Shown here: positions 1-64,000 of the stretch, piece after piece
Layout: every line of letters begins with the position of its first letter
Numbering within the stretch: the first letter of the stretch is position 1
Position numbers and translations under genes: made by a program
NCBI RefSeq assembly: GCF_036365525.1
Contig: NW_027142279.1
Coordinates: forward strand, 558,001 to 622,000
Source of the DNA: Heterodontus francisci
Taxonomy: Eukaryota
Length of the DNA: 64,000 nucleotides
Reading direction: 5' to 3'
The notes under the pieces: generated by a model
What the model was told of the DNA's origin: nothing
The model's input: the letters and a program-made list of their open reading frames with translations, nothing else
Databases searched by the model: none

Positions 1-902
1 TTAGTAAATTTGCGGATGACACTAAGGTCGGTGGAGTTGTGGATAGTGCCGAAGGATGTTGTAGGGTACAGAGGGACATAGATAGGCTGCAGAGCTGGGC
101 TGAGAGATGGCAAATGGAGTTTAATGCGGAAAAGTGCGAGGTGATTTACTTTGAAAGGAGTAACAGGAATGCAGAGTACTGGGCTAATGGGAAGATTCTT
201 GGTAGTGTAGATGAACAGAGAGATCTTGGTGTCCAGGTGCATAAATCCCTGAAGGTTGCTACCCAGGTTAATAGGGCTGTTAAGAAGGCATATGCTGTGT
301 TAGCTTTTATTAGTAGGGGGATCGAGTTTCGGAGGCACGAGGTCATGCTGCAGCTGTACAAAACTCTGGTGAGACCGCACCTGGAGTATTGCGTGCAGTT
401 CTGGTCACCGCATTATAGGAAGGATGTGGAAGCTATGGAAAGGGTGCAGAGGAGATTTACTAGGATGTTGCCTGGTATGGAGGGAAGGTCTTACGAGGAA
501 AGGCTGAGGGACTTGAGGTTGTTTTCGTTTGAGAGAAGGAGGAGGAGAGGTGACTTAATAGAGACATTTAAGATAATCAGAGGGTTGGATAGGGTGGATA
601 GTGAGAGTCATTTTCCTCGGATGGTGATGGCAAACACGAGGGGACATAGCTTCAAGTTGAGGGGTGATAGATATAGGACAGATGTCAGAGGTAGTTTCTT
701 TACTCAGAGAGTAGTAGGGGCGTGGAGCGCCCTGCCTGCAACAGTAGTAGACTCGCCCACTTTAAGGGCATTTAAGTGGTCATTGGATAGACATATGGAT
801 GAAAATGGAATAGTGTAGGTCAGATGGTTTCACAGGTCTGCGCAACATCGAGGGCCGAAGGGCCTGTACTGCGCTGTAATGTTCTATGTTCTATGTTCTA
901 TC
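1..902 (+). mobile_element. CR1-type LINE, 3' end (RT C-terminus, 3' UTR, tail)
   Basis: ORF 39-818 preceded by SKFADDTK and containing LYKTLVRPHLEYCVQFWSP; GGCCGAAGGGCC hairpin and (TTCTATG)n tail at about 880-902. Confidence 0.95.
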
Positions 903-2221
903 AGTGTAGAACTGATTCTATTCTGTTTATTCAGTCACTAAGTAAGGAATAGGAACTTTCTACAAAACAAAATGAGGACCTGACAGAAATCATCACAGAT
1001 GATCAAGTCCAACAGGAAAATGAACACAATCTGACAGCAGACAACTTCAACTCACAGTTTCTCTCACTAATTGTTCTGGACATTCCAGCACCTTATGATA
1101 GCGAATTATTTACACTGCTGCTTCTTTCTCTTACTTCTGCTTATCTCTTTCCATCGGTTTCGTTCCCCCTGCTCCTTTTCTCCTTCCCTATCTCTCACAC
1201 CCTGTAAATTGTTACTTAATGATGCTTTTCACATAGGATTTATTTCTAACATTCTGCGTCTGTGTTCTGTTCACCAGCCCCAGGTTCAATTATTCTATTC
1301 TCAGAGTAAGTTTGTTCAACGGTGAAACCTCTGTGAATAATTTAATGCATCTACAGAACATTCAAGTCTCCACCTGTTCACCTGCACTCTTCACTTCATC
1401 TACAACATATGGAATAAACAGGATCGAAAGCTACTTCCAGACAAACCTCACAGTCATTGAAATTACTTCTCCTGGAATTATAAAGTAATCTGTTAGAATG
1501 TGGGATTGTTTAATTAATAAAACACCAACATCAGCGCTGCAGCTGATAATCTACAGAAAGACTCTTGATTCCAACTGATCGAATGAAAACCAATAAAACA
1601 TCATATCAATACTTTCTATTTTACAATGTAGTCCAGTGACAGTGAAGGGTCCACAGTGAAGCAGAGAAGGGGAAGTGAAAGTGTCAGCAGCAAACTCAGT
1701 TCAGTAGCCAGACTTCTGAAGCAGTGTCAGACACACACAGAGTGAAATAATGTTTGATAACAGTGATAATCAATAAATACATTGAAATCCCAGTTAAACT
1801 GAGCCATGTTATTGGGGAGGGAGGATATTGTTCTGTTCCCTTGTAACACTGAGACTGTGAGATGTCTCATTATCAATCACTAAAAAGATATCATAAAAAT
1901 ATTCCAGGACCGGTTAGATCCACATCATGAAAATGTTAAAAACTCCGAATGGTCTGATTATTAATCGTAACGGAGAACATGATTTGAATGCAGTCAATAC
2001 ACAGAATAATCCAGTAAGAATGCCACGGTTACTGAAACCAATACAATAAAAGACATGACACATCTCCTGCAGCACTGAAAGAATAGACAATGAGGATATT
2101 CCATCAGTAAATTGCTGGAAAAGAATAGGTGGCTGTGTAACACACACAGTGAGAAATAATACCGAGTACAGCAGCACAGTTAACATCGATTTACACCATT
2201 AACAGCTGAGATTCTGCTTAC

Positions 2222-2291
2222 CAGGAACTCCAATTGCTGCAAGTACTGGATAGTAAATGAATATGAACTGATACATTACTGGATATCCCAT
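2222..2291 (-). CDS. First coding exon of a GPR139/GPR142-like class A GPCR (rest of gene probably left of the window)
   Basis: Manual translation MGYPVMYQFIFIYYPVLAAIGVP followed by phase-1 donor G|GTAAGC; CTCACAG acceptor 2 nt before the ATG; probable 5' UTR exon donor GAG|GTGAGT at 2444/2443. The YYPVLAAIGVP start of TM1 matches the expanded shark GPR139-like genes as I recall them. Confidence 0.7.
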
Positions 2292-2944
2292 TCCTGTGAG
2301 AAGCAGAGGCTTCTATTAGCCTGGAATCCACAGCTCCACCAGGCACTCTGAGCTGATCCAATCCATTGGGTCCTAATTTATACAGGGGATAAGTCTCCAC
2401 TGACACGGTGATACTCCTAATCATTGCTATTAGTTATACTCACCTCAACAAACACATTACATCAGCAGCTTTGATGCTGATGTAAATAATGTGGTGGATA
2501 AAACACAATCATTTCAATGTCAATGACATTTTCTTTGTAAGGCCTCTCTCGGGAATGAACCTGAAAACCGTCCTCATACTGCACGGATGCTACAATTATG
2601 AGAGGCGTCATTTATATTTGCCATATTATTGTATTGACCTTATTCACTCCTGGCATTTCTGTTGTAAATGTAACTGATCTGTCTGCAGTGGACACTGAAT
2701 CCAGGGACAAAAGCAATTACGTTTCACTCTGTTCCTGTCTTTTCCCCAGTTAAAATGTGAACTTTGTGGATCTGATTCAGGACAGTGTTCAGGGTTACAG
2801 CCCAGAAACTACTGTGGGTGATATTGGGGGTCAGACACTGTACACAGCCATTAGGGAGGCAGTCGCATATTGATAATATCACTGCTCAAGTAATCCAGAG
2901 GCCCAACCTGATGTGCTGGGGACAGGGTTCAAAACTCACCTTGG

Positions 2945-3430
2945 CAGCTGTATAAAATAGAGGGAGCTCCCTCTCTCTGCATAAAGTGGAGAGAGCTCCC
3001 TCTGTATGTATACAGTGGAGGAAGCTCCCTCTCTTTGTTTCAAGTGCAGGGAGCTCCCTCTCTATGTATAAAGTGGAGGGAGCTCATTCTCTATGTCTTA
3101 AATGGAGGGAGCTTCCTCTCTATGTATAAAGAGGAGGGAACTCCCTCTCTATGTATATAGTTTAGGGAGCACCCTCTCTATGTATAAATTGGAGCGAGCT
3201 CCCCCTCTATGAATAAAATAGTGGGAGCTCCCCCTCTACGTATAAAGTGGAGGCAGCTCCCTCTCTATGTATAAAGTGGAGGCAGCTCCCTCTCTACGTA
3301 TAAACTGGAGTGAGCACCCTCTGTACGTATGCAGTAGAGCGAGCTCCCTCTCTATGTATACAGTGCAGTGAGCTCCCTCTCTACGTATAAAGTGGAGGGA
3401 GCTCTCGCTCTACGTATAAAGTGGAGGGCG
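2945..3430. repeat. 29-bp minisatellite with palindromic core (GAGGGAGCTCCCTC)
   Basis: Tandem unit TATAAAGTGGAGGGAGCTCCCTCTCTATG, about 16 copies. Confidence 0.9.
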
Positions 3431-4206
3431 AGTCAGGACAAAGGAGAGAGGGAAATGTAAACAAATGGAGTATTGGAGAGAAAAACGAAGTGAAAGACTG
3501 AGGGACAGTAGAGTTAGTAAAATTAGACCTTGACAGAACCCCAGAAACAATGTCAATTGTCTGACCCGTCTGGTATTGGGGATTTAGTGTGAGTGCTTTA
3601 GGGCTGAGTTTTTGCTCAAACTGAAGTGACATTCCCAACAAGCGCAAGAGTTACAGATTCAAAATTAACAACGGAATGGCTCGAAGCATTGCTGTCCATG
3701 GAGAGAGGGAAACAGAGATGGAGGGAGAGAGACACAGACAGAATGGGACAGAGACAGAGGGAGAGAGAGACAGAGAGAGTGTGACAGGGCGGGATTAAAT
3801 GAGAAACTTTAGATCTAATAATGATTGAAAAAAGAGAAAATTAAAAACTAAAACTGGCTGTGTGCAAAAACTAAATTTGAAAGGAAACATTTGGGGTTTA
3901 GTGTGAGTGTTTTGGAGGGAACTGTTGGATCAGTGTTTCATATTTTCAAACTGCAGGGACAGTTATTATTGTGGACAATATATTATCAAAAATTGACAAA
4001 CTTTAGAAGTAGGGGAAAAGGGAGACAGGGTGTGAGGGGACCTTGACAGAACCTCAGTAAAAATCCCCATTATCTGCCCAGTCCTGTATTGGGGGTTTAG
4101 TGTGAGAGTTTAGGGAGCGTGTGTTGATCAGTGTTTGATATTTTCAAACTGCAGTGACGTTCCCAGCAAGGCCAAGAATTGCAGGTTCAAAATTAACCAA
4201 TAAATG

Positions 4207-4547
4207 TTTAGTTTAGAGATACAGCTCTGAAACAGGCCCTTCGGCCCACCGAGTCTGTGCCGACCATCAACCACCATTTATATACTAATCCTACACTAAT
4301 TCCATATTACTACCACATCCCCACCTGTCCCTATATTTCCCGACCACCTACGTATACTAGGGACAATTTATAATGGCCAATTTACCTATCAACCTGCAAG
4401 TCTTTGGCATGTCGGGGGAAACCGGAGCACCCAGAGGAAACCCACGCAGACACAGGGAAAACTTGCAAACTCCACACAGGCAGAATTGAACCCGGGTCGC
4501 TGGAGATGTGAGGCTGCGGTGCTAACCACTGCGCCACTGTGCCACCC
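4207..4547 (-). mobile_element. tRNA-derived SINE (HE1-like) with CR1-type 3' tail
   Basis: Minus strand begins GGTGGCACAGTGGCGCAGTGGTTAGCACC with B-box-like GGTTCAATTC and ends in GGGCCGAAGGGCCTGTTTC. Confidence 0.8.
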
Positions 4548-4914
4548 ACATATTTTCAAACTGCAGGGACGTCCCCAGCAAGGGCAAGAATTGCAGGTTC
4601 AAAATTAACCAATAAATGGACGAAACCATTTCTGTCCAAGGAGAGAGAGAGGGAGAGATGGTGTGAGAGAGGCACAGGCACAGTCATGGACTGCGGCGGG
4701 GAAAGAGGGAGAAGGAGATCGAGGGAGAGAGAGAAAGAGATGGAGAGAGACAGACATGAGAGGCAGAGACAAATAGAGGATGAGACAAGATGTAACAGTC
4801 AGTAACAATCCTCATTATCTGCCCAGTCCTGTGTTGGGAGTTTAGTGTGAATGTTTTACGCGTGAGTGTTGGATCAGTGTTTGATATTTTCACACTGCAG
4901 TGACCTTCCCAACA

Positions 4915-5520
4915 AGGCAGGTATAGAATAGAAGAGCTTGGAGGTTATGCTGAAACTGCATAACCCATTGGTTAGACCACAACTCGAGTACTGTGTGCAG
5001 TTCTGGTCACATCGTTACAGAAAGGATGCAATTGCACTGGAGAGGGTACAGAGGAGATTTACGAGGATGTTGCCAGAACTGGAAAATGCAGCTATGAGGG
5101 AAGATTGGATCGGCTGTGGCTGTTCTCCTTGGCACAGAGAAGGCTGACGGGAGATCTGACTGAAATGTGAAGGGCTTGGATAGAGTGGAAGTGAAGGGTC
5201 GATTCACCTTAGTAGAGAGCTCAGCGATGAAGGGGCATAGACTTAAAGTGATTGGTAGAAAGATTAGAAGGGAGATGAGGAAAATATTTTTCACTCAGAG
5301 GGTGGTGAGGGTCTGGAACAGATGGCCTGAAAGGGGAGTTGAGGCGGAAAACCTCAAGTCATTCAAAAGGAGTCTGGATATGCACCTCAAGTGCCTGAAT
5401 CTACAGGGCTACGGAACAAAGGGTGGCAGGTGGGATTAGAGTAGGAAGATCGTTATTTGTCTGGCACAGATACGATGAGACAAGTGGCCTCTTTCTGTGC
5501 CTTAAAATTTCTGTGATTCT
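4915..5520 (+). mobile_element. Degenerate CR1 3' fragment
   Basis: Broken ORFs 4938-5147 (LVRPQLEYCVQFWS) and 5167-5439 (FFTQRVVRVWN). Confidence 0.9.
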
Positions 5521-5579
5521 AAAGGAAAGAGTTACTGGTTCTAAATTAACAAAGACATGTCTGAAAGCATTGCTGTCCT

Positions 5580-6410
5580 GGGACAGAGAGAGGAAGGGAG
5601 AGATGAAAAGAGAGAGAGAGCGAGAGAGAGGCAGAGAAATAGGGGGAAGGGAGAGACAGAGAGAGAGGGAGAGACAGAGAGAGAGGGAAGAAACAGACCG
5701 AGAGACAGGGGGGAGACAGAGACAGAGCGAGAAAGAGAAACAGAGACAGAGAAGGAGGGAGAGACAGAAGCAGCGGAAATCGAGACAGGGAAGACAGAGA
5801 CAGCGAGGGAGATAAAGAAAGACCGAAAGGGAGCGGCACAGAGAGAGAGGGAGGGAGAGGGGGAGGGGCAGAGGGAGAGGGAAAGACAGACGGAGGGACA
5901 GACAGAGAGGGGAGACAGAGAAGGTGGGAGAGACAGAAACAGGGGAGATAGAGACAAGGGAGACAGAGGGGAGGGAAATTCAGACAGAGAGGGAGTGGCA
6001 GAGAGAGGGATAGAGCGGTAGAGGGAGAGAGGGAGGGACAGAGGGAGAGGGAAAGACAGACAGAGGGACAGATGCAGACGGAGAGACAGAGACAGAGAGA
6101 ACGATTGGGAGAGACAGAGATTGGGGGAGACAGGGTAGAGGGAGAGACCGAGACAAAGAGAAAGATGGGAGAGATAGGGATTGGCAGAGAGAGGGAGAGT
6201 GAAAGCAGGAGAGACCAAGAGAGAGCGAGGCAGAGCGGGAGAGACAGAGGGAGGTACAGAGGGAGGGACAGAGGGAGAGACAGACAGAGAGACAGAGAGA
6301 GAGACAGAGAGAGACGGGGAGACCGAGAGAGAGAGAGACAGGGCAAAGAGAGAGAGAGAGGGAGTAAGAGAGTGAAGATAGAAAAATAGAGAGAGACAGA
6401 GATAGAGAGT
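5580..6410. repeat. AG-rich low-complexity tract
   Basis: GAGA/GACAGA runs. Confidence 0.9.
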
Positions 6411-7810
6411 GGGCAGACTACCAGAGCAACTTTAGGTCAGTTATTTTAACTTTGGTGGTAGAAAATATCCAGAAAAAATAATTCGGATCACCATCAATAG
6501 TCACATGGATAAATGTGAGTTAATTCAGGAAAGGCAGTATGGATTTCATAAGGGAAAATCATGTTTAACAAACTGGCTGGAGTTTTTTGAGGAGGTAACT
6601 GAGAGGGTTGATGAGGGCAATGTTGTTGATGTGGTGTACATGGATTTTCAAAAGGCGTTTGATACAGTGCCACACAACAGACGTGTGAGCAAACTTGTAG
6701 CTCATAGAATAAATACTACGGTAGCAACATGGATACGGAATTGGCTGAGTGGCAGGAAACAAAGAGTTGTGATTAATGGATGTTTTTCAGGCTGAATGAA
6801 GTTTTGTAGTGGAGTTCCCCAGGGGTCAGGGTTGGGACCCTTGAGTTTCTTCATATGTATATTAATGACCGAGACCTCGGTGTACAGGGCACAATTTCAA
6901 AGTTTGCAGATGATACGAAACTTGGAAGCATTGTGAACTGTGAGGACGATAGTGACGAATTTCAAAAAGACATATACAAGTTGGTGGAATGGGCAGGCAG
7001 GTGGCAGATAACGTTCAATGCATAGAAATGTGAAGTGATTCATTTTGGTAGGAAGAACATGGAGTGACAATATAGAATAAAGGGAACAATTCCAAAGTGG
7101 GAGCAGGAGCAGAGGGACCTGGGTGTAAATGTACAGAAGTCATTGAAAGTGGCAGTCAGGTTGAGAGAGTGGTTAATAAAGCATACAGTATCCTGGGATT
7201 TATTAATAGGGGCACAGAGTACAAGAGCAAGGAGGTTATGTAGAACTTGTATTAGACACTAGTTCATCCTCAGCACGAGTATTGCGTCCATTTCTGAGAG
7301 CCACACTTTAGGAAAGATGTGAGGGCATTGGACAGAGTACAGAAGAGATTCACGAGAATGGTTCCAGGGATGAGGAATTTCAGTTATGAAGATAGATTGG
7401 AGAAGTTAGGACTGTTTTCCTTGGAGAAGAGAAGGCTGAGAGGTGATTTGATAGAAGTATTCAACATCATGAGGGATCTGGACAGAGCAGATAGGGAGAA
7501 ACTGTTCCCACTTGTGAAAGGATCGAGAACGAGATGACACAGACAGAAAATATTTGGTCAGAGAAGCAAAAGTGACATGGGGAAAATCTTTTTCATGCAG
7601 TGTGTGGTTAATGTCTGGAATGCGCTGCCTGAGAACGTGGTGGAGGCAGGTTCAATTGAAGCATTCAAAAGGGAATTAGACAGTGATATGAAAAGGAAGA
7701 ATGTGCAGGGTTATGAAGAGAAGGCAGGGTAATGGAACTGAGAGAATTGCACTCTCGGAAATCCAGTGCAGACAAGATGGCCCGAATGGCCTCCTTAAGC
7801 ACTGCAACAA
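6410..7810 (+). mobile_element. Degenerate CR1 RT region and 3' end
   Basis: QYGFHKGKSCLTN, VYMDFQKAFD, KFADDTK and RRLRGDLIEVF across stops and frameshifts. Confidence 0.92.
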
Positions 7811-7936
7811 CTCTGATACAGAGGCAGAGAAAGAGAGAAGGGGAGAGACAGAGAGAGAGGCAGAGGGAGAGAGAGCATGTGAGAGAGACAGAGACAGAGA
7901 AGGTGAAACAGAGAGAGGGGCAGGCAGTGGCAAAGT

Positions 7937-8084
7937 NNNNNNNNNNNNNNNNNNNNNNNNNNNNNNNNNNNNNNNNNNNNNNNNNNNNNNNNNNNNNNNN
8001 NNNNNNNNNNNNNNNNNNNNNNNNNNNNNNNNNNNNNNNNNNNNNNNNNNNNNNNNNNNNNNNNNNNNNNNNNNNNNNNNNNNN
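7937..8084. other. Assembly gap (N run)
   Basis: Run of N. Confidence 0.99.
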
Positions 8085-8259
8085 AGGAGACAGCGTGGGA
8101 GGGAGAGATGATGTGAGAGAAAAACAGAGTAAAGTATTCAGACAGAATAAGAGTGACAGAGAGAGGGAGAGACAGTGACAAGGAGAGGGTCAAAGAGAGA
8201 CAGAGACAGAAAGAGAGAAGGAGAGGCACAGAAAGGGAGAGCGAGAAAGAGAGAGAGAT

Positions 8260-10445
8260 ATCACACGGTGGAGATACAATAATAAGAGAACCACACAGAG
8301 ACACTCCCTGCGGAGATACTATAATAACAGACCCACTCAGTCACTCTCCTTTGTGGAGATGCTATGATAACAGACCCACTCAGTAGCTCTCCCAGTGGAG
8401 ATACTATAATAACAGACACACTCACAGACTCTCTCTCTAACGATACTATAATAACAGACTCACTCGGTGACTCTCCCTGTCGAGATACTATGATTACAGA
8501 CGCACTCAGTGAATCTCCCTGTGGAGATACTGCAATTTCAGATCTACTCACTGACTCTCCTTGTGGTGATAGTTTAAGAACAGACCCACTCAATGATTGT
8601 CCCAGTTGAGATACGATATTTACAGACCCACTCAGTAACTCTCCCTGTGGAGATACGATAATAACAGACCAACTCAGTGACACTCCTTGTGGAGATACTA
8701 TAATAACAGTGCAACTCAGTGACTCTCCTTGTGGATATACTATAATAACAGACCCACTCAGTGACTCTCCCTGTGGAGATAGTGTAATAACAGACCCACT
8801 CAGTGACTCTCCCTGTGGACATGCGACAGCAACAGACCCACTCAATGATTGTCCCAGTTGAGATACTATAATTGCAGACCGACACAGTGACTCCCCTCGT
8901 GGAGATGCAATAATAACAGACCCACTCAGTGACTCTCACTGTGGAGATACTATAATAACAGACCCACTCAGTGACTCTCTCTGTGGAGATACTATAATAA
9001 CAGACCCACTCAGTGACTCTCCCTGTGGAGATACTATAATAACAGACCCACTCAGTGACTCTCCCTGTGTAGATACTATAATAACAGACCCACTCAGTGA
9101 CTCTCCTTGTGGAGATACTATAATAACAGACCCACTCAGTGACTCTCTCTGTGGAGATACTATAATAACAGACCCACTCAGTGACTCTCCCACTGGAGAT
9201 ACTATAATAACAGACCGACTCAGTGACTCTCCCTGTGGAGATACTATAATAACAGACCCACTCAGTGACTCTCCCTGTGGAGACACTATAATAACAGACA
9301 CACTCAGTTTCTCTCCCTGTGGAGATACTATAATAACAGACACACTCAGTTTCTCTCCCTGTGGAGATACTATAATAACAGACCCACTCAGTGACTCTCC
9401 CACTGGAGATACTATAATAACAGACCGACTCAGTGACTCTCCCTGTGGAGATACTATAATTACAGACCCACTCAATGACTCGCCCTGTGCAGATACTACA
9501 GACACAGACACACTCAATGACTCTCCGCAAGGAGGTACTATAATCAGAGACACAATCATACACCCTCCCTGTGGAGATACTCTAATAACAGATCCACTCA
9601 GTGACTCTCCCTGTGGAGATACTCTAATAACAGATCCACTCAGAAACACTCCCTGTGGAGATACTATAATAACAGACCAACTCAGTGACTCTCCCTGTGG
9701 AGATTCTATAATAACAGACACAATAATTCAGTCTCCCTGTGGAGATACTATAATACCAGAGAGACTCAGTGACTCTCCCTGTGTAGATAATACAAAAACA
9801 GACCCACTCAGTGGCTCCCCCTGTGCAGATGCTAAAGAAACAGATTCACACAGTGACTCTCCCTGTGGAGATACTACAACAACAGAGACACTTACTGACT
9901 CTCCCACTTGAGATACTATAATAACAGACATAATCATTCACCATCCCTGCGGAGATACTATAATAACAGCCGCACTCAGAGACTCACCCTCAGGAGATAC
10001 TATAATAACAGACCAACTCAGTGACCCTCCTTGTGGAGATATTATAATAACAGACCCACTCAGTGACTCTCACTGTGGAGACACTGTAATTTCAGATCCA
10101 CTCACTGACACTGCCTGTGGTGATAGTATAAGAACAGACCCACTCAATGAATGTCCCAGTTGAGATACTATAATTACAGAGAGACACAGTGACTCTCCCT
10201 GTGGAGATGCAATAATAACAGACACAATCATTCACTCTCCCTGTGGAGATACTATAATAACAGACCCACAAAGTGACTCTCACTGTGGAGATACTATAAT
10301 AACAGACGCACTCAGTGACTCTCCCTTTGGAGATACACTAATAACAGACCGACTCCACTGGGAGATTCACTGAGTGGGTCTGTTATTATAATATCTCCAC
10401 AGGGAGAGTCACTGAGTGGGTCTGTTATTATAGTATCTGCACGGG
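8260..10445. repeat. 42-bp tandem satellite, about 50 copies, last two copies inverted
   Basis: Unit GGAGATACTATAATAACAGACCCACTCAGTGACTCTCCCTGT; orientation flips near 10360. Confidence 0.95.
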
Positions 10446-10459
10446 GTGCAGATACTCTG

Positions 10460-10920
10460 TAAACTCCCACCCTGACCTCTCTGTCCTCGACCTCCTTCTC
10501 TGCTCCAATGAAGCTCAACAGAAACTCGAAGAACAGCACCTCATCTTTCAATTGGGCACTTTACAGCTTTCTGAACTCAACAGCTAGTTTAATCATTTCT
10601 GATCATAACCACTGCTCCGGTTTATTTGGACAGAGGCTTGTTGGTAATGATTGTGTTTCTGCCAGTTCTGCCTCTTCTGGACCCATCGTTTGTTCTTTAC
10701 TTGACCCATTAACATCCCTTTTGTCTTGCACCAGCCTCAGTTTTGTTATTCAATCTATTTTGCATTTCTCCCATTCCCCCTCTCTCTGACTTTGTGCTGC
10801 TTAAAACTTAATAGATCTGTAAATCCTTCCAGTTCTGTTGAAAGATCTACGACCTGATATGCGAATGTTTTTTTCTCCCTCCACAGAGGCTGTCTGATCT
10901 GATTAACATTTCCATCCTTA
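10460..10920 (+). mobile_element. Penelope-like element relic (GIY-YIG C-terminal end)
   Basis: Translates SNEAQQKLEEQHLIFQLGTLQ at about 10504-10566, typical of the Penelope endonuclease end. Confidence 0.65.
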
Positions 10921-11214
10921 TTTATTTATAACCCAGAAAGGCAACGAGCACCAATATAGTGACAGAGCGCCCAGAACCTAAACCATCCAGCATCTGTGGT
11001 ACCTTGCGTTCAGTTCACCAGTCTGTAACAGGGATGTAGTTATTTAATTATCAGGAGATGTTCATGGACAAGTTTCAAAGTCCCTATTGAAACATCATCA
11101 ATAATCTGATACTTATCACGGTCCTACACCGCCCTCTGCTGTCACTGTGGAGAAAGACAACACTGTCAGTGAATAAAACACAACAGTGTCTGTATATCTA
11201 TTTGCCTATCTATC

Positions 11215-11755
11215 NNNNNNNNNNNNNNNNNNNNNNNNNNNNNNNNNNNNNNNNNNNNNNNNNNNNNNNNNNNNNNNNNNNNNNNNNNNNNNNNNNNNNN
11301 NNNNNNNNNNNNNNNNNNNNNNNNNNNNNNNNNNNNNNNNNNNNNNNNNNNNNNNNNNNNNNNNNNNNNNNNNNNNNNNNNNNNNNNNNNNNNNNNNNNN
11401 NNNNNNNNNNNNNNNNNNNNNNNNNNNNNNNNNNNNNNNNNNNNNNNNNNNNNNNNNNNNNNNNNNNNNNNNNNNNNNNNNNNNNNNNNNNNNNNNNNNN
11501 NNNNNNNNNNNNNNNNNNNNNNNNNNNNNNNNNNNNNNNNNNNNNNNNNNNNNNNNNNNNNNNNNNNNNNNNNNNNNNNNNNNNNNNNNNNNNNNNNNNN
11601 NNNNNNNNNNNNNNNNNNNNNNNNNNNNNNNNNNNNNNNNNNNNNNNNNNNNNNNNNNNNNNNNNNNNNNNNNNNNNNNNNNNNNNNNNNNNNNNNNNNN
11701 NNNNNNNNNNNNNNNNNNNNNNNNNNNNNNNNNNNNNNNNNNNNNNNNNNNNNNN
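11215..11755. other. Assembly gap flanked by (TCTA)n microsatellite
   Basis: Run of N, TCTA repeats to about 11870. Confidence 0.99.
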
Positions 11756-11784
11756 GCCTACCTGTCTATCTGTCTGTATGTCTG

Positions 11785-11869
<85 letters not shown>

Positions 11870-12167
11870 GTACCTAATCTGCACTTCACACATTAAACCC
11901 TTTCAGAATCTCTCTAAGAACACTAAAGGTTTATCCTTCAGTCTTCTCTTTTCTGGTTCAGACTTCTTTGATCGTTATAACTTCTCAGTATCGGTTTCAT
12001 TCCTCGAAATTCTATCTCGCAATTTTCCACTGTCTCTAAATCTAATCTCGTTCTATTTAAATCCGCCCTGTCTTCTTGTGAAAAACATGTTCCCAATGAC
12101 AAAAACACCCAGCAGGACGCAGCACCGTCTGGGTTTATCTGAAACAGGTGTTTCCTGTTGCCTTTGG

Positions 12168-12206
12168 GGTTTTTGTTGAACTGCTCCATCTCTCTGAGTC
12201 ACTGTT
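12168..12206 (-). promoter_or_regulatory. 23-RSS of V1, defective heptamer
   Basis: AACAGTG-23 bp-ACAAAAACC; the invariant first C is replaced by A. Confidence 0.9.
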
Positions 12207-12659
12207 AGGACTCCAGGCACAGAAATACACGGCCGAGTGATTCTCCCGCAGGCTGGAGGACTCCAGGTTGAACTGGGAGTCAGTCGGCCTCTCGGCGGTG
12301 AAACCGCCCACCATCCCCTCTGGATCCACACAGTTAGCAGTACTGGAGTAAAACATCAACAGCGGCTCCTTCCCCGGGTATTGTCTGTACCAGTACATTC
12401 CAGCAGTACTGGTGCCCTCCACAGTGCACCTCAGTTCCACTGCCTCTCCACGCAATCTGGAGACAGCGGCGGGAGTCTGGTGGATAGTCTGTGAGTTCAC
12501 ATCTGGGAGAGAGATGGAGAGAAGAGCAGATCAGTAAACAGGAAACTTCTGGGAATGAAAGGGAGACAGGGAGAAGAGAGGAAAGTTATTAACGATAGTT
12601 TTTGTATTTCACACTCACTTACAATGAAACAGGATTATCAGACCCAGTAACTGATACAT
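12207..12659 (-). CDS. TRBV: TCR beta-type V segment V1 (family A, TRBV30-like); open frame but defective RSS
   Basis: Leader 12659-12623 MYQLLGLIILFH, GT-AG phase-1 intron, V exon 12502-12207 VNSQTIHQTP..LRCTVEGTS..WYRQ..YFCAWSP. Confidence 0.9.
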
Positions 12660-12734
12660 CTTTCACTATAACCTGTTCTCTTAATAGACACAGGAGTGAC
12701 AGCAGGAGCTTAGACTCTTGTGAAGGTCCAAATC

Positions 12735-12784
12735 CACTCTTTACAAATCATTGGGAGGAACTTGAAGAGCATTAGGAAGTGATA
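12735..12784 (-). promoter_or_regulatory. Conserved family A V promoter block (ETS-like ACTTCC plus CCAATGATTTGTAA)
   Basis: Same block about 75-125 bp upstream of every family A ATG (also near 39400, 41040, 46085, 49380, 51405). Confidence 0.55.
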
Positions 12785-13724
12785 CAATGTTGGAGACGCC
12801 CATTCACCCAGTTCAACAAATCAGAATTGAATTGGCTGCCATTCTGCTTCTCTCTCCCTCTATCGATCTATCTCTATCTCAGTTTACCTATCCAATTCGG
12901 CATAGGTAATGAATACTGACCTTGTCAGTGATGTGCACATCCCTGAATATGTGTTTTTATATAAAATTCCTCCTTCTCCATTTTTCTTTCACTGTTTTCT
13001 GACTTTGCTTCCCCTCTTTACTTCCTTCAGATCATCTGTTTTAGTATATCACAAGTGTTGGTCAAACCAGTCACTATGAACGAGCAGACTTGGGGAAATC
13101 CAGTTGTCTATTTTGTGTGGAATGGTTATGATTTTAATCTGTTTCAGTGTTAGTGGAATTGACTATTAGGTAGATTGGTCAAGTCACTGCTGCATTGTTC
13201 GCTCATTCTTTCCAGGAGCAAGTGGGACTCAGGCAGCGGTGGAGCTCCATCCCCATCTCGTGGCTGTAATGTGTAACTACAGGCACCTGAGATTTGCAAA
13301 GTGCAAATGATAAAATAGGCATTATGAAGACATGCTTTGAAATTGCTCCGTCTTCCCATTTTTTATACATTGCTTCGGCTGGTGACGCTGGTGATATCGA
13401 ATTAGATAGAATATGCAGAACAAATTCCGATGGGGCCATGTTCCAGACTAGGCTGGAGCAGATGGCAGTGTAGTTGGCATGTCACTGTGCTAGCAAACCA
13501 GAGGATGGGGCTAATCTCCAGGGGACATGCTTTCGAATCCCATGAGGTCAGATGGTGGAATTTAAATTCAATTAATGAATAAATACAATTATTTAATTGG
13601 AAAATCTGCAATTGAAAGTTAGTCTCAGTTAAGGTGCCCTGACACCCAGCTGGCTCACTCATGTCTTTTAGGGAAGGGAATCCACCATCATTACCTGGTC
13701 TGGCCTGCATGTGACTCAAGACCC

Positions 13725-14480
13725 ACAGAACACAAGAAATAGGAGCAGGTGTAGACCATATATCCCATCGAGCCTGCTCCGTCATTCAATACAATCATGG
13801 CTGATCTTGGGTTTCAATTCCACTTTCCTGCCTGCTCCCCATATCCCTTGATTTCCTGAGCGATCAAAAATCCCATACTTAAATGTATTCAATGAAGGAC
13901 CATCCACAGCACTCTGGGATAGAGAAATCCAAAGTTTCACAACCCTTTGAATGAAGTCATTTCTCCTCATCTAAGTCCAGAAAGATTGATCCCTTATCCT
14001 GAGATTTCTCACTGCCTCTTTTCTTGAAAAGCCGTGTAACATTTGTCAGCTTTCATTCCGATGGGACCATTCCTGAATCTTAGGAATTCTGGAAAATCAT
14101 AACCAGCGCCCCCACTCTCTCTGCAGCTATCTCTTTTAGAACTCTGGTATATAATCCATCTGTTCCAGGGGACTTGTCAGATTTTAATCCCTCAAGTTTC
14201 TCCAAAAGTTTTTCTCAATTGATATGAATATCCTTAATTTCCTCACTCTTTTTAGGCCCCAGATTACTGCCTATTTCTGGGATGGAACTTGTGTCTTCAA
14301 CTGTGAAGACAGGCACAAAATATTAGTTCAATGCCCCTGCTATTTCCCCATTCCTCATGATGATTTTTCCTGTCTTTACCTCTAATGAACCAACGTCAGC
14401 TTCAGATACTCCCTTGCTTTTTTTGTAAAAGCTCCGACCATCTGTTTTTATATTGCTGGTTAGCTTATTCTCATATTTTA
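13725..14480 (-). mobile_element. Degenerate CR1 fragments
   Basis: Minus ORF with FIQRVVKLW; CR1-type 3' UTR near 13730-13800. Confidence 0.75.
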
Positions 14481-15317
14481 TTCCCACATCCGATGAAAGA
14501 ACATAAACAATTTCTTCACCCAGCCCTATCAGTATGAGGTGCTATTTCCTGCTCCCTAATGTTTTTATCCAGCATCCATTTACATATATCTGGTTATACA
14601 CATCATTTATTTCTGTGTGCTAGTGAATTCCACATTCTTACCACTCTGTGTAAATTCATTTCTTGGAGTTATTAGTGAGTATGATGTATTCCTGGCCTTC
14701 CCTACAAGTGCAGACATCTTCGCACCTCTACCCTATCATATTCCTTCATAATCTTGAGCACCTCTATCAGGTCACCCCTCAGCCTTCTCTTGACTGGGGA
14801 AAAGAGTCCCAGACTTTTCAATCTTTCCTGATAGTTATAACCTTTTGTGCTCTGGTATCATTCTTGTAAATCGTTTTTGCACTTCTGCTCGTACCTCTCA
14901 TTGTAATGTGGAGACCAGCACTCTGCACAGCACTGCAGATTTGGTCCAACCAAGGTCGATGGAGACCAGAACTGTACACAGGGTTCCAGAAGCGCTCTAA
15001 GTAAGGTATTTGTAAGTCTGAACTGTCCTCAGCACTTCAGGCGTCGTCTACACAAAGCATATCGAGCTGAGAATTGTGCACAGAGCTCCAGGTGTGGTCT
15101 AACCGAGGTACGTTTTGAATTGCATTTCTATGAGCCATTATTCAGTTGTGGGCACAGAGAGTGTGTGATGTCTGTCTGGAGGTTGTGGGGAGTTAGAACA
15201 TGGGCGTTCTGCCACTCGAACGGGCACTGAACAGGTGCAGATCCGCATCCGATCAGCCAGGGCTGCTCTTCACCGAATGCTGAGTTAAATGCACCCGTTT
15301 GAAGGGAGACGTATGAG

Positions 15318-15356
15318 GGTTTTTGTCAAGGCGGACAATGACTCTGAACCATTGTG
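15318..15356 (-). promoter_or_regulatory. 23-RSS of V2
   Basis: CACAATG-23 bp-ACAAAAACC. Confidence 0.9.
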
Positions 15357-16089
15357 TCCCATCACCAGCTGCCCAGAAATACACCGCCTCGTCCGTGGCG
15401 TTCACACTCTCGATCGTCAGAGTGGATTTCTTATTGTCCAGAGTCCTGGTAATAACAAACCCGCTCTTAAATCCATCTTCATACTGAGGTTCATTGCTGA
15501 GAAAGTTAAACCCGATTAACAGGAATCCTCTGCTGGGGGACTGACGATACCAGTACATGTTATCGCGAACTGCTCCTTTCTGCAGACAGTTCATTTCCAC
15601 GGGTCCTGGTTGTTTACCAGCCAGTGACTGAGGCCATTGATGTATCACATCACCCCGGCAAACACCTAGAAAGAGAAATTAGAGGGAATGAACTAGTATC
15701 GATGGAGATACAATTGCGACGATGGGCGTCGGTGTTGCACCGAATTAACGACGGAAATTCGGTCTGTGTCCTAATTTCCTACAAGAACCTGGATCTTTAC
15801 AACTGTAAAATAGAATTGTGCAATCCAAAAGCTTGCAAGTGGTGCAAACATTAAAGAGTTAAAATCATATTAATAACACTTGTCTTCCCAAACTAGGGGA
15901 CAGATGAATGAGTTCACTGTCTTATATTAAATAATCGATTACTGATTTCACAAGTCACCGCCACTCAGTTTTATTAAGATCATTAATCATCCCTTTCAGT
16001 TGATCAAATGTAGAAGAGTGATTGGGACAGAATTTTAACCTACTCAGCCCCAGAAGGGAAATAACAAAGACGATGAAACTGAAAGGCAT
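15357..16089 (-). pseudogene. TRBV: TCR beta-type V segment V2 (singleton); open frame but second Cys replaced by Trp
   Basis: Leader 16089-16044 MPFSFIVFVISLLGL, V exon 15665-15357 DVIHQWP..MNCLQ..WYRQ..YEDGFKSGF..DEAVYFWAAGDG; TGG at 15375-15373. Confidence 0.8.
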
Positions 16090-16357
16090 GTTTGCGGTGG
16101 ATCTGAGAGACTTTCTGCTGGTTACTCTGGGTTTTAAGGGAGGGAGAGAGATGAGGTGTAGGCAGATCGGATCGTCATAAGAGGAAGTTATCTCAAGGCA
16201 ATGATCCCCGCCCCTACCTTTAAGTTGTTCCCGCATTCTTTTGCTTGCTTCCTTATGCTACCTTTTCCTTCTTTCTTCTCTCCCCTTGTCTCCCCCCTCG
16301 CCACTTTCTGAGCTCGTGTTCACACCGAAGCCAGGAGATCGATCGATCGATCGCTCG

Positions 16358-16392
<35 letters not shown>

Positions 16393-16729
16393 GTCTGTCT
16401 GTCTACCTTCCTCGCCAGCTATCTGTCTGTCTATGCTGCCTATGGAATGGTGCTGTACACCAATTGAATTCCGTATTTTAAGTACACTGCTCTCTGAAAT
16501 GACCCAGCAAGCCCTTCAGTTATCTACAAGGCAGCAGACACCTTCTCCAGGGCAATTAGCGATGTTGAATAACTGCTGGCCTTCTCAGAGGGACCCTGGT
16601 CCCCAGAATGAATAAAAAAAATCAAAGCAAGAGAAGAGATAGCAGAGGATCTGACCATCATTGTCCAGTTCTTAATTGGCTGTTAACTGTTTTGGGGCGT
16701 CTTGAAGTCGTGGAAGAGCTGAAATAATT

Positions 16730-17260
16730 TCTTTTTCTTATTCGTTCATGGGACGTGAATTTCTTTTGCAAGACCAGCAATTATTTGCCCTTGAGAAGGT
16801 GGTGATGAGCTGCCTTTTTGCAACACTGCAGTCCATGTGGGGGAGGTACACCCACAGTGCTGTTAGGAAGGGAGTTCCAGGATTTTGACCCAGTGACAGT
16901 GAAGAAACGGCAATATAGTTCCAAGTCAGGATGGTGTGTTGCTTGGAGGGGAACTTGCAGGTGGTGGTGTTCCCATGAGTCTACTGCCCTTGTCCTTCTG
17001 GTGGTAGAGTTGGTGGGCTTGGAAGGTGCTGTCTAAGGACACTCGATGCTTTGCTGCAGTGCATCTTGTAGATGGTATACACTGCTGCCACTGTGGTGAA
17101 GGGAGTGAGTGTTGAAGGTGGTAGGTGGGGTACTGAACAACCGGGCTGCTATGTCCTGGATCGTGTTGAGCTTCCTGAGTGTTGTTGGAGCTGCATCATC
17201 CAGGCAAATGGAGAGTATTCCATCACACTCCTGACTTGTACCTTGTAGATGATTGATACT
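16730..17260 (-). mobile_element. LINE 3' relic, same family as 30770-31325
   Basis: Reverse-complement similarity to the 30.8-31.3 kb element. Confidence 0.7.
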
Positions 17261-17615
17261 CTATCCATCGCTTCACAATGGTGATGTAAACTATCTGTCT
17301 TATTTACATCATTAATTAACCTTTTAATTAATCAAGTATAGGACAGAGACTGTGACTCAGTTTTAACATACTCAGTGCCAGAAATTAAACGGTGCAGACG
17401 AGGACTTTGAAATTTTGCAGGGGATCTGAGACACATCTCTCTCTTTCCTTCTCTCTCTGTTCCTCGGACCTTGTGCTATTCCCTGTCATTCAGCCCATGA
17501 TGAAGGTTCAGGAATCCGGGAATCACCAGCTTGGAAAACGGCCGGTGAGGCAGGGAGAGACATAAACCATTGTCACTGCTCCTGTATGTCAGTCAGTTGT
17601 GTTGTTCACCCTGTT

Positions 17616-17654
17616 GGTTTTTGTACTGGCACTAAGGCAGTCTGCAGCGCTGTG
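17616..17654 (-). promoter_or_regulatory. 23-RSS of V3
   Basis: CACAGCG-23 bp-ACAAAAACC. Confidence 0.9.
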
Positions 17655-18470
17655 CTCCCTGGCTGCACAGTAATACACCGCCGCATCCACAGCCTTAACC
17701 TTGAGGACCCTCAGGCTGCATCGTTTGTCCTCGGGCCTTATAATCTTCACCTCCTCTTCAAATTTTCCTTCGTACGTGGGTGAGCTTCCAGTGTAAGAAT
17801 AGCCCATTAGGGTGAGCCCCTGCCCGGCATACTGCCGATACCACAGCATAACGCTCTTACTACTGTCATTCTGGTAACAGTTTAATTCTGCTGCTTCGCC
17901 TCTCTTCACTGCCACCAGAGTTGGCCACTGGTGTATCACCTCTGCTAGAGTTTTGCCTTGAGAAATAAGGAGAATAGTTTAAAAAGTTTAGAACATATTG
18001 TGACATATGATAACCAACTATAACTATCAAAATAGTTAAGTAGATAATACTAGATAACTATATAGGCAGACAATATATAGTTAAATGATATATTGGTAGA
18101 TATATAGATAATAAACAGATAGATATAGAGATTGAAAAATAATGTAGCAAGTGATATGAGAGAGACAAATTAACCCAGAATTAGGGCAAACTTATCGGTT
18201 AAAGATAGCTGTAGTAGCGTCACGAATATATAAGTAACTTTCATTCAGTCAAAAATTTCATTAAGCCAATATTATTTACAGTGAAATTACGTTATGTAGT
18301 TCAAGAAATGACAGAAAATCGACTTCAATGATGTTTTATCAATCTAGTTTGGAAGAAGTTAGCAGTGAATGAAAACACAGCATGTATTTTAGCACAGGTA
18401 TCTTTATGAACGATGAATACCTACATGGAAGAAGAGAACAGACGATTAGGAAGAGTTTGACTAACTGCAT
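17655..18470 (-). CDS. TRBV: TCR beta-type V segment V3 (singleton), apparently functional
   Basis: Leader 18470-18425 MQLVKLFLIVCSLLP, V exon 17956-17655 EVIHQWP..LNCYQ..WYRQ..DAAVYYCAARE. Confidence 0.92.
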
Positions 18471-19414
18471 CCTGCAGACTGCGGGCTGAATCTGTTCATG
18501 AATCAATATCAGGCGGCTGAAGATAAAGCAGAGAGCGGAAATGACAGCACTGGAAACAGGGTTTCCTTCTGACCCCTCACTTCTGGGTATGACAGAATAA
18601 TAACACCCCCTGGTCGGAAGGAGCTTGAATAAGGAAATGCTTCCCGTTTGTATCTGGCTCCCGTTGCTTGTGTCTGATTGGTGTTGAAGGGTAGCTCTTT
18701 CGAAAAACCGGGCCAGGCTCAATGGGCTGAATGGCCTCGGCTCTGCTGTAGGATTCGATAAATATATAAGACACATCAAGTTGCTTGTTTGTATTAGGCA
18801 GATCAAAATTTATTTCCCCTGGGCTAAACGACAATTCAAGGGTTATGTTTTACATTGGGGTGAAATCTTAGATACTTTGAAAAGCGACAGTGTCATGAAG
18901 AAGTGGGTTAACTGTTTTAAACAGATGCTCAAACCGCCGTCAGGAGGCAGGTGTTCCAGTGAGAGACCTATCTGGGGAGGTGTCTCACTTTTGCATTGTA
19001 TGAATCATTGGGGACATGTACAACAGGGAGCTATGTGTAACTCTTGTCACATACCACCGACAGCTCATTCAACAGGACCATGAACCCATTTACCCCACCT
19101 CGTAATCTGTTCTTTACAGGTAGAGGCTGCCTTAACGAGAAGGACCTGAGCACATTGCTGCAGCATTTTTAATAATTCATAATGTATTGATGTAATCTGA
19201 GTCGAAGGAGAGCAAGAAGATGAAACTATCAGTAAAATACAAATCATGATATATCAATAATTAAACTGGTATGGTGTAAATAATGGTCTTAGATTGATGA
19301 TAAACGTCAGATATATGGTGGATGCATATTTAGAGAGGTGAGAGACAGAGAGATAAATCGATGGCAAATATATATATATGATCAAGATAAATAGATAGAT
19401 AAATGGTGCAATAT

Positions 19415-19545
19415 NNNNNNNNNNNNNNNNNNNNNNNNNNNNNNNNNNNNNNNNNNNNNNNNNNNNNNNNNNNNNNNNNNNNNNNNNNNNNNNNNNNNNN
19501 NNNNNNNNNNNNNNNNNNNNNNNNNNNNNNNNNNNNNNNNNNNNN
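19415..19545. other. Assembly gap
   Basis: Run of N. Confidence 0.99.
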
Positions 19546-19637
19546 GACACAGAAACTCGCAGATAGTCAGAGAGACAGAAAGACACTGAGATAGACAGAC
19601 AGGTTTATCTCCCACAAGTGCTTTCCTCCCCCTTTAG

Positions 19638-19676
19638 AGTTTTTGCTGAACTCCGGCGCCTTTCTGAGTCACTGTG
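19638..19676 (-). promoter_or_regulatory. 23-RSS of V4
   Basis: CACAGTG-23 bp-GCAAAAACT. Confidence 0.9.
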
Positions 19677-20300
19677 CAGTCTCCAGGCACAGTAATACAC
19701 GGCTGATTGATTCGCCCACAGGCTGGAGGACTCCAGGTAAAACTGGGTGTTGTCGGGTCTCCTGGCGGTGAAACCGTCCACCTCACCAGAGGGAATGACC
19801 GTTCCAGCGAGGTTGGAATAGAAAAGGTTCTCGGGATCACGGTCCGGATGCCACCGGTACCAGTAGAAATAGGAGCCAACATCTGCCTTTGTGTAAACGC
19901 ACTGGATACTGACTGGAGAGCCTGGGGAATGGGATATGGAAGCGGGAGTCTGTTGGATCAACACGGCCCCCACATCTGTAAAACAGAGAGAGAGAGAAAG
20001 AGATTTACCCAGGGACATTGTCTCTATCGTTACAAACAAGAAGAGGTAGAAGTGGGCTGAGAGAGAGAGAGAGAGAGAGCGCTGGGGACCAGTTAGAGGC
20101 AGAGAGGCAGAGATAAAGGCAAAGAGAGAGAGAGAGAGAGAATGAGAGACAGAGAAAGAAATATAGAGGGAGAAGGAGAGAGACAAAGACAGACAGAGAC
20201 TGAGAAGCAGAGACACATGTACATCATTGTAACCTCACAGTTCAGACACCTCCTTACCCGTTAACACCAACAACACAACCCAGAGCTGAGAGACAGCCAT
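19677..20300 (-). CDS. TRBV: TCR beta-type V segment V4 (family B), apparently functional
   Basis: Leader 20300-20258 MAVSQLWVVLLVLT, V exon 19975-19677 VLIQQTP..IQCVY..WYRW..NQSAVYYCAWRL. Confidence 0.92.
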
Positions 20301-21589
20301 CTCTGGAGGGTAAAGGATCCGTGTGGTTTTATATGAAGTGACTGAGCACTTTTATTGCAGAGTATCTCAAAGTTCTGGGCACTGACTGAAATTCACAGCT
20401 TCCCTCTCCATCACTTTATCATACAGATAGGCGGGACCCAGTTTTCTTTCATTTCCGGGGAGGGACCAATGTTAGACTCCTGGTAATCGCTTTCTGGAAC
20501 TGCAATTCTGTTTCATTGACATCTGCAGCCCGATCATTCGGAGCCCTGTCCAAATATGTGCACACAGTACACCAGGTGTGTTCTCACCAAGACCCAATGC
20601 AAGTGTAATACGACTTCCTTATTCTTGTACTCCCATCCCCCATGAAACAAAGACCAACATGCCTGTAATTCAACAGAAGCACTTCATTGGCTGTCGAACT
20701 CCTTGGTAAGTTCCAGATCGGCTTTCCAACTTTCTCCTCTCTTTCAGATACTGACGTTGACTATATAGAATTGCAGACAATATAGAACACAGCATCAGGT
20801 GAACGGATCTATACAGGTGTTAATGTTCCACAGATACATCCTTTCATAACTCTTTATCTCAACCTCTCAGCATCTCCTGTCAGTCCTTTCTGCCTCGTAT
20901 GTCTACTGGTTTCCCACTGAATACTATTTACCTCCACCACTGCCTGTGGTGGTGAGTTCCCCATTCTCACCAATCTCTGGGGAATGAAGTTTGTCCTGAA
21001 TTCACGTTTGGATTTTTAGTGAGTATCTTATGCCTTATAATTCTGGTCTTTAGCCTCAAGTGAAAATATCTTGTCTACGTCTATCCTATCAAACCTATTA
21101 ATAATATTAAAGACTTCTTATCTGGGCACCCCTCATTTCTAGAGAAGAACCCCAGCCTGTTCGATCTTTACTGCTATGTATAATTATACCGTGATCTAAA
21201 TGTGGCCTAACCAATGTATATAGACGCCAGAACTGTGCATAGTGCTCCAGTTGTGATCTAACCAATGTATAATGAGAGCGGAACAGTGCACAGTTCTCCA
21301 AATGAAGTCGAACCAAGGTATGAGGAGACCTGAAATGTTGACAGTGCACCCAGTGTGTTTTAACCAAGGAGGTTGGAGGCCAAACATGTGCAAATTCCAA
21401 TTTTGGAACCCAGGTACATGAAGATAAAACTGTGGATGAGGCCCTGCTCTCTGAGTTCTTGGAAAAATTCCGTGAGTTTGAAGTCAGTCTGTGTGTGGTT
21501 CTTTGTCTAGACAGTGGATAACTCTGAACTGCTTTGTCCCATCAGTCACTTTACATAAATATTCCTCCACATTGACCTTACCTTGGAGA

Positions 21590-22190
21590 TCCTACAGTGG
21601 ACACCTCAAGGCACAGGAGAAGTAACACCAGAGGTGCCTCCGCATTAACCTCCAAATCCAGTGGCAAGACAGGTGGTCCAACAGCATCGTGCTCTCCCAA
21701 ACCAACCTGCCTCGTGTCAGGGCGCGAAACACCCCACACCAGCTCCACTGACTGGGACATGTCATTCACATTCCTGCCACCAGACTCCCCAAAGCAGCAG
21801 TTCTACTCAGAACTTAGCCGTGTCAGGAGACTCCCAGGAGGACAGCGGAAACGCTTTAGAGATGTCCTCACAGGATCCCTGGAGAGATGAAACATCCGCG
21901 TCGACTCCTTGGAGACCCTGGCTCCTGACCAAGCCCAGATGGAGAAAGGACAAACGGGAAGGCATTGGACACCTCGAGGAACTTAAGGAACATGCAGAGG
22001 TAAGGCCGAGGCATCGGAGGGAGCGCACAAACCTGCAAACTACTCACCTACCTGATCCTACAAGCACCACCTGCACCTCATGTGACAGAGTCTGCAGATC
22101 ATACACTGAACTCATCAGCCATCTCAGAACCCATTGAACCGGAGTGGAAGCAAGTCATCCTCAATCCCGGGGGAATGCCTAAGAAGGGGA
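21590..22190 (+). mobile_element. RTE-clade LINE 3' relic
   Basis: PKQQFYSEL..GGQRKRFRDVL and C2H2-like CTSCDRVCRSYTELISHLRTH. Confidence 0.75.
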
Positions 22191-24241
22191 ACTCTTTCCG
22201 GCTTCCTGGTTAATTTATTGTTTTGCACCATTCTGCAAAAGCAAACCCGCTCTGAAAACCTCAACATACTGAGTTTCACCTCCTCAATGAACAGACCTGA
22301 TTAATACAGCCCCTCGACCGGCGGGGTGAGGATATCACAACATGTCAGTGTGAAGCCTTCTGTTCTGAAAACTGTCTCTCACTTGATCACATGAAGTGAG
22401 CACCAGATCTCCCGTTATTCCACCTGGAAACAGGGAACATGGGGGGCAAAATGCTACTTTACACTTGGCACGATAGATGTGGGAGTTGTGCTAAAGTCAG
22501 GATGGACATTCAGACTCTCTCCTAGTTTCCTATAAACTCCTGGGACAGTGCAATTGTAAAATAGAAACTGGAAATCTGCAAACTGGCATCTGGGTGCAAC
22601 TATTTCAAGGTTGGACTGATATTAATGTCACTTAATGCCCCCAAAAGGATCAGATTTAAAGCTCATTTACCTGATATCAAATCATTGATTTGTTTGACAT
22701 CGCCAGAATATTTTGTGTGAAATAGTTGAGAAGTGAAACATTTCAGAAGCAGCCAAGTTGACCTGCAGAGCTGCTGTGGGTAAAGTTCACTCTGTCTGAG
22801 CATGTTGTGGGCAGCGGCGACAGTGGAGTAACACTGGCACCTAGTGGCTCCACGTGCAACTGCAAGCACCGATTCTGCAGGCGTTTCAGTCTCAGACTCT
22901 AAAATTGTATCAGTCATTGGCTTTATCCTCCTACTCGACTCCCGTTTGCGCTTGTGGCATAGAACCAGATGGAAGTTAATGCACTCTTCCGCGCCATTCG
23001 GCCCGACATCTCTCTGCTTCACTCAAGCCTCAACCAGTCAAATACATTTTGAAGTGCAGTCACTGTTGTAATGTCGGGAAGGAGGCAGACAAGCTGCAAG
23101 ATCAAGTGCAGGGTTATTCAGAAAGAACAGGGAGTGGGAGTAATTGGACAGGGAAGATGAAAACCAGGGATCATAAATGTAAGGTTGTCCTTAATAAATC
23201 CAATTGGGAATTCAGAAGGAGGTTCTTTAACCCAGGGAGCGGTGAGAATGTGGAATTACAGACCAAATGGAATGGGTTGAGGTCGAATAGAGACAATACT
23301 GTTAAGGGGGGAGCTGAATAAATACATGAGTGAGAAAGGAATAGGAGAATCTGTTGATAGGGTAAGATGAAGAGAGATGGGAGGAGGTCGCTCTTTCGAA
23401 CAGCCAGGCCTGGATCGATGGGCTGAATGGCCTGGATTTGTCCTGCATGACACGATGACCCAATAAGACCCGTCAGCCTGCTGCCTTGTTTCAGATCCAA
23501 GACAGTTTCATTCCCCACCCACCCCCGCCCACTTGTGCTAAACGGGAGCTAAAGGGTTAAGTTCTTCACCGCACTGAACTCCAGTCATTGTGAAAATTCT
23601 TCAAAAGACACCGAGAGACTGAGAGACAAGTGGGTTAACAGTTTTGAACAGATGCTGAAGCCGCCGTCTGGAGGCAGGTGTTCCAGTCAGAGACGGATCT
23701 GGAGAGGTGTTTCGACTTTGCACTGTATGAATCATCAGAGACATGATTAAAGGTTCCAAGATCAACCATTTCCTATTTGTATGGACTTGTGTCCATTAGA
23801 GTAATGAGGATAAGGGGAGATTTTCAAGATGTGGTCAGAAGTGTCTTGATAGAGAAACTGTATCCAGAGGGTAGTATCTACTGTCAGGAGGGTCGATAAA
23901 CCAGGGACCAAGAATTGAAGGTAATTGGGAAAGGAACCAGAGTGGGAGATGAGTGGAATCTTTCTCCTCAGTGAATTGTTATCATGTGGAGGACACTGAC
24001 TGAAAGGGCGGTGGAAGACCATCCAATAGTAACTTCCAGATGTCAATTGGAGAAGTAGATGAAGGGGAGATTTATTAGTGCAATGGAGAACTAGTCAGTG
24101 AATGGGAACTAGTCAGACAACTCTGTCAAAGAGCCAGTTCATTCAACAGCAGACATAGAAACTGACAGATAGTCAGAGTGATAGAATGACACCCCAGATA
24201 GACAGGTCTATCTCCCATAAGTGAGTTCTGTCAATGTTTAG

Positions 24242-24280
24242 AGTTTTTGCTGAACTCCGGCGCCTTTCTGAGTCACTGTG
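24242..24280 (-). promoter_or_regulatory. 23-RSS of V5
   Basis: CACAGTG-23 bp-GCAAAAACT. Confidence 0.9.
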
Positions 24281-24894
24281 CTGACTCCAGGCACAGTAAT
24301 ACACTGCTGATTGATTCGCCAACAGGCTGGAGGACTCCAGGTAAAAATGGGTGTTGTCGGGTATCCTAGTGGTGAAACCGTCCACCTCACCGGAGGGGTT
24401 GACCGTTCCGGCGGGGTAGGAATAGAAAAGATTCTCGGGCTCACGGTCCGGATGCCACCGGTACCAGTAGAAATAGGACGTAGCAGTTGCTTCAGTGTAA
24501 ATACACTGGATCCTGACTGGAGATCCTGGGGAATGGGATATGGAAGCAGGAGTCTGTTGGATCAACACGGCCCCCACTTCTGTAAAACAGAGAGGGAACG
24601 AGGGAGATAAACCCAAGGACAATGTCAATAAAGATATCAACAAGAAGAGGTAGAGGCGGGCAGACAGAGAGATAAAGAGAGAGGTGGGGACCAGTTGGAG
24701 GCAGAGATAAAGGCAGAGAGAGAGATAGAGAGATAATGAGAGACAGAGAAAGAATTATAGAGGGAGAAGGAGAGAGACAAAGACAGACAGAGACTGAGAA
24801 GCAGAGACACATGTACATCATTGTCACCTCACAGTTCAGACACCTCCTTACCCGTTAACACCAACAACACAACCCAGAGCTGAGACAAAGACAT
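24281..24894 (-). CDS. TRBV: TCR beta-type V segment V5 (family B), apparently functional
   Basis: Leader 24894-24852 MSLSQLWVVLLVLT, V exon 24579-24281 ending NQSAVYYCAWSQ. Confidence 0.92.
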
Positions 24895-26184
24895 CTCTGG
24901 AGGGTGAAGGATCCGTGTGGTTTTATATGAAATGACTGAGCACTTTTATTGTCGAGTATCTCAAAGTTCTGGGCACAGACTGAAATTCACAGCTTCCTTC
25001 TCCATCACTTTATCATTCGGATAGGCGGGACCCAGTTTTCTTTCATTTCCGGGGAGGGACCAATGTTAGACTCCTGGTAATCGCTTTCTGGAACTGCAGT
25101 TCTGTGTCATTGACATCTGCAGCCCGATCATTCGGAGCTCTCTCCAAATATGTGCACCTAGTACTCCAGGTGTGTTCTCACCAAGACCCAATACAAATGT
25201 AATACGACTTCCTTATTCTTGTACTCCCATCCCCCTTGCAATAAAGACCAACATGCCTGAAATTCAACAGAAGCACTTCATTGGCTGTAGAACTCCTTGG
25301 GAAGTTCCAGATCGGCTTTCCAACTTTCTCCCCTCTTTCAGATACTGACGTTGACTATATAGAATTGCAGACAATATAGAACACAGCATCAGGTGAACGG
25401 ATCTATACAGGTGTTGATGTTCCACAGATACATCCTTTCATCCCTCTTTATCTCATCTTCTCAGCATCTCCTGTCAATCCTTTCTGCCTCGTATGTCTAC
25501 TAGTATCCCACTGAATACTATTTGCCTCCACCACTGCCTATGGTGGTTCGTTCCCCATTCTCACCAATCTCTGGGTAATGAAGTTTGTCCTGAATTCACG
25601 TCTGGATTTGTACTGAGTATTTTATACCTTATAGTTCTGGTCTTGGGCCTCAAGTGAAAATATCTTCTCTACGACTATCCTATCAAACCTATTAATAATA
25701 TTAAAGACTTCTTATCTGGGCACCCCTCATTTCTAGAGAAGGACCCCTGCCTGTTCGATCTCTACTGTTATGTATAATTATACCGTGATCTAAATGTGGT
25801 CTAACCAATGTATATAGACGCCAGAACTGTGCTCAGTGCTCCAGTTGTGATCTAACCAATGTATAATGAGAATGGAACAGTGCACAGTTCTCCAAATGAA
25901 GTCTAACCAAGGAATGAGGAGTCCTGAAATGTTCACAGTGCACCCAGTGTGTTTTACCCAAGGAGGTTGGAGGCCAAACATGTGCAAATTCCAATTTTGG
26001 AACCCAGGTACATGATGATAAAACTGTGGATCAGGCCCTGCTCTTTGAGTTCGTGGAAAAATTACGTGAGTTTGAGGTCAGTCTGTATGTGGTTCTTTGT
26101 CTAGACAGTGGATAACTCTGAACTGCTTTGTCCTGTCAGTCACTGTAAATAAATGCACCTCCACATTTACCTTACCTTGGAGAA

Positions 26185-26780
26185 CCTACAGTCGACACCT
26201 CAAAGCACAAGAGAAGTAACACCAGAGGTGCCTCCGCATTAACCTCCAAATCCAGTGGCAAAACAGGTAGTCCAACAGCATCGTCCTCTCCCAAACCAAT
26301 CTGTCTAGTGTCAGGGTTCGAGTCACCCAAAACCAGCTCCACTGGCTGGGACATGTCATTCACATTCCTGCCACCAGACTCCCCAAAGAAGCAGTTCTAC
26401 TCAGAACTTAGCCGTGTCAGGAGACTCCCAGGAGGACAGCGGAAACGTTTTAGAGATGTCCTCACAGCATCCCTGGAGAGATGAAACATCCGCATTGACT
26501 CCTGGGAGAACATGGCTCCTGACCATCCCAGATGGAGAAAGGACATACGGGAAGGCATTGGACACCTCGAGGAACTTAAGGAACATGCAGAGGTCAGGCC
26601 GAGGCATCGGAGGGAGCACACAAACCTGCAAACTACTCACCTGCCTGATCCTCAAAGCACCACCTGCCCATCATGTGACAGAGTCTGCAGATCATACACT
26701 GGACTCATCAGCCATCTCAGAACCCATTGAACCGGAGTGGAAGCAAGTCATCCTCAATCCAGGGGGAACTGCCTAAGAAG
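26185..26780 (+). mobile_element. RTE-clade LINE 3' relic (duplicated copy)
   Basis: Paralog of 21590-22190; CPSCDRVCRSYTGLISHLRTH. Confidence 0.75.
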
Positions 26781-28847
26781 GTGAACTCTCTCCAGCTTCC
26801 GGGTTAATTTATTATTTTGCACCATTCTGCAAAAGCAAACCCGCTGTTAAAACCTCAACATACTGAGTTTCACCTCCTCAAAGAACAGACCTGATTAATA
26901 CAGCACCTCCACCAGCGGTGTGAGGATATCACAACATGTCATTGTGAAGCCTTCTGTTCTGAAAACTGTCCCTCACTTGATCACATGAAGTGAGCACCAG
27001 ATCTCCCGTTTTCCACCAGGAAACAGGGAACATGGGGGGCAAATGTTACTTTACACTTGGCACGATACATGTGGGAGTTGTGCTAAAGTCAGGATGGACA
27101 TTCAGGCTCTCTCCTAGTTTCCTACAAACACCTGGGACTATGTAATTGTAAAATAGAAACTGGAAATCTGCAAACTGGCATCTGGGTGCAACTATTTCAA
27201 GGTTGGACTGATATTAATGTCACTTAATGCCCCCAAAAGGATCAGATTTAAAGCTCATCTACCTGATATCAAATCATTGATTTGTTTGACATTGCCAGAA
27301 TATTTTGTGTGAAATAGTTGAGAAGTGAAACATTTCAGAAGCAGCCAAGTTGACCTGCAGAGCTGCTGTGGGTAAAGCTCACTCTGTCTGAGCATGTTCT
27401 GGGCAGCGGCGACACTAGAGTAACACTGGCACCTAGTGGCTTCACGTGCAACTGCAAGCACCGATTCTGCAGGCGTTTCAGTCTCAGACTCTAAAATTGT
27501 ATCAGTCATTGGCTTTATCCTCCTACTCGACTCCCGTTTGCGCTTGTGGCATAGAACCAGATGGAAGTTAATGCACTCTTCCGCGCCATTCGGCCAGACA
27601 GCTCTCTGCTTCACTCAAGCCGCAACCAGTCAAATACATTTTGAAGTGCAGTCACTGTTGTAATGTCGGGAAGGAGGCAGACAAGCTGCAAGATCAAGTG
27701 CAGGGATATTCAGAAAGAACAGGGAGTGGGAGTAATTGGACAGGGAAGATGAAAACGAGGGATCATAAATGTAAGGTTGTCCTTAATAAATCCAATTGGG
27801 AATTCAGAAGGAGGTTCTTTAACCCAGGGAGCGGTCAGAATGTGGAATTCGCGACCAACTGGAATGGGTTGAGGTCGAATAGAGACAATACTGTTAAGGG
27901 GGGAGCTCAATAAATACATGAGTGAGAAAGGAATAGGAGAATCTGTTGATAGGGTAGGATGAAGAGAGATGGGAGGAGGTCGCTCTTTCGAACAGGCAGG
28001 CCAGGATCGATGGGCTGAATGGCCTGGATTTGTCCTGCATTATTCTATGATCCAATAAGACCCATCAACCTGCTGCCTTGTTTCAGGGCCAAGACAGTTT
28101 CATTCCCCACCCACACCTCCCCCACCCCCTTCCCCCACTTGTACTAAACGGGAGCTAAAGGGTTAAGTTCTTCACCGCACTGAACTCCAGTCATTGTGAA
28201 AATTCTTCAAAAGACACCGAGAGACTGAGAGACAAGTGGGTTAACAGTTTTGAACAGATGCTGAAGCCGCCGTCTGGAGGCAGGTGTTCCAGTCAGAGAC
28301 GGATCTGGAGAGGTTTCTCGCCTTTGCACTGTATGAATCATCAGAGACATGATTAAAGGTTCCAAGATCAACCATTTCCTATTTGTATGGACTTGTGTCC
28401 ATTAGAGTAATGAGGGTAAGGGGAGATTTTAAAGATGTGGTCAGATGTGTCTTGATAGAGAAACTGTATCCAGAGGGTAGTATCTACTGTCAGGAGGGTC
28501 GATAAACCAGGGACCAAGAATTGAAGGTAATTGGGAAAGGAACCAGAGTGGGAGATGAGTGGAATCTTTCTCCTCAGTGAATTGTTATCATGTGGAGGAC
28601 ACTGACTGAAAGGGCGGTGGAAGACGATCCAATAGTAACTTCCAGATGTCAATTGGAGAAGCAGATGATGGGGAGATTTATTAGTGTAATGGAGAACTGG
28701 TCAGTGAATGGGAACTGGTCAGACAACTCTGTCAAAGAGCCAGTTCATTCGACAGTAGACATAGAAACTGACAGATCGTCAGAGTGTTAGAATGACACCC
28801 CAGATAGACAGGTCTATCTCCCACAAGTGAGCTCTGACAATGTCTAG

Positions 28848-28886
28848 AGTTTTTGCTGAACTCCGGCGCCTTTCTGAATCACTGTG
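28848..28886 (-). promoter_or_regulatory. 23-RSS of V6
   Basis: CACAGTG-23 bp-GCAAAAACT. Confidence 0.9.
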
Positions 28887-29505
28887 CTGACTCCAAGCAC
28901 AGTAATACACGGCTGATTGATTCACCCACAGGCTGGAGGACTCCAGGTAAAAATGGGTGTTTTCGGGTCTCCTGGCGGTGAAACCGTCCACCTCACCTGA
29001 GGGGTTGACCGTTCCGGCGTAGCTGGAATAGAAAAGGTCCTGAGGCTCACGGTCCAGATGCCATCGGTACCAGTAGAAATAGGAGCCTGCTGTTGCTTCT
29101 GTGTAAATACATTGGATCCTGACTGGAGAGCCTGGGGAATGGGATATGGAAGCGGGAGTCTGTTGGATCAACACAGCCCCCACATCTGTAAAACAGAGAG
29201 GGAGAGAGAGAGAGAGAGAAATAGAGAGATAAACCCAGGGACAATGTCCAAATCGTTACCAACAAGAAGAGGTAGAAGTGGGCAGACAGACAGAGATAGA
29301 GAGAGCGGTGGGGACCAGTTAGAGGCAGAGAGGCAGAGAGAGAGAGATGAGAGACAGAGAACGAAATATGGAGGGAGAAGGAGAGAGACAAAGACAGCCA
29401 GAGACTGAGAAGCAGAGACACATGTACATCATTGTAACCTCACAGTTCAGGCACCTCCTTACCCGTTAACACCAACAACACAACCCAGAGCTGAGACACA
29501 GCCAT
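28887..29505 (-). CDS. TRBV: TCR beta-type V segment V6 (family B), apparently functional
   Basis: Leader 29505-29463 MAVSQLWVVLLVLT, V exon 29185-28887 ending NQSAVYYCAWSQ. Confidence 0.92.
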
Positions 29506-30769
29506 CTCTGGAGGGTGAAGGATCCGTGTGGTTTTATATGAAATGACTGAGAACTTTTATTGTAGAGTATCTCAAAGTTCTGGGCACTGACTGGAATTTG
29601 CAGCTTCTCTCTCCATCATCTTCAACATTTTCCTAGGCGGAGCCAAGCTTTCTATCTTTGCTCATGGGCTCACCGAGGACTCGTCATTTCTGGGGAGGGA
29701 CCAATGTTTGAGCCCCAGCTCATCGGTTTCTGGGCCTGCAGTTCTGTTTCATGTCTTTGAAAGTTGCAGAAAGGAAGGGAGTAAATGTGATGTAAACTAT
29801 CTTCTGTGGTGGAGAGGTGATTAAATGAGCGGGTGTGTTGGGATCATCAATACCTTCAATACTCCCCTGATCATAACCACATTCATCCTGACACCATCCT
29901 CACACTCATCATTACCATCTGAGGCCACATTGTCACCCTCCTCCCGACCGCCAGCATCTGTGTCAGCCTCACCCTCAGCAGCCTCATAACCATGAAAAGA
30001 TGATCACTCCACCATCATTATCAAGCTTGTTCTCTTCCAATTGTATCTGAATGTATTCAGTGATGGGATGTGTGCATTGCTGGGAGGGTCATTTCAGAAA
30101 AGCTGAGATGTTACAAGAGTAAATGTTCACTTTCTTTCTTAAATATCCATCAGGACTCGGTAACAAAGGAAATGTTAAAGGTTAGACCAGGAGTGGGGTG
30201 ACAAGTTAACTATTCCATAGATGCACTTGACATGAAGTGAGGAGACCATGGATGGAATGGGAAACATTCCAATGTGTGTGGATTGAATGAGCAGTGGTGT
30301 GGTCCAGCATCGCACCCCTAACCTTCTGGATAGGGTTCTGGGGCTTTTTGGAACCTTGTGTGTTACAATGAACAGCTTCTCCCACACCTCCACATAGCTG
30401 AAATCCCTCACGCCCGGTCACCTCCTTGTAAATCTCCTTTGCACCCTCTGCATCCTCCCAACAATGTCATGTACAGAAGTGGACGTAGCACACCGGTTGA
30501 AGCCAAAACAGGCTTTTTATAAAGGGTTTAGCATCAATTTGTTGCGTTTGTGTTGCATTCAAAATTGTGTGCGTTAATTCTGCTTAATCAGGGAAAATAG
30601 TATGAAACATGCATTTCGGTACGACATTTTTGCTCGGTGGATTTGTTTTGACTTACCTGCAGTTTTTTGGCACTAAAGTGTCAGCCTTTTTCTTGGCTCC
30701 AGTCTGTGCAGTGGGTCCTTCTAACTCAGAGAGGACAGTTCTACCCACTCAGGCAGCGCACGTTGAGTC

Positions 30770-31325
30770 TTGAGTACCTCACCTCCTGACTCCCCAAAGC
30801 CTGTCCACCATCTATAAGGTACAAGTCAGGAGTGTGTTGGAATACTCTCCACTAGAGTGTGGCTCCAACAACACTGATGAAGCTCGATACCATCCAGGAC
30901 AAAACAGCCCGCTTGATTGGCACCCCATTCACAAACTTTCACCCCTCCACCACCGACGCACAGTGGCAGCAGTGTGCACTATATAGAAAATGCACTGCAG
31001 CAATGCACCAAGGCTCCTTCGACAACACCTTCCAAAACCACGACCTCCAACACCTAGAAGGACAAGGACAGCAGATGCACGGGAACATCACCAACTGCAG
31101 GTTCTCCTTCAAGCCACATGCCATCCTGACTTGGAACTATATCGCCGTTCCTTCACTGTCGCTGGGTCAAAATCCTGGAACTCCATTCCTAACAGGACCG
31201 TGGGTGGACCTACCCCACATGGACTGCAGTGGTTCAAGAAGGCAGCTCACCACCACCTTCTCAAGGGCAACTTGGGATGGATAGCAAATGTTGGACTGGT
31301 CAGCGATGCTCACATCTCAATAAAT
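30770..31325 (+). mobile_element. LINE 3' relic (CR1/L2-related family)
   Basis: STIYKVQVRSVLEYSP..KLDTIQDKTARLI..RRSFTVAGSKSWNS..FKKAAHHHLL across frameshifts. Confidence 0.75.
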
Positions 31326-31710
31326 AATTATTTTAAAACTATAAATGAACAGAAGCTGCTTCTTTCGGCAGAAGGCAACCAGGAGACATTGATTAAATGT
31401 AACTGGCAGATGAATAAGTGGGGGGAGGGGGGAGATGTGATGATTTGTTTAAGCAGCGAGTTGTTATGATGTGGCTAGCACTGTCTGAAAGGGTGTTGGA
31501 AGCACCTTGAACATGAACATTCAAAAGGCAATGGATTGCACACGTGAATGGAATCAATGTGCATGGCTATGGGGAAGTAGCAGGGGGGAAGAGCATAAAC
31601 TGGACAGTTCTTTCAAATAAGCCAGTACGGGGGAGATGGGCCGAATGGTCTCCTTCTGTTCTGTTATCCAAGATGATTCCATGAACTGGTTGCAGAAAAT
31701 GAGCAGTCAG

Positions 31711-32063
31711 TCTACTGCTGCCCCCTGCCGGTGGAAGATGAGCACTGAGATTCAATCTACTGCTGCCCCCTGCCGGTGGAAGATGAGCACTGAGATTCAA
31801 TCTACTGCTGCCCCCTGCCGGTGGAAGATGAGCACTGAGATTCAATCTACTGCTGCCCCCTGCCGGTGGAAGATGAGCACTGAGATTCAATCAACTGCTG
31901 CTCCCTGCCAGTGGAGGATGAGCACTGAGATTCAATCTACTGCTGCCTCCTGCCGGTGGAGGATGAGCACTGAGATTCAATCTACTGCTGCCCCCTGCTG
32001 GTGGAAAATGAGCATTGATATACAATCTGCTGCTGCCCCATGCCGGTGGAAGATGATCACTGA
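31711..32063 (-). repeat. 45-bp tandem array (8 copies), each with a CTCF-like motif, abutting the V7 RSS
   Basis: Unit TCTACTGCTGCCCCCTGCCGGTGGAAGATGAGCACTGAGATTCAA starting at 31711, 31756, 31801, 31846, 31891, 31936, 31981, 32026. Confidence 0.9.
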
Positions 32064-32083
32064 ACTCCTGTTCATCCGCTGCA

Positions 32084-32122
32084 GGTTTTTGCAGCTGAGT
32101 ATCCGCTTTCTCAAACACTGTG
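32084..32122 (-). promoter_or_regulatory. 23-RSS of V7
   Basis: CACAGTG-23 bp-GCAAAAACC. Confidence 0.9.
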
Positions 32123-32957
32123 CAATACTACAAGCGCAGAAATAGACAGCGGTGTGAGATGGAGCGGCGTCTCTCAGTGCCAAAGTAAACAGCGTATCGC
32201 TGGCTCTGACTGCCTTAAATGACTCGGACGTGTAATTGGTAACAGACCCTTCTGTAGCAGAATAGAACAGAGCTTCCAGTGCCCTGTCTGGTTGTTGTCT
32301 GTACCAGTACATACAGGAATTGGCAGTATTGGTCAGCGTGCATCTGAGTGTTGTCGACTCTCCTGCTGCAATCGATAGGATCGAGGGTGACTGTTCCACA
32401 TAGGAGGCGAGTATTCCTGTGGAATGGAACATCGATTAGATTATTATTTCAGTCAATAATGGATTGGAGCAGGGGCTGCATTGCAAGAAAGAAACGGCTT
32501 ACATTAATATAGCGCCGTTCAGGACCTCCGGACATCAGAAAGTGCTTTGCAACAAATGCAGTTACTCCATCAGTACTGCCTATTCGACAGTGCAGCAGTC
32601 CCTCAGTACTGCCTCTGCGACAGTGCAGCACTACCTCAGTACTGCCTGTGCGACAGTGCAGCACTACCTCAGTACTGCCTCTGCGACAGTGCAGCACTAC
32701 CTCAGTACTGCCTCTGTGACAGTGCAGCACTTCTCCAGTACTGCCTCTGCGACAGTGCAGCACTCCCTCAGTCATGACACCCGGGGTGTTCAGCCTTGAT
32801 TTTGAGCTGAAGTGTTCTGGAGTGAGACTCTAACACAGGCGTGTTCCAGACAGAATCACCGCTAACATTACAGTACATTATTCGACACAGTTTCTGACTT
32901 TGACTTACGTGGGAACAGGGCAGGCATCATTGTTAGACAGAGAACTTCATGCAACAT
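32123..32957 (-). CDS. TRBV: TCR beta-type V segment V7 (family C), apparently functional
   Basis: Leader 32957-32909 MLHEVLCLTMMPALFP, V exon 32416-32123 SYVEQSP..LRCTL..WYRQ..HTAVYFCACSI; 33-bp minisatellite in the intron. Confidence 0.9.
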
Positions 32958-34329
32958 GATTTCTTCATTCGATACTAACTCGATGTGTGAACGTGTGGAG
33001 TTTTCAACAGCACACTTGCAGGCGGTTTCTATATTGTGTTCAATTAAATACCCAGCATCCGGTTGTCATTGTTATTGGCAGTCACTTACTGCGACACTCT
33101 GCTCCACCCCATTACATTGTATAGCAATGTTGTTGAATGATACAACACAAGGGGATAGGGGGAGATTGAATAGAGGTGTTCACATTTCAGAAAGGGATTT
33201 GATAGAGTAGAATTCAGGGAAGCAACCCTCTATACCCAGAGAGTGTGCCCATCCTTTATTGCCTCTGAGAAGGTGGTGGTGAACCATCTTCGGAATTACC
33301 TGCTGGGCCATATCAGATGGCAGTTAATAGTCAACCACATTGCAGTGGGTCTGCAGTCACATATAGGCCAGACCGGGTAAGAATGGCAGATTTCCTTCCC
33401 TGAAGGTCATCAATGAATACGTTAGGTTTTTACGACACTCCATGTTCAGAATTGCTCTTACTTTCCATTACAGATTTTATTTATTTACTTAATTAAATTT
33501 AAATTCAATTTCTGCCCTGGTGAGAATTGAACTCATGTCTGGGGATCATTAGTTCAGGCCTCTGGATTACTAGTCCAGTAACATAACTGCTCTGCTACCG
33601 TACCTCCTTGCTGAATGGAGGTTAAAGGGTTAAATTGTTCACTGGTCTGAACTGCGTGTTTCTTTGAAGAACACATCAAATGTGACTCGAGTCTAAGATG
33701 AAAGTGGGTAAAGAGTTTTCAGCAGCTTCTGAACTCGCTGTCAGGAGGCAGGTGTCCCAGAGATGAAGGTATCTGGAGAGGGGTCTCACTTTGAACAGTG
33801 TGAAACAGCGCTCAGATGGTTAATGGTTCTGCGCTGAGTTAGTTCCTGTGCATTAGGGGGTTGTTCGCCTCTGTGTAGTGAAGGTTAGAGGGAGATTAAC
33901 CAGACTGGTATCAGGGATGAGGGACTTCAGTTACTGTGGAGAGACTGGAGAAGCTGGGGGTTTCTGCCCTTAGAGCAGAGAAGGTTAATTAGATGTGATA
34001 CAGATATTGAAGATCATAGAGGATTTTGATAGATAATTGATGATAAATCACATCTTCTACTGGTCAATATATAGAAAATCTATGAAAAGATGGTCATTCA
34101 TTACATTACTGCAGTATGTTTAATTAGTTCATACAAAGTGTAATTACATAAAGATAGAGTTAGATAGATAGAGAGACAGAGAGATAGATAACCAGGTAGA
34201 GAGATAGATAGATAGAGAGACAGAGAGATAAACAATCAGGTGGACAGATAGATATGAACAGAAAGCTTCAATCTACTGCTGCCCCCTGCCAGTTGAAGAT
34301 GAGCACTGAACTCCCGTTCATCCGCTGCA

Positions 34330-34368
34330 GGTTTTTGCAGCTGCTGATCCGCTTTCTCAAACACTGTG
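34330..34368 (-). promoter_or_regulatory. 23-RSS of V8
   Basis: CACAGTG-23 bp-GCAAAAACC. Confidence 0.9.
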
Positions 34369-35170
34369 CGATACTACAAGCGCAGAAATAGACAGCGGTG
34401 TGAGATGGAGCGGCGTCTTTCAGTGCCAAAGTAAACAGTGTATTGCTGGCTCTGTCTGCCTTAAATGACTCGGACGTGTAATTGGTGACAGACCCTGTTC
34501 CAACAGAATAGAACAGAGCTTCCAGTGCCCTGTCTGGTTGTTGTCTGTACCAGTACATTGCAGGATAGCCAGTATTCTTCAGCGTGCATCTGAGTGTTGT
34601 CGACTCTCCTGCGGAAATCGATAGGATAGAGGGCGACTGTTCCACACAGGAGGAGAGTATTCCTGTGGGACGGAACATCGATTAGATTATTATTTCAGTC
34701 AATAATGGATTGGAGCAGGGGCTGCATTACAAGAAAGAGAGGGCTTACATTAATATATCGCCGTTCAGGACCTCAGGGCATCAGAAACGGCTTTGCAACC
34801 AATGTAGTTACTCCCTCATTACTGCCTCTGTGAAAGTGCGGCACTCCCTCAGTACTGCCTCTGCAACAGTGCAGCACTCCCTCAGTACTGCCTCTGCGAC
34901 AGTGCAGCACTCCCTCAGTACTGCCTCTGCGACAGTGCAGCACACCCTCAGTACTGCCTCTGCGACAGTCCAGCACTCCCACAGCCCTGACACCTGGGGT
35001 GTTAATTTTGACTTTGAGCTCAAGTGTTCTGGAGTGAGACTCTGACACAGCAGTGTTACGGAACAGAATCACCGCTGACATTACAATACATTATTCGACA
35101 CAGTTTCTGACTTTGACTTACGTGGGAAGAATGCAGCCATCAAGATTAGACAGAGAACTTCATGCAACAT
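34369..35170 (-). CDS. TRBV: TCR beta-type V segment V8 (family C), apparently functional
   Basis: Leader 35170-35122 MLHEVLCLILMAAFFP, V exon 34662-34369 ending HTAVYFCACSI. Confidence 0.9.
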
Positions 35171-36718
35171 GATTTCTTCATTCGATACTAACTCGATGTG
35201 TGAACGTGTGGCGTTTTCAACAACACACTTGCAGGTTGTTTCTATACTGTGTTCAATTAAATACCCAGCATCCGGTTGTCATTGTGATTGGCTGTCACTT
35301 ACTGCACACTCTGCTCCACCCCATTACATTGGATAACAATGTTGTTGAATGATACAACACAGGAGGATAGGGGGAGATTGAATAGAGGTGTTCACATTTC
35401 AGAAAGGGATTTGATAGAGTAGAATTCAGGGAAACTACCCTCTGTACCCAGAGAGTGTGCCCATCCCTTATTGCCCCTGAGAAGGTGATGGTGAACCATC
35501 TTCGGGAATACCTGCTGGGCCATATCAGAGGGCAGTTAACAGTCAACCACATTGCTGTGGGTCTGCAGTCACATATAGGCCAGACCGGGTAAGAATGGCA
35601 GATTTCCTTCCCTGAAGGTAATCAATGAAGACGTTGGGTTTTTACGACACTCCATGTTCAGGATTTCTCATACTTTCCATTCTATATTTTTATTTATTTA
35701 ATTAATTGAATTTAAATTGCATTTCTGCCCCGGTGGGAATTGAACTCAAGTCTGGGGATCATTAGTCCAGGCCTCTGGATTACTAGCCCAGTAACATAAC
35801 TGCTCTGCTGCCGAACCTCCGTGGTGAATGAGAGTTAAAGGGTTAAATTGTTCACTGGTCTGAACTGCTAGTTTCTTTGAAGAACACATTAAATGTGACT
35901 CGAGTATAAGATGAAAGTGGGTAAAGAGTTTTCAGCAGCTTCTCAACTCGCTGTCAGGAGGCAGGTGTCCCAGAGATTAAGGTATCTGGAGAGGGGTCTC
36001 ACTTTGAACTGTGTGAAACAGCGTTCAGATGGTTAATGGTTCTGAGCTGAGTTAGTTCCTGTGCATTGGGGGGTTGTTCGCCTCTGTTTTGTGAAGGTTA
36101 GAGGGAGATTAACCAGACTGGTATCAGGGATGAGGGACTTCAGTTACTGTGGAGAGACTGGAGAAGCTGGGGGTTTCTGCCCTTAGAGCAGAGAAGGTTA
36201 ATTAGATGTGATACAGATATTGAAGATCATAGAGGATTTTGATAGATAATTGATGATAAACCACATCATCTACTGGTCAATATATAGAAAATCGATGAAA
36301 AGATAGTCATTCATTACATTACTACAGTCTGTTTAATTAGTTCATACAAACTGTAATTACCTAAATATAGATTTAGATAGATAGAGAGACAGAGAGATAG
36401 ATAACCAGGTAGAGAGATAGATAGATAGAGAGACAGAGAGATAGATAACCAGGTAAAGAGATAGATAGATAGAGAGACAGAGAGATAGATAACCAGGTAG
36501 AGAGATAGATAGATAGAGAGACAGAGAGATAGATAACCAGGTAAAGAGATAGATAGATAGAGAGACAGAGAGATAGATAACCAGGTAGAGAGATAGATAG
36601 ATAGAGAGACAGAGAGATAAACAATCAGGTGGACAGATAGATATGAACAGAAAGCTTCAATCTACTGCTGCCCCCTGCCAGTTGAAGTTGAGCACTGAAC
36701 TCCCGTTCATCCGCTGCA

Positions 36719-36757
36719 GGTTTTTGCAGCTGCTGATCCGCTTTCTCAAACACTGTG
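36719..36757 (-). promoter_or_regulatory. 23-RSS of V9
   Basis: CACAGTG-23 bp-GCAAAAACC. Confidence 0.9.
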
Positions 36758-37592
36758 CGATACTACAAGCGCAGAAATAGACAGCGGTGTGAGATGGAGC
36801 GGCGTCTCTCAGTGCCAAAGTAAACAGAGTATTGCTGGCTCTGTCTGCCTTAAATGACTCGGATGTGTAATTGGTGACAGACCCTGTTCCAGCAGAATAG
36901 AACAGAGCTTCCAGTGCCCTGTCTGGTTGTTGTCTGTACCAGTACATTGCAGGATAGCCAGTATTCTTCAGCGTGCATCTGAGTGTTGTCGACTCTCCTG
37001 CGGAAATCGATAGGATAGAGGGCGACTGTTCCACATAGGAGGCGAGTATTCCTGTGGAATGGAACATCGATTAGATTATTATTTCAGTCAATAATGGATT
37101 GGAGCAGGGTCTGCATTACAAGAAAGAGAGGGCTGACATTAATATATCGCCGTTCAGGACCTCAGGGCATCAGAAACGGCTTTGCAACCAATGTAGTTAC
37201 TCCCTCATTACTGCCTCTGCGAAAGTGCGGCACTCCCTCAGTACTGCCTCTGCAACAGTGCAGCACTCCCTCAGTACTGCCTCTGTGACAGTGCTGCACT
37301 CCCTCAGTACTGCCTCTGCGACAGTGCAGCACTCCCTCAGTACTGCCTCTGCGACAGTGCAGCACACACTCAGTACTGCCTCTGCAACAGTCCAGCACTC
37401 CCTCAGCCCTGACACCTGGGGTGTTAGTTTTGACTTTGAGCTCAAGTGTTCTGGAGTGAGACTCTGACACAGCAGTGTTACGGAACAGAATCACCGCTGA
37501 CATTACAATACATTATTCGACACAGTTTCTGACTTTGACTTACGTGGGAAGAATGCAGCCATCAAGATTAGACAGAGAACTTCATGCAACAT
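36758..37592 (-). CDS. TRBV: TCR beta-type V segment V9 (family C), apparently functional
   Basis: Leader 37592-37544 MLHEVLCLILMAAFFP, V exon 37051-36758 ending HTAVYFCACSI. Confidence 0.9.
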
Positions 37593-38011
37593 GATTTCTT
37601 CATTCGATACTAACTCGATGTGTGAACGTGTGGAGTTTTCAACAACACACTTGCAGGCAGTTTCTATATTGTATCCAATTAAATACCCAGCATCCGGTTG
37701 TCATTGTGATTGGCAGTCACTTACTGCGACACTCTGCTCCACCCCATTAATTTACATAGCAATGTTGTAGAATGATACAACACAAGGGGATAGGGGGAGA
37801 TTGAATAGAGGTGTTCACATTTCAGAAAGGGATTTGATAGAGTAGAATTCAGGGAAACAACCCTCTGTACCCGGAGAGTGTGCCCATCCCTTATTGCCCT
37901 TGAGTTGGTGGTGGTGAACCATCTTCGGGAATGCCTGCTGGGCAGTTAATAGTCAACAACATTGCTGTTGGTCTGGAGGCACATATAGGCCAGACCGTGT
38001 AAGAACGGCAT

Positions 38012-38297
38012 ATTTCACTATGTTCACTATGGAGAAGGATGATGTAGGTGTAGATATCAGGGAGGGGGGTTGTGATATACTTGAACATATTAGCTTTTAA
38101 AGGGAGGAGTATTAGCTGTTTTAGCAGTCTTAAAAGTGGATAAGACCGCAGCCCGGATGAGACATATCCCAGGCTGTTATGTGAGGCAAGGGAGGAGATT
38201 TCAGGGCCTCTGACACAAATTTTCAATTCCCCTCTGGCCACAGGAGTGGTCTCAGAGGACTGGAGGATAGCGAATGTTGTACCATTATTCAAGAAGG
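38012..38297 (+). mobile_element. Internal CR1 ORF2 fragment
   Basis: LKVDKTAARMRH, SLATGVVSEDWRIANVVPLFKK across frameshifts; replaces sequence present in the paralogous units. Confidence 0.8.
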
Positions 38298-39286
38298 ACA
38301 CTTGTGCTCTTCTGAACTCGCTGTCAGGAGGCAGGTGTCCCAGAGATGAAGTTATCTGGAGAGGGATCTCGCCTTTCAACAGTGTGAAACAGCGGTCAGA
38401 TGGTTAAGGGTTCCGAGCTGAGTTAGTTCCTGTTCATTGGGGGGTTGTTCGCCTCTGTGTAGTGAAGGTTAGAGGGAGATTAACAAGACTGGTACCAGGG
38501 ATGAGGGAGCTCAATTACTGTGGAGAGACTGGAGAAGCTGGGGGTTTCTCTCCTGAGAGCAGAGAAGGTTAATGGTAGATGTGATACAGATATTGAAGAT
38601 GATAAAAGATTTTGATAGATAATTGATGACAAACCACATCATCTACTGGTCAATGTATAGAAAATCCCGGAAAAGATGGTCATTCATTATATTGGTGCAG
38701 CATGTTTAATTAGTTCATACAAAGTGTAATCACCCAAAGATAGAGTTGGATAGATAGAGAGACAGAGAGATAGATCACCAGGGAGAGAGATAGATTGATA
38801 TCGAGAGAGGTAGAGAAATAGAGAGTTGGAGGGAAAGTCAGACAGGTAGAGAAATAGCGAGCTGCATGGAGAGACAGTCACTGCTCCTGTAAAAGACAGG
38901 AATGTTAATTCGCATTCTACCATTTTACGCCAGCTTTGCAGCCAGTGGTAGAGTGGGGAATAGAGAGAGGGAGCGAGAGAGATGGAGAGAGTGGGATGGA
39001 GAGAGAGGGATGGAGACAGAGGGATGGTTAGAGAGGAATGGAGACAGAGGGATGGAGAGAGGGAGCGACAGAAAGTTATTGATAAGTCATGAACTCATTG
39101 AAGGGCGGAGTGTTTTCGAGGTGATGAATGTTCTCCTTGTGTTCCCAGGTCACTGTTAAAGTGTGTTCCAGACTCTGATGGAGAGAGGAGGAGATCAGTA
39201 AACAGGGTACTTCTGGGAATGAAAGGGAGACAGGGAGAGTAAAGGAAAGTTATTAACGATAATCTTTGTATTTCACACTCACTTAC

Positions 39287-39323
39287 AATGAAACAGGATT
39301 ATCAGAACCAGTAACTGATGCAT
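39287..39323 (-). pseudogene. TRBV: Orphan family A V leader exon (V10); V exon absent
   Basis: MHQLLVLIILFH + GTAAGT donor; promoter and intron match V1/V14 until about 39177, then unrelated sequence. Confidence 0.85.
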
Positions 39324-40403
39324 CTTTCACATCGACCTGTTCCCTTAATAGACACAGGAGTGAGATCAGGAGCTTCGAGTCTTGTGAGGGTCCAAATTCA
39401 CTCTTTACAAATCATTGGGAGCAACATGAAGAACGTCAGGAAGTGATACAATGTTGGAGACGCCCATTCCCCAGGTCAACAAATAACAATCGAATTCGTT
39501 GCCAATCTCCTTCTCTCTCTCCATATATATATATATATATACGTATATCTTTTTACCTTCAGCTCTTTTGCTCTCTCTTCCTGTGTCTGTCACCTCATGT
39601 GTCAAGGGTTCTGTCTTCCACTCTCTCCTACTCTCTCTCGCTATCTCAGTCTATTTTTACTCTCTTTCTCTCTCTGTCTTTCTCTCTCTCTCATCGTGTA
39701 TCCAGGGTTCTGTCTCCCACTCTCTCCTTCTTTCTGACTCTCCCTTTCTCTTACTCTTGCTTTCTCTTTAGTTCTTTCCCTGTCTCTGTCTCTCTCTAGA
39801 TCTATCTCCCTAGATGTCGCAGGCTCTTTGTCTCAGTCTCTCTTTCTCTCCTTCTCTCTCTCAGTGTCGCACTCTCTCTCTCTCTCTTGCTGTCTCGCTG
39901 TCTTTGCCTCGATTTCTGTCTCCCTCTCTATCTCAGTCTCTTTAACTCTATCTGTCGTTTTCTCTCTCTCTCACCAGATCTCTCTGTCACACGCTCTTTC
40001 TCTCTCTATCGAAGTAGGTGTCCTTGTCCTGTTGATGTGTATCAAGCTGGATCTACATGGATCTCCTGCTCTTTCAGTTTTCTCACTGAATCCTTCTCAA
40101 AGCCATTGTCCGTTCCATGGTCCTGGATCCCCCTCTGCTGTCCCTGTGGAGAAGGTAAACACAGGGTCAGTGCATAAAAACCCAGATTATTGTCATTGAT
40201 TCCTGATAGTTACATTCTGAGATCTCGTGACATCTTTATTAATCGTTCATTGCACCCTCGGCAGTACCTGTAAATCTAGTGTGTCACTACAACCATAACT
40301 CAACTCTTTTTATTGTAACAAACACTTTCACTCTGCATAAGGGAACAGGAGGTCGAGGCACCGAACGATATTATCCTCCACAGGTGCTTCCTGCTGCCTT
40401 TGG

Positions 40404-40442
40404 GGTTTTTGTTGAACTGCTCCATCTCTCTGAGTCACTGTG
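40404..40442 (-). promoter_or_regulatory. 23-RSS of V11
   Basis: CACAGTG-23 bp-ACAAAAACC (consensus). Confidence 0.9.
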
Positions 40443-40964
40443 AAGACTCCAGGCACAGACATACAAGGCCGAGTGATTCTCCTACAGGCTGGAGGACTCC
40501 AGGTTGAACTTGGAGTTACTCGGTCTCTCAGCAGTGAAACTCTCCACCTAACGTTCTGAGTTCACCCTTTGTGCAGTTAGGGAGTAAAACATCAGCTGCG
40601 GCTCCTTCCCCGAGTATTGTCTGTACCAGTACATGTAAGGGTTACTGGTACCATCCACGGTGCATTTCAGCTTCACCTGCTCCCCAGAAAAGTTGGCAAC
40701 AGTGGCGGGAGTCTGGTTTATAGTCTGTGAGTTCACATCTCGGAAAGAGACAGGGAGAGGAGGAGATCAGTAAACAGACAACTTCAGTCCAGTGGGGAGA
40801 AAGAGGAGAGAGAGAGAAAATCAGTCCAGTAGGGAGAGAGAAAGAGAGAGAAGGAGAGAACGAAATAAATAAAAACATATCCTAAAGAAATGTTTAGCGG
40901 AATTATTGTTTCAATAAAATTCCTTACGGTGAAACAGGGTGATCAGAGTCAGTAACAGATACAT
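40443..40964 (-). pseudogene. TRBV: TCR beta-type V pseudogene V11 (family A)
   Basis: Leader 40964-40928, V exon 40738-40443 with in-frame TAG at 40550-40548 and 40484-40482; ends VCAWSL. Confidence 0.9.
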
Positions 40965-41131
40965 CTTTTCCTTTAAGCTGCCCTCTGAATCTGCAAAGGG
41001 GAGAGAGCAGGCGTGATGAGTGTTGTTAATAACCAACCCACTCTTTACAAATCATTGGGAGGAACAGGGAGAGCATTAGGAAGTGATCAACTCATCAACA
41101 AATGAGAATCGAGTTGGTTGCCAATGTCCCA

Positions 41132-41167
<36 letters not shown>

Positions 41168-41708
41168 GTCTCTTACCTGCGCTGTTTTTTTCTTTCGCTC
41201 TGTCTCTGTCTCACATTCTCTACCTCCCTATAGGTTTCAGTCTCTTTATCTCAGTCTCTCTCTCTCGCACACACACTAGGTCTCTCTCTCTCTCAGTCTC
41301 TCTCTTTGTCTCTCCCTCTATCTCTCTTTCTCTCTAAGGAGGTGGGTGTCCTTCTCTTGGTCATGTATATCAACCTGGAGGACTGTATGATCTCCCACTA
41401 TTTCAGTTTTCCTATTAACTCTTTCTCAAAGCCATTGTGCATCACATGGTCCTCGAGCGTCCTCAGCTGTCCCCATAGTGAAAATATACACAGTGTCAGT
41501 CTATAACTGCCCCACTCCTTTCATTGTTATTCTTCGCTGACAGTTACTATCCTGAGATCACGGATATTCTAATTCAATGAGCTGGAAGATGAATGGGCAC
41601 GAATACAAAGCTGTGCATGTGTGTGTGTGTGTTTTTCACTCGCTCTGTCTTTAGTTCACTGCCCCTCTCTGTTTTACTGCTCTTTGTCTTTCTGTCCCTC
41701 TCTCTTTC

Positions 41709-41742
<34 letters not shown>

Positions 41743-42436
41743 TGTCTGTCTGTCTGTCTGCCAATATGTCTCAGTCTCTTCATCTGTGTTTTCTTTTTTT
41801 TTTCTCAGTCTCTGTCGCTCGGTCTTTCTTGTTTTCTCTCTCAGTTCTCTGGATCTTTGTTCTCTCTTTCTATCGCTCTCACTCTCTCTCAACCTTTCTT
41901 GGTCCCTTTCTCTGTCCTCCTCTCTGTCACCGTCTCTGTCTCCCTCTCTGTCCTCTTCTCTGTTTCAGTTTCTTGGTCTCATTCTCTCAGTATCATTCTC
42001 TCTTTCTCTCAGACTTTTTCTCTCAGTCTCTCTGTCTCAGTCTCTCTGTTCCCCTCTCTGTCTCAGTCTCTCTGTCTCAGTCTCTCTGTCTCAGTCTCTC
42101 TTTTTCAGTCTGTTGTCTCTGTCAGTTTTCCTCTAAATCTCGTTCTGACCCTCTCTCACACTCGGTCTCCCTCTCTTTGTCTCTCTCACTGTGTGTGTGT
42201 ATATCCCTCTCTAAGGTGATGAATGTCCTTCTCCTGTCCATGTGTCTGAAGCTGGAGGGCTGGATGACCTCTGCCTCTTTCTGTTTTCCTATTAAATGTT
42301 TTGCAGGCCATTGTGTATTCATGGTCCTGGAGCACCCTCCGTTAACAATATAGAGGAAGAAAACTCAGTGTCAGTGCAGTAAAACTCAGTCGTTTTATAG
42401 TTAATTCTTCCTGATAGTTACAACCTCAGATCTGGT

Positions 42437-45310
42437 TTAATGCAAGAAGTGTAGTAGGTAAGGCAGATGAACTTAGGGCTTGGATTAGTACCTGGGAGTA
42501 TGATGTTATTGCTATTACTGAGACCTGGTTGAGGGAAGGGCATGATTGGCAACTAAATATCCCAGGATATCGATGCTTCAGGCAGGATAGAGAGGGAGGT
42601 AAAAGGGGTGGAGGAGTTGCATTACTGGTCAAAGAGGATATCACAGCTGTGCTGAAGGAGGGCACTATGGAGGACTCGAGCAGTGAGGCAATATGGACAG
42701 AACTCAGAAATAGGAAGGGTGCGGTAACAATGTTGGGGCTGTACTACAGGCCTCCCAACAGCGAGCGTGAGATAGAGGTACAAATATGTAAACAGATTAT
42801 GGAAAGATGTAGGAGCAACAGGGTGGTGGTGATAGGAGATTTTAATTTTCCCAACATTGACTGGGATTCACTTAGTGTTAGAGGTCTAGATGGAGCAGAA
42901 TTTGTAAGGAGCATCCAGGAGGGTTTTCTGGAGCAGTATGTAAATAGTCCAACTCGGGAAGGGGCCATACTGGACCTGGTGTTGGGGAATGAGCCCGGCC
43001 AGGTGGTTGAAGTTTCAGTAGGGGACTACTTTGGGAATAGTGATCACAATTCCGTAAGCTTTAAAATACTCATGGACAAAGACGAGAGTGGTCCAAAAGG
43101 GAGAGTGCTAAATTGGGGGAAGGCCAACTACACCAAAATTCGGCAGGAGCTGGGAAATGTAGATTGGGAGCAGCTGTTTGAAGGTAAATCCACATGTGAT
43201 ATGTGGGAGGCTTTTAAAGAGAGGTTGATTAGCGTGCAGGAGAGACATGTTCCTGTGAAAATGAGGGATAGAAATGGCAAGATTAGGGAACCATGGATGA
43301 CAGGTGAAATTGTGAGACTAGCTAAGAGGGAAAAGGAAGCATACATAAGGTCTAGGCGGCTGATGAAAGACGAAGCTTTGAAAGAATATCGGGAATGTAG
43401 GACCAATCTGAAACGAGGAATTAAGAGGGCTAAAAGGGGTCATGAAATATCTTTAGCAAACAGGGTTAAGGAAAATCCCAAAGCCTTTTATTCATATATA
43501 AGGAGAAAGAGGGTAACTAGAGAAAGGATTGGCCCACTAAAGGACAAAGGAGGAATGTTATGCTTGGACTCAGAGAAAATGGGTGAGATTCTAAACGAGT
43601 ACTTTGCATCGGTATTCACCGAGGAGAGGGACATGACGGATGTTGAGGTTAGGAACAGATGTTTGATTACTCTAGGTCAAGTCGGCATAAGGAGGGAGGA
43701 AGTGTTGGGTATTCTAAAGGACATTAAGGTGGACAAGTCCCCAGGTCCGGATGGGATCTATCCCAGGTTACTGAGGGAAGCGAGAGAGGAAATAGCTGGG
43801 GCCTTAACAGATATCTTTGCAGCATCCTTAAACACGGGTGAGGTCCCGGAGGACTGGAGAATTGCTAATGTTGTCCCCTTGTTTAAGAAGGGTAGCAGGG
43901 ATAATCCAGGTAATTATAGACCGGTGAGCCTGACGTCAGTGGTAGGGAAGCTGCTGGAGAAGATACTGAGGGATAGGATCTATTCCCATTTGGAAGAAAA
44001 TGGGCTCATCAGTGATAGGCAACATGGTTTTGTGCAGGGAAGGTCATGTCTTACCAACTTAATAGAATTCTTTGAGGAAGTGACAAAGTTGATTGATGAG
44101 GGAAGGGCTGTCGATGTCATATACATGGACTTCAGTAAGGCGTTTGATAAGGTTCCCCATGGCAGGCTGATGGAGAAAGTGAAGGCGCTTGGGGTCCAAG
44201 GTGTACTAGCTAGATGGATAAAGAACTGGCTGGGCAACAGGAGACAGAGAGTAGCAGTAGAAGGGAGTTTCTCAAAATGGAGACGTGTGACCAGTGGTGT
44301 TCCACAGGGATCCGTGCTGGGACCACTGTTGTTTGTGATATACATTAATGATTTGGAGGAAAGTATAGGTGGACTGATTAGAAAATTTGCAGACGACACT
44401 AAGATTGGTGGAGTAGCAGATAGTGAAGGGGACTGTCAGAGAATACAGCAGAATATAGATAGATTGGAGGCTTGGGCAGAGAAATGGCAGATGGAGTTCA
44501 ATCAGGGCAAATGCGAGGTGATGCATTTTGGAAGATCCAATTCAAGAGTGAACTATACAGTAAATGGAAAAGTCCTGGGGAAAATTGATGTCCAGAGAGA
44601 TTTGGGTGTTCAGGTCCACTGTTCCCTGAAGGTGGCAACGCAGGTAAATAGAGTGGTCAAGAAGGCATACGGCATGCTTTCCTTCATCGGACGGGGCATT
44701 GAGTACAAGAGTTGGCAGGTCATGTTACAGTTGTCTAGGACTTTGGTTCGGCCACATTTGGAATACTGCGTACAGTTCTGGTCGCCACATTATCAAAAGG
44801 ATGTGGATGCTTTGGAAAGGGTGCAGAGGAGGTTCACCAGGATGTTGCCTGGTATGGAGGGCGCTAGCTATGAAGAGAGGTTGAGCAGATTAGGATTATT
44901 TTCATTAGAAAGACGGAGGTTGAGGGGGGACCTGATTGAGGTGTACAAAATCATGAGAGGTATAGACAGGGTGGATAGCAAGAGGCTTTTTCCCAGAGTG
45001 GGGGTTTCAATTACTAGAGGACACGAGTTCAAAGTGAAAGGGGAAAAGTTTAGGGGGGATATGCGTGGAAAGTTCTTTACGCAGAGGGTGGTGGGCACCT
45101 GGAACGCATTGCCAGCGGAGGTGGTAGATGCGGGCACGATGGAGTCTTTTAAGATGTATCTAGACAGATACATGAATGGGCAGGAAGAAAAGAGATACAG
45201 AACCTTAGAAAATAGGCGACATGTTTAGAGAGAGGATCTGGATCGGCGCAGGCTTGGAGGGCCGAAGGGCCTGTTCCTGTGCTGTAATTATCTTTGTTCT
45301 TTTTGTTCTT
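42437..45310 (+). mobile_element. Young 5'-truncated CR1 LINE with uninterrupted ORF2 (APE endonuclease + RT)
   Basis: Frame open from about 42436 (FNARS..ITETW) to 45228 with GDFN, SDH and KFADDTK motifs; 3' hairpin and TTGTTCT tail; TGGT target duplication at 42433-42436 and 45311-45314. Confidence 0.97.
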
Positions 45311-45487
45311 TGGTGTTATTCTTGTTAATTGTTCTTTGCGCATTCTCCATTACCTGTATATCTAATCTCTCACTACCACTCAAACCCATCTCTTCTTGTT
45401 ATCATAAACACTTTCTCTCTGCAAAACGAAAGAAGTTAGAGGCTCCGAGCAGTTTTATCCTCCACAGGTGTTTCCTGCTGCCTTTGG

Positions 45488-45526
45488 TGTTGTTGATGAA
45501 CTGCTCCATCTCTCTGAGTCACTGTG
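45488..45526 (-). promoter_or_regulatory. 23-RSS of V12, degenerate nonamer
   Basis: CACAGTG-23 bp-TCAACAACA. Confidence 0.85.
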
Positions 45527-46008
45527 AAGACTCCAGGCACAGAAATACATGGCCCAGTGATCCTCCCGGAGGCTGGAGGACTCCAGGTTGAAGTCGGAGT
45601 TGCTCGGTCTCTCGGCGGTGAAACCCTCCAACGCCTCCTCCGGATTTATGTGATTAGTATCCGTGGAATAAAACATAAACTAGTCTCCTTCCCCGGGTAT
45701 TGTCTGTACCAGAACATCTCAGGGTTACTGCTGCCCTGCACAGTGCATTTCAGCTTCACCTTCTCCCCAGAATATTTGGAGACAGCGGCGGGAGTCTGGT
45801 GGATAGTCTGTGAGTTCACATCTGGGAAAGAGACAGGGAGAGGAGGAGATCAATAAACAGGAACATTCAGTCAGTGGGGGAGAGAGAAAGAGAGAAAGAG
45901 AGAGAGAAATAAATAAAAACATAACCTCCAGAAATGTGAAGTAGAATTATTGTTTCAATAAAGTCCCTTACGGTGAATCAGAGTGATCAGAGTCAGTAAC
46001 AGATACAT
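45527..46008 (-). pseudogene. TRBV: TCR beta-type V pseudogene V12 (family A)
   Basis: Leader 46008-45972, V exon 45821-45527; 1-nt deletion near 45683 after WYRQYPGKE; ends YFCAWSL in shifted frame. Confidence 0.9.
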
Positions 46009-46178
46009 CTTTTACTTGAAATTGCCCTCTGAATCAGTAAAGGGGAGGGAGCAGGAGTGATTAGTGTTGTCAACAACCAACCCACTCTTTACAAATCATT
46101 GGGAGGAACAGGGAGAGCATTAGGAAGTGATGCAGAGATGGTGACATTCATTTCCCACATCAACAAATGAGAATCGAG

Positions 46179-46354
46179 NNNNNNNNNNNNNNNNNNNNNN
46201 NNNNNNNNNNNNNNNNNNNNNNNNNNNNNNNNNNNNNNNNNNNNNNNNNNNNNNNNNNNNNNNNNNNNNNNNNNNNNNNNNNNNNNNNNNNNNNNNNNNN
46301 NNNNNNNNNNNNNNNNNNNNNNNNNNNNNNNNNNNNNNNNNNNNNNNNNNNNNN
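46179..46354. other. Assembly gap
   Basis: Run of N. Confidence 0.99.
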
Positions 46355-48300
46355 ATCTCTCTCTCTCAATCTCTTTGTGTCAACCTCTCTGTCTCTGACT
46401 CTTTGTTTCAGTCTCTCTCTTTCTCAGTCTCTCTGTCTCAGTCTCTTTGTCTCAGTCTCTCTCTCAGTCTCTCTCTCTCTCTCATTATCTCTCTCTCAGT
46501 CTCCCTCTCGCAGACTCTCCCTCTCTCAGACTCTCTGTCTCAGTCTCTTTGTCTGAGTCTCTCTGTCTCAGAGTCTCTGTCTCAGTCTCTCTCTCATAGT
46601 CTCTCTCTCACAGTCTCTTTGACTCAGTCTTTTTGTCTCAGTCTCCCTCTCTCTCTCTCAGTATCTCTCTCTCAGTCTCTTTGTCTCAGTCTCTCTCAGT
46701 CTCTCTCTCTCTCTCTCAAGTCTCTCTCTCAGTCTCTCTCTCAGTCTCTCTCTCACAGTCTCTTCGTCTCAATCTCTCTGTCTCAATCTCTTTGTGTCAG
46801 ACTCTCCATCTCTGACTCTTTGTCTCAGTCTCTCTCTCACTCAGTCTCTCTGACTCAGTCTCTCTCTTTCAGTCTCCCTCTCTCCTTTTCTCAGAGTCTC
46901 TGTCTCAGTCTCTCTCTTTCAGTCTCCCATTCTCCTTCTCTCAGACTCTCTGTCTCAGTCTCTTTGTCCCAGGCTCTCTTGCACAGTTTCTTTTTCTCAG
47001 TCTCTTTGTCTCAGTCTCTCTCTCTCTCTCTCTCAAGTCTCTCTCTCAGTCTCTATCTCACAGTCTCTTCGTCTCAATCTCTCTGTCTCAATCTCTTTAT
47101 GTCAGCCTCTCCATCTCTGACTCTTTGTCTCAGTCTCTCTCTCTCTCAGCCTCTCTGTCTCAGTCTCTCTCTTTCAGTCTCCCTCTCTCCTTTTCTCAGA
47201 GTCTCTGTCTCAGTCTCTCTCTTTCAGTCTCCCATTCTCCTTCTCTCAGACTCTCTGTCTCAGTCTCTTTGTCCCAGGCTCTCTTGCACAGTTTCTTTTT
47301 CTCAGTCTCTTTGTCTCAGTCTCTCTCTCTCAGTATCTCTCTCTCAGTCTCTTTGTCTCATTCTCTTTGTCATGCTCTTTGTCTCAGTCTCTCTCTCTCT
47401 CAGCCTCTCTCTCTCAGTCTCTCTCTCTCTCAGTCTCTCTCTCTCAGTCTCTCTGTCTCAGTCTCTCTCTGTCTCAGTCTCTCTCTCTCAGTCTCTCTGT
47501 CTCAGTCTCTCTCTGTCTCAGTCTCAGTCTCTCTCTCTCAGCCTCTCTCTCTCTCAGTCTCTTTGTGTCAGTCTCTCACTCTCAGTCTCTCTCTCTCTCT
47601 GTCTCTCTCTGTCTCTCAGTCAGACTCTCACTCCCTCTCAGTCTCTATCTCTCAGTCTCTCTCGCTCTCAGTCTCTCTCTCTCGGTCTCTCTGTTTCAGT
47701 CTCTCTCTGTCTCAGTCTCTCACTCTCAGTCTCTTTGTCTCAGTCTCTCTGTCTCAGTCTCAGTCTCTCTCTCTGTCTCTCTCTCTGTCAGACACTCTCT
47801 CCCTCTCAGTCTCTCTCTCTCTCAGTCTCTCTCTCTCAGTCTCTGTCTCAGTCTCTCTCTGTCTCAGTCTCTCTCTCTCAGTCTCTCTGTCTCAGTCTCT
47901 CTCTGTCTCAGTCTCAGTCTCTCTCTCTCAGCCTCTCTCTCTCTCAGTCTCTTTGTGTCAGTCTCTCACTCTCAGTCTCTCTCTCTCTCTGTCTCTCTCT
48001 GTCTCTCAGTCAGACTCTCACTCCCTCTCAGTCTCTATCTCTCAGTCTCTCTCGCTCTCAGTCTCTCTCTCTCTCGGTCTCTCTGTTTCAGTCTCTCTCT
48101 GTCTCAGTCTCTCACTCTCAGTCTCTCTCTCTGTCTCTCTGTCTCAGTCTCTCTCTCTCTCTCTGTCTCTCTCTCTGTCAGACACTCTCTCCCTCTGAGT
48201 CTCTATCTCTCAGTCTCTCTCACTCTCAGTCTCTCTGTCTCAGTCTCTTTATCTCTGTCAGTTTTCCTCTCAATCTCGTTCTCACCCTTTCTCTCACACT
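46355..48300. repeat. CT-rich (CTCAGTCTCT-type) low-complexity expansion
   Basis: About 2 kb of CT runs punctuated by CAGT; source of the Ser/Leu ORFs. Confidence 0.95.
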
Positions 48301-48786
48301 CGCTCTCTCTCTATCTTTGTCTCTCCCGCTATCTGTGTGTATATCCGTCTCTAAGGTGATGAATGTCTTTCTCCTGTCCACGTGGATGAAGCTCGACCAC
48401 TGTATGACCTCTGCCTCTTTCTGCTTTCCTATTAAATGCTTTCTCGTCCATTGTGTATTCATGGTCCTAGAGCACCCTCTGTTAACCCTATAGAGGAGGA
48501 AAACTCAATGTCAGTGCAGAAAAACTCAAGTCGTTTTATTGTTAATCTTTCCTGATCGTTACAACCTCAGATCTGGTGTTATCCTTGTTAATCATTCAGA
48601 GAGAGATAGAAAGTTTTACCGCACAGGTGAGTCCGTTCATTGTCACTTCGTCAGTGCCTGTACATTTATTATCTCACTTTTAGTCTCATTTGTCTTCTTA
48701 TCGTCACAAACACAATCGCCCTGCACAAAAAAAAGCGGGAACACCGTGCAATTTTATCTCCCACAGGTGTTTCCTGCTGCCTTTGG

Positions 48787-48825
48787 GGTTTTTGTTGAAC
48801 TGCTCCATCTCTCTGAGTCACTGTG
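48787..48825 (-). promoter_or_regulatory. 23-RSS of V13
   Basis: CACAGTG-23 bp-ACAAAAACC (consensus). Confidence 0.9.
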
Positions 48826-49306
48826 AAGAATCCAGGCACAGAAATACATGGCCGAGTGATCCTCCCGCAGGCTGGAGGTCTCCAGGTTGAACTCGGAGTT
48901 ACTCGGTCTCTCGGTGGTGAAACCATCCACCGCCTCCTCTGGAGATACGATATTGGCACCCGTGGAGTAAAACATAAACTGCGGTTCCTTCCCCGGGTAT
49001 TGTCAGTACCAGAACATGTTAGGGTTACTGGTGCTGCTGCCCAGCACGGTGCATTTCAGCTTCACCTGCTCCCCAGGAATTTTGGAGACAGTGGTGGGAG
49101 TCTGGCGGATAGTCTGTGAGTTCACATCTGGGAAAGAGACAGGGAGAGGAGGAGATCAGTAAACAGTAACATTCAGTCCAGTGGGGAGAGAGAAAGAGAG
49201 AGATAAATAAATAAAAGCATAACCAAAAGAAATGTTAAGTGGACTTATTGTTTCAATAAAATCCCTTACGGTGAAACAGGGTGATCAGAGTCAGTAACAG
49301 ATACAT
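48826..49306 (-). pseudogene. TRBV: TCR beta-type V pseudogene V13 (family A), single nonsense codon
   Basis: Leader 49306-49270, V exon 49127-48826; WYRQ changed to WY*Q (TGA at 49005-49003); otherwise intact to YFCAWIL. Confidence 0.9.
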
Positions 49307-50042
49307 CTTTTACTTTAAGCTGCCCTCTGAATCAGCAAAGGGGAGAAAGCAGGATTCATGAGTGTTGACAAGAACCAACCCACTCTTTACAAATCATTGG
49401 GAGGAACGGGGAGAGCATTAGGAAGTGATGCAGAGATGGTGACACTTATTTTCAAGATCAACAAATGAGAATCGAGTTGGTTGTCAATGTTCCACTTTCT
49501 CTCTCTCTCTCTCCCTTTCTCTAACTTGTGCTGTGTTTTTCTCTCTGTCTCTGTCTCTCATTCTCTGCCTCCCTGTATGTCTCAGTCTCTTTATCTCGAT
49601 CTCTCTCTCACAGATACAAACACACAAGGTCCCTTTCTCTCTTTGTCTCTCTCGCTGTGTGTCTCTCTCTCGAAGGAGGTGGGTGTCCTTCTCCTGGTCA
49701 TGCATATCAACCTGGAGGACTGTATGATCTCTCACTGTTTCAGTTTTCCTATGAACTCCTTCTCAATGCCATTGTGCATCACATGGTCCTCGAGCGTCCT
49801 CAGCTGTCCCTGTGGTGAACATATACACAGTGTCAGTCTATAACAGCCCCAGTCCTTTTATTGTTATTCTTTCCTGACAGTTACTATCCTGAGATCACGG
49901 GATATTCTGATTCAATGAGCTGGAAGATGAATGGGCACGGATACAAAGCTGTGCATGTGTGTGTGTGTGTGTTTTTCACTCGCTCTGTCTTTAGTTCACT
50001 GTCCCTGTCTGTTTTACTGCTCTCTGTCTTTCTGTCCCTCTC

Positions 50043-50113
<71 letters not shown>

Positions 50114-50836
50114 TTCTCCCAATCTGTCTCAGTCTCTTGATCCATGTTTCCTTTTTTTTCTCTCACTCGGTCTCTCGGTCTTTCTTGTTTTCTCTGTCGC
50201 TCTCTCGACCTTTCTTGATCCTCGTCTCCCTCCTCCTCTCTGCCACCCTCTCTGACCTCCTCTATGTCACCCTCTGTCCTCCTTTCTGTCCTCCTCTCTG
50301 TCCTCTTCTCTCTTTTCTCTCTCTGTCTCTGTCTCTCTGTCTCTGTCAGTTTTCCTCTCAATCTTGTTCTCTCCCTCTCTCACACATTCGGTCTCCCTCT
50401 CTTTGTCTCTCTCACTGTGTGTGTGTATATCCCTCTCTAATGTGATGAATGTCCTTCTCCTGTCCATGTGTATGAAGCTTGAGGGTTGTATGACCTCTGC
50501 CTCTTTCTGTTTTCCTATTAAATGTTTTACAGACCATTGCATATTCATGGTCCGAGAGCACCCTCTGTTAATCATATAGAGGAAGAAAACTCAGTGTCAG
50601 TGCAGTAAAACTCAAGTCGTTTTATAGTTAATTCTTCCTGATAGTTACAACCTCAGATCTGGTGTTATCCTTGTTAATTGTTCTTTACACATTCTCCACT
50701 ATCTGTATATCTAATCTCTCACTCCCACTCTAACCCATCTCTTCGTGTTATCATAAACACTTTCGCTCTGCAAAACGAAACAAGTTCGAGGCTCCGAGCA
50801 GTTTTATCCTCCACAGATTCTTCCTGCTGCCTTTGG

Positions 50837-50875
50837 TGTCTTCGATGAACTGCTCCATCTCTCTGAGTCACTGTG
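50837..50875 (-). promoter_or_regulatory. 23-RSS of V14, degenerate nonamer
   Basis: CACAGTG-23 bp-TCGAAGACA. Confidence 0.85.
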
Positions 50876-51327
50876 ATCTCTCCAGGCACAGAAATACACG
50901 ACCGAGTGATTCTCCCACAGGCTGGAGGACTCCTGGTTGAACTCGGAATTCCTCGGTCTCCCGGCGGTGAAACCGTCCACCGTCCCCTCTGGATCCACAT
51001 AGTTAGCAGTATTGGAATAAAACATCAACAGCGGCTCCTTCCCCAGGTATTGTCTGTACCAGCACATTCTATCAGTACTGGTGCCCTGCACGGTGCACCT
51101 CAGTTCCACTGCTTCTCCACGCAATCTGGAGACAGCGGCACGAATCTGGTGGATTGTCTGTGAGTTCACATCTGGGAGAGAGATGGAGAGAGGAGGAGAT
51201 CATTAAATAGGGAACTTCTTGGAATGAAAGGGAGACAGAGAGAGGAAAGGAAAGTTATTAACGATATCTTTGTATTTCACACTCACTTACAATGAAACAG
51301 GATTATCAGACCCAGTAACTGATACAT
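50876..51327 (-). CDS. TRBV: TCR beta-type V segment V14 (family A); open frame, poor RSS nonamer
   Basis: Leader 51327-51291 MYQLLGLIILFH, V exon 51171-50876 VNSQTIHQ..CWYRQ..YFCAWRD. Confidence 0.85.
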
Positions 51328-53489
51328 CTTTCACTACAACTTGTTCTCTTACTAAACACAGGAGTGAGAGCAGGAGGTTAAAGTCTTGTGAGGGTCCAAA
51401 TTCACTCTTTGCAAATCATTGGGAGGAACATGAAGAGCATTAGGAAGTGATAGAATGTTGGAGACGCCCATTCCCCAGGTCAACAAATCACAATCAAATT
51501 TGTTGCCAATGTCTTTCTCTCTCTCTCTCTTTGTCTCTCAGTCTACCTTCACTCTCTTTCTCTATCACTCCATCTCTCTCTCTCGAGCACTGTCTCCCTA
51601 TCTATCTCAGTCTCTTTGTCTCAGTCTCTCCTCAGTGTCCCACTCTCTCTCTCTCTCTCTCTGTAATTATGTGTCTCTTGCTGTCTCGCTGTCTTTGCCT
51701 CTATCTCTGTCTACCTTTCTGTCTCAGTCTCTTTAACTCTGTCTGTCATTTTTCCTCTCTCTTTCCACTCTCTCACTACATCTCTCTCTCTGTCACACAC
51801 ACACACTCTCTTTCTCACTCTAATTAAGTGGGTGTCCTTGTCCTGTTGATGTGTATCAAGCTGGATCGGCGTGGTCTCCTGCTCTTTCAGTTTTCTCACT
51901 AAATCCTTCTCAAAGCCATTGTCTGTTACATGGTCCTACAGCCCTCCGGTCCCACTTCCTCTGCTGTCCCTGTGGAGAAGGTAAACACAGGTTCAGTGCA
52001 TAAAAACCCAGCTTATTGTCATTGCTTCCTGATAGTGAATAGTTGCAGTGAATCTCAGTTCTGGTGACATCGTGATTAATCGTCCTTTGCCCCTTTCTCC
52101 AGTGCCTATATCTCTAATCTCTCACTGTCACTGTAACCTGTCTTTTCTTAGGAATGTCGTCCTGCAGTTCCCTCCTACATCCTTTCCCCCCTCACTATAT
52201 GTAAAAACAAGACCCCACCCTCCACCCCCCCACACCCCCGCCTCCCCACATTCGAAAACGGACAGCTCGTTTCAGCTTTACCTCGATGGGAGGGTGCAGG
52301 GAACATTTGTATGGAGGAAAGGAGAAATGTGTGGGTGTGTTGGATCCAGAGGGGCTGAATGGCCTCCTCCTGTTTATTGTGTTCCTGATAAACATTTTCC
52401 TCATCCCAGGGAAAGAAGACACTCTGATAGTGGTTAAAACCTGTATCTTTTTACTGATATTCTCTTCTGATAATTACAACCTTTCAGTTCCAGTATCATC
52501 CTTGTTAATCATTAATAGAAAGATAGAAAGCTTTCCAATACAGAAGGAGGGCATTCCTTGCATCTTCGCCAGTGTCTCTACATTTTGTTTCTGAGTTTTA
52601 TTCTAAGCGTCTCTTATTGTCCCAAAAAACGGTCACCCTGCAGCTCCCAGTCCACTGCTGGCTCGGGTGTAGATTTCTCAACCTCAGACTCAAATCCCTC
52701 ATTGGCTTCGGCCTTCACTGGCTCTGAACCACCTCCAGCCCAACACCCCTCTGAGATATTGTCTGCATGTTTGTTGGTGTGTCTCTGTGTGTGTGTATAT
52801 CTGCATGTTTGTGTCTGTTTTTGTGTATCTGTACTGAGGGAGCGCTTCACTTTAATATGTTGGCACTTTTCCAACGACTTTCCAAAGTTTATTTGCACCA
52901 CATGTAAACGCCTCTCATTGAACCAATCAGACACCAGGTAAATAAAACCTCAGTGCTGTCAGCAAAATACAATTGACCCTTTTACCCCTTCTTGTTTGCT
53001 GTCACCAATTAACTCAGGCCTTGTTAACTGTTCAGGGGCCATACATAGAGACACATCACTCTCGGAGAGACAATACTGAATGAACACTGTGTTGTGAGGG
53101 GCACTCTAAGGGGGCCTGGAGAATAAAGGCCCCCTCGACAAATAATATATAAAAGGGGCCTGGGGTATAAAGGCTTCCTTTAAAAACAAACGGAGTTAGA
53201 TACAGAATAAAGCTCCCTCTCCGCTGTTCCCATAAAAAAAGAAGAGAAAGCGGGGTTGGTTGTTGCTTGATTGGAGGTGCTGCCTGCTGGTTGCAGCAAC
53301 GAACCCCAGCTAAAGAAAAAATAAAGGGGCGCTATATTAAACTGGAGCGGGGCCCTACTGGGAGATTACAGCACCATCGGAGGTGCAGTAAGGAGAGGGT
53401 GATGTACTCTCGGGAAGCAGTGCTGAGGGAGAGCTTCACTATCGGAGCATCATTCTTCCCACACTGCAGTTGTACAGGTTCCGGGAGTA

Positions 53490-54020
53490 CTGTGTACAGT
53501 TTTGGTCTCCTTATTTGAGGAATGCTATACATACATTTGAGTGAGTTCAATGAAGGTTCACTCGGATGATTCCTGGGATTTCGGGATTATTTTATGAGCA
53601 GTGGTTGAGAGGTCTGGGTTTATGTTCCCCATAGTTTAAAACAATGCGAGGATATCTCTTTGAAACATAGACAATTGTTAGGGTGTGGTGGATGCTAAGA
53701 GTACCTTTCCCCTGGGATAGAGAGTCACAATTTCAGGATAAGGGGTTGGCCATTTGGGAATGAGATGAGTAGAAATGTCTTCACTCAGTGGGTTGTGAAT
53801 CTTTGGAATTCTCTACCAATGAGAACTGTGGATGCTCACTCGTTGAGGAAAGTGAAGACCGAGATTGATAGATTTTTGGATTCAGAGAGAATCCAGGGAT
53901 ATGAGGATTGGGTAAGAAGGTAGAGTCGAGGTTGAGGAGTAGCTGTGATCCTATTGAATGGTGAAGCAGGCTCGAGGGGCTGAATGGCCTGCTCCTGCAG
54001 CTATTTAATGGATTCTGTGT
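53490..54020 (+). mobile_element. Degenerate CR1 3' fragment
   Basis: GAGTACTGTGTACAGTTTTGGTCTCC (EYCVQFWSP), FTQWVVNLWNSL and CR1-type 3' UTR. Confidence 0.8.
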
Positions 54021-54784
54021 TCCCCTGCCCATCCTGTTCTCCCTTTCTCTACTACCCTCCGCCTTTCCATTCCCCCTCCTTCTCACACTCCTCCCTCTGC
54101 TCTGTGTATGGACAGTGAGGGGGTTCAGTGACAGAGCCATTCCTGACATCATTGCTGAATGGCCGTGCTCAAATGTTGAGCTTAACCTTATATGATCTGT
54201 AAACGGCACGAGAGCCAATAGTTTCTCCATATCTGCTGAAATAAATTAGATGACACTTTATTGTTTTATACTGAAGGGAATGCCAGTCTAGTTTCTCCAA
54301 AATGTCCTGATCATTGAACTACTTCTGCTCAGGTATCATTGTAGTGAACCTAAACAGCAACCCCTCCAAGGACGATGCTTTCTGAGCTTTGGTGTGCAGA
54401 ACTGAATGTGTTAACTCCACATGGGGTTTAGTCAGAGTTTCCCAGAATTGTGGTAGATCCTTGACCCCTTTTCATCACAGCCCACTTGTGACTTAGAAAG
54501 CGTCTGGTGGATCTGCTCAGGTTTATTTTGGCAGCGGTTAATTCAACAGGAGTTGAACTTAAATCACAGTGTGTTTGTCATCCTGTCAGACGTACATTGT
54601 GAACATTGGACTGCCAACTGTTGGTGTTCGAAGCAGCAGAGACTGATCGAAGGTAAAGTATAAATTATAATCACAGAGAAAATGGGTGAAATATTTCATG
54701 GTGCCAGCTGATCGTAGATGACATTGTATAAGGACATGTAGAGAATAGTAAAATGTATTCTTGGGATGCGGGTAACCCTGGCAT

Positions 54785-55465
54785 GGAGCAGCACTCTCTC
54801 AGTACTGACCCTCCGAAAGTGCAGCACTCCCTCAGTACTGACCCTCCAACAGTGCAGCACTCCCTCAGTACTGACCCTCCAAAAGTGAGGCACTCCCTCA
54901 GTACTGACCCTCCAACAGTGCAGCACTCCCTCAGTACTGACCCTCCAACAGTGCAGCACTCCCTCAGTACTGACCCTCCAATAGTGCAGCACTCCCTCAG
55001 TACTGACCCTCCAACAGTGCAGCACTCCCCCAGTACTGACCCTCCAACAGTGCGGCTCTCCCTCAGTACTGAACCTCCAACAGCGCAGTGCTCCCTCAGT
55101 ACTGACCTTCCAATGGTGCGGCATTGCCTCAGCCCTGACCCTCCGACAGTGAGGCGCTCCCTCAGTACTGACCCTCCAAAAGTGCGGCGCTGCCTCAGTA
55201 CTGACCCTCCGACAGTGCAGCACTCCCTCAGTACTGACCCTTTGGTAGTGTGGTGCTCCCTCAGTACTGACCCTCCGACAGTGCGGCGCTGCCTCAGTAC
55301 TGACCCTCCGACAGTGCCGCACTCCCTCAGTACTGACCCTCTGACAGTGCAGCATTCCATCAGTACTGACCCTCCGACAGTGCGGCACTCCCTCAGTACT
55401 GACCCTCCGACAGTGCGGCACTCCCTCATTACTGACCCTCCGACAGTGCGGCACTCCCTCAGTTT
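54785..55465. repeat. 33-bp minisatellite, about 20 copies
   Basis: Unit CAGTACTGACCCTCCRACAGTGCAGCACTCCCT; related to the arrays in V7-V9 introns. Confidence 0.93.
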
Positions 55466-55499
55466 CGACTCTTTGACAGAGAATCGCTGCCTCTGTACT

Positions 55500-56180
55500 A
55501 ACTGTGCAGCAATCTCCTCCAGCCCCTTCAATCCTCCCATTCTCTGTAACTTCCTCCAGCCCCTGCAACCCTTCCTGCCTCTGTAATCTCCTCTAGCGCC
55601 GACAAGCTTTCCTGTCTCTGGAACCTCCTCCAGCCCCTACAATCCTCCCTATCTCTGTAACCTTCTCCAGTCCCTACAACCCTCCCTATCTCTGTAACCT
55701 CCTCCAGTCCCTACAACCCTCCCTATCTCTGTAACCTCCTCCAGTGCCGACAACCATCACTCTCTCTGTCATCGCCTCCAGCCCCTGCATCCCACCGTAT
55801 CTCTGTAACCTCCTCCAGTGCCTACAACCATCACTCTCTCTGTAATCGCCTCCAGCCCCTACATCCCACCCTATCTCTGTAACCTCCTCCAGTCCCTGCA
55901 ACCATCACTCTCTCTGTAATCGCCTCCAGCCCCTGCAACCCACCCTATCTCTGTAACCCCCTCCAGTGCCTACAACCATCACTCTCTCTGTAATCCCCTC
56001 CAACCGCTACATCCCACCCTATCTCTGTAACCTCCTCCAGCCCCGACAACCATCACTCTCTCTGTAACCTCCTCCAGCAACTGCAACTCTCCCTATCTCT
56101 GTATATCCTCCAGCAACTTCAACACTCCCTACCTTGGTAACCTCTTCCAGGCCCTGCAACTCTCCCTATCTCTATAAAAC
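55500..56180. repeat. About 35-bp minisatellite
   Basis: Unit TCTCTGTAACCTCCTCCAGCCCCTACAACCCTCCCTA-like. Confidence 0.85.
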
Positions 56181-56409
56181 ATTCCAGAATTGAATGGGTT
56201 CTACAGAAATAAAGAAGGTGTGAAGTAGTCATTGCCGGTCACTACAGTGTAGAAAATCCCTCTTTCCCAGCAGAGGCGGGAGGTAATAAACATTTATCTT
56301 AAAAAGGCAGCTCTGGAAAGAATCGGTCACTGTCACTTTTGTCTGTCTCTCTCTCTTCCTCTCTCTCTCTCTTTCCGTCTCTTGCTCTATCCATCTTTCT
56401 CTCTGTCCG

Positions 56410-56446
<37 letters not shown>

Positions 56447-56922
56447 CACTTGCTCTCTCTCTGTCGCTCTCTGTCGCTCTCTTTCTGTCTGTCGATGTCT
56501 TTCTCTGTCTCTGTCGCGCTTGCTATCTCTCTCTCTTTGCCTCTCTCTCCCTCTATCTTTCTATCTTTCTCTCTCTATCTTTGTCACTCTCTCTCTCTGT
56601 CTTTCTCTAAGTTTCTATCACTTGCTCTCTGTCTCTCTTGCTCTCTCTCCGTCTCTCTCTCTCTGTCTTTCTCACTTGCTCTTTATCTTTCTCTCTCTCT
56701 CTGTCTGTCTCTCTAAATTTCTATCACTTGCTCTCTATCTATCTCTCTCTCCGTCTCTCTCAGTTGCTCTCTATCTATCGCTCTCTATCTTTGTCACCCT
56801 CTCTCTCTCTCGCTCTGTCTCTCTCACACTGACTGGGTCTTCGATTAGAAATTCTGTCCCATTGATGACCTCCTCCCTTTGTTCCCTCTTTCAGGATTTG
56901 GAGTGGGCAGGAAGATCCCACG

Positions 56923-58965
56923 ATGCGGACTCTCTGCTTGTTCCTGTTGGTGCTGTTCTGGGTCCCCGAGTCAGATGCGGCTGCACTAAATGACAATGTC
57001 TTGGCTGGAATTGTCTCACAGTAAGTGTTCATCCTGCCCAGGCCTTTCACCATTCACTGACAGGGTTAGGCTGTGAGAATGGCCCAGGTCTACTCTCCTG
57101 GCATGAGTCTCCGCTCTGTCAAAGTGATGAGGGGGAACAGGGCAGAGTCCAGTTAAATTAAAATAACATGGAACTACAGAGAGGGGAAGGTGAGCGAGAA
57201 AGGACTCAGAGTGAGACATGTCACTTCATCAATAATCTGACTCACTGACCCCACTCACTGACCCCGCTCACTGACCCCACTCACTGACCCCACTCACTGA
57301 CCCCACTTACATACCGCACTCACTGACCCCACTCACTGCCCCCACTCACTGACCCCACTCACTGACCCCACCCACTGACCCCTCTCACTGACCCCTCTCA
57401 CTGACCCCTCTCACTGACCCCACTCACTGACCCCACTCACTGACCCCTCTCACTGACCCCACTCACTGACCCCACTCACTGACCCCGCTCACTGACCTCG
57501 CTCACTGACCTCGCTCCTCTCCCCCTCTCGCTCTCTCTCCCTGTTGCCCTGTGTCTATCTCTTTCTCTCTCTATGTCTTCCATTCTATTTATCTCTTGGT
57601 TTGTGTTGCTGTTAATCTCTCACTGTATTTCTCCTGTCACTTGTCCCTCTCCATGCTCGACGGCCTGTCTATCTCTCTCATCTCTGTCTCTATTACTTTA
57701 TCCTTTTTCAGTTTATCACTGCCTCTGTTCCCTCTCTCTGTCTCTATCTGTATCTGTCTCCATCTTGTTCTTCCTTTTTCTGTCTCTATCTGTTTCTATG
57801 TACTTGTCTCCAGAACTCTTCCTTTCCCTCGCTTTGTTTCTTCTCTCCATCTCTGTCTCTCCTGCTGTCTTCTACCCTCCCTCTATCACATTCTCTGTCT
57901 CCCTCCCTCCATCCATCTCTCCACCTCTTTGTTTCTCCCTTGCTCTTGTTCCCATCCCTCTTTCCATCTCTGTTTCATTGGAATGAGTTCATTCGGTCCC
58001 GTCCTTTCCAATGTCGTAAATTAATGACCAAATTTATTGAAATGCCACAGCATACAAGACTACGGGCCAAGTGCTGGGAAATAGGATTAGAATAGTTAGG
58101 TGCTTGATGGCTGGCACAGACACGATGGGCCGAAGGGCCTGTTTCTGTGCTGTGTAACTCTTTGACTCTCTGACTCAAACTCCCAGTTTCCCTCCTTCCA
58201 TCATGAGGTATGGTATTAAATAGGCAGGTGACCATAATCCACATCATACTGACCTGGCACAAGGAGAATTTCATTCACAATTCCTACCTTGACTCTCACT
58301 TTGTGTTTGTCCCTTTCAGATTCCGACAAGTGTCTGGCCACCAGCCCAGCAGTACGACTGGGGGAGGACAGTTCGCCTTCCTGATGGTGTTAACTCCTCA
58401 ACAATGCACCGGTGCCAATATCAATCAGAATGTACAATTCAGACCCTCTGCTTCAGGAAGACCGGTTATTCGTGGCGGTGTGAATTACTTCCTGAACAGT
58501 CGATCAGTAAACTACATCGCAGTTTACCCCAACACAGGAAGTCGCTGCTCAGAGAATAAACTGTTACACTTCACTCAGGAGGATCAACGCAATGGGCAGA
58601 CTGACAGTGCAGCTCGGCTGCTTCAGAATAGCATCAATAACCAGGGGCTGCAGGTTGGCTGTGTCATTCTCTACACCACCTACACCCCCTGCATCCAGAG
58701 CTGCTTCAGTGGCAATGAGAATTGTGACATCCTCGCCGCGTTAGGCCAGGCACCCTTTAGCCACCCATGGGCTGGCCCGCAGGTTCAGAAGTATTTTGTC
58801 TTCAGTACATTGTACCGATACGACAATAATAGAAATAAGATCCCCACAGTTCGAAACAAGCTGGGACAAGTTACCCAGGCAGGCTTTCACATCAGAAAGT
58901 GTGATGGGACCAACAGCCAAATACAGTGTCAGGACTGCACCCACCCTGGGGGCTACTGTATCTAG
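56923..58965 (+). CDS. Secreted AID/APOBEC-like deaminase (SNAD family, SNAD1-like), 247 aa; coding exons 56923-57020 and 58320-58965
   Basis: Exon 1 MRTLCLFLLVLFWVPESDAAALNDNVLAGIVS (signal peptide) ends CA|GTAAGT, phase 2; acceptor CCCTTTCAG|A at 58319/58320 restores the frame (Q-FRQV). Exon 2 has QFAFLMVLTPQQC, YIAVYP..CSE..LL, CVILYTTYTPCIQSC, YFVFSTLY and C-terminal RKC..CQDC..C. An upstream acceptor at 56894/56895 implies a non-coding first exon. Confidence 0.85.
57238..57515. repeat. 13-bp minisatellite in the deaminase intron
   Basis: Unit TCACTGACCCCAC, about 21 copies. Confidence 0.9.
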
Positions 58966-59075
58966 TAAACAGTCTCACTACAGGAGGCAATAGCAGATCA
59001 GAGAGTCCCAGGAAAACAGTGCAAATCATTCTATTACTCTAGAAATCTATCTACTTCCATTTTATTCTGTTAATA

Positions 59076-62000
59076 TAGAACATACGTAGAAAATACAGCA
59101 CAGAACAGGCCCTTCGGCCCACGATGTTGTGCCGATCCTTTGTCCTCTGTCAAGGACAATTTAATCTATACCCCATCATTCTCCTTTATCCATATACCTA
59201 TCTAAAAGCCGTTTGAAAGTCCCTAAAGTTTCTGACTCAACAACTTCCCCAGGCAAGGCATTCCATGCCCCGACCACTCTCTGGGTAAAGAACCTTCCCC
59301 TGACATCCCCCTTATATCTCCCACCCTTCACCTTAAATTTATGACCCCTTGTAACGCTTTGCTCCACCCGGGGAAAAAGTTTCTGACTGTCTACCCTATC
59401 TATTCCCCTGATCATCTTATAAACCTCTATCATGTCACCCCTCATCCTTCTCCGTTCTAATGAGAAGAGGCCTAGAATGTTCAGCCTTTCCTCGTAAGAC
59501 TTATTCTCCATTCCAGGCAACATCCTGGTAAATCTCCTCTGCACCCTCTCCAAGGCTTCCACATCCTTCCTAAAATGAGGCGACCAGAACTGCACACAGT
59601 ACTCCAAATGAGGCCTTACCAAGGTCCTGTACAGCTGCATCATCACCTCACGGCTCTTAAATTCAATCCCTCTGCTAATGAACGCTAACACCCCATATGC
59701 CTTCTTCACAGCCCTATCCACTTGAGTTGCAACTTTCAACGATCTATGCACATAGACCCCAAGGTCTCTCTGCTCCTCCACATGCCCAAGAACCCTACCG
59801 TTAACCCAGTATTTTGCATTCGTGTTTGTCCTTCCAAAATGGACGACCTCACACTTTTCAGGGTTAAACTCCATCTGCCACTTTTCAGCCCAGCACTGCA
59901 ACCTATCCAAGTCCCTTTGCAGACGACAATAGCCCTCCTCGGTATCCACAACTCCACCAACCTTTGTATCATCTGCAAATTTACTGACCCACCCTTCGAC
60001 TTCCTCATCCAAGTCGTTAATAAAAATCACAAACAGGAGAGGACCCAGAACTGATCCCTGTGGCACGCCACTGGTAACTGGGCTCCAGGCTGAGTATTTA
60101 CCATCTAAGACCACTCTCTGCCTTCTATCAGTTAGCCAATTCTTAATCTAACTGGCCACATTCCCCACTATCCCATGCCTCCTGACTTTCTCCATAAGTC
60201 TACCATGGGGGACCTTATCAAATGCCTTACTAAAATCCATGTACACCACATCCACTGGTTTACCCTCATCCACTTGCTTGGTCACCTGCTCAAAGAATTC
60301 AATCAGGCTTGTGAGGCAAGACCTACCCCTCACAAAACCGTGCTGACTGTCCCGAATCAAGCAGTGTCTTTCCAGATGCTCAGAAATCCTATCCCTCAGC
60401 ACCTTTTCCATCAACTTGCCTACCACCGAAGTAAGACTAACTGGCCTGTAATTCCCAGGGTTGTTCCTATTCCCTTTCTTGAACAGGGGCACAACATTTG
60501 CCACCCTCCAATCACCTGGTACCACCCCCGTCAACAGAGAAGATGAAAAGATCATTGCCAGCGGCTCTGCAATTTCATCCCTTGCTTCCCATAACATCCT
60601 TGGATATACCCCGTCAGGCCCGGGAGACTTGTCTATCTTCAAGTTATTCAAAAACCCCAACACATCTTCCCTCCTAACGAGCACTTCCTCGAGCTTACCA
60701 GTCTGTTTCACACCGTCCTCTTCAGTAATACACCCCTTCTCATTCGTAAATACCGAAGAGAAGTACTCATTCAAAACCTCACTTATCTCTTCCGGCTCAA
60801 CACACAGTCTCCCGCTATTGTCCTTGACCGGACCTACGGTCCCCCTAGTCATCCTCATATTTCTGACATACGCGTAAAAGGCCTTGGGGTTTTCTTTTAT
60901 CCTACCCGCCAAGCATTTTTCATGCCCTCTCTTAGCTCTCCTAATCCCTTTCTTCAGATCCTTCCTGGCCATCTTGTATCCCTCCAGAGCTATGCCTGTG
61001 CCCTTTTTCCTCAACCTTATATACGCATCCTTCTTCTTCCTAACAAGACTCTCAACCTCTCTTGTCAACCACGGTTCCCTCACATGACCATCCCTTCCCT
61101 GTCTGACAGGGACATGCTTATCAATGGCCCCTACTATCTGCTCCTTGAAAAAGTTCCACATTTCGACCGTGCCCTTCCCTGCCAGCATATGCTCCCAACT
61201 TATGCTCCTCAGTTCCTGCCTGACAGCATCATATCTACCCTTCCCCCAATTGTAAACCTTGCCCTGTTGCACATACCTATCCCTCTCCATTACCACAGTG
61301 AATGCTACAGAATTGTGATCACTATCTCCAAAGTGCTCGCCCACCAACAGCTCTATCACTTGCCCTGGTTCATTACCTAGTACCAAATCCAATATTGCCT
61401 CCCCTCTGGTCGGGCAGTCTACATACTGAGTCAGAAAAGCTTCCTGGACATACTGCACAAACACTACCCCATCCAAACTATTCGATCTGAAGAGTTGCCA
61501 ATCAATATTTGGGAAGTTGAAATCCCCCATAATTACTACCCTGTGACTTCTGCTCCTTTCCAAAATCTGTTTCCCAATCTGCTCTTCCACCTCCCTGCTG
61601 CTATTGGGGGGCCGATAGAAAACTCCCATCAAGGTGACTGCTCCTTTCCTGTTCCTGACCTCAACCCACAGTGCCTCAGTCGGCAGATCCTCCTCGAAAA
61701 TTCTTTCAGCAGTTGTTACACTATTTCTAACTAACAATGCCACCCCCCCACCTCTTTTACCACCATTCCTAATCTTATGAAAACATCTATAACCAGGTAC
61801 CTCCAAGAACCATTCCTCCCCCTCACCTATCCACGTTTCAGTGATGGCCACAACATCGTAGTCCCAAGTGCCCATCCACGCCTTCAATTCACTCACCTTA
61901 TTCCTGATGCTTCTTGCGTTGAAGTATATGCACTTTAACCCTTCTCCGTGCCCATCTGTCCTCTGCGACAGTGCTACCTTCCCCAATACCTCACTACACT

Positions 62001-62331
62001 CTTTGTCTTTCTGAGTGGACCCACTGGTCCCTGGACTACAAGTCCGGTTCCCATCCCCCTCCCAAACTAGTTTAAACCCTCCCGAACAGTACTAGCAAAC
62101 CTCCCTCCCAGGATATTGGTGCCCCTCTGGTTCAGATGCAGCCCGTCCTGTTTGAACAGGTCCCATCTTCCCCAGAATGCAGTCCAATTATCCAAGAACT
62201 GGAAGCCCTCCCTCCTACACCATTCCTGCAGCCACGTGTTCAGCTGTGCTCTCTCCCTATTCCTAGCCTCACTATCACGTGGCGCCGGCAACAAACCAGA
62301 GATAACAACTCTGTCCGTCCTAGCTTTCAGC
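59076..62331 (-). mobile_element. Young CR1 LINE: end of ORF1 (SGNH esterase-like) plus complete ORF2 with one nonsense codon
   Basis: ORF1 end 62294-62067 (LFKQDGLHLNQRG); ORF2 61986-59176 in one frame interrupted only by TAG at 60150-60148; possible TAATA target duplication at 59071-59075 and 62332-62336. Confidence 0.96.
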
Positions 62332-62344
62332 TAATAATGCAGCT

Positions 62345-62940
62345 TTCCCCAGATCACTCTCTATAATAATCCCTCATTCTCCAGATCACTCTCTATAACA
62401 ATCCCTCATTCTCCAGATCAATCTCTATAACAATCCCTCATTCCCCAGATCACTCTCTATAACAATCCCTCATTCTCCAGATCACTCTCTATAATAATCC
62501 CTCATTCCCCAGACAACTCTCTACAATAATCCCTCATTCCCCAGGTCACTCTCTATAATAATCCCTCATTCTCCAGATCACTCTCTAAAATAATCCCTCA
62601 TTCTCCAGATCACTCTCTATTAAAATCCCACATTCTCCAGATCACTCCCTATAATAATCCTTCATTCTCCTGATCACTCTCTATAAAAATTCCTCATTCT
62701 CCAGATCACTCTCTATAATAATCCCTCATTCTCCAGATCACTCTCTATAATAATCCCTCATTCTCTGGATCACTCTCGATAATAATCCCTCATTCTCCAG
62801 ATCACTCCCTATAATAATCCCTCATTCTCCAGATCTCTCTCTATAAAAATCCCTCATTCTCCAGATCACTCCCTATAATAATCCCTCATTGTCCAGGTCA
62901 CTCTCTATAATAATGCTTCATTCTCCAGGTCACTCCCTAC
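62345..62940. repeat. 32-bp minisatellite, about 18 copies
   Basis: Unit CCAGATCACTCTCTATAATAATCCCTCATTCT. Confidence 0.93.
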
Positions 62941-64000
62941 AATGATGCAGAACAACAGTGAGAAGGATTTCAAACATTGAGCTGGAAAATTGTGTTTCAC
63001 TTCAAACCAAGAGCACACTAATTCCCTAATGGGACACTGTGGATGAATAAAGACATGAGGGTGTTGGGGAAGGGGAGGAAGGAGTGTACACTCTGTCCAT
63101 GGGTGGCAGCTGGCAGCACGCCAAGAGAGAAAGTGAAGGGAAGTCAAGTCCAACAATTAGGAAGTCAGATTTGATCGGACAGTAGGGAGTGAATTTACTG
63201 ATTATATAATTCATCTTGTAATTGATCTGGGAGATGTGTTAAACACATTGCTATATATTCTCAGTCATGCTCTGTAATCTTCCTCCAATCATTGAACACT
63301 GCAGTTTATGGATCATTTCACTAATCGCTGTTGAGCTGATGAAATTGTTTGATTGGCAGTGATAATATTTTTGGACCATTGTATCGAGTCCAATGGGTTG
63401 CAACCGTGATTACTGAGTGATTTCTCTCTGCAACTTTTAATCTTTAATAAAGCATGTCTGGGCATTAACCTGCACTCTGTGTTTGTATGTGTGACTCCAC
63501 TCATTTTTCTGGGGTTAAAGTTACTTTTGTTAAAATTAAACGACTGTTTGATCTCTTTCGCACACACACACAATCTCTCTTTCTCTCACTCTCTCTCGCT
63601 TTCTGTCTTTCTCTCTGTCCCAGGCTTTCCTTATCTTGGGCACTCTACCTCTCATTCATTTTTCTCACTTTCTGTACACCCTCTTTTCCTCTAATTTCTC
63701 ATTTTCCTTCTTACTCTGTCTCCATCACCCATTATCTCGTAGTCTCTCCGTCTCTCTATTTTCCTTTCCATTTCGTTCCCCCCCACATCCCCCCTCTCTC
63801 TCTTCTCTATTTCTCTCTCTGTTACTTGCTCTCGAACACTCTTGCTCTTTGTGGTTGGTTTATCTCCGACTTCTCCAATCGATCTTCAATAACTGAAATT
63901 CCTCATCCCTGGAACCATACTCGTGAATCTTTTCCGTTCTCTCTCCCTATGACTTATCAACAGGGTAGATGCAGGTAAGATGTTTCCCTTGGTTGGGGAG

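What the first reader, a model, noticed from the sequence alone, without database searches (positions are those of the whole stretch)
56923..58965. Intact secreted AID/APOBEC-like deaminase (SNAD-type) gene hidden across two exons
Seen: a signal-peptide exon (56923-57020) that the ORF track does not report in this frame splices in frame through a canonical GT-AG phase-2 intron to a 646-nt exon. The product is 247 aa, free of stops and Cys-rich. Established: zinc-dependent deaminases use (H/C)xE...PCx2-4C, and the SNAD clade of AID/APOBEC-like proteins is secreted. As I recall it, SNAD1 carries an N-terminal Q(Y/F)A..C strand, CV(V/I)xY(S/T)xxxPCxxxC, an FVF strand and a C-terminal Cys cluster; all are present here in order. 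Inference: this is a probably unannotated cartilaginous-fish SNAD, a candidate extracellular immune effector acting on nucleic acids or nucleosides.
Basis: partly seen in the sequence, partly recalled or inferred. Interest (0 to 1): 0.9.

Follow-up and report, generated by a model that had tools for sequence, protein, structure and literature searches.

The report
Horn shark secreted SNAD1 deaminase gene
This is a real, spliced and transcribed horn-shark gene for a secreted AID/APOBEC-like zinc deaminase of the SNAD1 family, but NCBI has already predicted this exact protein and the family is already known from shark plasma, so it is an ordinary new member.

Summary
The exon at 56923-57020 (ATG, signal-peptide-like start, GTAAGT donor) joins in phase 2 to 58320-58965 (acceptor TTTCAG). 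Contigs of one public run cover only the exons and contain exactly this 57020->58320 joint.

The 214-aa second exon scores above Pfam's cut-off for SNAD1 (E 4.5e-15). A model of the identical database protein is closest to APOBEC3, AID and APOBEC1 structures (Z about 8). E111, P156-C157, C161 and the C-terminal Cys cluster are conserved across 23 relatives.

- **Already annotated.** RefSeq XP_067884565.1 (Heterodontus francisci, "uncharacterized protein", 247 aa) is identical to both exons. SNAD1 proteins were also reported in nurse-shark plasma in 2022.
- **Probably three exons.** Transcript ends point to a non-coding exon ending at 54652.

C-x-E in place of H-x-E is the family norm (20 of 23 sequences), not an oddity. 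The gene lies on the opposite strand beside an array of 12 antigen-receptor V segments (TCR-beta-like) and has several near-identical paralogues. Earlier notes of this scan report the same arrangement elsewhere in this genome.

Catalysis and substrate are untested here, and I found no SNAD activity assay in the papers read. Interest is low to moderate.

The parts
54626..54652 (+). 3' end of a non-coding upstream exon (5' UTR); its start is not determined
   Evidence: Four X2 contig ends lying before 56893 read a 25-nt sequence. That sequence matches 54626-54650 exactly and only there. It is followed by AG|GTAAAG. The frame has a stop at 54600-54602 and no ATG after it (my reading).
54653..56894 (+). 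Intron 1 (GT..AG), inferred; filled with tandem arrays
   Evidence: Donor GTAAAG at 54653 and acceptor ..CCCTCTTTCAG ending at 56894. Arrays: 33-bp x20 at 54791-55463, 37-bp x18 at 55514-56177, and TC-rich at 56342-56825.
56895..56922 (+). 5' UTR part of the second exon
   Evidence: X2 contig coverage starts in the bin 56877-56953, and the loose end sits at 56893.
56923..57020 (+). First coding exon: Met1 to the first two bases of codon 33; signal-peptide-like N-terminus
   Evidence: Arg2, then hydrophobic core residues 4-14 (Kyte-Doolittle 9-mer up to 3.48), then S17-D-A19 (small residues at -3 and -1). 100% identical to P0008 residues 1-32.
57021..58319 (+). Phase-2 intron, GTAAGT...TTTCAG; holds a 13-bp minisatellite and a dispersed repeat
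   Evidence: Joint 57020->58320 in 3 contigs of X2. Minisatellite at 57240-57510, 20.8 copies. The stretch 58032-58185 is covered at high depth in all four runs, so it is a repeat.
58320..58965 (+). Second coding exon: deaminase domain, residues 33-247 plus TAG
   Evidence: Pfam SNAD1 E 4.5e-15. 214/214 identical to P0008. Fold matches to APOBEC/AID structures.
58546..58554 (+). Codons C109-S110-E111: first zinc ligand and catalytic glutamate
   Evidence: E111 is invariant in 23 sequences. Column 109 is C in 20, H in 2 and S in 1. It sits at the start of model helix 110-115.
58687..58704 (+). Codons P156-C157-I-Q-S-C161: second zinc motif (PCx3C)
   Evidence: P156, C157 and C161 are each conserved in at least 90% of 23 sequences. 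The motif lies directly after model strand 147-154.
58900..58959 (+). Codons 227-246: C-terminal Cys cluster C227, C236-x-x-C239, C246
   Evidence: C227 and C236 are invariant; C239 and C246 are conserved in at least 90%. This matches the SNAD1/2 four-Cys cluster described in PMC5889660.
58966..59075 (+). 3' UTR, at least to about 59075; the end is not determined
   Evidence: X2-only coverage in the bins 58956-59100, with a loose end at 59075. No AATAAA or ATTAAA within 58966-59800.

Best explanation
The locus is one copy of a horn-shark (Heterodontus francisci) multigene family encoding SNAD1, a secreted AID/APOBEC-like zinc deaminase. Shown here: the gene has a non-coding leader exon (probable), a signal-peptide exon and a single exon for the whole deaminase domain. 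The spliced mRNA, from this copy or from 99%-identical paralogues, is present in one run of a sample and absent from two other runs of the same sample. The protein belongs to Pfam SNAD1 and models as a deaminase fold closest to APOBEC3, AID and APOBEC1. Inferred: the N-terminal peptide is cleaved near A19 and the mature protein of about 228 aa is exported to plasma. The conserved extra cysteines (C62, C147, and C227/C236/C239/C246) probably stabilise it through disulfides. C109, C157 and C161 would hold a zinc ion whose bound water, activated by E111, deaminates cytosine to uracil. The likeliest substrate is single-stranded nucleic acid of pathogens met outside the cell or in the secretory/endocytic route, which would make it an innate immune effector. 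I put the enzymatic step itself at roughly even odds, because I found no SNAD assay in the papers I read.
For: Gene structure and splice. Identity to RefSeq XP_067884565.1. Family: Pfam SNAD1 at 56.6 bits on exon 2 and 57.5 bits on P0008, and 22 of 23 relatives match SNAD1. Fold: the AF2 model has pLDDT 82.6 and pTM 0.85. Foldseek's top hits are all APOBEC3 or AID (probability 0.90-0.99, E from 9e-4). An unbiased search of 48,161 chains puts APOBEC3G, 3H, AID and APOBEC1 on top at Z 7.5-8.0, followed by other zinc deaminases at Z 5-6.6. Re-alignment gives Z up to 8.4 over 140 residues. Catalytic residues are conserved, and the two active-site blocks (residues 101-120 and 141-160) vary least among shark paralogues. 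Secretion: the N-terminus has the n-h-c layout of a signal peptide. SNAD1 orthologues were detected by LC-MS/MS in nurse-shark plasma (PMC9207270). The family is defined by signal peptides (PMC5889660). A three-Cys zinc site is catalytically competent in tetrameric cytidine deaminases (established knowledge).
Against: No deaminase activity has been shown for any SNAD in what I read: 'no available knowledge on ... catalytic activity' (PMC11004436). Structural similarity is only middling (Z about 8, TM 0.3-0.4). The tool notes that Z 7-8 is a typical best score even for models without a clear match. Here, though, the list is filled by a single superfamily. The model shows no regular helix right after PCx3C (residues 155-169 are coil in DSSP), unlike classical APOBECs. 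Zinc-site geometry could not be measured. Contigs laid at 95% or more identity cannot separate this copy from its 99% paralogues. A loose end at 59075 shows that some transcripts diverge from this copy's 3' flank. No signal-peptide predictor was available.
Confidence: 0.8

Rival explanations
1. Secreted pseudoenzyme or binding protein. The fold and cysteines are kept for stability or ligand binding (for example nucleic-acid or microbial-surface binding in plasma), but it does not deaminate anything.
For: No activity is reported for any SNAD. In an oxidising extracellular milieu, three active-site cysteines could form disulfides instead of holding zinc. The model shows no regular helix after PCx3C. 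One relative (P0022) has Ser at the first ligand position and lacks the PCxxC block.
Against: E111 is invariant and P156, C157 and C161 are at least 90% conserved across sharks, bowfin, salamander and teleost relatives. The active-site blocks are the least variable parts among paralogues. That pattern is the one expected of a working catalytic site.
Confidence: 0.2
2. An active deaminase whose substrate is a free base, nucleoside, nucleotide or other small molecule in plasma or mucus, rather than a polynucleotide.
For: The C-x-E three-Cys site resembles cytidine and dCMP deaminases more than H-x-E APOBECs. dCMP deaminases and RibD also appear among the fold matches at Z 5-6.6. Free nucleosides are accessible outside the cell.
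Against: The best structural matches are the polynucleotide-editing APOBEC3, AID and APOBEC1. SNADs are placed as sister to classical AADs, with high variability in substrate-binding loops, which was read as target-motif diversification (PMC5889660).
Confidence: 0.15
3. This particular copy is silent or a recent redundant duplicate (or a haplotype duplicate in the assembly). The transcripts seen would then come from its 99%-identical paralogues.
For: Four proteins at least 99% identical exist on three scaffolds, and one of them occurs on two scaffolds. 446 of 911 X2 contigs laid are only 95-99% alike. The loose end at 59075 fits transcripts whose 3' flank differs from this copy, where a LINE lies from about 59176.
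Against: 465 X2 contigs are at least 99% alike, and no alternative letters reached the listing threshold on this stretch. The frame, the splice sites and the upstream exon junction are all intact in this copy.
Confidence: 0.25
4. Chance open frame or decayed pseudogene.
For: None beyond the repeat-rich surroundings.
Against: Pfam E 4.5e-15, an identical RefSeq model, a spliced transcript and conserved catalytic residues.
Confidence: 0.01

Closest known systems
SNAD1 (Pfam PF18744; Krishnan et al. 2018, PMC5889660)
   Same: Signal peptide. (H/C)xE and PCxnC zinc motifs. [quoted passage not shown] Helices 5 and 6 replaced by a Cys-rich C-terminal strand region with C...CxxC...C. Occurs as lineage-specific multigene expansions.
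   Different: The 2018 survey did not list cartilaginous fishes. This protein is only 21-54% identical to relatives from other species. Its Pfam score is modest (57 bits against a best of E 2e-47 among relatives).
Nurse-shark plasma SNAD1 proteins (PMC9207270, 2022)
   Same: Cartilaginous-fish SNAD1 found as circulating plasma proteins. They support secretion and an origin before bony vertebrates.
   Different: A different order of sharks. The nearest orectolobiform relative retrieved here (Stegostoma, P0005) is about 50% identical. The nurse-shark sequences themselves were not available for comparison.
Teleost SNAD1 (carp Cap31/snad1 variants, zebrafish; PMC11004436, PMC13402138)
   Same: Genes of 2-3 exons and multiple paralogues. 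Expression is immune-associated and regulated by temperature and infection. Activity is still uncharacterised.
   Different: That paper describes the site as His plus two Cys. The shark, bowfin and salamander relatives here use Cys at the first position. The genomic neighbourhood also differs: zebrafish SNAD1 genes lie on chromosome 15.
Classical AID/APOBEC deaminases (APOBEC3A/B/G/H, AID, APOBEC1)
   Same: Best structural matches. Same core fold, and the same order of zinc motifs relative to strand 3 and helix 2.
   Different: No sequence-level match to any solved structure. The classical enzymes are intracellular, use H-x-E, have C-terminal helices 5 and 6, and lack the disulfide-type Cys cluster.

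Membership tests
SNAD1 (PF18744) | Scores above the curated Pfam gathering threshold for SNAD1, and better than for sister models | tested here: met
   56.6 bits on exon 2 and 57.5 bits on P0008, against a cut-off of 25. SNAD2 scores only 15.3 bits, below its cut-off.
SNAD1 (PF18744) | N-terminal signal peptide | tested here: met
   M-R, then an 11-residue hydrophobic core, then P-E-S-D-A|A; hydropathy up to 3.48. The same layout is seen in 22 aligned relatives. No dedicated predictor was available, so this rests on rules and reading.
SNAD1 (PF18744) | Zinc-chelating (H/C)xE and PCxnC motifs with a catalytic Glu | tested here: met
   C109-S-E111 and P156-C157-x3-C161. E is invariant and the Cys residues are at least 87-90% conserved in 23 sequences.
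SNAD1 (PF18744) | Deaminase fold of the AID/APOBEC-like (helix-4) division | tested here: met
   Model pLDDT 82.6. The top hits are APOBEC3G, 3H, AID and APOBEC1 at Z 7.5-8.4 with 134-143 residues aligned. All further hits down to Z 5 are zinc deaminases or the related FdhD. The strength of the match is moderate.
SNAD1 (PF18744) | [quoted passage not shown] | tested here: met
   The model has helices 59-63 and 88-91 between strands 52-57 and 98-101. The loop between them has lower confidence (pLDDT about 70).
SNAD1 (PF18744) | Four-Cys cluster: end of strand 5, CxxC in strand 6, Cys in strand 7 | tested here: met
   C227 lies near the end of strand 222-228. C236 lies in strand 235-238, C239 lies just after it, and C246 is in the tail.
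SNAD1 (PF18744) | Neomorphic strands 6 and 7 in place of helices 5 and 6 | tested here: inconclusive
   Strand 6 (235-238) is modelled and there is no C-terminal helix. Residues 241-247 have pLDDT 62 and no strand is called there.
SNAD1 (PF18744) | The protein is actually secreted | not testable with these tools
   Only indirect evidence: SNAD1 orthologues in nurse-shark plasma by LC-MS/MS.
Zinc-dependent cytidine deaminase (function) | Zinc binding and C-to-U deamination | not testable with these tools
The literature read reports none for SNADs.
Classical AID/APOBEC (AID, APOBEC1-4) | Intracellular protein, H-x-E, C-terminal helices 5 and 6, sequence match to the classical families | tested here: not met
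   Signal peptide present, C-x-E, a Cys-rich strand region at the C-terminus, no Pfam APOBEC hit, and no sequence match to any PDB chain.

The most novel reading that the evidence does not exclude
The repeated placement of SNAD1 copies among antigen-receptor V segments is not an accident of block duplication. Instead it reflects a functional or regulatory tie: the deaminase genes ride the lymphoid-specific chromatin of a TCR locus, and the family has diversified as a secreted, target-motif-variable extracellular mutator arm of shark immunity.
Probability: 0.07. Interest if true: 0.65.

Novelty: new member of a known kind. Interest (0 to 1): 0.25.

Why it matters
SNADs are the only AID/APOBEC-like deaminases predicted to act outside the cell, and the papers I read report no substrate or activity for them. 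A well-defined shark member helps in four ways:
- Its exact gene structure is now laid out, including a likely non-coding leader exon.
- There is evidence of strong expression limited to one of three runs of the same sample.
- There is a confident model to work from.
- It gives a clean construct for the first activity assays, and it fixes Cys-x-Glu as the usual active-site form in this family.

The finding itself adds no new kind of system. The protein is already in RefSeq and shark SNAD1 is published. The only less-known aspect is its position beside, and apparently repeatedly within, an antigen-receptor V array.

Tried and rejected
**Exons not joined.** Each was searched by reference. For full-length work I used the database protein P0008, which is identical to both exons.

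The paralogues' DNA, their neighbourhoods and synteny in other sharks could therefore not be examined, and no dN/dS could be computed.

**Sequence searches of the PDB.** The single protein gave nothing. The 23-sequence profile gave only a short match to a streptococcal pilin (11 bits per stretch, doubled because the chain is a tandem fusion), which I reject as chance.

**Zinc-site geometry.** I used conservation and secondary-structure position instead.

**Naming the chain of the neighbouring V segments.** The word-index search found no candidate. The Atlas search returned V-set clusters of mixed TCR and Ig chains at equal scores. 'TCR-beta-like' therefore rests on motifs (MYWYRQ, YFCAW, 23-bp RSS) and on earlier scan notes, not on a test.

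**Second SNAD copy in the window.** None was found by tblastn.

**Poly(A) signal.** No canonical signal was found after the stop codon.

**'CxE is an anomaly or pseudoenzyme mark'.** Rejected as an anomaly, since 20 of 23 family members have it.

Full report
**Observation**

- An ATG at 56923 opens a 98-nt coding stretch that ends ...TCACA at 57020 and is followed by GTAAGT.
- A pyrimidine-rich tract ending TTTCAG precedes 58320.
- The split codon CA|A encodes Gln33, so the intron is phase 2.
- The frame then runs without a stop to TAG at 58963-58965.
- The short first-exon ORF does appear in the mechanical ORF list once the length threshold is lowered.

Each was searched by reference. For full-length analyses I used a database protein that turned out to be identical to both.

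**Identity**

Exon 2 alone matches Pfam SNAD1 (PF18744) at E 4.5e-15 and 56.6 bits, against a curated cut-off of 25. SNAD2 scores below its cut-off.

A protein search returned five shark proteins, the best of them from Heterodontus francisci. Within the best 90% cluster, P0008 (RefSeq XP_067884565.1, 'uncharacterized protein', 247 aa) is identical to exon 1 over 32/32 residues and to exon 2 over 214/214 residues. It has Gln at position 33, the residue the split codon predicts.

So NCBI's pipeline has already produced exactly this gene model, and the window is horn-shark DNA. Only the name is missing.

**Transcription and gene structure**

Four public runs that hold part of the stretch were laid on 56800-59100.
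- In run X2, contigs cover 56877-57030 and 58263-59100 at very high word depth. They leave the intron empty except for dispersed repeats.
- Three X2 contigs carry the joint 57020->58320 with GT..AG ends.
- Loose ends at 57020 and 58320 read the first letters of exon 2 and the last letters of exon 1.
- Runs X1 and X3, from the same sample, show none of this, so expression is restricted to one of the three libraries.

Four X2 contig ends just before 56893 carry a 25-nt sequence. It occurs once in the window, at 54626-54650, followed by AG|GTAAAG. At 56894 there is a good acceptor...CCCTCTTTCAG. The gene therefore most likely has a non-coding leader exon ending at 54652 and an intron of about 2.2 kb. 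That intron is filled with 33-bp, 37-bp and TC-rich tandem arrays. In the leader exon the reading frame has a stop at 54600-54602 and no ATG after it, so 56923 remains the start codon.

Caveats:
- The runs are kept as contigs, and their RNA nature is a guess of the index. The exon-only coverage and the joint argue for RNA.
- Copies that are 99% identical cannot be told apart at the 95% threshold.
- A loose end at 59075 shows that some transcripts differ from this copy's 3' flank.

**Family and active site**

A full scan of 1.8 billion representatives found 21 relatives. Those that carry names come from sharks (Pristiophorus, Stegostoma, Mustelus, Heptranchias, Scyliorhinus), bowfin, a salamander and a teleost, and all are 'uncharacterized'. 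Of the 23 aligned sequences, 22 match Pfam SNAD1.

In the alignment:
- E111, C227 and C236 are invariant.
- C62, C147, P156, C157, C161, C239 and C246 are each conserved in at least 90% of sequences.
- The first zinc-ligand column is Cys in 20 sequences, His in 2 and Ser in 1.

Cys-x-Glu is thus the normal form in this family, not a sign of decay. Three-Cys zinc sites are active in tetrameric cytidine deaminases (established knowledge). The deaminase superfamily signature is given as HxE/CxE/DxE in PMC5889660. Among eight shark sequences, the two active-site blocks (residues 101-120 and 141-160) vary least.

**Structure**

AlphaFold2 on that alignment gave pLDDT 82.6 and pTM 0.85. The order of elements is helix 24-38, strand 52-57, a helical insert, strand 98-101, helix 110-115 starting right at C-S-E, strand 147-154 followed by PCx3C, strand 189-196, helix 207-219, strand 222-228 and strand 235-238. 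This is the deaminase core plus the SNAD1/2 features described by Krishnan et al. [quoted passage not shown]

- Foldseek's list consists of APOBEC3F, 3G, 3B, 3A, 3C, 3H and AID (E from 9e-4, probability 0.8-0.99).
- An independent all-against-representatives search puts APOBEC3G, APOBEC3H, AID and APOBEC1 first at Z 7.5-8.0. ADAT2/3, RibD, dCMP deaminases and TadA follow at Z 5-6.6.
- Re-alignment reaches Z 8.4 over 140 residues at rmsd 3.4-3.6.

These scores are moderate, but the list is homogeneous. Two limits remain. The model shows no regular helix immediately after PCx3C.

**Mechanism**

Shown: an intact gene, a spliced transcript, family membership, the fold, and conservation of the catalytic residues.

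Inferred:
- The signal peptide is cleaved near A19 (Arg2, hydrophobic core, S-D-A).
- The protein is exported to plasma, as SNAD1 orthologues are in nurse shark (PMC9207270).
- The conserved extra cysteines stabilise it through disulfides.
- A zinc site (C109, C157, C161) with E111 as proton shuttle deaminates cytosine. The likely substrate is pathogen nucleic acid outside the cell or in the endocytic or secretory route, as proposed for the family.

The 2024 review states that there is no knowledge of SNAD catalytic activity, and the 2026 carp paper adds expression data only. The rivals therefore remain open: a pseudoenzyme or binding protein, a small-molecule substrate, and silence of this particular copy.

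**Context**

Twelve V-set gene segments lie between 12.2 and 49.2 kb, each followed by a heptamer, a 23-bp spacer and a nonamer. All are on the minus strand. There were 13 RSS-like matches against 0.64 expected by chance; the one at 52816 has no V before it.
- Eight read through cleanly.
- The V at 15357 lacks the second Cys.
- The Vs at 40443 and 48826 carry stops, and the V at 45527 is frameshifted.
- Their motifs (MYWYRQ, YFCAW) look like TCR beta, but my attempts to name the chain were uninformative.

The SNAD1 gene is on the plus strand. Its leader exon lies about 5.4 kb from the last V, which is a pseudogene, so the two are head-to-head. LINE reverse-transcriptase remnants flank the gene.

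Earlier notes of this scan report SNAD copies inside V arrays at several other places of this genome. One follow-up concluded that only the address is new. I confirm the arrangement for this window only. Paralogues at 99%, 85% and 71-75% identity exist on at least four scaffolds. Some may be haplotype duplicates, since one protein occurs on two scaffolds.

**Comparison and novelty**

This is a member of SNAD1 by every defining feature that could be tested. It is not a classical AID/APOBEC. The family (2018), its presence in sharks (2022) and this very protein model (RefSeq) are all public.

What is added here is modest:
- the leader exon;
- the library-restricted expression;
- the finding that CxE is the family norm;
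- the neighbourhood next to V segments.

I rate it a new member of a known kind, of low to moderate interest.

Noticed in passing
window 12168-49185, minus strand: Array of 12 V-set gene segments, each followed by a 23-bp-spacer RSS. RSS matches lie at 12168, 15318, 17616, 19638, 24242, 28848, 32084, 34330, 36719, 40404, 45488 and 48787. They fall into at least four sequence types in local tandem duplicates. The Vs at 40443 and 48826 have stops, the V at 45527 is frameshifted, and the V at 15357 lacks the second Cys. The motifs look like TCR beta, but the chain was not established.
   Followed up: partly
window 40404-40442 and 48787-48825: Two RSSs identical over all 39 bases, including the spacer, behind two V pseudogenes of the same type. 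This points to a recent duplication of about 8.4 kb that includes a LINE (42529-45228).
   Followed up: no
window 54791-56825: The inferred first intron of the SNAD1 gene is almost entirely tandem arrays: 33-bp x20, 37-bp x18 (148-bp higher order) and a 480-bp TC-rich tract. These generate long spurious ORFs on both strands (54671-55586 and 56339-56993).
   Followed up: partly
window 57240-57510: 13-bp minisatellite (ACTCACTGACCCC, 20.8 copies, 92% matches) inside the coding intron.
   Followed up: no
window 58032-58185: Short dispersed repeat in the intron, covered at very high depth in all four runs, including two runs of a different organism (B). It is probably a SINE-like element shared among sharks. 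A similar motif recurs after 59085.
   Followed up: no
window 59075-61986: X2 transcripts diverge from the window after 59075. A LINE (endonuclease plus reverse transcriptase, minus strand, ORFs 59176-60114 and 60148-61986) abuts the 3' UTR. No canonical poly(A) signal follows the stop codon. The element may have been inserted into this copy's 3' UTR.
   Followed up: no
P0002 (XP_067881645.1), paralogue on another scaffold: The RefSeq model of the 85% paralogue starts 27 residues upstream (MEKQNQ...) in what corresponds to the leader exon. In this window the same frame is closed by a stop at 54600-54602, so the extension is copy-specific or a modelling artefact.
   Followed up: partly
P0014, P0016, P0017 (bowfin and unnamed relatives): Some SNAD1 relatives carry an extra C-terminal tail of about 110-130 residues made of repeated CxxC-type Cys motifs, which is absent from the shark proteins.
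   Followed up: no
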